Shown piece after piece: positions 1 to 64,000 of a stretch of 64,000 nt of DNA. The position numbers and the translations under genes were made by a program. The notes beneath the pieces were generated by a model. The model was not told the DNA's origin. It did no database searches and saw nothing but the letters and a program-made list of their open reading frames with translations. Within the stretch, counting starts at the first letter, position 1; each line of letters starts with the position of its first letter. Origin of the DNA: Yuukianura sp. NJ FZ-2021 (Eukaryota); the NCBI GenBank assembly GCA_046563655.1, contig CM102284.1, positions 4,030,001 to 4,094,000 on the forward strand, written 5' to 3'.

Positions 1-412
1 GTTTGTGTTCCTAAAAACTACTGGAAAGTACTGGCATGCTAACGATGACTGTCTCCAGTGTCATTCATGCGGCCAGAGTCTCCTTAGTCAGTCCAAAAAT
101 CGACTAATCTTTGTTAAAAATGGCTTCATATTTTGTAACAAATACTGTGCTCAAAGGAGTCCAATTTGACAAAATAAACTTTAACAGAATTGTACACATT
201 ATGCAACAACAATTTTCAATTAACTGCACTTTTAATTAAGATTAAATCAATTGAGAACTTCCATTTTCATGTCCAAATCGTAGTGTTAAGAGCTTAAGAC
301 GCTAAGGTCATTGGACTTAGAGATTTTTTGCCCGAATCTGACTGTGGTTATCTTCCTCGCATTGAGAAAATTTTGTTCGGCCGGAATTTAATAATCCGAA
401 AGCGGTAGAATA

Positions 413-570
413 AGGATTGACGACAACATTGTAGCCGCTCCGCCATTTTTAACGGCTACAATATGCGGCTACACCTGAGTGGAAACATAAGTAGCCAGTT
501 TAGCTAAACCTTACTTAAAGTACCAACATAAGTTGCCGCACAACAACGTAGCCATTCATTGTAGCCACTA
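413..570. repeat. Dispersed repeat fragment (TGTAGCC/GGCTACA family), copy A
   Basis: Shares GGCTACACCTGAG, GCCATTTT and AAGTTGCC.CACA blocks with 10484-10642; CAACATAAGTTGCCGCACA matches the reverse complement of 18711-18729. Confidence 0.55.
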
Positions 571-1076
571 AAGATGATCGGAGTGGCTGGGTGGGTGAAA
601 AATCAGGGTTGTTATGCCTTACGTTAAGCCTGAAAGCATATGATTTTGGTTTTAAGAAATGTCAATTTTTTAATTGGTCAACGCTGGACGGGTCAATCCA
701 ATCTGTTTGACCTCTGGATATAAAGGATTCAGCATTCAGCAAACGAAAGTGACAGCGACTAAACTGTGATTGATTCCGTGATTGTCGCTGTTAGCGAAAG
801 TACAAGGGGTAGGCGAGCTATTCAAGTATTGAATTTACATATTTTGAATTACTTTTTTAACGTTTCCACGTTTCTGTCTCACGTGAGAAGTATTGCACCT
901 AATCGAAGTTTAATTATTGGTTAATTAGAGCCCATGAAAACTTTCATTTAGTGGTTTCCAGACCACAACGATTCTTATTCTACGTTGTTCTGAATTTTTC
1001 AATTTATACCTAGAAAGAAATGTCTGATTCTTAGATTGTTTTGGTTTTATTTTACAGAGAGAGCGAAGAGACCATC

Positions 1077-3106
1077 ATGGCTGGCAAAGATGTGATAATC
1101 GACGAACTTGTGCGAGACTCTTTTCTATATGAAAAAGTTGGGCCGTGTATCGGACTGCTAATCGGATCGGTAAGATTCGCAATACGAACATTAAAGCGTG
1201 TGAATATTCAAAAGTATTAGCGAAGGATTAATTTTTTTCCTGAAATTGGTTTGGTTTCCAGTACAGTGAGAAAGGACAGTTTTGTGTTGCCCATGCAGCC
1301 AACACGCTTGAAGAAGGAGAAGATGAGGACCCCGAATTCCAGCCTCAAGCAACATCATTCACCAAAGTACAACTTCCTTCTATTTCGCATCATGCCAAAC
1401 AGGTGAGTTTTTATCGGTTGATTCGCCAGTGATTTTGCTTAATTTATTTTCCAACTCGGAATAACGGAGTGGGGTCACTCATCTTTTCAAGGTAATGCGG
1501 ATGCTGCCAGGAGGTTTGTTGGTTCTCGGACTATTTGTAATAGAGGATGTCGAAACCATCTTTACTGTCAAGTACCAGGACAGGATAAGGTCTCTGCTGA
1601 CGATGCTGAATAAGAGTTTGTCTCGAAATCCACACTATGGTGCAGAATTTGGGAAAAACAGTGAAAAAGTTTTTATTCATTACCGCCCTGGTTCTAACAT
1701 GTAACTTGTTACACAATCACCTCAAGTTTCTTAATATTTGTATAGTTTAGTCATTACAGCACTGTGAATAATTTTTCAGCTTCAACGTGATGGTGGTCGA
1801 CGGAAATCAATTTCGACCTCGCCAACAGGAATCAATTTTTGGTCGTCTGGAATGGCTGAAGCTGGAGTCTGAGTATGATACGTTTTACGCTATGCATTTG
1901 GAAAAGGCTGATGTTGGATTTCCGTTGAAGAAGAACGTCAAGGTATTTCTCAAAATCTAGCTTGTCAATATTTCTACCTCAAAATCTATCTGACCGTCTT
2001 TTTCCGTGCAGATCCTGATGGAATCTTTCGAAGAGAATTTAAACGAAGCCACGTTTGTCGTGTATGGCAAACTTCCTTCGAAGACAGAACAGTACGTGGA
2101 ACAAATACCAAAAGTCCTCGATTCTGGATTGTCGGACGTGGAGGATGATGTGGTGGGTGACCATTCCGAGTCGACTAGCGGAGGAGGCAGTGGAAGTTCA
2201 TCCCCGCGTCACCTCAGCGACAGTGGAAACGAATCTGAGACTGAGAATCCACAAAACAGACCAGTTAGCGCGTTGCACATTTTAGTTGAAAAAGTAATTT
2301 GTTCTTACACAATGATTTCTGATTTCTATAGAACCGATAATTCGCCGAATAGATCCTAAACTTGTATTGTTTTTTGTTCCAGGCTCCAGGATTGGTACGA
2401 CCTACTGAACCTGGCCAAGATTTTATTACGCATATTCATCTCATTGGAAAAATTGCTACTGTGGGTTTCGTTCTCAAAGGATCCAGTACAGCATTTGTTG
2501 CGGAGGTTAAACATAGTTTGCATTCAAAAACCAAAACAATATTATTCTAACGTAAAACAAATCTTATGCTTTTAGATGGTGAAGAAGGACATTCTTCGTT
2601 CTCTAGTCTCAAGACTAGAAATGCACTGTGAATCACTGATTGAAGAAGAACAGGGGACGCAGGCACAGATCGACGAAGGAACCACCAAAGTTTACCACGA
2701 AGTTCCGCGACGTGTTTTTGCAAATATCTTGGGTTCCAAACTACTTGTATCGGACTATCTATTTCCTGGAGAAGGACCGAAAGATTCAATTCTTTCCTTC
2801 AGAGATATTCTTTCGCTGCACCTTGATGACGAATCCCAAATAATCATGACCAGAGAAAAACCATTCAGTAAGTTCTGTGTTAATTTCACTTAGTCTTTAC
2901 CCTATTTTTCTTAAAAACGTTTTAATTACTTTTCAGATATGGATGAACTACGATCGAAGGGATCCTTGGAGGAACTCCTCTGCAAAGTTGAGCCAATAAT
3001 CCCAACGCATGTGCAGCGCAGCAGTGCGTTAGGGATTGTTTTGGGGATTACGCTAATCGTTGCTCTGTTGGGGGTACTGATTCCAATGTTTCTGAAATCA
3101 GAGTGA
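1077..3106 (+). CDS. ODR4: ODR-4 homolog (ER GPCR maturation factor), multi-exon
   Basis: ATG 1077 (MAGKDVIIDE..CIGLLIGS); exon with HAKQV.RMLPGGLLVLGLF and DILRSLVSRLEMHCESL..PRRVF..DYLFPGE typical of ODR-4; C-terminal TM helix LGIVLGITLIVALLGVLIP then TGA 3104-3106; GT-AG introns. Confidence 0.85.
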
Positions 3107-3521
3107 AATGGCTAAGGAACGGGGTGGGATTTTGCAGCAAAGGGATTATGTTAGCAGTTTAAGTTTAATTAAGATTTAAGAATATGAATGCATACGTTTG
3201 CACTCAAAAGTATCAGGAGACAAGATTGTGCAGCAGGATTGTTTAATTTTTCAATTTTAATGTGCAGTTCATATGTTAAAATGAAAAGGATTTCGAAATA
3301 AATTAGGTTCAGTTCAACTCAATGTCTGTCTTTTCGAGATTCCTTTCCAGTTTCCAGCAACTTTTTTTTATGTGCTCAGCTGATGGGCTTCAAGTGCTAA
3401 TGTATTAAAAGTTGATTAGCAAAACTATTTACACTAAAACTCCTCAGTTTTTTTTTTTGCTGTTTTAAGAATGGTGGCCCTTATAAGGGCCGTTGGTTGC
3501 TAGGCCGAAGGTCAAGAAGTC

Positions 3522-3716
3522 TTATTTGACCCCTCCTGCGTAAGGCCCATGCTTCTTGGCCGTCTGGTGAGCCTTCATGGCCTTGTCACTAAAGAATACT
3601 TTAGTGCAAGTAGAACAAGCCTGCGCCACTTCGGGGTTGAGACAATGCATCTCGTGGCGCCACTTTTCAGGCTCACTAGTCAGCCTTCTCCCGCAATAGT
3701 CACACCTGAACTCCAT
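3522..3716 (-). CDS. Small two-finger zinc-finger protein (64 aa; may be the last exon of a longer gene)
   Basis: MEFRCDYCGRRL..HEMHC and CSTCTKVFFSDKAMKAHQTAKKH: CxxC..H..C/H spacing; splice acceptor TTTTATAG just upstream of the ATG. Confidence 0.65.
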   Translation of the reverse strand: MEFRCDYCGRRLTSEPEKWRHEMHCLNPEVAQACSTCTKVFFSDKAMKAHQTAKKHGPYAGGVK

Positions 3717-5758
3717 GATTCCGGTGGCTATAAAACACTTTTGCAGGGTATTAGGGAAGCATTTGTTGAAAATTCTGCTTCCGTCCATGCACACAAAATA
3801 ACTGGAAAACTATTATAAACTTGGAAAATAATAACTGGAACTGGTTCCAGCATAATGAAAAACAGTTTTTCTGATAATCTCGCGTGCTTTAGTACTAACA
3901 AAGCTTTTGCCATGGGTGATGGCTCATGGACGCCAAGTAGCCCCGACGTTCAGGTTCAGGGGTAGCAAATCTAATCGCTGCAGCTATTCCGGAGAAAGTG
4001 AAAGCTGTAATGCAAATGCTGCTATGGAAAGCCTTGATTGGTTTGATAGTATCTACCAATTGGCATTGACATTCGGCGGGATGAGGAATGCAAGTTCGTA
4101 TTTGGTGCTGGCGATGACCTTGACTTATTCCAGAGGTCAATATTCCATTAGTTGTTCATTCCAACCTACAATCTAAAGCATAGACACAACTTTCTCCTCT
4201 TGCACTTTCTCCATTTTTACCTAATCTGTGCTTCTCTGAATACAGTCGTCTGGAGATCAAAATCTTTGAACAGACTGAGTTCTTTGTATCGTTAGCGTTG
4301 CCAATGAGTTATGTTTTGGAAAGATCTAATGGTTCCATGTCATTAGGCCCTAAGCCTTTAGGCCCTAAATAATTAGCCGCTTAGAATCCTCCAGAAACTT
4401 CACGTTTCCGATTTCGAAAAAACGAACACTATTCAAAAAGTCTAAGCTAACCTTAGGCAGAATCAAAACAAAAATAATTTTCAAAAAGAAAAAGCAAACA
4501 CATCAGTATAAGAATGAGTGAAGGCCTAAAGAGTTTATGTCATAAAGTGCTAAGGGTCTAATTCATACGGTCTAATAATGGCGTGCTGCGGTTGTCTGAA
4601 ATTCAGTTGCAGTGCCGTAAGCATTTGGGGATTTTTAATTTGAGTGTTTAGCATTTACTTCTTTTTTCCGGAAGAGGAGGGTGAAATGTAATTTTTGTGA
4701 TGAAATGACAGAGAAAGGCAGCAGAGAGCTTACAATTTGTGAAATACGGTTCGCAACTCATGCACAAATGAATGGAAATGGTTCTTGTTTATAGTGTCCC
4801 AGAATCAAGTGGAGAAAACTGTTAGGACTACAAAATGGAAGTGAAAGCACTGTGTTGAGCGTCACGCTGTTCCTGGATTGCATCATTTGTCGCCACAACT
4901 GAAGCGCTCAACCGTGTTGATGCTAAAATTTCTCAATAACTAACACCACATTCCCAGAGCGAACGGTTTGGCCAATTGGTCCTCCCAGGCTGCATTCCAG
5001 ACGTGCCCAATCAACAGGTCAAGAGTTCAGAACAAACCGTAAAAAGTTGTTTTGAGTCCATCAAAACCAAAATCCACCACAAAACTAAAACTTTTCTAAT
5101 CAAACACCAAAGTTTTGGAAAGCACAGTCCCCACAGAGACTTTCACCACCGGCCCGCAAGAAATGAACAGTGTATTTTGAAATCTTTTGCTAAAAAAAGA
5201 GTAAACACGTAGTAGTAGTAAAAAATTTTTTGAAAAGGTAACCACTCGAGAATACGAATTGAACACCTTGAATCATCAACTAATGTTGATAAGTAAACTT
5301 TCTGTAATGTTTCGAATTTATTTTAAAGTTATTGTGAAGTTTAAATATTTCACAAATCTAAACGTGGAATAACAATGTGTAAAATTACGTCATCTGATGT
5401 AGGTACAAAGGTCAGGTCACACTGAGGTCACTGTTCTAGAAAGCCCTTAAAACTTCAAATACTGTTTTGAAACTTGAGATTACATTAGAATTACATCTAT
5501 TTTAAGATTTCCACAAACGTTACACTTTACGACATTTTCAACACGGAAGTAAGGAAGATGTCACTTCCAATTCAAATGTATTTTGATGTATGCAAAAGTA
5601 AATTTTGATAATTTTCGAATGCACATAATTTCCTAATTTCCGAAATGTCTACCTGTCACTCCATCTCCTCTTGTGCATATAAATTTTGGTTGTTCTCCAT
5701 AATCCAAATTTTGAAGTGTCAAAATTTGGAGTTCGGACTGATTTGAGTAAGTTTTCAC

Positions 5759-8700
5759 TCAATGAATCCAATTTGTGTCATTGTGCTTCCCAGAAATTGT
5801 TTGAATGGTGACAGTCGTGTCGGCTCCGCCAGTCGAGGAACCGTTTTGAGTTGGAACTTGTGCAAGTTTTTCCTGGTTTTCTCGCACGAATTTCTTGAGA
5901 GCCAGCTCGTGACCTGATAAAAAAGGAGGTCAAAGGTCGACTCAAATACGAACCATTTTGGACAAAAAAAAACATTTGAACAAGTTTTTTTGGAGAATTT
6001 GATGTGTATGTGACCTGGATTGTGTCCCATTGCTGATATTCCTTCAAGGTCAAGATTTGGATGGGAGTCACCGAGTGCAGAAATTGCTCTGGACACGCCC
6101 ACCCCACCGCGCCGAATTCCATGTTCGACTAAATCTGCACCAAGAAGCTCCTCGTGCGGTTCCATCCGAATTGGAATGAACCAATTGATAATCTAAAATA
6201 ATTTTGAATTTGTAATAGTTTGAGATTTTTGAAAAACAAGTCAAAATTTCATGTTTTGAACCCAGTTTCTTTCATTACCCAAAGAATAATAAAAGTGACA
6301 GTGCCGGACCAGAGAATAAATGAAACGGCCGCCATAGCTTGGACGCCTAGCAAGTACGGCCCTCCACCTTAAAAACATTTCCAATTAGGTTATGTTTTTG
6401 GGAGAAATGCAAAGTCAATTAAGGTTACGTAAATAATTAAGTTAGTTAAATTTTGAAGGTTAGGTTTATTAGGTACCCTTGAACAATCCGCCTCTGCCCT
6501 TGCTCAAATTAAGTACTTTTTCGTTGTCAGCGAAGAGTCCTATGGCCAAAACACCCCATAAAGCAGCCAATCCTACTCAACCGAACACGCACATTAGGGT
6601 TGAATGGTGACATTGACAGTGACATGGTTTTCATTAACTTGTTTTCACCATGGACTGAAGAGGCTCCCACGGGGTCATCGATTCGGAGCCAGTCGAAGAA
6701 CGGAATTCCGAAACAAGCCAGCGTCCCACCCACGAACCCAATCACAACCGACTCCCAAGGGCGATACAGAGCACATCCGCCTGAAACCAAACAGTATTTC
6801 TGTCACATGACCTTTGACCTTTCACTGCTTGAGTACCTGTCACGGACACGAGTGACCCGAGGACTCCGCTGATGAGGTCCAAAATGTCAAACTTTCCTTT
6901 GGTCCTGACGAAAGAGTAAATGAGCCCCACCATACCGCCACCAAAAGAAGCGTTGATTGTCGACACTGCTGCACGAGCAGAAAACTTCCATTTGTGACCA
7001 CTTACGCCAAAAACACTATCCAAAAATACATACAAATGAACAAAATGAACAATTTTTTTTTCTGAATTGTGAGGGTTAGAATTGCGATTGAGATTCTAAC
7101 GACTTCTTGCACGCGGGTATTAAAAATTCAGAGCTAATTAACCTTCACATCTTGACATCATTGACCCAGTCCTTAAATATTCCATGACCTCGCTAAAGAC
7201 ATTTCACTCACAAATCAATTTGTTTGACACGAGAGCAATTCGATGTCAGAAAAATCGGTTGAGGCGCTAAAAATAATTTGCCGGGTACTTGGTACAACTA
7301 AAATGCAGTTCAAACTTACCTTCCAGAAGAAAACGCCAACCACTAAAGAAAGGAAACACAAAGGATTCTTTGTTTTAAATCTCATTTGTTAGCTTTTAGC
7401 TAGATGGTTGATTTCCCTTATTTTAAAATGATGCTATTAATTGTTATTTTTCGTGCTTACCCCCCACCAAAGCATAAATAGACCTGGAAATTAAAAAGAA
7501 CACACAAATTAAAGTTGACCTTTGACCTTGAAATATTGATGAGGTCGAACAGAAGTGGTTTGTGCTGGATTTTTACCAAGGAGGGCATTGGTAGGTGACC
7601 CCATTGGAAGTGGATCTGTTCCATGCTCGTAGCGACCAAGTCGTGGGCCCAGAAACGCTGCAGCGACACATGCTGTTGAATCAAATCAGAAATCACAATT
7701 TTATCATAACTCCAAATTTTCGAAAAAAAAAAAAAATTGACAGAAAGTTTTATGCTGCTGTATCTATTCTCGAAATTTCTTTAAAAAACAACATAACCTT
7801 GTGAATGACCTCGCAGAAACGAAAACGCATCTGGAGGTTACAAGTACTTGGTACGATGAGGGACTACTTTGGAAAAAGTCAATAAAATTTTATGAATCCT
7901 TAGGGGAAAGTTTAGAACAACTTAATCAGTTGTACTGCGTCGCACAATTCCTAAGAACTCAAACTTTTACAAAAGCAACAACTTTTTAAAATGAAGCCGC
8001 TATGTTTAGAATTTGGTTTTGTTCAAATCAATTCTGGAGAAAGTTATTCCGCTTGAGATTCCTAAAAGGCCCTAATTTGCTTTGTTTTGATTCACACGAG
8101 GAGAAAAGAGAAGCTCCACAAAATCCCTGTACTGTGTGTTTCCTTTGTTTAATTTCCGGGAAGTTCTTAGAGCCCGCATTTTTTGAAAAACTGTTTTGAA
8201 AATGCTTGGGCAAGTTTTTAAACGTCCTTGGTCCACTTAAACTAAAAATCCATTCAAAAACGTCGCACTTCCTTTGAAATTTTGAAAAACTCTGTGTTCG
8301 AAAATTGTTTCAAACATCCTTTAAAAACCATCGCTTATTATTTCAGCACCCCATCAATCATCTAATGAAATTCACTCTATCCTGCATCCAACTTTTTCAA
8401 AAAAATTTACGAACAAAAAACGTCTAGCGTTGACTTTTCCCTCCACAATTCAAAATTCAAAAAACGAAGTCCCAACTTTGGGCAGAGTGGCGCGTCTATT
8501 TATTACGTGACTTAAATTCTGACTCTCACTTTCACTTTTTGCAAAAAGAAAGTTATATCTCTGACATTCTGCTTTTAGTCACGTTTTGTTTAAGCGAAAC
8601 GATGTTTCAGTGATGAATACAATGTCAACTCGGGGTAACCACAAAGCGTAACCGTAAAGTTACCACAGAATTGCATGCTTAGCGAAGGAGAGAAAGTTTT

Positions 8701-10765
8701 GGTGGTTACCTGATGCTCCACCAATGAGATGCACAGCTCCAGATCCACCGATGTCAATTGCTCCCAAGTGTTTCAAGAAACCGTGGTCACCTGAAATTGA
8801 AATTGCAAATTCGTAACCACTTGATGGTTATTGATGGTTACTTAATTGGTGGTTACCCCATATCCACCCTGCTGGAATGCAGTAGACGACTGTGTTGAAC
8901 AGAGAGAAAATACAGTAAGCTCGAAAGTTACATCTGAAAAACAGGAATTTAAGTTAGTTTTTGATTAAATTGAGGTTTAGGCTTACATTAGGTTAATTAG
9001 GTTAAATCTGTTTTCTAGCGTATACGCATGCCCATCAGGTTTAACTAAATCTCGAAGCTGTTGAATACTGAAAAAACAAAGTGCGTGGCAAATTTATGAG
9101 GCGTGTTCTTGCAAAATATGGCAAATCGCGTCATGTTGCAATTTACAAACGTCTCTGGAGACAAGTGACATACGGTTAGAGCATTAATAAAATTGACAAC
9201 GACATAAACCTAGTCCTAGCCTAACGTTATAAACCTAACCATAACAACCCAGTCGAACTTTCTCAGGAAGCATCAGGTTTCTTTCTTTTTCAAAATTTCA
9301 CGACGAGTACACCTAACTTACTTTCACTTACTTTCGCCACCCTGGCACACAATACACTATTATAGTAAGGCATTCAAGGCAAGACTTCGTTGCTCTCTTT
9401 AATCTCTGACTTAACTCGCAAGAACTTAGCATAACTTTTCAATTACGTGACCTTTGACACTTAGAACATCTTGTACAAAATGAATTTTGAATCTTACCTC
9501 TCTGCCATTGCACCGCTCACAATTGTTGTAGCAGTTGTTGCAAAAGACAACTGGAAAAGAAACGTTGAGAACAGTGGACCCATGTCATCGATCTCTGCAG
9601 GGAGTTATTAGGTTAAAGTGAATTAGTTAGGCTAGTTAGATTAGTTAGGTTTTTGTTTCAGTTAAGCCTAACCTGCATCGACTGCAAATGACCCAAAGGC
9701 AAAGAAGGGATTGGAATAAGTTTTGCCAAAACTGAGACCAAATCCGAACAGCCAGTACGTGAGTCCTCCAAAAACGATGTCCACGACGTTCTTCATCATG
9801 ATGTTCACTTCGTTTTTTAGTGAAACGCAACCGGATTCCAAAAGACCAAAACCTGGACCAAAAAAGACCTTGGAGAAAGTAGGTCAATGGTCATAGTTCA
9901 CCAGAACTGACCTTGACCTACCCTAACAATTTATTAAATCTAATCCTATCGGTATACTTCCCTGGCAAAGTTATACAGCTATAATCAGCTTACCCGTTTG
10001 CATTGTAAATATTATGAAGCTGGAAGTCTGTAATGAGTTTCAAGTAAAATTATAAAAAAAAATCAATTATCATTTTCGAAAAATCAAAACTTTGCTCTTT
10101 GAATTTCTCGAAAATGCGATTTTTTTTTCGGTGTGTTTACCAATATCCATGTAGCGTCATCCCATGACAGCTCTTCATTGGAATGCGGATTTTTGAGTCC
10201 ATTGTCTCCTTCTGAATGAAACAAAGAAATGGAAATAAGGTCAGAGGTTACATAATCCTCAGTTGCATAGTTGTAAGTTACATCATGTAACGCATGTAAA
10301 CATGACAAGAGAAAGCATATTAGGCTAATCCAAGATGTAATTTTCTTTTTCCTTTCGTTGAGAGTTACCTCCTTAGTCAAACACAACGGTAAGTCAAATA
10401 TCAAATTTCATTCCTGAATTGTAGTTTTCTCGAGCTTATAATTCCTTTTTTGCTAAAGTACAAAGCGAAACTCGAACGATATAAGGATTTACGACCGTCG
10501 CTGTAGCCATATAGTGCAGCCACTCTGCCATTTTAGTAGCTACAATGGGTGGCTACACCTGAGCGGCAACTTAATTAAAAAAGTTGCCACACACTGTGGC
10601 CCTGGCCACCCATTGTACCCGGAAGTGTGTGGCTACACTGTGAGGTTGTTTTAAAAGTATCTGTGGTAGCGTTTTGAAGATTTAAACACGAAGACACTTT
10701 CTAAAAACCATTCTTGTATGAAAAGACTTACTTGTTAGTGTATCGTTTCCAGTAGAACTTTCCAT
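5759..10765 (-). CDS. Amt: Ammonium transporter (Amt family), many short exons
   Basis: Spliced translation: WDDATWILTSSFIIFTMQTGFGLLESG..NEVNIMMKN..FQLSFATTATTIVSGAMAER..DIGGSGAVHLIGG..LGPRLGRY..LWWGWLAF..RIDDPVGASSVHG..EELLGADLVEHG; stop 5759-5761. Confidence 0.95.
10484..10642. repeat. Dispersed repeat (TGTAGCC/GGCTACA family), copy B, in the first coding intron of Amt
   Basis: Similar to 413-570; internal inverted TGTAGCC..GGCTACA motifs; ends GGCTACACTGTG. Confidence 0.55.
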
Positions 10766-13010
10766 GTTTACAATTTAGAATATTTTTTGACGAATTCTAG
10801 TGATCACACTGTACTATGTACTTTTTAATCTAAAATTTCCAAATTAAGACTGCACAATTTCAGGATTTACTTAATTTCACGAAAATTTGAAATGGTGGAT
10901 GGTAGAACAATACAGGAATTGTTCCACTTGTCTTCAGAGGAATTTTGCGAACAGTTTACTGGCACATCTTCGATTCAAAATGATCAACAATTCGGCTTAA
11001 GTGATCAAAGGTCAAAAGCAGTGACAACAATGCTAATAGAATTGCAGTCGCCCAGATTTCCATTAGCGTGACTTAATTCTTGGTCGTGACCACTTTGACT
11101 CCTCGGTTGATCCGCTGTTGTCAACTGCCTGAAAAAGACTGTTAGAGAAAATGACTTTCTCCAGGATCATGGATGCTTTCTCTAGCGCCTCCGCACCACC
11201 ATAAGAAAACACCCTTCTTCAATTCAATTCCAACTCGGAACAAAACCTAATCAAAATTCCTCCACACTAAACACTCAAACTATCTACAAAAGCAACTAAA
11301 CCTAACCATTAGGCCAATCAAGTCAACCTAACCGAACACTTCTCTAATCCTAACAAAAAGTCTTACCCTAGGAAAATGCAATGTATCAAAAGTTTCAAGT
11401 GTTGAAACTTTGGATAATTTGAAACTTTGAAAACAAGAAAAAAGTTTTTGAACATTTGAATCATTTAGGAAAAAGTTCGGCTCATGAGATTAATTACACG
11501 TTATTGCTATTCTCTGGAATTTTGAAAAATCGTAAAATTTTGAAAATTATTTACTTACCTGCTGCGGTAATCATCTGTATTAAGATTCATTTCAGTTTCA
11601 AATTCGTCACTTCATAAACTGAAGTATCATCTGCTCAAGACAATATTTTTTCTCAGCCATGTCAAACATATCACAAATTTTCGTAAATGATACGGTGTTG
11701 ACTGTTGACGCAATTTTTCCTGGTTTTCCTTTGTTATTTTTGAAGATTTTCAAAAACACTAAAATACGGGCAAAAGTCCCACCGACCAAGTTGGAATCAA
11801 CGGTTCGGCCTCGTGAGAAAATTGCTCGTACTTTGTGATTTTTTCATTCCAAATTCCTTGTAAGTTGCAAATCCGCTAAATCTCTGCAGCCACTTGTTGC
11901 TCCAAGGTACTTTCTCGTCTTGCCATGCACTCTCCTTCCAGTTTGCACAACTTTTCAAGTCAACTGACTCACACACTTTAAGTCCACAACTAAAAATTGA
12001 GTTCTTTGAAGTTAGTTTTTAAATGACAAATGCCGTTGGGGTGACTGATGCCTGAGAGGAAGAGACATTAGGCAATTTCCAAATGCTAAGTGGTTTGAGA
12101 CTCCACTAAAGAAAAAACTTTGGTCTAAAAATCCAACAAGGAAGTCAAAAAACCAAAAGCGACTTGGTAAAGTTGTTGCTCAAATCCAGTGAAGCACAAT
12201 CAGGATCCAGGAACTGAATGAATCCAAAAGTCACAAATTATGCAATAAGTAGCTCCCCTGTGTCCACTCCCTCCAGAAACTTTTTGGCTCAAGTTGAAGC
12301 TTGGACACACCACTATGGTCTAACCAGCCTAACTTAAGCCGGACCAACCTAACCAATTGATTAACTGTAGTCGACTAAACTTTAGAACTGAAGTTCCCAG
12401 AGATGAATTTTTGCAGGTGAAGAGGTGAAGGTGAGTTGCTGGGAAAATTGAGGAATTGGCAATTGGGAAACCGGGTGAAGGAGGAATAAAAGTGGGGCCG
12501 AGATGCGGAAAGTGCATTAAAAGACGAGTACTACAAGGAAGAACAATAGTGAATGAATGGAGCTGTGAATGAATTGGATGCTTAAACTCTGCCAAACATC
12601 AAAACTTCAAACCACCATTGCTTTCCGTCTCCGTCCGCAAGTCTTCCTCGGTTTAGAAATTTACGGTAGACAGGTAAGACGGGGTGGGTTGTGCCAAAAT
12701 TGCTCACCTTCAAGTTCCCTTAGCCACTTATTCTTTGTAAGCAGGATTATTGCCCCGGCTTCAGCAGGCTCTCAGACTCAAAGTAAATACAACAATGCGA
12801 ATTTTGCGAGAGTCGCAACGATGACGCGTTCTGAGGAATCTGCAGGCGGCTGAGCTAAATCTTTGCTCTTTCGTAAAACGAATTCCCTACACGCCAAATT
12901 TGTACACAGCAAAAACAAAGGGAAAACAAAAATCTGTAAACACCGACATGACACAAAAAGTCCTTGTCCCCTTGTCCGTAAACAAACGTTAAACATTCAA
13001 CCATAAATAA

Positions 13011-13129
13011 GTAAATATCGTGTAAACCGTACTATCGTACTATCGTAGTAAATCCGTAAATATCGTGTAACCAGTAAATCCGTAAATATCGTGTAACCCG
13101 TAAATCCGTAAATATCGTGTAACCCGTAA
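13011..13129. repeat. Minisatellite, 26-bp unit GTAAATCCGTAAATATCGTGTAACCM x3 plus a degenerate copy
   Basis: Units at 13048-13073, 13074-13099, 13100-13125; partial unit at 13011-13030. Confidence 0.9.
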
Positions 13130-15419
13130 GAGTAAAAAAAAACGTGAGCATCAAAGACGTAAACAACAAGTTCATCAATTGCCCGCGAATTTTTGGAGAA
13201 AGTTGCAATTGTACACTTAATGAAAAATTTTTCTGGAGAAAGCTGAAATTGGACGCTGTTTGGAGAATTTTTTTGGAGAAAGTTGAGGAATTGGACTTTT
13301 GCAGGATTTGAGCGTTACTGATAATGGGGTGGATTTAGGAGGTTGCTGATGTGTTGATTGTTTAGTGTTTACGTGTTTAGGTAATTAATTTGACTTAAAT
13401 ATGACTTAATTAAGGCATGTTTAGTGCGGATGGGAAAATTGGAAGCAGTGGAAGGGCACACACAAGGTAAGTGTTTGGAAAGAGGACTTGTAGGCCGAGA
13501 TATTTGGGTTATATCCGCAATGGATCCATCCATTCTCGCCTGCTGCTGCCTAAAAATCTCAATCTGACTTGCATCTAACAACCTAAAGGATCCGTTTGCA
13601 CTGAGGGATGGGGAACAAAATGTTGCCAAAAAAATTTGGATCCGGTCTGCACGATTTTTTGTACTTTTATTCTCAATTTTGGCAACTCAGACATTCCTGC
13701 TTGATTCAGAAGATTCGCAAACACAGATTCAACCTAGATCAAAAACCGTGTTCGAATTTGAACAAGGATCTTAATCCTGCTTCGTTAACAAAAACAATTC
13801 AATTGTTGCACTGAAATTATTCAAAGCGGAAGCGTCTGGCACAACTTGTTCTTTACCCTCCTTTACTTCTTCAATGTCTAACACTTAACAAGTCCTTTGC
13901 TTAATCCGCAAACTGTCACTGCAGATTCAAGGTCACTGAAATTCTCAAAACGGGGTCAAGGTCTGCAAGGACTTTCAGAGTCCAAAAGTTTCAAAAGTGA
14001 GACAACTACTATAACCAAAATGGGAATTTTAGCGAGGCGTTCGCCTTTTATGTTGCTGAAATTTTCAATTTGATTCACAAGTGTAAATGAAACAGCGAAA
14101 ATTAAAACCACGTGATTTGTGTGATCTTCCGGGAATTCCTGTGCTAAAGTTAAAATTTGTCCCGTTCGGGAATTTCCCGGAGTGTTTGTCTTTACAAGAA
14201 AAGTCAATAGTTGCTTTTGGAATAAATTGCGAACAGGACTTGCTAAAAGAAAGGAATTAATTGTGCTGAAAGTGAAGTTTGTCTTTGCTTTGTGTAATGC
14301 AGGTTGAGTGTTTGATTTAATTTTAGACGTGACGTGGTCAGCTCATCTTCTTACCAAAAAAAGTGACACACAGATCACAGATCCGAATGTTGCAAAAAAA
14401 AAATAATGAACAAAGAGTGTCTCTTTGTCCAATTTTATGAAATTTCGGGATAGCACAACAAAATAGGTTGACCTCTTGACCTTACGAGGAGAAAATACAG
14501 ATAAACCTACCATAACTTTTTCATTTCATTTTTATGAATTCTGTATTCTTTGATGATACTTTTTGGTTAAAAAGTAAGATATTTCCATTATGAATTTAAA
14601 TGAGCTAGACTTAACTTTTAGCGGTGTGATTTCATTCATGTGCTGATGGTTTGTGCAGAAGCTGAAGATGTTTTCCTGTTATTTTGAAGATGAAAGGATG
14701 GACTTTGGTTCATCCACTTCCAAGTTCTATCGATAACTTAGGAGCAGCGTTTTGATTCAAAATTTGTTGAAAACACTTTTCACTATCATCCAGTTGTCTC
14801 CATCAAGTAGACGGATTATCACTTGTGGGCAGAGACGTCTTCAGTACTTTAGCTTTAGTTAAATTGACTCTTAATCTGCAACTCAGTCTACATGGACTCA
14901 TGCTCATCTATTAGTCAGTTCTTATGTCTCAGGATTTATGAATCTGAGATTAATCAGAACATTCTCATAAATCTCACAATTAATTATCAACTGAAGTCTC
15001 TTCTTCAAAGCGGGTTTCTTACAACTTATTCCGTGGGGTTGGCAGTTGGAGACTGCTAAGAGGATCATACAAAAAAAAAACTCTGTTATTGCATTTGACA
15101 GCTCTTCAGTAACTATTTGAGTAAAGTGACAACTTACCTCTTTATTATATAATTTTTAATTGAAACTTTTAATCAGCTTATGTTTAATTACTTAAATAGA
15201 TTAATAAGTTTGTTTCAATTATACAGCTAAAAACTTTTGTTCGTTGTGATGACTTTCATAGTCATAAGAGGTGGTTCTTTAGCGTGCATTAAAATTTAAA
15301 GGCGCCAATTTTGAATTGTTTTTGCTTTTTAATTTTAGAAAATCACTAAATCAGCTGATCTGCAGCCAAACAAAATAGGTAAGAAATAGAATTAAGATGT
15401 CAGATATTTTACAGCGTTG

Positions 15420-18336
15420 TTAAACGTTGTTCGCAAACTTCAATTTCGTCTTAAGAATGTTTGGGTTGGACATCAGGAGAGCATCCAGCTGAGCCTTCAC
15501 TTGAGCAAGTCGTGTCTTGTCACTTTTCAATGTTTTCTTCGCCATTGTTTTACCGCCACTAAAACCAAAAAACTTACGTTGACGTTCGATATTCGATAGA
15601 AAAAAAATTACAGAATGCCTCTTACGCATCAGAATCATCGCCATCTTCTGAAGAGGAAGCTATGTCCATGTCTTTCTTTGCCTTTTCAATCCAGTTTACA
15701 TCAGCCGACCTTTTTCGAACTTGATGTTCAAATTGCTCCACCTTCATGGCTAAATCAACTCGACTTTTCAGTTCGTGTAAAAGTTGTCGATCTACAGGAA
15801 ATGTCGGCAACGCCTCTTCTGAAACAAAAAAAAAAATGGAGATGAATGAATATTTAGCAGCTAACTGTAACAGGTTACATCGAAAACGACGAATTTTATG
15901 CCAACCTCGTCCGAGTGATTTTGAAATATTCCAGAAGCTTGTTGTCTCTGATGGTTCAATGAGGACTAATGCCAAACCCCCTTTGAACGCCCGTGCTGTT
16001 CTCCCACTACGATGGATGTAACTCTGTAACAAACGTACAAAAACCCAAATAAATGCAACGGGTACTGGACATTCCCATGATTAGGAATCGTCGAGTGAAA
16101 ACCATTCTTAAAATATAATGTACCAAACACTTTCGCTTACTTACCTCTGCGGTCTTTGGAACTTGAAAGTGAATAACGTGCTGAATGTTGGTAATGTCAA
16201 GGCCCCTTGCTGCTATATCGGTTGCGATTAAAATTCCGTTCTTGTTTTCGGCAAAACGTTCCAAACTCCGTAAGCGCTGCTTCTGAACCATATCAGAATG
16301 GAGCGCAAGTGGATCCAATTTCAGAAGGTAAAAGAGATTAACTAGACGTCTGACACAATTGATCGAGTTGCAAAACACAATCGTTCTCCCGGGGTGGAGA
16401 AGGAAGAAGTAATAGAGAATTGCCTCCTTTTGGTCTAGCTGGCAAGTCAAGCTCATCTCGACGAGTGTTTCACAAGTGCCTTTTCGACTGGTAATATCCA
16501 CAACCTTGGCTTGGGTTTCGTCTATACCCACCATGTTCATTATTTCGCGTAGCTTAACTTCTGGGTCAACTTTCTTCTTTTCCAAAGGCCGCTTCAGCTT
16601 CTTTAAAAGCCTGGAAGGGTGTTCATGAGTGAAGGACAAAGTTGCAGAGAACACGAAGTTTTGGCGGAGTTTGACTTGGTTTTCACTTTGGTTCAATACT
16701 TCTAGAATTCCCTGCAGTTCCTGGAAATGGCCCCGTTCTACCATTCGATCCGCTTCGTCTATAGCCAAGTAGCGGATTTGATTCAAAGTTGAAAGGTGTA
16801 CGTTTCCATTTTGAACCAGTTCCCAAAACCTGCCAATGGTTGCAATTACTACTTCCGGTTTCAAATTAAGTAAACGCTCTTGTTTTTGTTCTGACAGCCC
16901 ACCCACGATAACGACAATCTGTATTTAAAAAAAAATGTGAACGCACAAATACACTTTTACGTACTTAGAACTGAGTTGTTTTTTTCTACCTTTATTCCAG
17001 TGTACGTAGAAATCGTGTCCATGTGCCGCTTGATTTGAACGGCGAGTTCTCGCGTAGGTGCCAAAATTAGTGCTTGTAAATTGCTAATTTCGTTTTCGCT
17101 TTTGTCTTTCATCGATGATTGCCTTTCCCTATCTTCCATAATGCCTTGTAAGATGGGAATAGCGAAAGCAAGTGTTTTCCCGCTTCCAGTTTCCGCTGCG
17201 CCTATTACATCCTTCTTGCCCAAAAGCGATGCCATTAGTGTCAAGTTCTAGAAAATTATAGCATAAGAAATTATCAATGTATTTCTCGATATTGGTACTA
17301 AAGAGCTGATTAATAGATAGAAGAGTACTAAATACCTGAATTGGAGTTGGCTTGTCAAATTCGGCCTCCGCTAGCGCTCTTAGAATGGATGGGTGGACAC
17401 CTAATTTGGCCCAGGTTTCCATACTGAAGGCTGACGATACTGGACCATCTACGACGATGGCCTCAGGTTTAGTGTCTAAAGCTAATTGACGTACTGTTTA
17501 AGCAACAAAATCTGAATTAGGAAATTAACTGTAGAAGATACTGGGGTGAACTTTACGTTGTCACGTCTCACCCTTCGTTGAGTTTAATCGTTTTGGTTTC
17601 TTTTTCTGAGCCTGTGGAGGTTTTCTGCTTGTTCTTGACTCGCGTCCGTTCTCATTGTGTTTTTCCACTCCGATCACGATCCATTCAGATGTCGAAGGAG
17701 ACGCGGAATCATCTGGTGGGAGGACGGATTTTCGTATTTTTACTTTCTTTGGTGTTCCGGTTTCGTGTATTTCTCCAACCGCACGTTTCCTCGTGCCGGC
17801 AGAGCCATTCTTCTGTGTTCTGCCGTTTTTCGGTATTTCATTTTCACTTAGAACGGATTCTGCTGGTTCATCTACCTTGATTCCATCTTCATGGATTTGC
17901 CGATTAAAGAGTCCGATTGGTTGTGCTAAAATTTCAAAGTACTCAAATTAATGGCATGACATACATCATTTGGTTTGGTCTCCGTCTCTGATCTTTTTTC
18001 TGTTCCATGCTTCGTCCATATCCAATAGTTACACACACCACTTGCCTCCATTCAACTTCAAGATCAACTGTTTTTGTAGTTTAACAATAATATTGGTAAT
18101 ACGTATTGTTATTACTTATATTACAAAACGAAAGCAAAAAATGATTTACCCCCAGCAATGATTTCTCCGTTTTTATCAATGGAATAGTCAGTTAGTACTT
18201 CCAAAGAAATTAGATGTTCGAAATCGTTCTCGGAGAAGAAATCCGCTTCACCAGGTGGATCATCAAACTTTTCCCGGTCATTCCTTGCCTTTAAACCAGC
18301 AGATACAGGTTTTTTCGACGTCAATCGCGACTTCAT
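15420..18336 (-). CDS. DDX24: DEAD-box RNA helicase DDX24/Mak5
   Basis: Q motif [64 protein letters not shown]-terminal [10 protein letters not shown]. Confidence 0.92.
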
Positions 18337-18709
18337 GAAGATACAGACCTAGAAACGGCTGGAATTGAATTAATGGCTCACGAATTATGATTTACTGCAA
18401 CAAAGAAAAGAGAAGAACACACTGTTCTCAAACTTCTAAGATCTAAATTATCCAATTAAACCTAAGTTATTATGCCTTCTCCTTACGTTAACAATGACAA
18501 TCACGGAATTAACTACTCCTCAGTTTAGCTGTCACTTCCGTTTCCTGAATGCTTTTATTATGTAGAGAGGTCAATCTAATCAGTTTAACCCGTTCAGAAT
18601 CAGCGTTGACCACTTACAAATTTCCGTTTAAAATCAAAATCATATGCTTTCGGGGTTGAAGTAAGGTATAGCAACTATAATTAATTCTCCTACAACAGTT
18701 GGTGCCTAA

Positions 18710-18847
18710 CCTGTGCGGCTACTTATGTTGCTGCTTCATGCTAGATTGTTCTGGGTTCGAGCAGCTAGAAATATTGCCATTGCCACTAAGTTTAGCCGAC
18801 AATTGTAGCCACACAACATGGTCGTTGGCCGGTGTCGCTACACCGTG
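18710..18847. repeat. Dispersed repeat (TGTAGCC/GGCTACA family), copy C, between DDX24 and DUF427 5' ends
   Basis: TGTGCGGCTACTTATGTTG is the near reverse complement of copy A; TTGTAGCCAC and CTACACCGTG motifs. Confidence 0.45.
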
Positions 18848-19067
18848 CAGTATTTTTCTACTATCGTTAAAGCTTACTTCAACCCAATTTAGTACCCTCA
18901 CGTGCAAACTTCCCCGTGGAATTTCCCCTGCCGCTTTTTTTCTCTGTTTTTTCAATGAGAAACATAACGGGTTCAGGGAATAGTCAGGTAAGTGTGAGTT
19001 TTAATTAGCAATTAATTTAGGAATTAATTTCATTGCGATTTTTTTTAAAACGAACAGCGTTGAAAAA

Positions 19068-19841
19068 ATGCCAAAAGCCACTTGGAACGGAGTCGTGCTT
19101 GCGGAATCTCCGAACACCGTCATTGTTGAAAACAATCACTACGTAAGTTTCCTGGATTTATAGCCAGTGTTTTTATTTTTATGGTAAATTAAAATTATTA
19201 TACCTAGTATTTATTTAAAGCCTGGGTCATGCATTAAGACACATGCCTTCCATCAACCAAAAAGTTTTTTAAAAAAACTGACATTTAAGCATTAATTTCA
19301 GAATTCGATTTTAGAGTGTTATTGGAATAGTTAATTAACTTAATTGCCGGTTTTCTTGATGGTTTCAGTTTCCAATAGAATCTTTGAAAATGGAGTACTT
19401 CCAACCAAGTGAGAAGAACACCACTACCACATGTTCATGGAAAGGACAATGTCAATACTATGATGTCATCGTCAATGGTAAACCATTAACACTTCCGTCA
19501 GCAAAAGTTGTGTAAAACTTAATCTGTTAGCACATTAAACAACCCGACACTTGTCACGGGTTGTCGTCTTCCCTATAATTCAGTAATCTCCCACATCGGG
19601 AACTAAAAACCAATTTTTGCGTGTTCTCAATAGGTAACAAGAATCCCGATGCTGCTTGGTAAAACTTCAAATCAAATCTATAAGTTTTATAACTCCAATC
19701 GACCAATCGGTTTCAGAGTAACTAACTTCTAAATTGTCAATTTCTGTGTTCCTTAGGTTCTACCCATCGCCAAAAGAGGCAGCCATGAATATCAAAGGAA
19801 TGGTCGCCTTCTGGAAAGGAGTCCAAATTTACTCAACTTGA
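19068..19841 (+). CDS. DUF427 (NTP_transf_9) domain protein, 97 aa, 4 coding exons
   Basis: Exons 19068-19142, 19369-19477, 19634-19658, 19757-19841 (all GT-AG, phases compatible, 294 nt) give MPKATWNGVVLAESPNTVIVENNHYFPIESLKMEYFQPSEKNTTTTCSWKGQCQYYDVIVNGNKNPDAAWFYPSPKEAAMNIKGMVAFWKGVQIYST*. Confidence 0.92.
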
Positions 19842-20677
19842 CGCAACGACACCCCGAATTGAGGAAAAGACAGAATATTTACGCGTTTATTGAGCTCGAA
19901 ACACGATACGCCAGATTCAAGAGTTTTTGGTGTTTGACGGGAAGCTAAAATAGTACAGTAACATTGATGAAACTTCACTGATATCCACTCCCGTAGCTAA
20001 CACCGTAAATAATACACTATTTTTCACAGATTTCTAAATATAGTTTTCACATTAGTATACCAAATTAGCAGTTCATCTTTAAAGTTAAATGTTATAAAAC
20101 TTTTCAAGTAAAGGAGCTGGAACATTTACATTTTTCAAGGTTGGAGACGGTGCTGCTGCTGACGATGGCTGATGGTTTTAAACTTATCGTTTTGTCTTAT
20201 TAGAAAAAGAATTTCCAAAAATTTGAAAAAAATATTACGAACTTACTGCCTGCCGGTACTTTTTACCTCGGTCATGGAACACCACCCGCGAGAAGCGATG
20301 AAACTCGATCGTTAAGTTACTGCCGGAAAGGAAACTGCTACACAATGTCACTTAAAAGTCAAACTGCAACTGCTGCAGGAAGAAAAGTTTTGAGGAATCT
20401 TTAGCCCCCATTTGTTCTCAGCTCCCTCCCCACCCCGACTGCAAATCTCTGATACTGCAAAACAGCAAATCTCTGATTCCCCACCGCACTGGAACCACCA
20501 ACCACCACTGCCACCGCCTTTATAACTCCAACTCTCCAACCACCCCCGCAACCACCGCTCAGCTCAGCACATAAATAATAATAATACAAAGGAATTAATG
20601 AATGTATAGAAACCCCCTAGAAATTAGAACTCTTGAATTGAAAAGGAAGAAAAAAAATGAAGGTTTTAGAACTCAAG

Positions 20678-21663
20678 TCATTCCGAATTGGACCTGGAAC
20701 GTGAATGTCGTGGCTTCTCATCATTGTTGCGTTCGGCAGATCGGCTTCTATAAAAACAAAGTTTGAAAATTAGAAGACAATTTTGGATATAATCTTAAAA
20801 GTTAAAAGTGGCTCAGTTTAGTCACTTACCGCGATTTAGATTTGCCACGCCCACGCTCAACCGAACGAGACTTGGATTTGGATCGAGGTCGCGGAGAACG
20901 TGATGCCGACTTCGACTTGGGTGTACGCTCTCTCCTGCTGCGACGGGATCTGGAGCCCGACCGATCTCTGGTCTTTGATGACGATCGTCTGTGTGAACGC
21001 GAGCCTGACCGAGAACGCCTGCGTGAACGTCCATCGGAACGACGACGTCCTCGGGATCCAGAACGTGAACGACGATCGCGTCCACTGCGTCTATTATGCG
21101 GAGAAGCAGGACGTCCATATCTGATGTATTAAAATATATAGATCTGCCGTTCACACCGAAGTAAGGTGAATAAAGTTAAGCGACAGCGATAAATTACCTT
21201 GCCATCTGCACTCGCAGTTCCCTTCCATCTAAAACGCGTCCATCTAAGCTGTCCATTGCGTCTTCGGCATCCCTCCGGTCATGAAATCTATGGAAACACC
21301 ATTATGATACTAAAACTACTCAAACTGACATATTTTTACAACTGTGTATCTGTGTGGTGCAAAAACTAACCGAACAAAAGCGAATCCACGAGATTCTTTC
21401 GTCCAACGATCCCTTGGAATGTACACGTCACCAACTTCTCCGTACTTCTCAAAAACTCGCCTCAAATCATCTAAACAAAACCAAATCAAACCGATTACAA
21501 TCATCCTTTAGTCCCAGAGATTCCAAGGATAATGAATGCTCCATTAACTACTAATTACCTAACTAAACTACTTACCAGGAGTCGTCCGGAAGGTCAAATT
21601 GTCGACCTTCAGCGAAACCATTCCTTCAATCCTTGGAGGAGGATGTCCATACGAAAAACTCAT
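20678..21663 (-). CDS. SRSF2: Serine/arginine-rich splicing factor 2 (SC35)
   Basis: [91 protein letters not shown] followed by an RS domain; 5'UTR intron at about 21741-21927. Confidence 0.96.
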
Positions 21664-21929
21664 CCTGATACGAAGTTCAGCTTGAGTTTAGTCAGTTCTC
21701 GTTCCCAGTTACACAGTTTCCTCCGTTTTCCGAAAATGGTCTAAAAAATAAAATTGTAAGTAACAAAAACGAAGTCAATCAATCAAAGCTGAGTCATGCT
21801 GTATCCGCATCGAGAGGGTGGGGAGGAGGGGATTATTCTGCTCTTCAAAAAAATCACACCACCCGAATCGCAGAATCACCGTACGTATCTTTCAAAAACA
21901 ATGATATTCTGCTCAAGAAGAACTTACCG

Positions 21930-23025
21930 ATTACTTCGATGATTGAGTCTTCAAGTCTAATTAACCAATTCTAATTAACTTCTAATTCACCAAAGTAAGT
22001 ACCCCACTTTAGAATACTCCCCTCCTTGTCCTTCTCCTTGATAAAAGTGTTGCGAACGAAATGGTGAATGGTGTAGTAATGGTAAATTGGGGTCTCGAAC
22101 GAACCGACCAAAGCATACAGCAGCGGGAGCGGCGGGCGGCGTATGGAAATGAATACAGAGGGTAACGGTATTTCAGGAGGAGGGGTTCGGTTTGTCGGTA
22201 TCGTTCGACTTCGTACCGCAAAACCGGAATTCGGCAAGTTACTGTAGGATTAATGCGGTTGACGTAAACGTTCCTAGCAATAGTTGTATCTAATCATCCG
22301 CTACCGCTAATAATATTTACAACAGTTATCTGGTATTGTATTTACCTTTAAAAAATGCAAGGTTTAAAACTATGAAGGACTACTGCAAAAAATTTTTTCA
22401 AGATACAGAATACGACTGTATGTTTTTAAATTCTAAATCTCGCGACAGGTTAGGAATGTATTATCGTCAGATGTTGAAGCGGGTACAACATTTGAGACAA
22501 AATTTAAGCCAACCGTCGTGTTATGATTTGCATTTTGCAATAGGAAGTTTCTACCATAGACATACACATAAGAAGGAGGAAGCTTAAAAAGAGACAATGA
22601 TTATTGAGGTGAATTGACCGAGGCATTATTGAGAGCGACTCCTTAATTAATCAATTAACATTATCAGAACATATCATTATAATATTGATAACGTTTGGTC
22701 CAGTGACTTCACTGGTTATGGTCGGTTAATGTTATTATTATGCCCAGCTTTGAAGCATGGAATTTTGAGTGCTCTTATCACCTCCTCATGGATGTTTGGG
22801 GGTTCGCGTTCGCCCCTCGTGTATATTTTAAATGAATGAATCAAACACGGGAATATCAATGTTTAGCGGGTGAGCCACGTCATGCTGATTCTCTTTTACT
22901 ATTAATTTATTAGCCTTTCATAATTAAGTGGAAGGATTAAGTAATTTAATTAACTTAAGTAACCTAAATTAGTTCAATCACATTATTTAACTTTCACTTC
23001 CTGGAAATTTACAGAAACTGGAACC
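21930..23025. promoter_or_regulatory. Divergent promoter region SRSF2/Sec24
   Basis: Head-to-head genes; locally GC-richer patch at 22080-22240. Confidence 0.4.
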
Positions 23026-26000
23026 ATGAATCCTAACCCTGGACAACAACCGGTAGTATCCAACTTTCAGAGACCTCAACATTCTCAACCTCAAGTGTCC
23101 ACCATGCCAAGTAATTATGCTTCACAACATCAGCAAAGTCTGTACTCACAGTTACCGCATCATCAGCAAACGCCAGTGGTCTCGTATCCAACAGCGCCAG
23201 CAGTACAATCTCCAGTAGCTCAGTATCCGGCAACAGCGCAAACGCAACCGCTGCAAACTGGCTACCAACACCAACCGATTTTACAACGTCCGGCTCAGCC
23301 TCCGAACACTGGAAATTACAATGGACACGCTCCTGGACCAGTTACAACAGCTCCACCGGTTCAACAGCCAAACTACTACCCTCATCCCCAAGTTCAAACG
23401 CAACAACCGCTATCGCAAGCACAACGTATTCAACCTCCTCCTGGACCTTCAGCAAATTACGCAACTCCTCAACCTCAGCAGATTCAGCCCAATCATGACC
23501 CGCAGATGAGCACTTACAACGGGTATCATCCGCAGCAGAATTTCCAGGCCCCAGCTCCACCTCAACAGGGCCAAGGTTACAGCAATGACGTTGGGTCAAT
23601 TTCCAGAGCCATGGGAGGGTTATCCGTAACACAGCAAGGTTTCAACAGACTTTGGGTAAAATTCTTCTTCTCAAGTATCGTTTTTTGATAATATTTGAGT
23701 AAGGTTGACTTACCAGAATTTCTTTTGTAGGGTAACGAGTCGATAGATTTACTGAAGCAGAGGCAGATCTTACCTGCAACTGGAGTCAAACCTCCGGAGA
23801 TACGGTTTCAACATGACTATATGAATTCGATAAATTGTAGTCCAGAGTAAGTCTTCAGACTTGAGACAGTCTAAGAAACACTACACGAACAATTTTGTCA
23901 GCAGCTAATCATTGATTTCTTTGTCATTTACAGCATATTTAGATGTACCCTAACGAAGATTCCGGAGACTAAGGCGCTGCTGCAAAAGGCACGACTTCCC
24001 TTAGGCATTTTAATTCACCCGTTCAAAGATTTAGCGGTACGGGTACGCATTTGTTTTTAAACAGAATTTTACTTGGGAGATATTTAGTAAATACAGAAGT
24101 CTTTGTATTCAGACGATATTGCTTTCTTTTCACAGAATCTACCCGTTATTCAATGTAATACAATTGTCCGATGTCGATCCTGTCGAACTTATATAAACCC
24201 ATTTGTTTACTTCATCGATCCACGACGGTGGAAGTGTAACCTCTGCTCCAGGCTGAATGATCGTAAGTTTGACCAGACAACTACTATTCATAGCAACCTT
24301 ACCTAAAGAAAAACTGGAGTTTTTCTACTGAACAATCAGCGAACGTTTTTGCAAAAATCTCACATTACCCCAATGCCGTTGGAAATTCTAACCTTCAAGT
24401 AATTCAATAATAATTAACTATTACTTTCGTTTTTAGTTCCAGAAGAGTTCCATTACGACCCAGTCACTAGAACAAGCGGAGACCCCGCAAGGCGACCGGA
24501 AGTCCGTTCAGCGACAATTGAATTTGTAGCTCCGGTGGATTACATGGTTCGTCCACCACAAGCAGCAGTTTATCTGTACGTCCTGGACGTCACTTCAAAC
24601 GCTATTGATACGGGGTATTTGAAGACTGTCTGCGACATACTCCTAGATGAACTGGATAAAATTCCAGGAGACAGTCGTACACAAATCGGATTTATAACGT
24701 TTGACTCGGCAGTGCATTTTTATAATATGGCAGCAGGGTTAAGTCAGCCTCACCAATACGTCGTTTGTGATATTAATGGTAAATTGACAAAAAATTGATG
24801 AAACTGACAAAAAGTATTCCACATCTTGACGTTTTTTCTGTTTACTTTGCAGATATTTTTGTTCCATGTCCCACTGATTTGCTTGTGAATTTGGATGAGT
24901 CGAAAGAAATTGTACGGCAGTTACTAACTTCTCTCCCTACGAAGTTTCTGAACACGGCGGACAATCAATCGGCTCTTGGGGCTGCGCTGCAGGCTGCACA
25001 AAAAATGATGGTAAGCACGCAGTTTAGAAATTATTTTATACTGGAAAACATGCAACTTCTTTGGTTATAGGCACCGATTGGCGGGAGAATTACAGTTTTT
25101 CAGTCATGCCTTAGTACAATTGGGCCAGGGTCGCTTGCTAACCGTGAAGTAACAGTCAAGACCGTGAAGGATATTCCACCAATTCTGAATCCCAGTACCG
25201 ATTTCTACAAGAAAATTGCTCTGGAATGCTCTCAACAATATATTGCCGTTGATCTTTTCTTCATCAACAACCAATATGTCGATATTGCCTCAATTGGATG
25301 TGTATCCAAATTCTCTGGTGGAAGTATCTACCAGTTTCCCAATTACCATGCAACGGATAACCCTTCACAAAGTTATTCGTTCGAACAAGCATTTCAGCGT
25401 TACGTCACAAGAAAAATTGGATTCGAAGCTGTTATGCGAGTCCGTTGCAGCAGGTTAGTGAGCAAAACTGTTTAAATTCTAAATATTCCTAAGTGTGCAT
25501 AATGGCGTTGAAAAACTTCAGTTTACTGATCAATTTGATTCAATTTGACCTCTTTTTTTTGTTGTGTAGAGGGCTGTCGATTCACACATTTCACGGCAAC
25601 TTTTTTGTGCGATCGACTGACCTCTTGAGTCTACCGAACTGCAATCCCGATTCAGGCTTTGGCATGCAAGTGTCAATCGATGAACCACTGAGTGATTTTC
25701 AGACTGTTTGTTTCCAAGCTGCCTTGCTTTATACTTCAAGTAAAGGTAAGCAGATTCCCTACTTTATATGCCTTTACAGCGATTTAGTTTTAGACCTGGT
25801 TTGTTACCTCAACGTTATAAAATCGTTGCTTTTGTCTCAGGTGAAAGGCGAATTAGGGTCCATACGCTATGTCTTCCTGTTGCTGGGAATGTTAACGACA
25901 TCATCTGCAGTGCCGACCAACAATGCATTATCGGCCTCTTAGCGAAAATGGGTAAGAAAAATTAGTCAACTCGGAATACTAATTGCAGAAATGAAATTAA

Positions 26001-27007
26001 TTAATTGGAAGTATTATAGTGATGATCTTTTGTTGCCAACTATAGCTGTTGACAGAAGTCTCTCCTCTTCGTTACTGGATGCTCGGGAAGCATGTACCAA
26101 CGCTGTGGTGGACGCACTTACTTCTTATGCCACGACACAAAATTCTCTAGGCTCTGTTTCGCTTCTGGCCCCACCGAATCTATCCATGCTTCCTAGTTAT
26201 ACTCATGCCTTACTGAGAAGCGTTGGATTCCGCTCGGATCTTCGCGTTCGCCTGGATGACCGAGTTAATTTTATGAACCAAATGAAAACTCTGCCTCTCA
26301 CATATCTAATCCAAAGCATTTACCCGGACCTCTACCCTCTTCATGACGTTGAGGCAACGGTGAGTAAATTACTAACAAAAATATTGTTTTTACGTGTCAT
26401 TTAATCGTTTGTTCATGTTTCCTTTTCATGTCAGCCGTCAATGGCAGACTGTGATGATTCCCAGGATGAAGTACCGAACTTCCCACGCCTCCAACTTTGC
26501 TCAGATAGGATCGATTCCTTTGGTGTCTACCTAATGGACATGCCTAACCTCATTTTAGTCTACGTTTGTAGATCAGTCGCTGCTCACTTTTGTCAGAATG
26601 TCCTTGGGGTGACCAGTTTCGCCAGCCTTGCGGAAATGGTGAGATAGTTTGTTGTCAATTGCAATTTTTCCTTCAAACTGATCGTGATTTACTTTCTCCT
26701 TGCAGCATGAGTTCCCAGAGCTAGACACGAAAACATCAATTAAGATTCGTAATTTTGTTAGTCACCTTCAGTGCTTGAAGCCTTACGCCGCACCGATTCG
26801 CATCATTAGGTAAATTGTGTAAACTTTTTGTTTTAACATTTGGTTTTACCATAATAACCTTCGGTTTTAACATTGAACTTTACTTGTTATTGTAGGGACG
26901 ACAGTCGTGAACGAATGATATTTGTGAACCACATGATGGAAGACCGTGGAGATGGAAACGTTTCTTTATATGAATTTCTCCAGCAATTGAAACCCATGGT
27001 CAGATGA
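23026..27007 (+). CDS. Sec24: COPII coat subunit Sec24 (A/B type)
   Basis: Q/P-rich N-terminus; zinc finger RCRSCRTYINPF..WKCNLC; trunk YMVRPPQAAVYLYVLDV; RKIGFEAVMRVRC; FQAALLYTSSKGERRIRVHT; ends SLYEFLQQLKPMVR*. Confidence 0.95.
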
Positions 27008-27614
27008 TAGAGCTTTTTTTCGTTTAGGAACGTGTGGTTGTCATCCTTACAACGTATGGATATTTAGATTTTTGTAAAGTGAATATTTTTGATGGTTGAT
27101 GAGGCAAACGTTAAGATTAGCAGTTAAGACAGTGATTCACTCACAGCATTATTTGGATTATCAACGACTATTAATAACCGCTGAAAATCACGATAATGTG
27201 GAACATGTAGAACAACCGTTTAGATGAAATCGATTTAGTCAAACAACACTTAATTTATAAATAATTTAAAACAAAAGGTAAAAAACAGAATATTAGTGAA
27301 ATCATGAGACTTCTTTCTTCGTTAATTGAATTTAAAATATGCATAGGGCTTAAGTATACGCGCAGTGCCAATAAAATTCATTAAAAACAAGGTTTAAATA
27401 GCCAAGTAGCCGCAAATTCTTATTTCGATTGTAACACTTTCGGTATCACAAATCTGTGGGTTAATGACCACAACGACTAATAATTTAACATAAATACTAA
27501 GATGGAGGGAGAATGGATTGGTAACAAAAATGTGTCTAAATCTGGTCAACCAACGTTTTAAATATTTAACAACCCTAACTTGTAGTGTTAACTTTTGGTA
27601 TTGAAAACCGTGTT

Positions 27615-29843
27615 CTAGTCCTCCTTTTTAAGCGTTCCAGCATTTGGTTTGAAGAAAAATTTAGTTCGAAGAAATCCTTCATTCGGATTGGGTACAAGGT
27701 CTTTCCATTTCATTTCCAAACTTCGAACGGCCACCACAGTCCATTTTTTCAACCGAGCAACCGTGATTGGCATTTCGTACTGATTCGGTACAATTCCATC
27801 CACTTGGGATTCAAAGTACGAAAACAGAGGAAACCAAATTTTGGTTCTTTTGGAGTCACGTTGCATGAGGGCCTGATTATTTGCCAGAGTGTGGTAGTAG
27901 AGGAACAATCTGGAACATTGAGATATACATTTAATTAAAGGAAATCAATATAAATGGATCTGGAATTCCAATTTATGAGAGGTTAAACAAAGGGCAGACG
28001 AGAGGTCACCTAGAGGTTATGTAGAATGCGATGAAAACATCAATAGAATAGTGTTCATGGGCTGCCAAAATGAAGAAGATTCCGAACATGTTCAAGAGCC
28101 ATGACAGAGTGTGCAAGTAATACATCCTTCTCGTCGTATCTAAATAGAAAACAGACAATGGGTAATTAATTGTGTGAGTGGCAAGAGAGGAATGGTGTTG
28201 GAAAGTTGCCAGGAATTAAATTTTAGACGGAAAGTTTCCTCAATTGGCTTACATTCCGTGACGAAGAAGTTGAGCATAGTGAGTGCCACGGTATGACCAG
28301 AAAACATGTAATCCCCGCAAGTTCTAACCTATTACAAAAGTCGTAAAAACCAAATTAATTGCTTCGAAGTCCCAAACATTTTAAAAAGAATGAATTCTGT
28401 TTACGTCTTACCCCTTGGATGCTCATTCCAGCTCCCTTCCAAATCAAATATGCAGAGTAGAACCTCTGGAACCAACTCTCGTACGGGCGAGGTTTACAGA
28501 GAAGATGCTGACCTGAAACATAGAATGGTTTTTAGCAACATTGAATCTTGACTGACATTCTTTTTCGGATGTATTTAGTTTCTAACCAGGTACACTGAGC
28601 GACGTAATAACCATTGTGAAGCAACGGAGGAGAAACACTGTTCCCGAGAGTGCAAAAAACCGGCGAATGAGTATGAATCGGTATTTGTGAAAGAAGAGAA
28701 CTCCGAGAAATAGACAAAACAAAACTGTCCCAGTGACCTCGCCCATTTCAAAGGCGTATGGAATGTGAGGAATGTTATCCAAAAATAAATCTGGTAAGGG
28801 AGGAAACTTCTCCATCGATGGAACCTGCAATGTTTCAGATCCGGAAAACAATTTAAAATCAAAACTAAGTTACCCTCGATACTAGTAGATACTACCAAAT
28901 CTTGTTTTGAATGTAACATGTCCTGGTCTTACCCTGTCATGGACAACCACCATTGTCAAGCTCGTGACCCACGTCACCACAAATACATATCCGAGAGCCA
29001 CGATAGCTTTCCCGATCTAAAAAATATCATAACAATTTAGGACACACTGGAATGATAGATAACGATTGTTAAAAAAAGTAACACGTTTGCTTTTTGGCTT
29101 TTTCATACCTCGGGTTTCAGATTCGTTGCGTAACCACCGAATACAAATCTTCGATCTCGATGAGATTCGCTTTGGTGCGTTGACTTCGGAAGGACCTCGC
29201 CAGCGGATGATCTTGGTTCATCGTCATTGTCTGGGCAAGTGTCTGACAATTGAGATGAATCAGTTTCTGTAATTGACACACGCCGTTTCTTATGCTTCTT
29301 CTGCTTATTGCAACATGGAGTAGGACCATGTTGATGACCGCTGAAACGATTTCGGAGACCAGAAGGTGTCTCTGGATCAATATTGCTGCATTGTGGCTTT
29401 GAAGCGCATAACTTTTTCGTGAAATATTGGAATGGAGGTGATTGTTCACAACGAGACGGAGCGTAACCACAACTTGACGCAATACTACATTGTTGCTGAA
29501 GTTGGAAAATATCGAAATACAACCTCTTCAGTTCACCTAAAGTCTGTAACACAAACAATTGATGAGACTTTTCGTAGATTCTAAGATTTAATTATTCGAG
29601 CTTAGTTTTGAGGCATACCTGAATTTGAGTAACGGTCTTGAGATCGTTCTCTGTCAGTAAAAGCAAGCCCTTTCCGTCAATCTTTTGTTGAATGAAGCTG
29701 TTCAAAATATATTGGTTATGCCCTTTGATCCTTAGCCAATCTGCAACGTCAGAGATACTCCATTTGGTGAGGACTTCAAAGTCCAGCGACGATGAACTCT
29801 GACTCACATTCCAAACCCCTTCGTCAGGCTCCGTAGCATTCAT
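27615..29843 (-). CDS. SAMD8: Sphingomyelin synthase-related protein (SAM domain + SMS catalytic domain)
   Basis: SAM domain [76 protein letters not shown]. Confidence 0.92.
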
Positions 29844-31055
29844 GTTCACAAAATACTTGATGTCAAACGACAAACGTAAAAACTTATTCCATCCTACAAT
29901 GTCCACGGACGGGGTCAGATTCCTGAAACACTGGCGTTTCCATACAGCATTAGTTCCGGATCAGATCTGCGAAACACAATTAATAATACTGCAAATCAAT
30001 AAAATAATTGAATGAGACGTACTTTGCCAGAGTATGACTTCATAATTATTAAGTTGTCATTATACCATTAGAGCTGTATTAAGTTGCCATTAGCAAGCTG
30101 CTGCAAGTACTGAGAAAGATACGCTTAAGGGTCATTTTTGTTAATCTTACCTCAATTAGTCGTCTAGGCCTTAATTACTCGTGAAAACAAGAAAATGAAC
30201 GAGAGGTGGTTAGTGGTACCGGAATAGCCTATGGATGACCAGATGATCAGGATAACAATCTCCTTGTCCTTCCAATTGCCATAATTCGTAACTTTCAATG
30301 AGTACTTGCGTTGCACGCAGTAAAATAACCAGAAAAGAAATGGATTGATGAGTCCAAACACTAACCAAAACTATTGAATTCACGAATACAGATGAACCCA
30401 AATTTTACTACTAAAGTAAAATGCTAAATTAGCTGCACGAATTTCCTTTGGCAAGAAATGAGTAACGAAATGTCCGACTTCCTTACGTTACGTCCCTTCG
30501 CTTCACTCTCTGAATTTGGTCCTGGGAAAGTTATTCTACTACGATCGTCGATCCGTCACATGCCACTTCCACTGACTCACTAAAAAGTTTACAGAAGACG
30601 CCTAAAAAAAGTTGGGGCAACATAATTTACTTAATTTCCTGTCCCTGTTTTTTACTCCATCCAGCAGAGCATCATCACTGTTTCACACGCTTGGTATCTT
30701 TCGCTGATTATCCAAAACTAAAGTCAATGTTTTTACTATTTTTGTTTTTGCCAACAATCAATCGATCAATAAGAAATATTTATTCACTTGATTCAGCTGA
30801 ATTTCAGCCGTTGAAATACCCTGCCCAATTCATTCGTGGCAAATAAACCACCAGTGTGCTGTTTTTCGGTGCGTTTGGAAAGCAAGGGCATTTATTTTAA
30901 AACGTGTTGAATCAGTATAAAAGCAGTAAAAATTAAACATTTACCAATACCTCTTAAAACAGCTTATTAAGTAACAAACTGCCTAAAAGTTATAGCACAC
31001 AACCAATTCAATTGAAGATATTTAGCTGAACCCACCACCAGGAAGAGATGCGTAT

Positions 31056-34000
31056 CTATCGATTGACATGTCGAGGACTACCAAATCCTAATTGACCAGA
31101 TCCTGGCCGTCGTCCATCAGAACTTGGATTATTGACGCGTCCAACGGGATGTCTCCTTGAGGAATGGATTTTAATTTCACGGTCCAACTCAATGGCCTCC
31201 AAACGTTGATTCAGTTCCAACTTCTGATGAACGGCCAATTTAAGAAGTTGATTTAGCGTTTTCTTTTCTTCTTCAGCAGCAGTCAACTGACGCTGTAATT
31301 CGTCCACTTGCGTTGCATATTCTTCACACCGGGCGGAAAACATTGCACGTAAGCCTAAACGCAAATGAATTCATTTCCAATTAAGGTGTCCACAACCTGC
31401 ACTGATAGAAACATGAGCGGTGAATCTTACTTGAAAACGTCGCAGCATCTTCCTTGAGCAGACGCAGCTCATTTCTCAGTTTTATCATTGTCTCCGTAAC
31501 AATTGTCTTTTCTGCTTCATATTTGGCCTTGAGATTAGCAAGAGCCTTCTCAGCAGCCATCTTGTTGGCTTTAAGGACACTTCTGAGGGTTGCATTCTGT
31601 TCTGTCTTGGCTTCCACCAGTGAGCGATACTCACAGATCTGCTTCTGAATTTCCTCGAGCGAGAGAGACATACTATCCAAAGCATCTTCCGAACTCCCTG
31701 CAATTCAAGTTGTTGGAAAACATTTGATTACTTTCGGAAAAGAGAGGTTGTCAGTGCCAGTATCAATCCAACTTTGAAAAATTGGTTTTGCTTTGCTTAC
31801 CATCACGATTGCGGTTGTTAGAGTCAACGACGGACATGACTGCTTCCTTCAAGCACTTTACCTAAATACGTCAACGTCAACATTTAACGACTTTTGGCAA
31901 TCTTTGAACTGAAATACACAAAAAAAAAAGTTTACTTGATCTGCAATCGTTTCAATTTGAGTCATAAAGGCAAGGTCCCCTTCCCAATTAGCAGAATTTG
32001 GTCCAGCATTTGCTTTTGATTTCAAACGGGCCAACAGTTGAGTCAATGGACTGCTCATCATTAGCTGAAGAGACTTGTAAGGAGAGCCCTTCCCTTCACC
32101 TAAAAATTTCAAACGATATTTTCACAATTTTCAAACAGTATTTTTCAAAACAATATTTGCCTATTACAAAACACACCTTTCTTGTCCGTCAAATGATCAA
32201 CCATGAGGCGCTGCGGTGTAATTCCCTGAGCGTTACATACTTGATAGTAGAGAGCTGCAATTTCCTCTGAAACTTTATTCAATTCCGACTGGGTTGTATC
32301 AATTACTCGATGTGCATCAACTGCCGTATCGTCCATTACTTTCAGTTCGATATTTATCTCTTCCAGCTTCAATTCCCGGGATAAAACCTAGGAGTAAAAC
32401 AGAAATTATGACAACTGGTTAAAATCCAAAAGAATTCAACTTTTCTTTTGAAATGTCCAACCTTTTCTTTCAACGATGTCATTTCCAGCTTCAATGCACC
32501 GAGGGCATCAAATCCAGGAGTAACCGAAGCATCACAATTTTCTAACAACGTAAGTGATTTTTTGAGGGCGTCAATTTCTTTTAGTGTTATGTTATACCAT
32601 CCCTCGTATAACGGTCCCTGGTAGACAATATTTATAGTAATTACAATTTCATCTTAAACACTTTGAGCATTTTGAGTACTAAGTAACTTGAAATATTAAT
32701 TTAGTAAATTGCATTACATTTTCAGGACCATCGGCCTTCGAAGTTTTCAGTACTCGCTCGTTCGTTTCTTTTTTCAGAGCGTCCAGGGCGCTCACTTGGG
32801 AGATAATTTCAATCAATCCAGACTGGACAAATCCAATTGCACTCTTGCCCTTTTCTAGCTGCTCCTGAATTTCCTTAAGGCTTTTGGACAGTGCGCCCTT
32901 CTCTCCTTCTGCATTTTCCAGTTGCTTCTCAAGGCGTTTCATCTGATTTATATGAATTTCACTAAAGAGATCCATTTGCTTAGTTGGACGGATGTCGGAA
33001 GAACCATCAGGAGGTAGCCTTTCATCCTCGCTAATGTCGTCTTCTTCCATGCTATTACCTATAAAAAAAAATTCAAAGTAAACACATCGATAACAATGTC
33101 AAGAAGTAATTGCAAGCATGGTCATGATTTGACTTACTGCGGAGTGACAGAGCCAAAGTTGATAGATTCATCATAGATTCTGCATTTACTTTGGAATCCA
33201 ACTCTTTCTTCAGCATGTACCGGATTTCCCTTTCTCCTTGAAGTGCTTCAATGGCTTCTTCCATTTGCTTTTCAGCGATACGTTTAAGGGCACTCAATTC
33301 TTCAACTTGTTCCTGAAGTAATCGTTCTGTCTCCAAAAGCTGCCGAATTTCATGCTGGAACCCTTCGAATTCTACTTGGGAAGAACGAAGGACTGATACT
33401 TGCTTTTGCAGTGCAGTATTTTCTTCTTCCAGCTCTGAACAATCTTTGAGAAGTCGAGCTTCACGGTACTTGACTTCCTTCAGTTCTCGTTTGATTTCAC
33501 TTCTTTCAGCATAAATCATTCCGCCATCCTTCTGAAGTTCGTTTGTCTCCTGGAGAAGACGATCTCGCTCAGCTTTCACTCGGTCTGTTGAAAAAAAAAT
33601 TGAAGTTGCATGTTGAAACAACGAACCACCGTTTACTTTTATGTTAAAATGTTACCTAATTCATGCGTTACGGACTTCAGTTCGGATTCTAGATCTAGGA
33701 TTTGCGAATTCAATGAACATTCCAGCGCTGCGTTTTCGATGAGTAAAGACTCCTCATGCTGGATACCAGAAATTGCTGCGATTTTCTGCGTCATATTTAC
33801 TTTACTCAAGGCTTCCTTTGCAATTTCCAATTCGTTCCGCATACTTTCATAAAGTTCGGAGAGTTCATCACAACGCTGATTGAGTTTGGCGTTGTCTTGA
33901 AGCAATCCCATTCCTAAGAAAAAGAAACCAGCCAAATTAGTAGAAGGTTTTCTACATTCCAAGCACGAGGACTATAATTTTGAATTTTCAGTACCATATT

Positions 34001-34088
34001 GTGCTGCCTGGACTTTTTCACTTTGGGTCTGATCCAATTCCCTCGTTAGCCGCTGTATTTCAAGCCGCATTTCGTCGGTAGTCGCCAT
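31056..34088 (-). CDS. BicD: Bicaudal D dynein adaptor
   Basis: [89 protein letters not shown]. Confidence 0.95.
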
Positions 34089-35085
34089 TACTATCTGTTT
34101 GTCAGTATAGAACCCTCTAGAAACATAAAATTAAAAGTTGTACAATGGTGACCCACAATAATTTGGAATTTTTAATAATCTCATGAATATAGTAACTTAC
34201 GATTAGTTTGGATCGGTTTTTTTTAAATATGAAACTCGTGAAGTGGTATGCTGGACGCGCAATTACTTTCATCGATTAATTAAACTACGAAAACTGAAAA
34301 CGAACTTAAAGTATTGGTTAGTAACTATTCCTAGTTAGTAGCCAGAGAAAGAACTTATTTCTCCTGCCCGAATTCATTCCCCCGTGGAATTATCGTAGTT
34401 AGATGTGTTCCGGTCACTGTGCCATGACTGATGAACGGTCTTGATTGGGTTCTGAGCATGGCACAGAACACAGAACAGTTAGACCGTGGTATTGATGATG
34501 TTTACTGATGAGGTGAGTTGAGTGCTGCGAGAGGGTGAAGGAAATGTACAGCTAAAAACAGCCGAAATTTCATATAGAAATCGCAAGTGTCAATTCACTC
34601 AAAATGATTCAAATGCATCATACACCCGCCATTCATTCCGATTTGACCTCTTGCTCATCTTCTTGTGACGAAAAAACGGTCGATCCAGACTTTTAGAACG
34701 TTTTTGAGTTAGCAAATTCAATTGATTTGTTAACCGAAAACTTTGCAAGGGCCAATTTCGCCAAACCTACTAAAAGTAACCACAACAATTTACAATTATT
34801 AGTCTGTCGGAATCTGGAATAGATATGTACAATGGAATTTAATTTGAAACATTTGATACTTACGAAATACTTAGAAAGCTTGTCATAATAGAGTGGAGCA
34901 GCATAACATTAATTGATTGTCAAGAAGTATTGAAATTAAGGATGTTAACTACTTTATCACGTTATGTTCAAAAATTTTGGAAATGAGAAATAGGGACTTC
35001 CGATAACAGCCAGCACAGCGGCATAAAATAAATAAAAACGTTTTAAACCACTCACCGCTAAATACGGGATTCGCCTTTCCGTGTC

Positions 35086-37352
35086 TCAAAGGATGTCGTA
35101 GCGTGTAGCCTGATCCGGAACGTCGACTGATGGTATGCTAGTCACCATGCAGTACATATTGTAAAGTTGAGCGGTCAAGTTCTTATCCATGCCATCAGTG
35201 ACAAGACATCGGTTGATGAACATGTTCTTCAGAGCTGTCAGCATTTGCTTCAGTTTCTTGGCGTAGACATGGGAGGAAGTACCGACGGCAGCGCAAGCCA
35301 AACATTCTAATGCCTTTGTCTGCAAATCTCTGACGGCTACCATTAGCCTGTTGATTTCAACGGTGTCATCTGGATTTAGTGTGGGAGGACGGCTTCTTAG
35401 CCATTGAATTTTCTTGAGACACGTTGTTGACATGATTCCTTGCTGTTGATATAAAAGTTGACCTGGAAAAAAGTAAATCAGCAATACTAAAAAGTGTTCA
35501 AAGAAAGAAAGATAACAAGCAGGTCGTAGACGGATTTGTAATGAATAAATTCTGACCTCCTTGTTCCGTACTGCCCGGCAATAATTTGCTGTAGACGTCG
35601 ATATGAGTTGTCTGAAGAGTGCTAACGATGTCAACCAGGCCAAAGTCAATGTCGCTGGGACTTTCTAATTCGCTCAACATTTGTGTAACTGCTCTAGCGA
35701 AAAACAAACCAGCTTTTACGATGACGAAATGGCTAGAATGGAACATTGCATCACGGCCAAAAGTGTTGTCGATCTTCGCACGAAAATACTCCTTGAATGC
35801 AGCTATGGCCGAACTCCGCTCCATTCGTTCAATCTCATCAAGCTCCCGTGTTAGCTTGTTAACCCTGGACATGACCGTTTCTTGCGATAAAGTAACATTG
35901 TAGGACCTGCAGTTTCGAGTGAAGCATTTCCAGTCCGAAGTTTTAGAAACCGGATCCACTGGTCGAATAGAAATTTTGTTACATTTGAGGCAGCGTAGAG
36001 TGTTAAATTCTGTTCCATTTTCAGTAGGATCAGTACATCTTGAGCAGACGCATCGTTGACTAAAACGAGAACCCAGAATTCGTTGCCGCACGGAAGTTCC
36101 ATAATGGACTTCACTTCCCCAAGCAACCGTGAGAATAGCATTGGTGCTCAAGTCTACAGTAGTTCTGAATGTAATAAACGTTTCTTCTAAGCGTGGACTG
36201 AAGGTAACGTCGAACTTCATATTAGGAGAGCAGTGGCGTTTTATGTTCAGTTTCTCAAGCAGTACGTACCTGGCGCTGTGAAACATAACATTATGGGATG
36301 AAAACCAAATACAAGCAATGTACAAAAGTTTACTTACAAGACGCAACGGGTAATACCGCTTTCTAAGGAAACGCTACGAAAGTCATATCCGATTGGGTGA
36401 GACATTTCTGCCGTACAGGCTTCGATGACCTTCACGAATTGGTACAGGTTTTCTGAAGTCCATGTGTGATGAGTCCATTTTTCTAGTCTGGTCTTGTTGC
36501 GCATGAGGAATTTCGTGAGAACTCGATCTTCGGTGCTGGCCTTTTGAGACCTGATCGTATGAGGTCCATGAAAATCGTCGCTCGCCTTCAAAAGCTCGTC
36601 AAAGGCCTTGGGATTTGATTTCTGGAGCATAATACATCGAAGAGTCAAAATAACACGGGGAATGTCCTTGTCTTCAGGCCGGATGTTTCCCTTCCTAAAT
36701 ATTTTGCATTCATTGTCTGCATGAATCGGTTTCTGAAAACATAAAATAACAATTATTTATTACAAGACGACAGCTTTTTTTCAACATCAGTCTGTTATCA
36801 TGACCAGAGGAAACTTACGCTTGCGCATTCATCTGAGCAAACAGGCCAAACACATTTGGCGCACAGTAACTCGCCTGTCCTAGATTTGTAGAATCCACAA
36901 CACGTAACGCATTGATACGTTCTTGGTAGTCGGTTCTGTAGAGCACTGGGACACATCATGATCGGTTGCAAATTGAGAACTGCCGTTCCAGCCTTGATAT
37001 CTCTGTCTGCTTTATAGTAACTCCCTTCTTCGTGAAAGTAACGCTGCGCCAGTGCAGAGCATTCTTCCTGGTGTACTTCCCAATGTTTATGCTGATGTTC
37101 TTCACTACAGTAGGCCACACTAAAGCAGGAACTTAAACGAAAAAGAACTTTATACCGGCGACGACAGTTTTGATGAAGTAACGTTCTATAAACTCCTCGT
37201 TTATCGTACTCGTACCTGCATTGTTTCAAATCTATAGTAGACGTACAGACTGCACAACATCCAAAGTATGCTGGCGTCGATGGTGGAATATCAAAGGGTT
37301 TTTGCATCTCTGGAAGTTCAGGCAGTATTGAACGTTGTCGTAATCGTTTCAT
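35086..37352 (-). CDS. SET and MYND domain protein (arthropod SmydA/msta-like), catalytic motifs degenerate
   Basis: MYND CAVC..C..CFSVAYCSEEHQHKHWEVHQEEC; ADRDIKAG; second C-rich finger CAKCVWPVCSDEC; post-SET CVCSRCTDPTENGT..LRC. Confidence 0.85.
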
Positions 37353-38004
37353 TTCCGTTGCCCCCACCTCCAGCTGCCCAGCTCCACCGTGTTATCTGTA
37401 CGTCGGTCCAGGTTCCTCTCCAGTAATGCCCAGCACGCCAGGACTCTGTATGGTGGACAGATTATGACGATATTTAAAAAAACACTGATGACGATAGCAC
37501 AGCTAGGAAGAGCAGTGAAGCAATCAATGCCAATTTGGCAATTCGTGGCTGCCGAGCTCTGGCTCACTCGCTCAGCACTTGTACCGACCGAAACAGAAGT
37601 ACTACTGCTAGGAATACTAAATGAATTAAATTAATACTGATATGTAACGTTTTATAGTTTCTTTGTCCTTTGTTGACCAGCAGATTTGTTCGCTGGAGTC
37701 TCTCACTCAACCAGAAGCTGGCTGACCTCGGGACTACGCCGCGCCGTGTTTTTATGAGTTAAAATTTATACCCATAACCATAGTTTAGTCTATAGGGTTC
37801 TACCCTATAGACTATGCGGCTGCGCGCATTGCATATAAATTAGAGTTTTGCAATTACCCGCCGCCTTTGCTCTTGGACGCCCAAGTCCACTGTCCATGAC
37901 CACGAAACACACAATACGAATGTTCGAAAAACTAATTTAAGATGAGTTAAGGCAATTTAATTAGTACAAACAAATTAAAACGCGAGTGAATTTGGAAATA
38001 CTAT

Positions 38005-40733
38005 TCAAATGTAACTCTTTATTAGATCCAGGATTACGGGATAGTTGGGATGGAATTTGGCTTGACCTTTGGTATTCACGCCTTGAACATAAGTTTCTAC
38101 GCAAGATTTGATTAATGCCATCTTCTCCTTCTCTGAATGCTCCCCAAGCCATTGTAAGTATCGAGCAATTGTCCATTTGTTGACCTGTTCGGATCCATAA
38201 AATTTATATGAAACGAACACATTTCCTTATCGTTAGAATCAGAATATCCTTACCACATTTGGAGATTTGATTTCCTTGTTAGTTTGATTAAGAATCAAAT
38301 GTAAAACACAGCTAGCTGGTACAACGGAACCAACTAAGTTGGACCCCTTAATTTCATCGACGTCCATTCGTAGGAGAGACTTGAAGGCTCGCAGAAAACG
38401 GAGGTCGTCTTGGCCGACTGGACAGATGGGTACCAATGCTACCTCGACATGATTCAAATCCAGCATCAACTGTTTCCGAGTCTCCATATCCAAGGTGGAA
38501 ACGAGCGTAATGTTGGTCACGAGTAACGTAATCGTTCTGTTGGATAATTTCTGGGAACTGAAAATATTAACGATGAGTTTATAGCTTGTATTATTTTCAG
38601 TAATCTCTCAGTGTCTACCTTTTCAAAACGGCTTCATTCGTTCCGAATAGAGCAAGGTAATCCTTGGCTATTCTTTGCAAAAAGCTGGACAACTCGCCCA
38701 TGTACAAGGAATATTCGGCAGTCTTTGATGTTCTACAAGCAAAAAGGAACATGGATAACTTAAAATACTTTTATACTTTCAGTACAAAGTTCAGTACAAA
38801 GCGAGATGATGATTGGTTGGTTACCGTTTAAAATTTTCTTGATGCATCGTTAGTATTATTGCTTCAACGGTTTGTCCGATTGCCTGCATCAGTGGATTGA
38901 GTATGTTGTCCATTAGAGTAGCAATCGGTTCATGATGTTCTGATTCCAGTTTCGACTTTAAGTGGTCTAAAAGGCGAACGAGTCGGCCGTTGGAAACTTG
39001 TGCTTCTGTGGCAGGCCCTGCATGAAGAACAATTTGCATCACATGATCAAAATTGAAGCGCATAACCATTAATTGAAGTATTTGAAGTAATTGAAAGTGA
39101 AACGAGTAACTAACCTATAACTTGTGTAGCAGAACCATCATTGACAACTAGTTGCTCCACTCGGACACAGACCAACTGAATCGTTTTGGCGACATTTCGA
39201 GCAACTAATTTCTTAAGCATGGCATCCTCCAGGTTGCTTGCCTGATTTATGAGTTGGATAAGGGAGTCCACATCGGTCAGACTCGGGCATGTCACGAACA
39301 TGTGATTGACCGCATCAAATAGTTTTGCTAACGATTTCGAAAGAAATGCTTTCTCATAGCCAAGTGTCACTCCACGGAGACCCGATTTCAGCCTGCAAAG
39401 ATCAGAAACAAACTAAAGTGGCACCTTCATGAAAAAATTGTAGTTAAAATATATTACCGGACAGTCGTGTTCAAACCATTGCAATTCTCAATTTGGTCAG
39501 CCATGGAGCTAACAATAGATAAAAGTTTAGGGAACTGATCCTGAAATAATAATTTAACAGCTTCATGATCAGTTGACCCCAAGTTCTGAACCAGTGTCTC
39601 CATCAGTCCATTCCAAAACTTCGTCATCATATTTTCGTCAATGAAGGTACTGAAGGTGTAGTTGGAATTAATGTCCTTTCCAGTCCTCAGGACGTGGTCT
39701 ATGAACTTTACTTTGTTTGCTTGTGCGATAAGTTTCGTTGCAAATGATTCCAAGTTTGACCAAACTTGCTTTTGCTGTTCCTCCGATAAAGTCGCAGCGA
39801 AAGCAGAAGCTCTACCGGGTTGTGTGGATCCAGCTACAGGAGGTTTTTCTTGGCTCTTCGGAAACGTTATGCACACCTTCACGTCCCGTAAAACTTGCTT
39901 CTCTGTGTCAGTCAAAATCTTTTCAATCTTCGGACCCAGTTTCTTCAAATTGACAAGGATTTGTAACGCACTTGAAACCTGCGGCAATAAAGTAAGCATT
40001 TCAGATTTCAGCTTTGGAATGGAATGACATAAGTAATTTGAACAGACTTGATTGAAGGATCCTGCCACGAGACCCTGCATCATCATATTCTCCGTCTGCT
40101 TTTCAATATTCTGTGATAAAGAATTTGCCTTCTCCCTGTATGGCTTCAGCTTCTGAAGGTCAGCACTGATGCAAAGAGTTTCTAAGGAATACATTGCAAA
40201 AATTATTAAGTCCTAATTCGCAACATTTCGGCCTTGATTTATGACTTTGCTTACCAATGGTTTCCACATGCTTTGCAACTTCCGCCAAGTTCCGTTCACC
40301 TTCAATAAGGGCATTTAGTTGCAGTACTTTCTTGAATACCCCGATTTTCTGCACAGCAGTATACAAATTCTCTTGTTTGGTAACAAGCAATTGAAGTCTA
40401 GTGTAAAGGTTTTCCAGTGAATTGCTTGTCCTCTGGACATTGGTTAAACAATTCTTCGTTCGTGACATCGTTTTGCTCACAACCTCATCTAGCTGTTCCA
40501 CATTAGATGTCTGAGACAAAAGATCGTTGTGGTGTTTGGTTACGTTTGCATGGATCTCCGACTCGATTTTAGCAACATATGTTTGGAGCTCGGACAGCGA
40601 TTTGTCTTGATACGACGAAAGGATCTCTGAAAATACGAAATGCTCGGTTTAAATTTCATTTGAACAAAGCATGCTGAACATACCAACTTAAATACGACGT
40701 TTTGACATTACCGTCGATCAGGTCGTCGGCCAT
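38005..40733 (-). CDS. COG5: Conserved oligomeric Golgi complex subunit 5
   Basis: QFPKLL; YEKAFLSKSLAKLFDAVNHMF; VEAIILTMHQENF; LRFLRAFKSLL; C-terminus WTIARYLQWLGEHSEKEKMALIKSCVETYVQGV..FHPNYPVI. Confidence 0.88.
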
Positions 40734-41356
40734 TTTCGACGAATTTCTGGACCCGGGGCGGGATTACCACCTCAACCTCCAACCTCAAGGACGAACAACT
40801 GAATGTGACACGGTACTGTCTATAATCAGATTCGGAACTGCGACGTTCAACAGCAGTAAAAAGTGACCGATTAACAAAGTGTCAAGTCAAATAGCAAAGT
40901 CCTCAGTCCTCAATGTCCACTTCAATGTCAACTCCGCGCCACAGCTCAAGCACGAGAAAAAAAAATTATAAAATCCATAAGTTACAAATGCTATTATGAA
41001 TGTAAACAAGAATTTGAACGTGGCAAAGAACGCGCCCTCAAATAACAGAGAATGCCAAAACTTAACACTGCCAAGATGATTTTTAATTAGTCATTGAACG
41101 AATGAATTGTTCCGATTTATCTCAGTAAGACTAGAAATAATTCATGAATCCTCACCTCCAAGATTAATTCTGATTCATTCAAGTCCGAAAAATTTGTAAC
41201 ATTTTTTTAACCAAATCCAAGCAAAAACGAAATTAACCAGATACACAAAGCAGAACACAGGAAGAAGAGGGCTTCGGGTCCAAATGGTGAGCCTAGTTTT
41301 TGATGCTGTTAATCAACCAGTTAATTTCGGACAAATTATTTCTATTCCGGACATAA

Positions 41357-43082
<1,726 letters not shown>

Positions 43083-43715
43083 ATCGAACAGTGTTAACTT
43101 CTTCGAAATTCCACAACTATATTCAACATATAATCATCAGTGTTTACTAAAAACAACTGGCAGCCTTCGTCCCTTACCTTTTATAGTCCGCTAATCTTCT
43201 TGCAAATCTAAAATCCAAATCCAAAATGAAAACAAAAACTAATTTTTGCGGCTCACCTCCCAGCTAACTTAACGTTTACTTTCACCACCTAACGGAGTTG
43301 GGAAAATAGAAGAAATTCTTTTTAAAAACATGCATGTTGTATTAAAATATTAGTACAGAACTTAGTGTATTTCATACAATTAATAAATTTCATTGTCAAT
43401 CTAACTAATGAAATGAAGGTCGATTAACTGGTATTGACACACTGGAAACTTCCCGTGGCATTGGAGAGATTCGGTTAACATTTGAACATTATGAAGTTAA
43501 AGCAAAAAGAAAAACAAACATGCTTTATTCCGGATTATAAATAAAAGTATAACACAACCATTAAATCACTGAAAAAGAAAACTGAGGTTATCTGAAAATG
43601 CATGCAAAATTACTAGCAATTGGTTGCTATAAAGATCCTGGACCCAAACGTTGAAACGATGTCTCCAAGTCCAGTCCAGGAAACAAAGTATTGGCATGAA
43701 AATGGCGCAACTTGT

Positions 43716-46700
43716 TTAGCCACCTTTTTGAAAGATGCGCTGGACGTCTGGAAGGACCTTGAGTTTAGCAGCCAATGGAATGTAAGGACGTGGCTTATCC
43801 TTCTTCAAAGCTTTAGTAGAGCAAAACTGGGCGTAAAACTTGTAGATTTCTTCTTCACGCTGGGTCAACACGATGGTCAATTTGTCTCGTGGAATAAGCT
43901 TCACGTCACGAATGTGCAAGGCAGACGCAATACTTTGCGTGTTCTCGGGATGGAACGTACCTAAAATTGAAACAAAAAAAAACCAATAAACAATTTGTAC
44001 GAAAGTGTCCACCGATTTCAACTTTGAATTTGGCTTATGTTTTGAAAGTTACGTCTGTCGTGAGTCTTCCGCTTCTGGACTGGACCCATTCCAGCTTTTG
44101 CGCGCCACTCTGTCCAGAATTCGTCTCTCTTTCCAATGTACGTGTCAATCATCTTAATGGTTGAAGCCATCACTTCGCGGTCAAACGACAGAATGAAATT
44201 CTGCAACTCATCGGCAGTAGGAGGCCGATGTCGAGCAAATCCGTGGAACTCGATTTGATCCACCTTCATGATCTCCTTGAGCAGTGACGAAATGTCCTTC
44301 AAGTGGCGATATTCTCGAGTGTTGTAGCGAATCATGGCATAAGAGTTGTGATACTGGAAGAAAAACGTATGCAAATATAATTTAGACCTTACGCATGAAC
44401 TAAATGAGCATAGACTTACGTCTTCCAAGGAAATTCCAGATTTGAGACGCTTTTCCAGAATCTTGTGGCGAGTCAAGCAGCCTTTGCGGGTCTTGAAGGA
44501 AGTAAACTTCTTTGCAATTTGACTCCAGTCTCGCTTCATCGTTTTCTCAAATTCAATAAGCATTCTGTCTTCTTCCCTGTTGAAAAGGTTACAAAAAATT
44601 GCAAGCATTTGAAGAAAAATGCGTTTTTGAAAACATACAGAGTCCAGGGAACAATGTACTCCGCAAACAGATTTTCAGCTCTGTCGCGCCAAGCCGATTC
44701 GTATCTCCAAGGCAAGTATGCCGTCATGATTCCAAAATGCTTCTCTCGTCCAAAGTGGCCTTTGAGCTTTTCCAGCGTCAACATCATCAAACTATCTTCA
44801 ACTCTTGTAAATTTTCCAAAGTGAAGAACTGGATTCAACGATTTCTTGAATCTGAAAAACAAAGAAGTGCATGAAACGAAACGGTACGAAGAATTGAACT
44901 CTGGCATACCGTTCCTGAACTTGCTTCTTTGTTGCAATCACGTCGTTGACCTCGATAGCCGCTTTGTCCCAACTATACTTCTTGACAACTTCGCGAATCG
45001 CATCTTCCTTCTCAGGCGTCCAGACCATCTTTTGAGTTGACTTGCACATCTTACGCCATTTGTAAAAAACGACAAATTCCGGTCTCGGTTTTGGCAAGTA
45101 AGCGGAAACAGCTTTCCATTCTTCAAAATCTGCTGCATGTTTCTGCATTTCATAAAAACGACATAAATATTCTCGACTATAATTTCAAAACTGAAAATAG
45201 TTGCAGAACCTTCAAGATGTGTTTTTCCAAAGTGCTCCAATGTCGCTTATTCTCAAATGCTGGATTGGCGATATGCTCAAAACACCTTTTGCAATCTTCC
45301 GGCACTCGCAGCTTCTTAGTCCGATTCATCTGGTGAATTAAGTTATAAATTGTCAAAACTCAATCACTAATCACTTTGTATGGAAAAGAATTCAATGGCC
45401 AATTCATTACCAATTCTGCAGAAACAATGTTCCAATCAATATCTTCCGGAGTGAAATTCTCGCCAAAAATCTGATCGTACTTCAATTGCGAAATACGCTT
45501 GTTCTCTTTCTGCAACCAACTGCGGACCTCTGCGAAAGTACGGCAAGTTCGCAAAGAAAGCGGCATGTGCTCAAATCCCGGAGTATCCACAGGTACAAGT
45601 TCAGCCTGTTTTGCTTGAACAGCAGTTTTCTTTGCCAGAACAGCTTTGTTTTTGGAACCTTTGCGACCACGACCAGACTTCTTGTATCCGTCCTTCTTAG
45701 TTTGTTCCCAAGTCTTGCCGTTTTGGTTAACTTCTTTCAAGGTTTCTTGACCTTCAGTGCCAGTGGCATCATTCAAATTTTGGAGAAATGTATTCATGAT
45801 GTCAGCCAGATCCTTTGCATCACTCAGCATCTTCTCCAAAATGGTCTTCAGCAGACTTTGTCGTAGTTCCGCAACGTCCTTCACGGTCCCTATACGCAAA
45901 TAAAAAAAAAACACGGTTGAAATAAACATTAGCGACCATTACTGCAGTCCAACGGTGTAGCCACTCTGCGGAAATGAACTCTGCGGAATGGGTACAAGGA
46001 CGGTAGTTAAAGTTTACCTCAACAAAACAAAAATTAGTTATCTTTTCAAAAAGGCTTTCGTTTTTTACTTACATTTCTTTTTCATGGCCATAATTGTGGT
46101 GATGATGTTGGTTGAAGGCTCTTTGTCGAAGATTTGAGGAGCCACGATGCGCAAACGCCAATCTTTGAAGTACGGAATGTTCAGAGTGTGCCTAAGCGGT
46201 TTGAGGCCCCAGTTACTGCTTTCGTCAAATTCCGGCGGATTGGCTGTTGCACATAACTTGTACAGGCTCCAGTAATCCTAAAATTGGAGTCGACAAATGA
46301 AACAGCATTGGCGTAGCATAACTTATGTTTAACAATTACACTAACTATAACATGTTAAAACTACTTGCACTTACAATGACTGTATTTTTCTCCGCAATCT
46401 TTTTGTACATTCGGGTCTCCCAATCCGTGATTGTCACCTTGAATGATGAGGCATGTAGAAAAGTACTCAAAAACGCAGTGATAGTATTAGTGGTACAAGC
46501 TGTAATTTGAGAGGGAAGAATTAGAGCTGCGTCAACACAAAATTAGAGTTAAAGTTATAGTTTTTTTTTTACTTTTAATCAGTTGTATGAAGTTCTGGAT
46601 TCTCGTTTCCTGTGGCTGGGTCAACATTTCCTCCCAGTGGGCTCTGAAAACGTCTTTGAGACATTCCAGTGCAGATTGAGTCGACACGGTAGAGGATCCG

Positions 46701-47234
46701 GATCGTAGCAAGTTCTCCATCTTGGTTACCCACAGCTTCCGTATGCTGTCGTTCATGTTGTAGCCAACCTTATTGGAGATTCTGGTAGACCGACGAGCTC
46801 GCTTCGGCGAAATACTGGAGCACTTCTGAACTTTGGAGCACAGCATTTTCTCAGCATCTCGTTTCCCAAGTGTCCTGGTCATTCCTGGCAAAAACAGGCA
46901 TCATGTTCATAAAAACATCAAAAATTGTCAACATTCTCACCAAAAACTCAGAACAAAAGTTACCTCTAGCTTTGCCGAAAAGTTCGGCTGGAGAAAATGA
47001 CGGAGCGACATACAGCTTCCGAAATCTACGTACTGGAGCCACTGACACGGGAAATCCAGGCGGCATTTTCGGTGGTCCTTTGTCTTCTTCCAAATTCGGC
47101 TTCGGTTTGCCCTCATTGTCAAAATTGGCAATGATTTCTTCTACGTCCGACTCATCTGCATCTCCTTTTTCCAATTCCTCAAAGAACTCGTCGTTACTGC
47201 CATTCTGATCTTCTTCATCTTCGTATCTCTCCAT
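43716..47234 (-). CDS. SNAPC4: snRNA-activating protein complex subunit 4 (SNAP190)-like Myb-repeat protein
   Basis: IPYFKDW motif; tandem Myb-like repeats (IDWNIVS, WSTLEK, WKAVS, WTPEKED..WDKAA..QVQERFKKSLNP..FTRVED, WSQIAK); 3' end approximate. Confidence 0.7.
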
Positions 47235-48001
47235 CGTTTGATTGATTGTTGGGAAACAATCAAGAATCAACCGGAGTCCGAATTCGGAGTTTTAAGGTTG
47301 AGGGTATGTCCAAATGGAACCTAGTTTTCCCAGAATTGATTTCAAGATTAGTTTGAATTAATTGAAGACGATAGTGAATAATCGAAACTTACCAAGAAGT
47401 CGACCAGTTAAGTACGATTGTTCAACAGCAGCTGCAGCAGCAAAGACGCTCATAAACTTCAGGTCACGTTAGGAATAAGGTTGAATTTTTGAGAAACCAT
47501 TACCCTAGGCCTCACGCCGACAGACAAACACGCCGCACTGCTGCTGCCACGCCTCAACGGGACTTGCATGGCACCTTGCAGCTCCAGCATCTCCTCCCCA
47601 AGTCCCCACCCTACTTTTCCTATACGTTATGCTAATTTAACCGGTAAATGACGTCACAGTGCAATTATACCGAACGATGAACTATGAATATATTTGAATA
47701 CTAAATTAGGTGGCTCGTCCAGAATGTTCTGCAGACGCCACGCAGTCTCTCTGGATTCTGGAATAGTGCAAATTTCAAAAAAAGTCGCTAGATAGCGCTA
47801 CAGTGCACTATATTTTCAAGGAAGGACGCTATAAATTGAAAACAATTACTAATCGTTATACTCTATAGTAATATTTTGATATATTTTAATATCTGCCACT
47901 GCCATTGGTTTATTGAAAACTCCTTTATGCCCTTAGAATGTTGTGTGGAATTCGGATATTTTTAATTGTTATGTTGCTCTCATATCAATCGAGGTTGAGG
48001 T

Positions 48002-49072
48002 TTAGCTTTCTCCCTTCAAAGTGGAGATTAATTCGTTTGACTCCACGAGTTCCTTGACAATGTCTAAACCACCGATGAGTTCACCTTTGACGTATACCTG
48101 AGGATAGGTTTGCCAGTTGGAGAAGGTCTTGAGTCCTTGGCGAACTTCTTCGTCTTCTAAGATGTCGAAAGTCTCGAATGGAATTCTGAAAAATTAGACC
48201 AAAGTAAAGTGAAATGTTTCGTTAAGATTTTTTATGCAAAATGTGAAAGTTCAGTAACTGAACTTCGTTTAGAGTTACCCTGTGTCCTTTAGAATGCCCA
48301 TGAGTGTGCGCGAGAATCCACATCGTGGAACGTCCGGATTCCCTTTCATGAAAACCATCACGTCATGTTTGACCACCAAGGCCTTCAGACGATCTTCTAG
48401 AGAACCCTCCTTTCGAGGTTCCTTGGTCACCGTGACGGGCTTTGGCTCCACTGTTCTAACTCCATTTTCAGATTTAGATATCTAAAAAGTAGTGATGTAT
48501 CTTTTGAATTTAAAGAATTGGGAACTGTAAATAATGTTAAAACAAGTAATGCATCTGTTACGTTGGATTTTATAGCATCGACAAGTGCTGTCTTCCTGAG
48601 CCCCTCAATTCTACCAACTTCATTCCCACCAGTCGTCAATAAAAGAACTGTAGGGACAGCCAGGATCTTGTACTTCATCGAAGTAGCTGGTAAACTTTCG
48701 GCGTTAACTTCAGCGAATGCGACTCCCTACAAGAAAAAAAGTCGGAATTTGTGAATTATGCAGCGGAAGTTCGTTTTTGAAAAACAGAAATACAGTAACC
48801 TACCGAATTCCCCTGGTCGTTCTTCAGTTCCACAAGAATTCCAGTCATTTCCTTGCATGGGTTGGACCAATCGGATTTGAAGTGGATAACTTTAAGATGG
48901 CTGTCGCCTGGTGTTTCCGCACTGATAAAAACAATTTACATGTTAAGTCACATTCTTCCAACACTTCATTCATTTATGATTGTCGTATAAACTTCCTGTT
49001 TGGAGAACCGAAAACTTACCTTAAGAAATTCTCGACAGCTTCCTCAGTTTTTAAATCTTCGATTGTTGTCAT
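48002..49072 (-). CDS. GLRX3: Glutaredoxin-3 (PICOT): Trx-like domain + one monothiol Grx domain
   Basis: [78 protein letters not shown]. Confidence 0.95.
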
Positions 49073-49139
49073 TGTCAGTTATTTTATTTTATAAATCGAA
49101 TCCGGTATGAAAATGAATAGTGGTATCCGTGGATAAATA

Positions 49140-49897
49140 CTGTCCCTCAGCAGCTATAAACGACCCTCTGGAAATGAGGAATTATGGCGGCTTGTCAAAA
49201 AAATAGGTCCACAAAAATAAAATTCACCGTTTTTCAATAAAGCGGTTTTCCTGCCACAGATTGTTCAAAATTTTTATTCTTTCACAATTTTGAACTTTTT
49301 TCAAAATTTTGAACATTTTTTGTCAAAATTTTGAAGTTTTTTCAAAATTTTGAACTTTTTACAAAAATTTCGAACTTTTTCCAAAAACTTTAACTTTTTT
49401 CAAAATTTTGAACTTTTTTTCAAAATTTTGAACAATTTTCAAAATTTTGAACTTTTCTCAAAATTTTGAACTTTTTCTCAAAATTTTGAAGTTTTTTCAA
49501 AAACTAACTTTTGCACTTTTTTCAAGATTTTTCAAAAATTTTTCACTTTTTTCAAGATTTTTCAAAATTTTGACCTTTTTTCAAAATTTTGAAAAAAGGT
49601 CAAAATTTTGAAAAATCTTGAAAAAAGTGAAAAATTTTTGAAAAAAGTTAGTTTTTGAAAAAACTTCAAAATTTTGAGAAAAAGTTCAAAATTTTGAAAA
49701 AACTTCAAAATTTTGAGAAAGTGTTCAAAATCTTGAAAAAAGTTCAAAATTGTGAAAGAATAAAAATTTTGAACAATCTGTGGCAGGAAAACCGCTTTAT
49801 TGAAAAACGGTGAATTTTATTTTTGTGGACCTATTTTTTTGACAAGCCGCCATAATTCCTCATTTCCAGAGGGTCGTTTATAGCTGCTGAGGGACAG
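49140..49897. mobile_element. Non-autonomous foldback/MITE-like element, 758 bp, flanked by TA on both sides
   Basis: 49140-49304 is the exact reverse complement of 49733-49897; interior is ~20-bp TTTTTTCAAAATTTTGAAC subrepeats mirrored about 49586/49587; TA at 49138-49139 and 49898-49899; no ORF. Confidence 0.85.
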
Positions 49898-50985
49898 TAG
49901 ACTGCGTTCGCTACAAAAAGAAAACATGGCAATTAGAATAGTAAATGACTTCGATATTGACATTGTTAGCAGAAAACTTTTAACACAGTCAATTCGTCAC
50001 GCTTATGTCTTACCTGTGACACGAGAACTAACCCAAACAAAGTGACAGGTCAAAGTTCAAATCCGCTAAAACAAGAATCAAAATACTACACTACAGACTA
50101 CAGTTATTAGTTGATTTGCAAAAAAATAAAGTGAAACGAAAAAAAAAATTTCTCCCGATTTTGGATTTGCAAAATTTTCTCCCGCCTTTTTTTCAAAACA
50201 TCCAAAAGTACTCAAGCGTCCGTCACTCTCTTATCGATATGAATAAATAGCAGAAAATATAACTTCTCTGCTTTGCTCAACTATACGACCGCTCACATTT
50301 TTTCCAAAATATGCCCATGCCTCAATGAATTCAATTTTCGAAATGTGAGTTCTAGGCTTGTCTTCCAAAAAACTTTATTGAAAATTTGAATTGAAAATAT
50401 TTAATAGTGAAAGTGCTATATTATAGTATATAACAGTACTTGTATTACACTTTCATCATTACAAAATAGTCTGCTTCAACTACGCCGTAATCGGCAATAA
50501 CTCGTAGTACTAAAAAAAATACTGTAAAACCGAGATGTAAAGACACAAGTCTGTGGCATGGCAAGATGCAGGAAACACGTTTCGAGATTAATTTATTTCA
50601 AAACCTCTTTACTTAGATTAATTTAAAAACATGTTTTTGATATATTTGCAATTGAAAGCTACTATTGGGTTTGGCAAGGATTAGGCAGTAAAAGAAACCA
50701 AGGTCAAGGTGACGATATCAATTATAGCTTTAAATGTCCGCGTTTTCAGCCAAGTATGAACTGCTTACTAAACTGCTGTGAACCTACTTACTACACTTTC
50801 TAACAGAAACTTTTAAAACAAGACCACCACCTACCACTTGGCTTGGCAAGTGCTTGGAACTCAACATTTTGTGGTTGTGGCACCGCACGAGCTATTATTA
50901 GGACAAATTCCAAGACGCAGTCGGCTACGGTGCGTTCTGAGTGGATTCTCTTCATCTCGGACCGAAATCTTACTTAAATTTCAAA

Positions 50986-52326
50986 ATGAGCAAGGTTTTT
51001 GAACTGAATGATGGTACGAAGATTCCGAGTTTTGGAGTAGGAACGGCACTCGTAAGGAAAAAAAATCATAATTTCGAATTTGAAATTTTCTTTTCATATT
51101 GAAAATGATTTTTTTGTAAGGTTAACGAAGACAATGGACTTGAAGAGATGCTGAACAATGCTCTGGAAGCAGGAATTCGACACTTTGACACTGCATTTTT
51201 CGACCAAAATGAATGCGTTATTGGGAAAGTGTTTCAATCGTGGTTGTCTTCAGGAAGATTGCGACGAGAAGATCTCTACGTTGTGTCAAAAGTAATTTTT
51301 CAAAAATTATTCACAAATCTGAAAATTCACCGATGCGTTTAAAAATTTTCGTGTATTTTCTGTTTTATGAAAATAGCTTCCTGCAATTGGCATGTGGTCT
51401 TACCGCGTCAACGAATTTTTGAAACTGTCTTTACAAAACCTTGGGCTAGATTACGTCGATCTGTACGTTATTCAAGGTCCATATGGATTCCAGTACATTG
51501 ATGTTAGTGAAGTACTTCCAGTGGATGCCAGTGGAAATGTTATTCTGGACACTCAGACCCATTTGGAAGCCATTTGGAAAGCAATGGAGGTTGAAGTGAA
51601 GCGCGGAAGAACGAAATCTATTGGAATTTCAAATTTTAATGAAAAGCAACTCCAGCGAATTTTGAAATCATGTAGAATTCCACCGGCAGTGCTGCAGGTC
51701 AGGTCAACTTAACACAAATTCAATTAGCCTTTTGCAATTTTTATTGATCTTAGGTTGACGCCAACATGTATGCTCATCAACAGACGCTAAAGTCACTTTG
51801 TGACGAGTACAGAATTACATTAAGTGTTTCCACAACCTCCACCAATGGAATTTCAGCACTTTTCAGCGACCAAGCACTGGTAGATCGTATTAGTCAGAAA
51901 TACGGTAAATCAGCGATTGAAATCGCTTTCAGCTTCCTTATCCAGCTGGGAACTGTGGTCGTTCAAAATGCAACACCTGAAGATGTAACTCACGCGGTAT
52001 GCAATTCTTAAAATCATGTGTGAAAATCAAACGCCTTTGAAATGGATTTATAGATTTTTTCAGTTGCTCGTATTTGTGTACCCTCAGATGCTAGAGTTCG
52101 AATTGAGCCAAAGTGACATAGATGCTTTGAGGAATTCGGGAGTGTCGAAGTTTGCACTGGAATCCTTGGCCAGTACACCGCCCGGGTAACAATTTTTCAA
52201 AATTTTGTCACAACTGCAACTGGTTTGATTTTTTTTACGTGACAAAATGACGTTGTTGTTTATAGAGTTGAACATCACCCGGAATTTCCTTGGAAGGATT
52301 TGTTGCTTTCAAATTGCAAATGTTGA
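50986..52326 (+). CDS. Aldo-keto reductase family protein (divergent active site)
   Basis: LNDGTKIPSFGVGT; AGIRHFDTA; LRREDLYVVSKL; SLQNLGLDYVDLYVI; WKAMEVEVKRGRTKSIGISNFN; ends HPEFPW..C*. Confidence 0.9.
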
Positions 52327-52651
52327 CCAAAACAATGCACTTTGTTGTTTTGCTCCAACCAGATCATGCTGAACCTGATAAATTACTAAAAAAAAGTAAC
52401 TAAAAATGTGTCTATTTTTGATACAGCCGCAGCGTTGACTTTGTGAAATTGGCGAAACGGGGGTTAAGGTAAGGTTTAACGATCATGATTGTAACCACTT
52501 TACCACTATGTGAATGTAATGAAATGACGGTCGTCAATTCTTATATGTCAATCGCGACTTCACAACGGCTATTAGAATTAATTTGGTATAGATCCCAATA
52601 AAATTTTAGTTTAATTAAAGCATTTTTGCTTTCATAAGTTAACATTTGTAA

Positions 52652-55600
52652 TTAACACTCATAAGGCCCAAAGTCATTTCTGGAAGCTCCAATCCATTTC
52701 TTTTCGTAATTCGTGTCTACAATCAGCCCTTGCTCAATCCGGGCGTAGCTTTCTTTTTGCGAGTACGGCGGCCATTTTACTGAGGACGTCATTATAGTGG
52801 GTTCACTGAAAAATTAACTCCGTTTACCACATGTGTTAGAAAACTGTTAAACGAAATGAAAAACAGTTAAAGATCTACCCCGTTTTGGCAAAATTGGACC
52901 AAATCGAAATCATGTTGTTGCTGGTCTCCTCTTCTTCAGCATTAAACTCAAAATTGCCACGATTGAACAGGTAGATTGTGTCATCGGAATGTGCCACTCC
53001 TTTAAAAAAATGTGGGAAATGTCGTAAGGTTAAATGTTTTCATGGTAAGTTAGAAAAACTTCGAAACATTTCGACTTTTTTGTCCGGTCAAAATCAAAAT
53101 TCGACCTTTTGACCTCAAACACTCACCCCCTGGAAACGGTAGTGTTGGATTGTGTCGTGTGTGAGTTCCTTTGAAATCAAAACTGTACAAAAACGTATTG
53201 TTTAAATTGGAGTGAAGTTGAGCCATTTTGAGAGCTGCCTCTTTGAAAAACAAGACTGTACAAATCTAGAAATTGAAAAACCAATACTTTAAAAAACAAT
53301 TCTATAACTATAATTTTTGAAAATATTTTTTGAAAATTCATATTTCATTTACATCCATCAAGCCAGGCAGAGCTTTGAAAAAATCTCCCGACTCACTACA
53401 GTTTTCCAAGTATGCTTTCGTAAAAGACGCCCGAGACTCGTTGTCTCCCGTATGGAAGTCTTGTTTGAAATAAGATTTTTAGAACAAACAGAATTCCAAA
53501 TATTTCTAGAACTTTTTTAAAACATTCGAACTTTTTGAAGTTGTATAACTTACCGACACCGTCCAGGATATAGGGAACAAAGTCTTTGGTTTGAAGCGTT
53601 CCATTTTTCCATAGGTCATTTGGAACTAAATAGGAGTTGTAAATAATTCCAAGCGAAAATTCGCCATCTTGTTTTGTAGCGCCAATCATCAGCGGCACGT
53701 TCATCTGCTCTCTGCGTTTCAAAATATTGGCGGGATAGTCCGGCAGCAATGTGGGAATGACCTTGAGAGAGTCAAACGTTATGGCCGGATTTACTGCACC
53801 AAATCCTTGTTTTCCAGCTTTCCTTTCTTCCGACTAGAAGAAATACTTTGGTTTGTAAATTGTTAGCGTAAGAGAAACAATAAAAATGTCAAAGGTCAAA
53901 GGTCACCTACTTGGAATTTGGTCTGCGCTTTGATGAGCTCCGTGACACTTACGCTTCTTAGGCATCTCATGATTTCAGGAAGTCTGGATTCCAAGTTATT
54001 TTCTAAAGCAGTGCTGTTTGAACATCCCACTAAACCTGCGATGCGTAATGCGTAAGGTCGCGGATTGACTGTTGTACCCCAGCCATTTAAAGCTGTTCCG
54101 CTTAAAGCAATTGCTCTATGAAACAGGCCTTTGGATAGAGGACTCAACATCAAGTGGGTGACTGAAGCGGAGCCTGAACTTTGACCTGAAATTGTGACCA
54201 AGTTGGGGTCACCACCGAAGTAACTAATGTACTTCTGAATCCATTGAAGAACGGTAAGAGCATCGTAGAGCCCGCCATTTCCTGGAGCAATGTCGCTAGC
54301 AAAGCCCAAGTACCCTTAGAAAAAGAAAGTTGGTTGACAAATTTTCAATTTTTTCAATGAATTGGGTTTTTTGAATTCAATTTTCAAAATTTTACCGACA
54401 ACACCAAGTCTGTAATTGAACGAAACTACGACTAGATTTTCGTTCAGTAAACGCTGACCATCATACTCGTTGGCACGTCCAGCAACAAAAGCTTTACATA
54501 TAAATTAAAAAATTAGTGTAAAAAATTGCATTCTTTTTTAAAATTTTGACTTGACCTCTGACCTGCTCCGTGAATGTAGACGATGACAGGAGCCAAAACG
54601 CCTGTATTGGCCGTCGCAGTGGCAATGTTTAAAAATAAACAGTCCTCTGTACCTCCACCCCACTGGGGACATGGATTCCCAAAGTCCGTGGCATTGAACT
54701 CACGTCCACCTTCTGCTAATGGCGATGACCTCAGTTCAGATGGCTTAGAATTATTTATAAAAACCTAAAATTCTTCTTTTCTAAAATCCGTTTCCACTTT
54801 CGGAGTAATTTGATTTTCAAAATACCGAAACTTAAAACTTTTAGCAGAGAATGAAATGATTGTTAGCCCTATGGAGACCTTTGATAATGAAAAGGAGTGT
54901 CAGGGTAGTTCATTTAGCTATGATTTAGCCTTGTGTGACCTTTCACCTTTGACCTACACCGTTGACCTTTCACATTTTTGTTTGAAAAACAGCCAAGATT
55001 TCAAAATTTTATCGTTCGAAAGAGGAGTTTCAGGGTAGTTCATTTAACTATTTACGTTTGTGAACAATCCGATCAATCTAGTTATAATTAAACCATGAAA
55101 AAAACCTCAAAGTCGGATAATGAGAGCGATAGTTCCACAGACGAGGACTATGCCCTCTCAATTTTGCTTATTAGAAATACGGAAAATAAATAATATACAC
55201 AGAACGGTTAAATTGATGGATACATGTCGAGGTGGTTGAGTTCCTTCAACCTAAGCAGTTTCTAAGGGCGACACTCGAAAAATTAATATCAACAACTGCA
55301 CAGTAAAAAAAAATGAACTATAAATAACTTAAGTTAATTAACCGTAACTTATATTTACATTAGTTTTATTCTTACAAGGTCAAAGACCTTTTGACCTCTC
55401 TCTTGGATTAATCGGATACTTACCATGAAGCGCCTTTCTCCAACTGGACTGTGGGCATAAGGAATTCCGTTGAACTGGACAAAAGGGCATCCGCCATTTT
55501 TCGTTTTTGTTAAAAAACCGCGGACTTTTCCTAATTCACCGGCAGTTACCAATGTGCTGTCTATTTCGCGTTGGCGCTCTGCACAAAATATGGAGTGAAA

Positions 55601-55663
55601 TGGACTTCCAATTGCTTGACCAACAATTACAAAAACGACGCAGATACAAAGAAGTCCTTCCAT
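52652..55663 (-). CDS. Secreted carboxyl/cholinesterase (type-B carboxylesterase)
   Basis: Signal peptide; FNGIPYAHSPVGERRF; EDCLFLN; NYRLGV.GY; FGGDPNLVTISGQSSGSAS; GATKQDG; GVAHSDD; WSNFAK. Confidence 0.93.
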
Positions 55664-56583
55664 CTTCGGTTTAATTTTTGTAGAAAAAGTTTAAAAAAAC
55701 AAAACAAGCCTGGCTAAAACGCTCTGTTAGCAAGTTCACAACTCCGTTGCGAGTGCGACCGCTGCGCTGCTGCAAAAATGTCAGCGGCAGGATTGGACCA
55801 ATGTTTTACGGAGGATCTGGATTGATAAATGCCTGGAAGTGGGACATAATTATTGAAGATTTAAGTGGATTAGCTGTGAGCGACGTTTACAAGGTTTCTA
55901 TTAGCAGCTGTCAATTGTATACAAGTGTTAAGAATATACTTAATAATACTAACTAAATAGTACACTAAACTAGCACAGAATTAATTATCCTTGACATGGA
56001 AAAACCGAATACGTACTCAACAAAATATTGTCATTTTTACAGGCTATCATCTTGTAGAGGTATGAGAAGTGAAGCAAGTTTGTAAGTAACCTACTGCCAC
56101 AAAGCCACTGCACTAATTGTTGTATTTCTTAAAATTGAATGATAATTAGTGTGCAATTCATAAAATAAACTTTAGATTGTTACTTACAATTTACTAACAA
56201 CTAAAGCAACAATATTAACTTATAGTTAGTCCTAATGCTGCGCCGACGATTGTAATTTGTAATTCATCACATGGTTTTCCACTTTAATGGAGGATATGTA
56301 ATGAATATGTAAAACATTGTGAGCTTGAAGGTCAAGGTCAAGAGGTCATTGACATTTCTTGAATGAGGAAAAAGCAATTGCCGCTTTTCTGAATAGTCCG
56401 TCGATTCCGTGGAATCGTCAGACCCTGAAACTGCCTTGTGGCATGTGTTTTTTATCTTTTTTTTTTACTGATTGGAAGAGGACGTTGATTCTGCTAAAGT
56501 TGTGTTTTTAATTCACTAGGAGTAATTAATTGAAACTTAAGCTGAACAGGTGAAATCAATCTTTGTGTTCAATTAATTTCGTA

Positions 56584-58239
56584 ATGGATTCAAGCGAAAA
56601 CAATATCTGCATAACACCGTCGTGCAATTTACCGGCTAAATTGCAATGTCCGACTTGTATCAAACTGAATATCGAGGGATCTTACTTTTGTTCTCAGGTA
56701 GCTGATGATTGCTGTGTGCTAATTGAGTCTTAATTAATCTATAATTATGTGATCGCCTCACTGACTGCATGTCATTAATCGTTTTACAGGAATGCTTCAC
56801 CAGCAACTGGCGTGCTCACAAAGCAATTCACAAATCGACAACTGGAGCTTCCAGTAAATACGATGCTACAAAACTTACATAACTTTGTTACATTTCTAAA
56901 CAACACGACAATTCAACTTTGATTGGTTAATTATTAATTTATATTGTTTCATTTAGAAGATGAGGTTAAGACCAGCAAAACAAGTCAGGAAAGTTACAAC
57001 CCGTGGCCAGGATACCGTTTCACTGGTAAACTCCGAGCTTTTCCTGTCACCCCAACCCGAACTGTGCCTGACACAATTCAGCGTCCAGACTACGCTACCA
57101 ATGCTGAAGGACGGCCTATTAGCGAGCTTGCCCTGCGGGGTACTTCCGTTGTGAAAGTCCTTACGGAAGAAGAGATGGAAGGCATGAGGATTGCCTGCAA
57201 GGTATTTTAAATCAAACTTATCTTGATGTTTGTTTGTCACTCGTCATTGTCACTTTCTTTATTAAGCTTGGTCGAGAAGTCTTAGATGAAGCAGCAAAGG
57301 TAATTGGTGTTGGTGTGACTACAGAAGAAATTGATCGGGTGGTCCACGAAGCTTGCATTGACCGAGAGTGCTATCCTTCGCCCCTCAACTACTACAAGTT
57401 TCCAAAGTCTTGCTGCACATCGGTCAACGAGGTAATCTGCCACGGAATTCCAGATCGACGACCTCTTGCCGACGGCGACATTTGTAACGGTATGTGACCT
57501 GTTAGGTAGTCTTATTTTGCTCCTGCAAGTTCTAATCCATTGTCTGTTTCATGTTCAGTCGACATCACGGTGTACCATCGAGGATTTCATGGTGATCTAA
57601 ATGAAACATTTTTAGTGGGAAATGTATCTCCTGACGCTAAGAAGCTTGTCAAGAATACTTGGGAGTGTTTGCAGAAATCGATTGAGATGGGTATGTGCAA
57701 ATCAATTTTTTAGTTGCAATTGACGTTAAGATGTTATGTTAAAACAATTTTTCTTGCTTCTAGTGAAACCGGGAGTACGATACCGGGATATTGGGACTGT
57801 AATTCAAAAGCATGCTCAGAGTGATGGGTTCTCAGTTGTCCGTAGCTACTGCGGACATGGGATCCATCGTCTATTTCATACTGCCCCGAGCATACCTCAT
57901 TACGCAAGTGAGTCAAAAACTGAATCAATTCCTGGCTGCTTCATCTTTAAATTGAGCAGTACTGCTTTGGTTTTTACGTTCGAATTTACTTACTGTTATA
58001 ATTTTGTTTCAGAGAACAAAGCCGTTGGAGTAATGAAGCCTGGCCATACGTTTACAATTGAACCGATGATTTCCGAAGGGACCTGGAGAGATGAACAGTG
58101 GCCTGATGAATGGACTGCAGTGACTCAAGACGGGAAGCTGTCGGCTCAATTTGAAGAAACGCTGCTTGTGACGGATACTGGAGTGGAAGTATTGACGCGC
58201 CGTCGGGAGAAGAACGGCCAACCGTACTTCATGGATTAA
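56584..58239 (+). CDS. METAP1: Methionine aminopeptidase 1
   Basis: N-terminal zinc finger [92 protein letters not shown]. Confidence 0.97.
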
Positions 58240-58499
58240 TTGGAAGATATTTTTTAAATTGGAATTGATTTTGAATTTATTATACAAATCTACCCTGATG
58301 ACCAAGTGTTTCTTATAAATCAATTAACAGGAATTTCATGAGTATCTTTTATTTTAAGTTGAATTGACATCCATAGATGACAAAAGCAAAGAAGGAGATG
58401 GTTAATTCCTTAATTCCAGTATTAGGAGCTGCAGTTACAATAAGTAAGTATGAAATTCGATATTATTAATAGTTAGAAATGGTTAGTTGAACTGCAAGT

Positions 58500-59115
58500 T
58501 CACGCAGGAGTTGATTTCTTCTTGGATGCTACTAATTCTCGTAGTTGATTTTCTGTACTCTTCAGATCGTTGATTACAAACTCCTTGTTTTGCTACAAAA
58601 CAAAGATAATTTTAGTAAACACAAACATCGGGTTCGGATTTATGAAAGAATTGTTAATAACCAATTACCTCTAATTTCTTAACTTTGTCTTCCAATTCAG
58701 TGATTGACTTGGTAATTCCTTGCCGAATTTCGGGAATGGTGGATGCTATGAAACATCTACCAACGCCCTGGTAAACTTTGGTTTCCCCCGGAAGCGTTTG
58801 CAGTTCCTTGTCCGTAATCTGCTTGTGAAGAATTGTTCGTTTGATACCATCGGCTTGGCTATTTACAAATTGCAGTTTTTGTGATGAATCAATCCGTTTC
58901 TGTTGTAATTCAGCGAATGCCTATGGAAAACAACCAAGCAAAAAAAACCGATTAAAAAGTGGGAATTCTTGTTATGGATGATCATTTATCAAGTTGAACA
59001 GTTGAAGTATCCAAAAAAAACGAATTTTGAAGAAGTACTAAGACTAAAACAGTAAGCGAATGATTTGATTTACCTTTTTCAGTTCTAAGTCAACGGGTAT
59101 CTTCTCCGACGCCAT
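58500..59115 (-). CDS. PFDN1: Prefoldin subunit 1
   Basis: Three exons give MASEKIPVDLELKKAFAELQQKRIDSSQKL..ITDKELQTLPGETKVYQGVGRCFI..ENQLRELVASKKKSTPA*; not in the ORF track. Confidence 0.9.
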
Positions 59116-59711
59116 TGGTATACTGAAATGGTTTAACAATTAACAGCAATTAAATGTCCGGAGCAATTAGAATTTAGTTTTATGTAAAAATTAATGTACG
59201 AAATGAAAATGAACCGACACCTTCCTCACTGCACATGGGAGAAACCACCACCAAGACCGACGGGGATCGACCAAACCAACTGGCCGACCCCTTGGCTTTC
59301 CTATGCCACTTCCTTCAAGTTTATATCTTTCCTTGCCAAATTCCATTTTTACATGAGAAGGGATTTTGATTTTGTATTCCACTGCTGTTCATTTCGTTTT
59401 CCTCGTTGAAATTTAACTGGTCTTTACTAATTTACATTAATTGAAGTAAGAACTCTGTTATTTCAGGACTCTATTGGTGTACAGCGGCAGCGGGGAACGT
59501 GATCGCTAGTTCTACATAAACGCCCGGGTCACTCATATTTCGTCAATCTCAATAACAGCGCTGTCAAATTGGAAAGGTGAAGATACCACAGGTACTTCTT
59601 AACTTGAACAGCTGATTTGAGGACTCGATATCGTATCGTGAATATCATATTTGGTTATTGAACCGTTTAGTAACGTAATTGATTCTTTTTCTGTGGTTTT
59701 AAGAATTAAAG
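59116..59711. promoter_or_regulatory. Probable bidirectional promoter PFDN1/SF1
   Basis: Head-to-head start codons about 600 bp apart, with SF1 5'UTR splice signals in between. Confidence 0.5.
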
Positions 59712-62700
59712 ATGGAAAAGAAGGAAAGAATGATGGACGCAAATAAAACACCCCTGGGCAAGCCGCCACCTTCGTACCCGAAGCCTCCCAGTACATCTTC
59801 GTTATTGAAGCCATCATACCTCTCTGGTGACGGATATGAAACCAAGCCTGTCGTTACTAGTTTGTATCAACAGTACGCGCAGTACCAAATGTCGCCGACT
59901 CCAATTGCAGTACCACAGCCGTCACCATATGTCCCTCCACAACCTCCAAAGTTTTCTCACTACGAGTATGAAAGCTATGAGCCACCCACACAGCCGACTC
60001 AGCCCGCACTCACTTTCTCGGGTCAATTTGGGATGGTTGGCAACAACACTTCAAATAAAATTGTTCCGGCTAACTACTCAAAGTGGGACAATCCGTATCC
60101 CGTGAAGCGAGAGAACGACGGTAAGATTGAATTTATTGTTGCGGTTGGTTAGCAGAACATAGTTTATTATCTAGCAATAAGGAATAACTTATTTGAAACA
60201 ACATTTTAGATAGCAACGAGGGCGAAGGTGACGGACGAAGTCGGAAACGAAAGCGACGAACTCGTTGGATGGGAAATGAAAATGAAAAAGCGGTTATTCC
60301 TGGCATGCCGACGATTCTTCCGACTGGAATGACGCCACAACAGGCCGAAGCTTATATATGTAAGCATCTCCGCTTTGTTTTCTACTAACTTTACGTTAAA
60401 AACACGTTAATATTTTGCAATTTATATTTAGACGAGATCAAGAGAACAATAATCCCAAAAAATTGATTATTCCAGTCCCTTTAATCACAGATAAATAGAG
60501 TGAATGCAGATCTAATAATTTTGTTCCAGGACAATCTAACCAAAAAACAAAACCTTAATCGCTTATTTCCGATTTCACAGTTTTAGATCGACGATTTACT
60601 CCAGGTGATTCCACCTGCCCTGCACTTTTAATTTTTTTACAAGGTGAAATTTTCAGGAAAGCCGGAGATCACTTAATTAACCGCACTGCGTCGAACGTTT
60701 TTGGCCCTCCAGTAGACGAACGAGTACTTTTGGGCTAACGAATTTCTTGAAACCATAAAGTCGGAACAGTACAAATGGGCTACTCACTGTTGTCACTGTA
60801 GAGAGAGACGTTATACAAGAAGGTATTACGGAAAACGGCGACGTCTCTCTCACGAAGACCTTTCCGAGAGTTTCCGATAGCCCATTTGTACTCCACTCGA
60901 CCCACAAATTTTGAGCACTGGACAATATTCGTAATTTTGCGGTAATTTCGATTTTCTTTTTAAATAATGGCTGCTCCATCTACAGAATCCTATAGCCGAA
61001 TGCATTCGAAACCCTTTGGTCCAAGCATTCCTAAAATTTTACCTAGATGGCTACTCCGGTTTGGTTTTAATAGCAATTCTAAGCTCAGAAAGTACAATTG
61101 GGCTGTCACGGCTCAGTGCGGTTAATATATTCTAATCAAACTTTCTTTTTTATAAACCCTAGTTATACTTTGAGGGGCTGGAATTTTTTTATTTTTAGCC
61201 CAGGAAGCATCTCGTGGAATAATCAATGTTGACATAATAATCAATTTTAGCATAATTGGGATTTTTAGTGTTTAGCTGTGCAGTTTTTTTAACTTAAAAG
61301 TATCTGACATGTGACAAATTTACTCAAAATTGGGAATGGGGTGTTTGTTTCTTTCAAACTCCCCATTCTTTTAACTCATTGTTTCAGCTCAACTCCAAAT
61401 TGAAGAATTGTCCCGGAAACTTCGTACTGGCGACTTGGGAATTCCTCCAAATGTGGAAGACAGGTCCGAATATCCTAACGTTAAAGCATCAGCTTCGGCT
61501 GGGCTTTGGATGCACTTTTTATATCGATTCTCCTGTGGTTTGGTCTACGTTTTCAAAGAAGCAAGCGGTTCATCCGTTTCGTTTCGTTGAAATCATTGAT
61601 GTCATTGGATTTAGTAGTACAAACATGGAGATTATTGCAGTTTTAATTAAATGTTTCTATTAATGTGTCAACTAATTGTACTTTATAATGTTATAGCGTT
61701 TGAAGCAAGAAAATCTCCATGGTTGGTTTTGTGTTTTTTGTTTTAGATCGCCATCTCCTGAACCGATTTATGGAACGGATGGAAAGAGGCTGAATACTCG
61801 AGACTACAGGACCAGAAAGAAGTTGGAAGAGGAAAGACATCGCTTGATCCAGAAATTACTCAAGTTGAATCCGGACTATAAAGCACCGGCTGACTACAGG
61901 TAAATTACTTTGCATCGTTTTTTAGTCGAATTCATCTCACTTTGGTTACTAATGTCTTTGCATTTGTTTGTAGGGCTCCTGTTGTCAAGATTGTGGATCG
62001 TGTTTCGATTCCACAAGAGGAACATCCTGAAATCAACTTCGTTGGGCTCCTCATTGGGCCAAGAGGAAATACACTCAAAGGACTTGAAAAAGACACTGGA
62101 GCCAAAATTATAATTCGTGGAAAAGGATCGGTCAAGGAGGGAAAAGTTGGTGGTAAGTTCCAAGGTGATGTTTAGGATCTAACGGAAACGTTTATAGTTT
62201 GTCAATTATTGTTTTCAGGCAAAGCTGGACTTCCTTTACCCGGAGAAGATGAGCCGCTACATGCTTATGTCACGAGCAACAACCCGGATTCAGTCAAGAA
62301 AGCTTGTGACAAGATCAAGGACATCATCAAGCAAGGAATCGAGATGCCGGAGTCTCAAAATGATTTGCGTAAAAACCAACTTCGAGAATTGGCGCTTCTC
62401 AATGGAACGTTGCGTGAAGGCGAAGGTCCGAAGTGTAGCAACTGTGGAGCTACTTCGCATCGAACTTGGAACTGTCCCGATAAGCCCAATGTGACAAACA
62501 GTGTCATTTGTACTGTCTGTGGCGGAGCTGGACACATTGCAAAGGATTGCAAGTACGTACTTTCACTATATTCTACTCTACAGATTTTTGAAACAGAATC
62601 ATATGGTTGTTTTTTTTTTTTTAGAATGAAACGTCCTGGACAGGGAGGCCCACCTACGATAAATCCGAATGAACGAGCAAAAATTGACGAGGAGTACAAT

Positions 62701-63320
62701 TCGCTGATGGCGGAGCTAGGAGAAGGAAGTGCTGGAAAAGATGGAGCACAGCCACGCAGCATCAGTAGCGGAGGAGGTACATACCGCCCGTCAACAAACA
62801 TATTTCAGCGCCCACAAGCTCCAAGAGCTATCATGTCTGGTGTTCCACCGCCACAGAATAACATGAGTGCGGCTACTTCCGCTTTACAACAAAGTAAGTG
62901 CAGGCAGGCACATTTTTATAAATATTTGAATATTAGTTAATCAAATCGTTAACTAAATCGTTGAATCTTACTATGTACTTTATTTTAGGTTGGAGTAATC
63001 ATTCATATCATCTTGCGCAACAGCAACCTCCTCCTCCACCACCTCCCGGAGTGCAATCCGTTATGCCACCTCCACCACCATCGCAAGGTTACATGACGCA
63101 GAGTAAGGAACTGTCAACGAATGTTTTCTTTTTCTAAACTTTTCTGACTCACAGAAATCCACATTATCTTAATTATGCTTTGTTTTCAGGCTGGAATGCA
63201 CAACCGCCACCACCAGGAATGTACTGGCAAACTCCTGCAGACATGTATCAACATCATTGGCAACCACCTCCACCTCCTCCAGGTTCGGACAACAATCCGC
63301 CGCCACCACCACCAGTTTGA
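59712..63320 (+). CDS. SF1: Splicing factor 1 / branchpoint-binding protein
   Basis: [33 protein letters not shown]2 [29 protein letters not shown]; two CCHC zinc knuckles; Pro-rich tail. Confidence 0.96.
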
Positions 63321-64000
63321 GCAGAATGGCGAGACTACACATCTAACCGCTAGTTAAGAAGTTGAGTAACTATAGATGATAGAAGCTAAAAATTTTAGTT
63401 AACAGGGTTTCTGGAATTCGAGTTCACACCAAGCGCCGCCATAAGGTCATTCTACAGACACGGCGCTGTTGTAATTTATTCATTTCTAAAACTAAAAGTA
63501 GATACTACTGAAAATTAGTTTTTAAGAAATGCTTTTATTGTAAAAACTTATTTTGGTTTATTAGTCAAAAATGCTTACATGCGGGCCCTTCGGTGCAATT
63601 CTATCTGCAAGGATGTGTATAAACACTCATCAACTCGTGAAGTGTTTTCAAACGACTTCAAAGAATTGCTTTCAAAGGAAAATGTAGGATTTTTAGAAAG
63701 TTACTGGACTAGCAACCAAATGATGTTACTGCGCCAAACTTTTTGTTAACATTGTGCATAGGGGTCCGCTGCTCTGTAGGCTAAATATTCAATTACTAAT
63801 TGGTTGACTGTTGATTAAAACTTTAGTTACGATGCTAGATTTCATGAAACTATTTTTAGCAGTTATTCATTCAGTAGCTCCAGCAGAAAAATTATGAGTG
63901 ACATGTTTACTACTTGGGCTGAATCCATCCAGCATTCGACGTCTTCCTGCCACTGGAGAATCCTGAGTCGTTGACGCCTGCGCAAACAACAAAGAAGCTT

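Follow-up and report, generated by a model that had tools for sequence, protein, structure and literature searches.

A four-exon DUF427 gene in springtail-type DNA, probably an old and domesticated acquisition from a microbe

A window of 64,000 nucleotides from Yuukianura sp. NJ FZ-2021 (GCA_046563655.1, contig CM102284.1) contains, on its predicted splicing, a real and intact gene for a stand-alone DUF427 protein of 97 amino acids. This gene probably goes back to an old transfer from a microbe to a springtail, after which it would have been domesticated, with introns, a host-like composition, purifying selection and a cytosolic role of its product in thiol or thiohistidine chemistry. Both the direction and the age of the transfer are what we infer. 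In the course of events that we propose, a microbial gene, likeliest that of a bacterium, would have entered the springtail lineage long ago, gained spliceosomal introns and the base composition of the host, and then been kept under purifying selection, with a homologue surviving in Folsomia candida.

The earlier note on this DNA had described four short coding exons, and all coordinates and lengths were reproduced exactly from the sequence; the exons join in frame into 294 nt, encoding 97 amino acids followed by TGA, and all the predicted introns are of the GT-AG type (Table 1). A donor claimed for the 5′-untranslated region, CAG/GTAAGT, is also present, with its GT at 18988. If the leader were spliced to position 19058, the upstream frame would meet a TGA one codon on, so that no N-terminal extension would result. 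Neither transposon-like flanking repeats nor Rfam families were found around the gene. In vivo, the gene would be spliced as drawn.

Table 1. Predicted features of the DUF427 gene and of its two neighbours (positions are those of the window)
Feature	Position	Strand	Description
DDX24-like DEAD-box helicase gene	15622..17947	-	several exons; upstream, head-to-head; Pfam DEAD and Helicase_C
Putative non-coding leader exon	18955..18987	+	short upstream ORF, ATG at 18955, ending at the proposed donor; from sequence only
Putative 5′UTR intron	18988..19057	+	70 nt, GTAAGT...AACAG; candidate acceptor CAG at 19055–19057; from sequence only
Coding exon 1	19068..19142	+	75 nt, aa 1–25, ends in phase 0
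Intron 1	19143..19368	+	226 nt, GTAAGT..TTTCAG, GC 28%
Coding exon 2	19369..19477	+	109 nt; contains Cys47 (TGT), Cys53 and a 2-aa insertion
Intron 2	19478..19633	+	156 nt, GTAAAC..CAATAG, phase 1, within Gly62
Coding exon 3 (micro-exon)	19634..19658	+	25 nt, aa 62–70; aligns with the N-x-D-A-A-W block in all homologues
Intron 3	19659..19756	+	98 nt, GTAAAA..CCTTAG, phase 2, within Trp70
Coding exon 4	19757..19841	+	85 nt, aa 70–97; TGA at 19839–19841
SR-protein gene	20826..21507	-	downstream, tail-to-tail; RRM exon 21316–21507, RS-rich exon 20826–21128

Assignment of the product to DUF427 is borne out by the Pfam profile PF04248 (NTP_transf_9; a domain of 93 positions), against which the peptides were matched exon by exon and not as the joined protein: exons 1, 2 and 4 match in order, at profile positions 2–23 (E 0.005), 30–62 (E 1.3e-8; 35 bits, against a cut-off of 22.1) and 73–93 (E 0.0011), respectively, and exon 3 covers positions 63–72 in alignments. 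A chance match is ruled out because the score of exon 2 alone suffices. Moreover, full-length alignments to homologues are gap-free across all three exon junctions. The protein keeps 33 of the 35 columns that are conserved in at least 90% of 291 full-length homologues, a sample biased to close relatives, and it has the motifs N-x-Y-F-P, C-x-W-K-G, Y-Y, A-A-W-x-Y and A-F-W-x-G-V. The two exceptions are G22N and A53C; position 53 is Ala in each of the 291 other full-length homologues. At the conserved Cys position there is no in-frame TGA that could specify selenocysteine, the codon of Cys47 being TGT.

To establish the closest relatives, exon 2 was searched with phmmer against 1.84 billion representatives, giving 26 matches at E≤1e-3. 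The named ones among these cluster records are a protein of the springtail F. candida (XP_021965902.1), one Microbotryomycetes cluster and one Gemmatimonadaceae MAG; three more bear the generic label "DUF427 family" only and the remainder are without a name (a cluster look-up of 30 proteins gave organism names for P0130, P0142, P0134 and a Microbotryomycetes relative only). Over its full length, the spliced protein is 58–68.5% identical to uninterrupted, bacterial-type DUF427 ORFs, the closest being P0226 (68.5%), followed by L075 (65%) and by loci of Planktothrix and Planctomycetaceae (about 62%), whereas identity to fungal DUF427 proteins, sampled from one fungal cluster, is only about 50%. 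A metagenome scan with P0135 returned at least 80 bacterial-type loci, a genome scan with P0122 had a best match of 64% (the control genomes being all prokaryotic), and an ESM Atlas search with P0122 returned bacterial DUF427 clusters only. A word-index protein search with the reading frame that surrounds exon 2 (51 aa, from stop to stop) gave no scoring match.

The bacterial stand-alone DUF427/COG2343 proteins (92–95 aa), among them those of Planktothrix, Planctomycetaceae, the Gemmatimonadaceae MAG (MGI8508991.1) and Rhodobacter sphaeroides (structure 3DJM), resemble the predicted product in length, in the start M-P-K-A-x-W-N-G and in the motifs. They differ from it in having Gly22 and Ala53, where the window protein has Asn and Cys, and their genes, unlike the one described here, are intronless, lie on GC-richer contigs and, at eight of 80 listed loci, stand beside egtD (see also below).

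The sole named animal match is F. candida LOC110861097 (XP_021965902.1), an uncharacterized protein of 125 aa, which is likewise a stand-alone springtail DUF427 protein with all the family motifs and is 64–65% identical to the window protein over aa 4–94. Unlike the latter, it is extended at the N-terminus by about 26 aa that are hydrophobic and signal-peptide-like, and at the C-terminus by a tail that closes with A-E-L (a tail also seen in the environmental protein P0168), lacks the 2-aa insertion and has Ala in place of Cys53. Its own identity to cyanobacterial proteins is 70–75%, the named ones among its best 120 of 5371 matches at E≤1e-8 being cyanobacterial, at 69–74%. No other named animal appears among the 26 exon 2 matches or among these best 120 of 5371, in a database with dozens of arthropod, mollusc and vertebrate proteomes. 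With its homologue in F. candida, the gene is not private to the genome described here. This homologue also bears on the alien index: the best bacterial-type matches score 129–136 bits against 125 for the F. candida protein, a small margin if the latter is counted as metazoan.

Acquired genes are well documented in springtails. F. candida has 809 horizontally acquired genes, 330 of which are common to Orchesella cincta (Faddeeva-Vakhrusheva et al., 2017; PMC5490193). Like the gene described here, the transferred genes of Collembola reported in that article are of foreign type, linked to native genes, intact and present in distant springtails; the article stresses carbohydrate-active enzymes and the synthesis of antibiotics rather than small proteins of a thiol type, and DUF427 is not named in its main text, the gene list being in the supplement (PMC5490193). 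The criteria used for springtail transfers are the h index, linkage to native genes and phylogenetic validation. Our literature search returned no paper linking DUF427 to transfer into animals, and the main text of a metazoan HGT compendium does not mention the family; two matches to the term "DUF427", in a paper on a glutamine riboswitch and in one on Nematostella, proved to be word-start artefacts (DUF4278 and DUF4271, respectively).

Trees built from 94 columns are star-like, and the free tree separates the window protein from that of F. candida. AU tests rejected none of the six constrained groupings (p-AU 0.15–0.61): window protein and the F. candida group, 0.21; the F. candida group widened by P0135 and P0126, 0.32; window protein and the insertion group including fungi, 0.25; window protein with P0121 and P0122, 0.27; window protein and fungi, 0.61; all eukaryote-like rows, 0.15. 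An AU test on constrained trees from IQ-TREE -fast did reject the insertion group (p 0.007), but these trees were poorer than the FastTree topologies and we do not rely on it. Of the proposal in the earlier note that a microbial gene became fixed and intronized in an animal genome, the microbial type of the gene, its embedding and its introns stand, but these tests do not single out a donor.

A fungus or another eukaryote, rather than a bacterium, could have been the source, possibly with introns already in place. A rare insertion of 2 aa ahead of the invariant Cys, found in four of 320 motif-bearing sequences, is common only to the window protein, the Microbotryomycetes proteins P0167 and P0134 and the unnamed P0121 and P0122 (P0134, which lacks the anchoring motif, falls outside this count, its insertion having been read from the alignment). 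As judged from the aligned proteins, the insertion points away from the F. candida/cyanobacterial type. The fungal proteins (KAK4050540.1 and KAM0788000.1, both N-terminally truncated in their database models) share with the window protein both this insertion and the variant A-A-W-F-Y-P, the grouping with fungi has the highest p-AU given above, 32.8% of the transfers inferred in F. candida are fungal (PMC5490193), and the unnamed, apparently intron-bearing fragments P0128, P0135 and P0140 could be fungal. However, the fungal proteins differ from the window protein in their C-terminal motif A-F-Y-K-x-K-G, the branch leading to the fungal pair is very long, and the bacterial-type ORFs are the more similar in sequence, for the one fungal cluster compared. 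We therefore regard a fungal or other eukaryotic source as unlikely, though not negligible.

We think it improbable, too, that the lineages of the window and of F. candida took up different DUF427 genes in two independent acquisitions. Such a history would account for the separation of the two proteins in the free trees, for the N-terminal extension and C-terminal tail of the F. candida type and its lack of the insertion, and for its being about 74% identical to cyanobacterial proteins but 65% identical to the window protein. It is at odds with two unnamed, F. candida-like fragments. P0128, which is 76% identical to the F. candida protein, has 23 additional in-frame residues, with V first and Q last, precisely at the Y25/F26 junction, and P0135 begins with "..FQ" before the equivalent of F26 and stops right after that of W70; the window's own ORF track has the same read-through pattern. 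Read in this way at the protein level, intron positions 1 and 3 of the window gene seem to recur in P0128 and P0135, and position 2 in P0128 as well. In addition, monophyly of the two springtail proteins is not rejected (p-AU 0.21), and their identity of 65% is comparable with that of the DDX24 core between the same two lineages (59%). A single acquisition by the springtail lineage would be an old one, because of the F. candida homologue and of the eukaryote-like fragments with apparently common intron positions.

Vertical descent of an ancient DUF427 gene, eukaryotic or animal, that survived in springtails while nearly all other lineages lost it would fit the introns, the host-like composition and the tolerance of a single clade of eukaryote-like rows (p-AU 0.15), and the F. 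candida matches considered are the best 120 of 5371. We hold it to be very unlikely: no other named animal occurs among the 26 and 120 matches listed, from a database rich in animal proteomes, the springtail proteins are 58–75% identical to bacterial ones and less so to fungal ones, and the reported occurrences of the family are for the most part bacterial and fungal (PMC4287342).

The DNA around the gene, judged by its gene content, is springtail-type hexapod DNA. The neighbours are as the earlier note had them, with a DDX24-like gene about 1.1 kb upstream and, about 1 kb downstream, a gene with an RRM (RRM_1, E 3.3e-8 for its exon) and an RS-rich exon, a candidate for the "SRSF2" of that note. 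Both are intron-bearing and have arthropod-type best matches; for a DDX24-like exon, the best named matches are the DDX24 proteins of the springtails Orchesella (61–62%), Folsomia (59%) and Allacma (57%). Exons of Sec23_trunk, BicD, COG5, zf-MYND, Peptidase_M24 and COesterase type occur elsewhere in the window. The DUF427 gene is therefore physically linked to native animal genes on one sequence. Its coding sequence has a GC content of 43.2% (GC3 48%), as compared with 40–47% (GC3 35–46%) for nine native exons and with mostly 50–73% for the contigs of homologous bacterial DUF427 genes. With native genes on both sides, the ground given in the earlier note, and with introns and a host-like composition, contamination is disfavoured. 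The reading to which we give least credence is that of a silent, unexpressed relic or of an artefact of assembly or contamination. In its favour, neither AATAAA nor ATTAAA is present in the 560 nt downstream and one exon is a 25-nt micro-exon. Against it, the four exons, with canonical splice sites, make up one unbroken frame, the protein retains 33 of the 35 conserved columns although the gene is fully ameliorated, native intron-bearing genes lie about 1 kb away on both sides, and bacterial contaminants do not carry GT-AG introns.

For the fold of the protein, a model of the stand-in P0226 was used (68.5% identical; pLDDT 97.9), which matches 3DJM with a TM score of 0.86 (E 2.8e-7); after 3DJM, Foldseek returned Yippee/Mis18, Mss4, the RIG-I C-terminal domain and MsrB. 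The beta-tent topology of DUF427 is shared with MsrB, Mss4, Yippee/Mis18, the CULT domain of cereblon and the RIG-I C-terminal domain, a fold described in PMC4287342. [quoted passage not shown] Of the two roles suggested earlier for the cysteines, redox and metal binding, we do not favour the latter, as the zinc site typical of the fold is described as missing throughout the DUF427 family (PMC4287342). The working residue would most likely be the family-invariant Cys47 of the C-x-W-K-G motif, at the tip of the central beta-hairpin, to which the window lineage would have added Cys53. In the P0226 model, the two Cys positions lie on the same face of the sheet and do not pair directly; the hairpin loop is three residues long, so that the equivalent of Cys47 pairs with that of Gly51. 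A direct cross-strand disulfide between Cys47 and Cys53 is thereby weakened, since residue 53 is placed two positions beyond in this model.

The window protein has no signal peptide and would therefore probably be cytosolic. By analogy with its bacterial relatives, its role would most likely be in the redox chemistry of thiols or of thiohistidines of the ergothioneine type, and not in acting on nucleic acids or metals; we infer this role from bacterial gene neighbourhoods. The 150 immediate neighbours at the 80 listed bacterial DUF427 loci include eight EgtD-type Methyltransf_33 genes (from three phyla), four DCC1-like thiol-disulfide oxidoreductases, two FGE-sulfatase and two Pyr_redox_2 genes, and 5.7% of EgtB-type sulfoxide synthases have COG2343/DUF427 encoded alongside them (Table 1 of PMC13674229). 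No ergothioneine gene adjoins the window gene, whose neighbours are the helicase and SR-protein genes, and function is thus transferred from the bacterial context only. Springtails graze on ergothioneine-rich fungi; our literature search did not link ergothioneine to springtails. On this analogy one may speculate, with the odds well against it, that springtails domesticated a bacterial accessory protein for thiohistidines of the ergothioneine/ovothiol type, that the invariant Cys processes or recycles dietary thiohistidines and that in the window lineage A53C, on the same face of the active hairpin, created a two-thiol site.

As springtails are already known to carry hundreds of foreign genes, the evolutionary point made by this gene is confirmatory. 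However small, a four-exon gene with a 25-nt micro-exon is of the kind that automatic annotation misses, and surveys of animal transfers built on annotated proteomes would thus undercount such genes. The DUF427 family is widespread and has a member of solved structure, but to our knowledge no known function. With the family retained in an animal, apparently under selection, and found beside egtD at some bacterial loci, the role of the invariant Cys could be approached in a tractable eukaryotic setting. Should the thiohistidine reading be true, the springtail protein would be among the first ergothioneine-handling enzymes of animals besides the transporter, and a function would be assigned to DUF427.

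The four exons that the earlier note had placed at 19068-19841 of the forward strand are found exactly as it gave them, in coordinates, lengths and GT-AG joins (see the table). Read directly from the sequence, the joined exons form 294 nt that stay open up to the TGA and encode 97 residues; all internal boundaries are GT...AG, with donors GTAAGT, GTAAAC and GTAAAA and acceptors TTTCAG, CAATAG and CCTTAG, and the introns (226, 156 and 98 nt) are AT-rich (28-39% GC vs 43% in the exons). The 5'UTR donor that had been proposed is present as a GT at 18988 and, with an acceptor at 19057, delimits a putative leader intron of 70 nt. A short upstream ORF lies within this putative leader; after removal of the 70-nt intron it stops 5 nt short of the main ATG, and since its frame would end one codon past the putative junction, it would contribute no signal peptide.

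Coordinates of the DUF427 gene and of other features of the window
Feature	Position	Strand	Remark
Upstream ORF	18955-19063		ATG at 18955
DUF427 coding exon 1	19068-19142	+	75 nt
DUF427 coding exon 2	19369-19477	+	109 nt
DUF427 coding exon 3	19634-19658	+	25 nt
DUF427 coding exon 4	19757-19841	+	85 nt; TGA at 19839-19841
SR-protein gene, RS-rich exon	20826-21128	-	
SR-protein gene, RRM_1 exon	21316-21507	-	
Gln/Pro-rich exon	22963-23688	+	no Pfam match
Peptidase_M24 gene	41976-42849	-	methionine aminopeptidase-like
Peptidase_M24 gene	57123-58239	+	methionine aminopeptidase-like

Exons 1, 2 and 4, scanned singly, match PF04248 (DUF427, Pfam id NTP_transf_9) in the correct order, at profile positions 2-23, 30-62 and 73-93, respectively; exon 2 by itself exceeds the curated cut-off (35 bits, E 1.3e-8), and the block absent from these matches is provided by exon 3. 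End-to-end alignments with homologues cross all three exon junctions ungapped. The four-exon match is not due to chance, and the spliced product is, as had been claimed from its motifs, a DUF427 protein; profile and motifs establish its membership, and its fold is read only through a stand-in (see below).

The window is crowded with intron-bearing animal genes: DEAD/Helicase_C, Sec23/24 trunk, Bicaudal-D, COG5, zf-MYND, two Peptidase_M24, carboxylesterase, ammonium transporter and SF1-like KH/zinc-knuckle. The helicase exon (305 aa) matches proteins named DDX24, and its best named matches are from springtails (Orchesella dallaii, 62% identity; O. cincta, 61%; Folsomia candida, 59%; Allacma fusca, 57%), with insects, crustaceans, molluscs and birds ranked lower (about 48-57%); because springtails rank first, the window is taken as springtail-type hexapod DNA. 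The DUF427 gene and the DDX24-like gene are arranged head-to-head with about 1.1 kb between them, and on its other side the DUF427 gene is tail-to-tail with an SR-protein gene; it is thus linked to native genes, as tests for transferred genes ask. Contamination is ruled out by the GT-AG introns and by these flanking genes, and the argument already made against it holds. No transposon-like repeats, Rfam families or second copy were found near the gene. The genome is compact in the window, with short introns, and the two Peptidase_M24 genes in these 64 kb are separate. A long low-complexity exon rich in Gln and Pro, upstream of the Sec23/24 trunk exon, presumably encodes the disordered N-terminus of a Sec24-like protein.

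Exon 2 was used as a phmmer query against 1.84 billion representatives, with 26 matches at E<=1e-3. Organism names were sought by exact look-up for 30 proteins and few were obtained: Folsomia candida LOC110861097 (XP_021965902.1, 125 aa), two Microbotryomycetes fungal proteins and one Gemmatimonadaceae MAG protein. Identity of the spliced protein is 64-65% with the Folsomia protein and, over the full span, 58-68.5% with uninterrupted ORFs of 92-95 aa from GC-rich contigs of metagenomes and bacteria (P0226, a homologous protein, 68.5%; locus L075, 65%; Planktothrix and Planctomycetaceae loci, about 62%; Gemmatimonadaceae type, 58.5%). A search with the Folsomia protein retrieved 5371 proteins at E<=1e-8 from a database that includes many arthropod, mollusc and vertebrate proteomes; no second animal was found among the best 120, and those named there were cyanobacteria (Synechococcus, Trichocoleus and Planktothrix, 69-74% identity). 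With the springtails themselves set aside, this ranking would qualitatively be the pattern expected for a transferred gene. The best exon-2 match, P0121, lies on a 1069-nt contig and appears intron-less and AT-rich; it carries C-S-W-K-G, and its frame shifts one base past Y-Y-D-I-V, with the remaining family sequence recognisable in another frame. P0121 may derive from a transcript containing an error, from a pseudogene or from a donor-like lineage.

The coding sequence (43.2% GC, 48% GC3) falls within or slightly above the range of nine native exons of the window (40-47% GC, 35-46% GC3); contigs carrying homologues are mostly at 50-73% GC. Among 291 full-length homologues, 35 alignment columns reach at least 90% conservation; the protein retains 33 of them, departing only at positions 22 (Gly to Asn) and 53 (Ala to Cys). 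The loss of foreign composition, the gain of three introns and the high conservation would together indicate purifying selection. Several environmental proteins resemble the products of prokaryotic gene calling run across intron-bearing relatives. In P0128, which shares 76% identity with the Folsomia protein, 23 extra in-frame residues sit precisely at the junction of the Tyr25 and Phe26 equivalents; they begin with V and end with Q, as the translation of a phase-0 GT...CAG intron would, and homology in this protein stops at the Gly62 equivalent. P0135 opens with '..FQ' immediately ahead of the Phe26 equivalent and ends right behind that of Trp70. Matching signatures occur in frames of the window (19360-19515 opens W-F-Q-F-P; 19579-19662 closes A-A-W-stop). 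If P0128 and P0135 are springtail genes, these protein signatures suggest that the introns are older than the split between the window and Folsomia lineages. The reading of a microbial gene transferred and intronised appears largely right, though not as an event special to this genome: the transfer would be old and shared with the Folsomia lineage.

The donor is not separable by trees, because 94 alignment columns are too few: quick IQ-TREE analyses (120 and 74 rows) and a FastTree run (60 rows) all gave star-like trees. The Folsomia protein clusters with P0128, P0168 and P0169 (local support 0.73-0.96); the window protein has a longish branch and settles in no stable group among the bacterial rows. 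In AU tests on FastTree-constrained topologies none of the six groupings tried was rejected: the window protein with fungi (p 0.61), with a wider eukaryote-like set (0.32), with P0121/P0122 (0.27), with the insertion group including fungi (0.25) or with the Folsomia group (0.21), and all eukaryote-like rows together (0.15). A rejection of the insertion group (p 0.007) was set aside, the constrained trees in that run being poorer. A rare two-residue insertion ahead of the invariant Cys points another way: of 320 sequences bearing the motif it is carried by 4 (the window protein, P0121, P0122 and one Microbotryomycetes protein), and also by a second fungal protein that lacks the anchor motif and so lies outside that count. 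The donor may therefore have been a fungus or another eukaryote; springtails may also have acquired DUF427 twice, separately.

The family has one solved structure, 3DJM, without assigned function, which the Folsomia protein matches at E 5.6e-12. The model of P0226, the stand-in, has a pLDDT of 97.9 and a TM of 0.86 on 3DJM; its next structural matches are Yippee/Mis18, YPEL5, Mss4, the RIG-I/LGP2 C-terminal domains and MsrB, which make up the beta-tent fold, whose zinc site is said to be absent from DUF427 (PMC4287342). The Cys of C-x-W-K-G (Cys47; codon TGT in the window) is invariant among 291 homologues sampled and lies, in the model, at the end of the strand preceding a three-residue turn. 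Position 53 is Ala in 291/291 homologues, its Cys being shared by fragment P0126 only; Gly22 is also absent from the environmental fragments P0121 and P0126, and these departures hint at a small group related to the window protein. In the strand register of the model Cys47 and Cys53 share a sheet face and do not pair directly, which would disfavour a simple cross-strand disulfide.

Immediate neighbours were scanned at 80 named bacterial loci (150 proteins). EgtD-type histidine methyltransferases (Methyltransf_33, E down to 1e-101) account for 8/150, at eight loci (L083, L086, L090, L092, L093, L094, L119 and L157) from three phyla: four related Acidobacteriota, three Bacteroidota and one Planctomycetaceae. 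DCC1-like thiol-disulfide oxidoreductases (4), OpuAC binding proteins (3), FGE-sulfatase (EgtB-type domain; 2) and pyridine-nucleotide disulfide oxidoreductases (2) were also found; the commonest class, HATPase_c (17), we ascribe mostly to the large number of close relatives within Acidobacteriaceae in this set of loci. A table in a 2026 paper gives 5.7% as the share of EgtB-type sulfoxide synthases that are co-encoded with COG2343/DUF427 (PMC13674229). From these neighbours and this co-encoding we propose, with modest confidence and on a wholly bacterial basis, that the window protein may serve in thiol- or thiohistidine-related redox chemistry, with Cys47 at its centre.

We found no mention of DUF427 in animals in the main texts searched, and the Folsomia locus may already be in published lists of transferred genes. 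That springtails carry foreign genes is well established (809 transferred genes are reported for F. candida, 330 of them shared with O. cincta; PMC5490193), and the DUF427 gene would be one more. The Folsomia-type proteins (P0130, which is LOC110861097, and P0168, from a 984-nt contig) are extended at the N-terminus by about 26-30 aa that are hydrophobic and resemble a signal peptide, and at the C-terminus by a tail that ends A-E-L. The window protein has neither; the imported protein may thus go to different compartments in the two springtail lineages.
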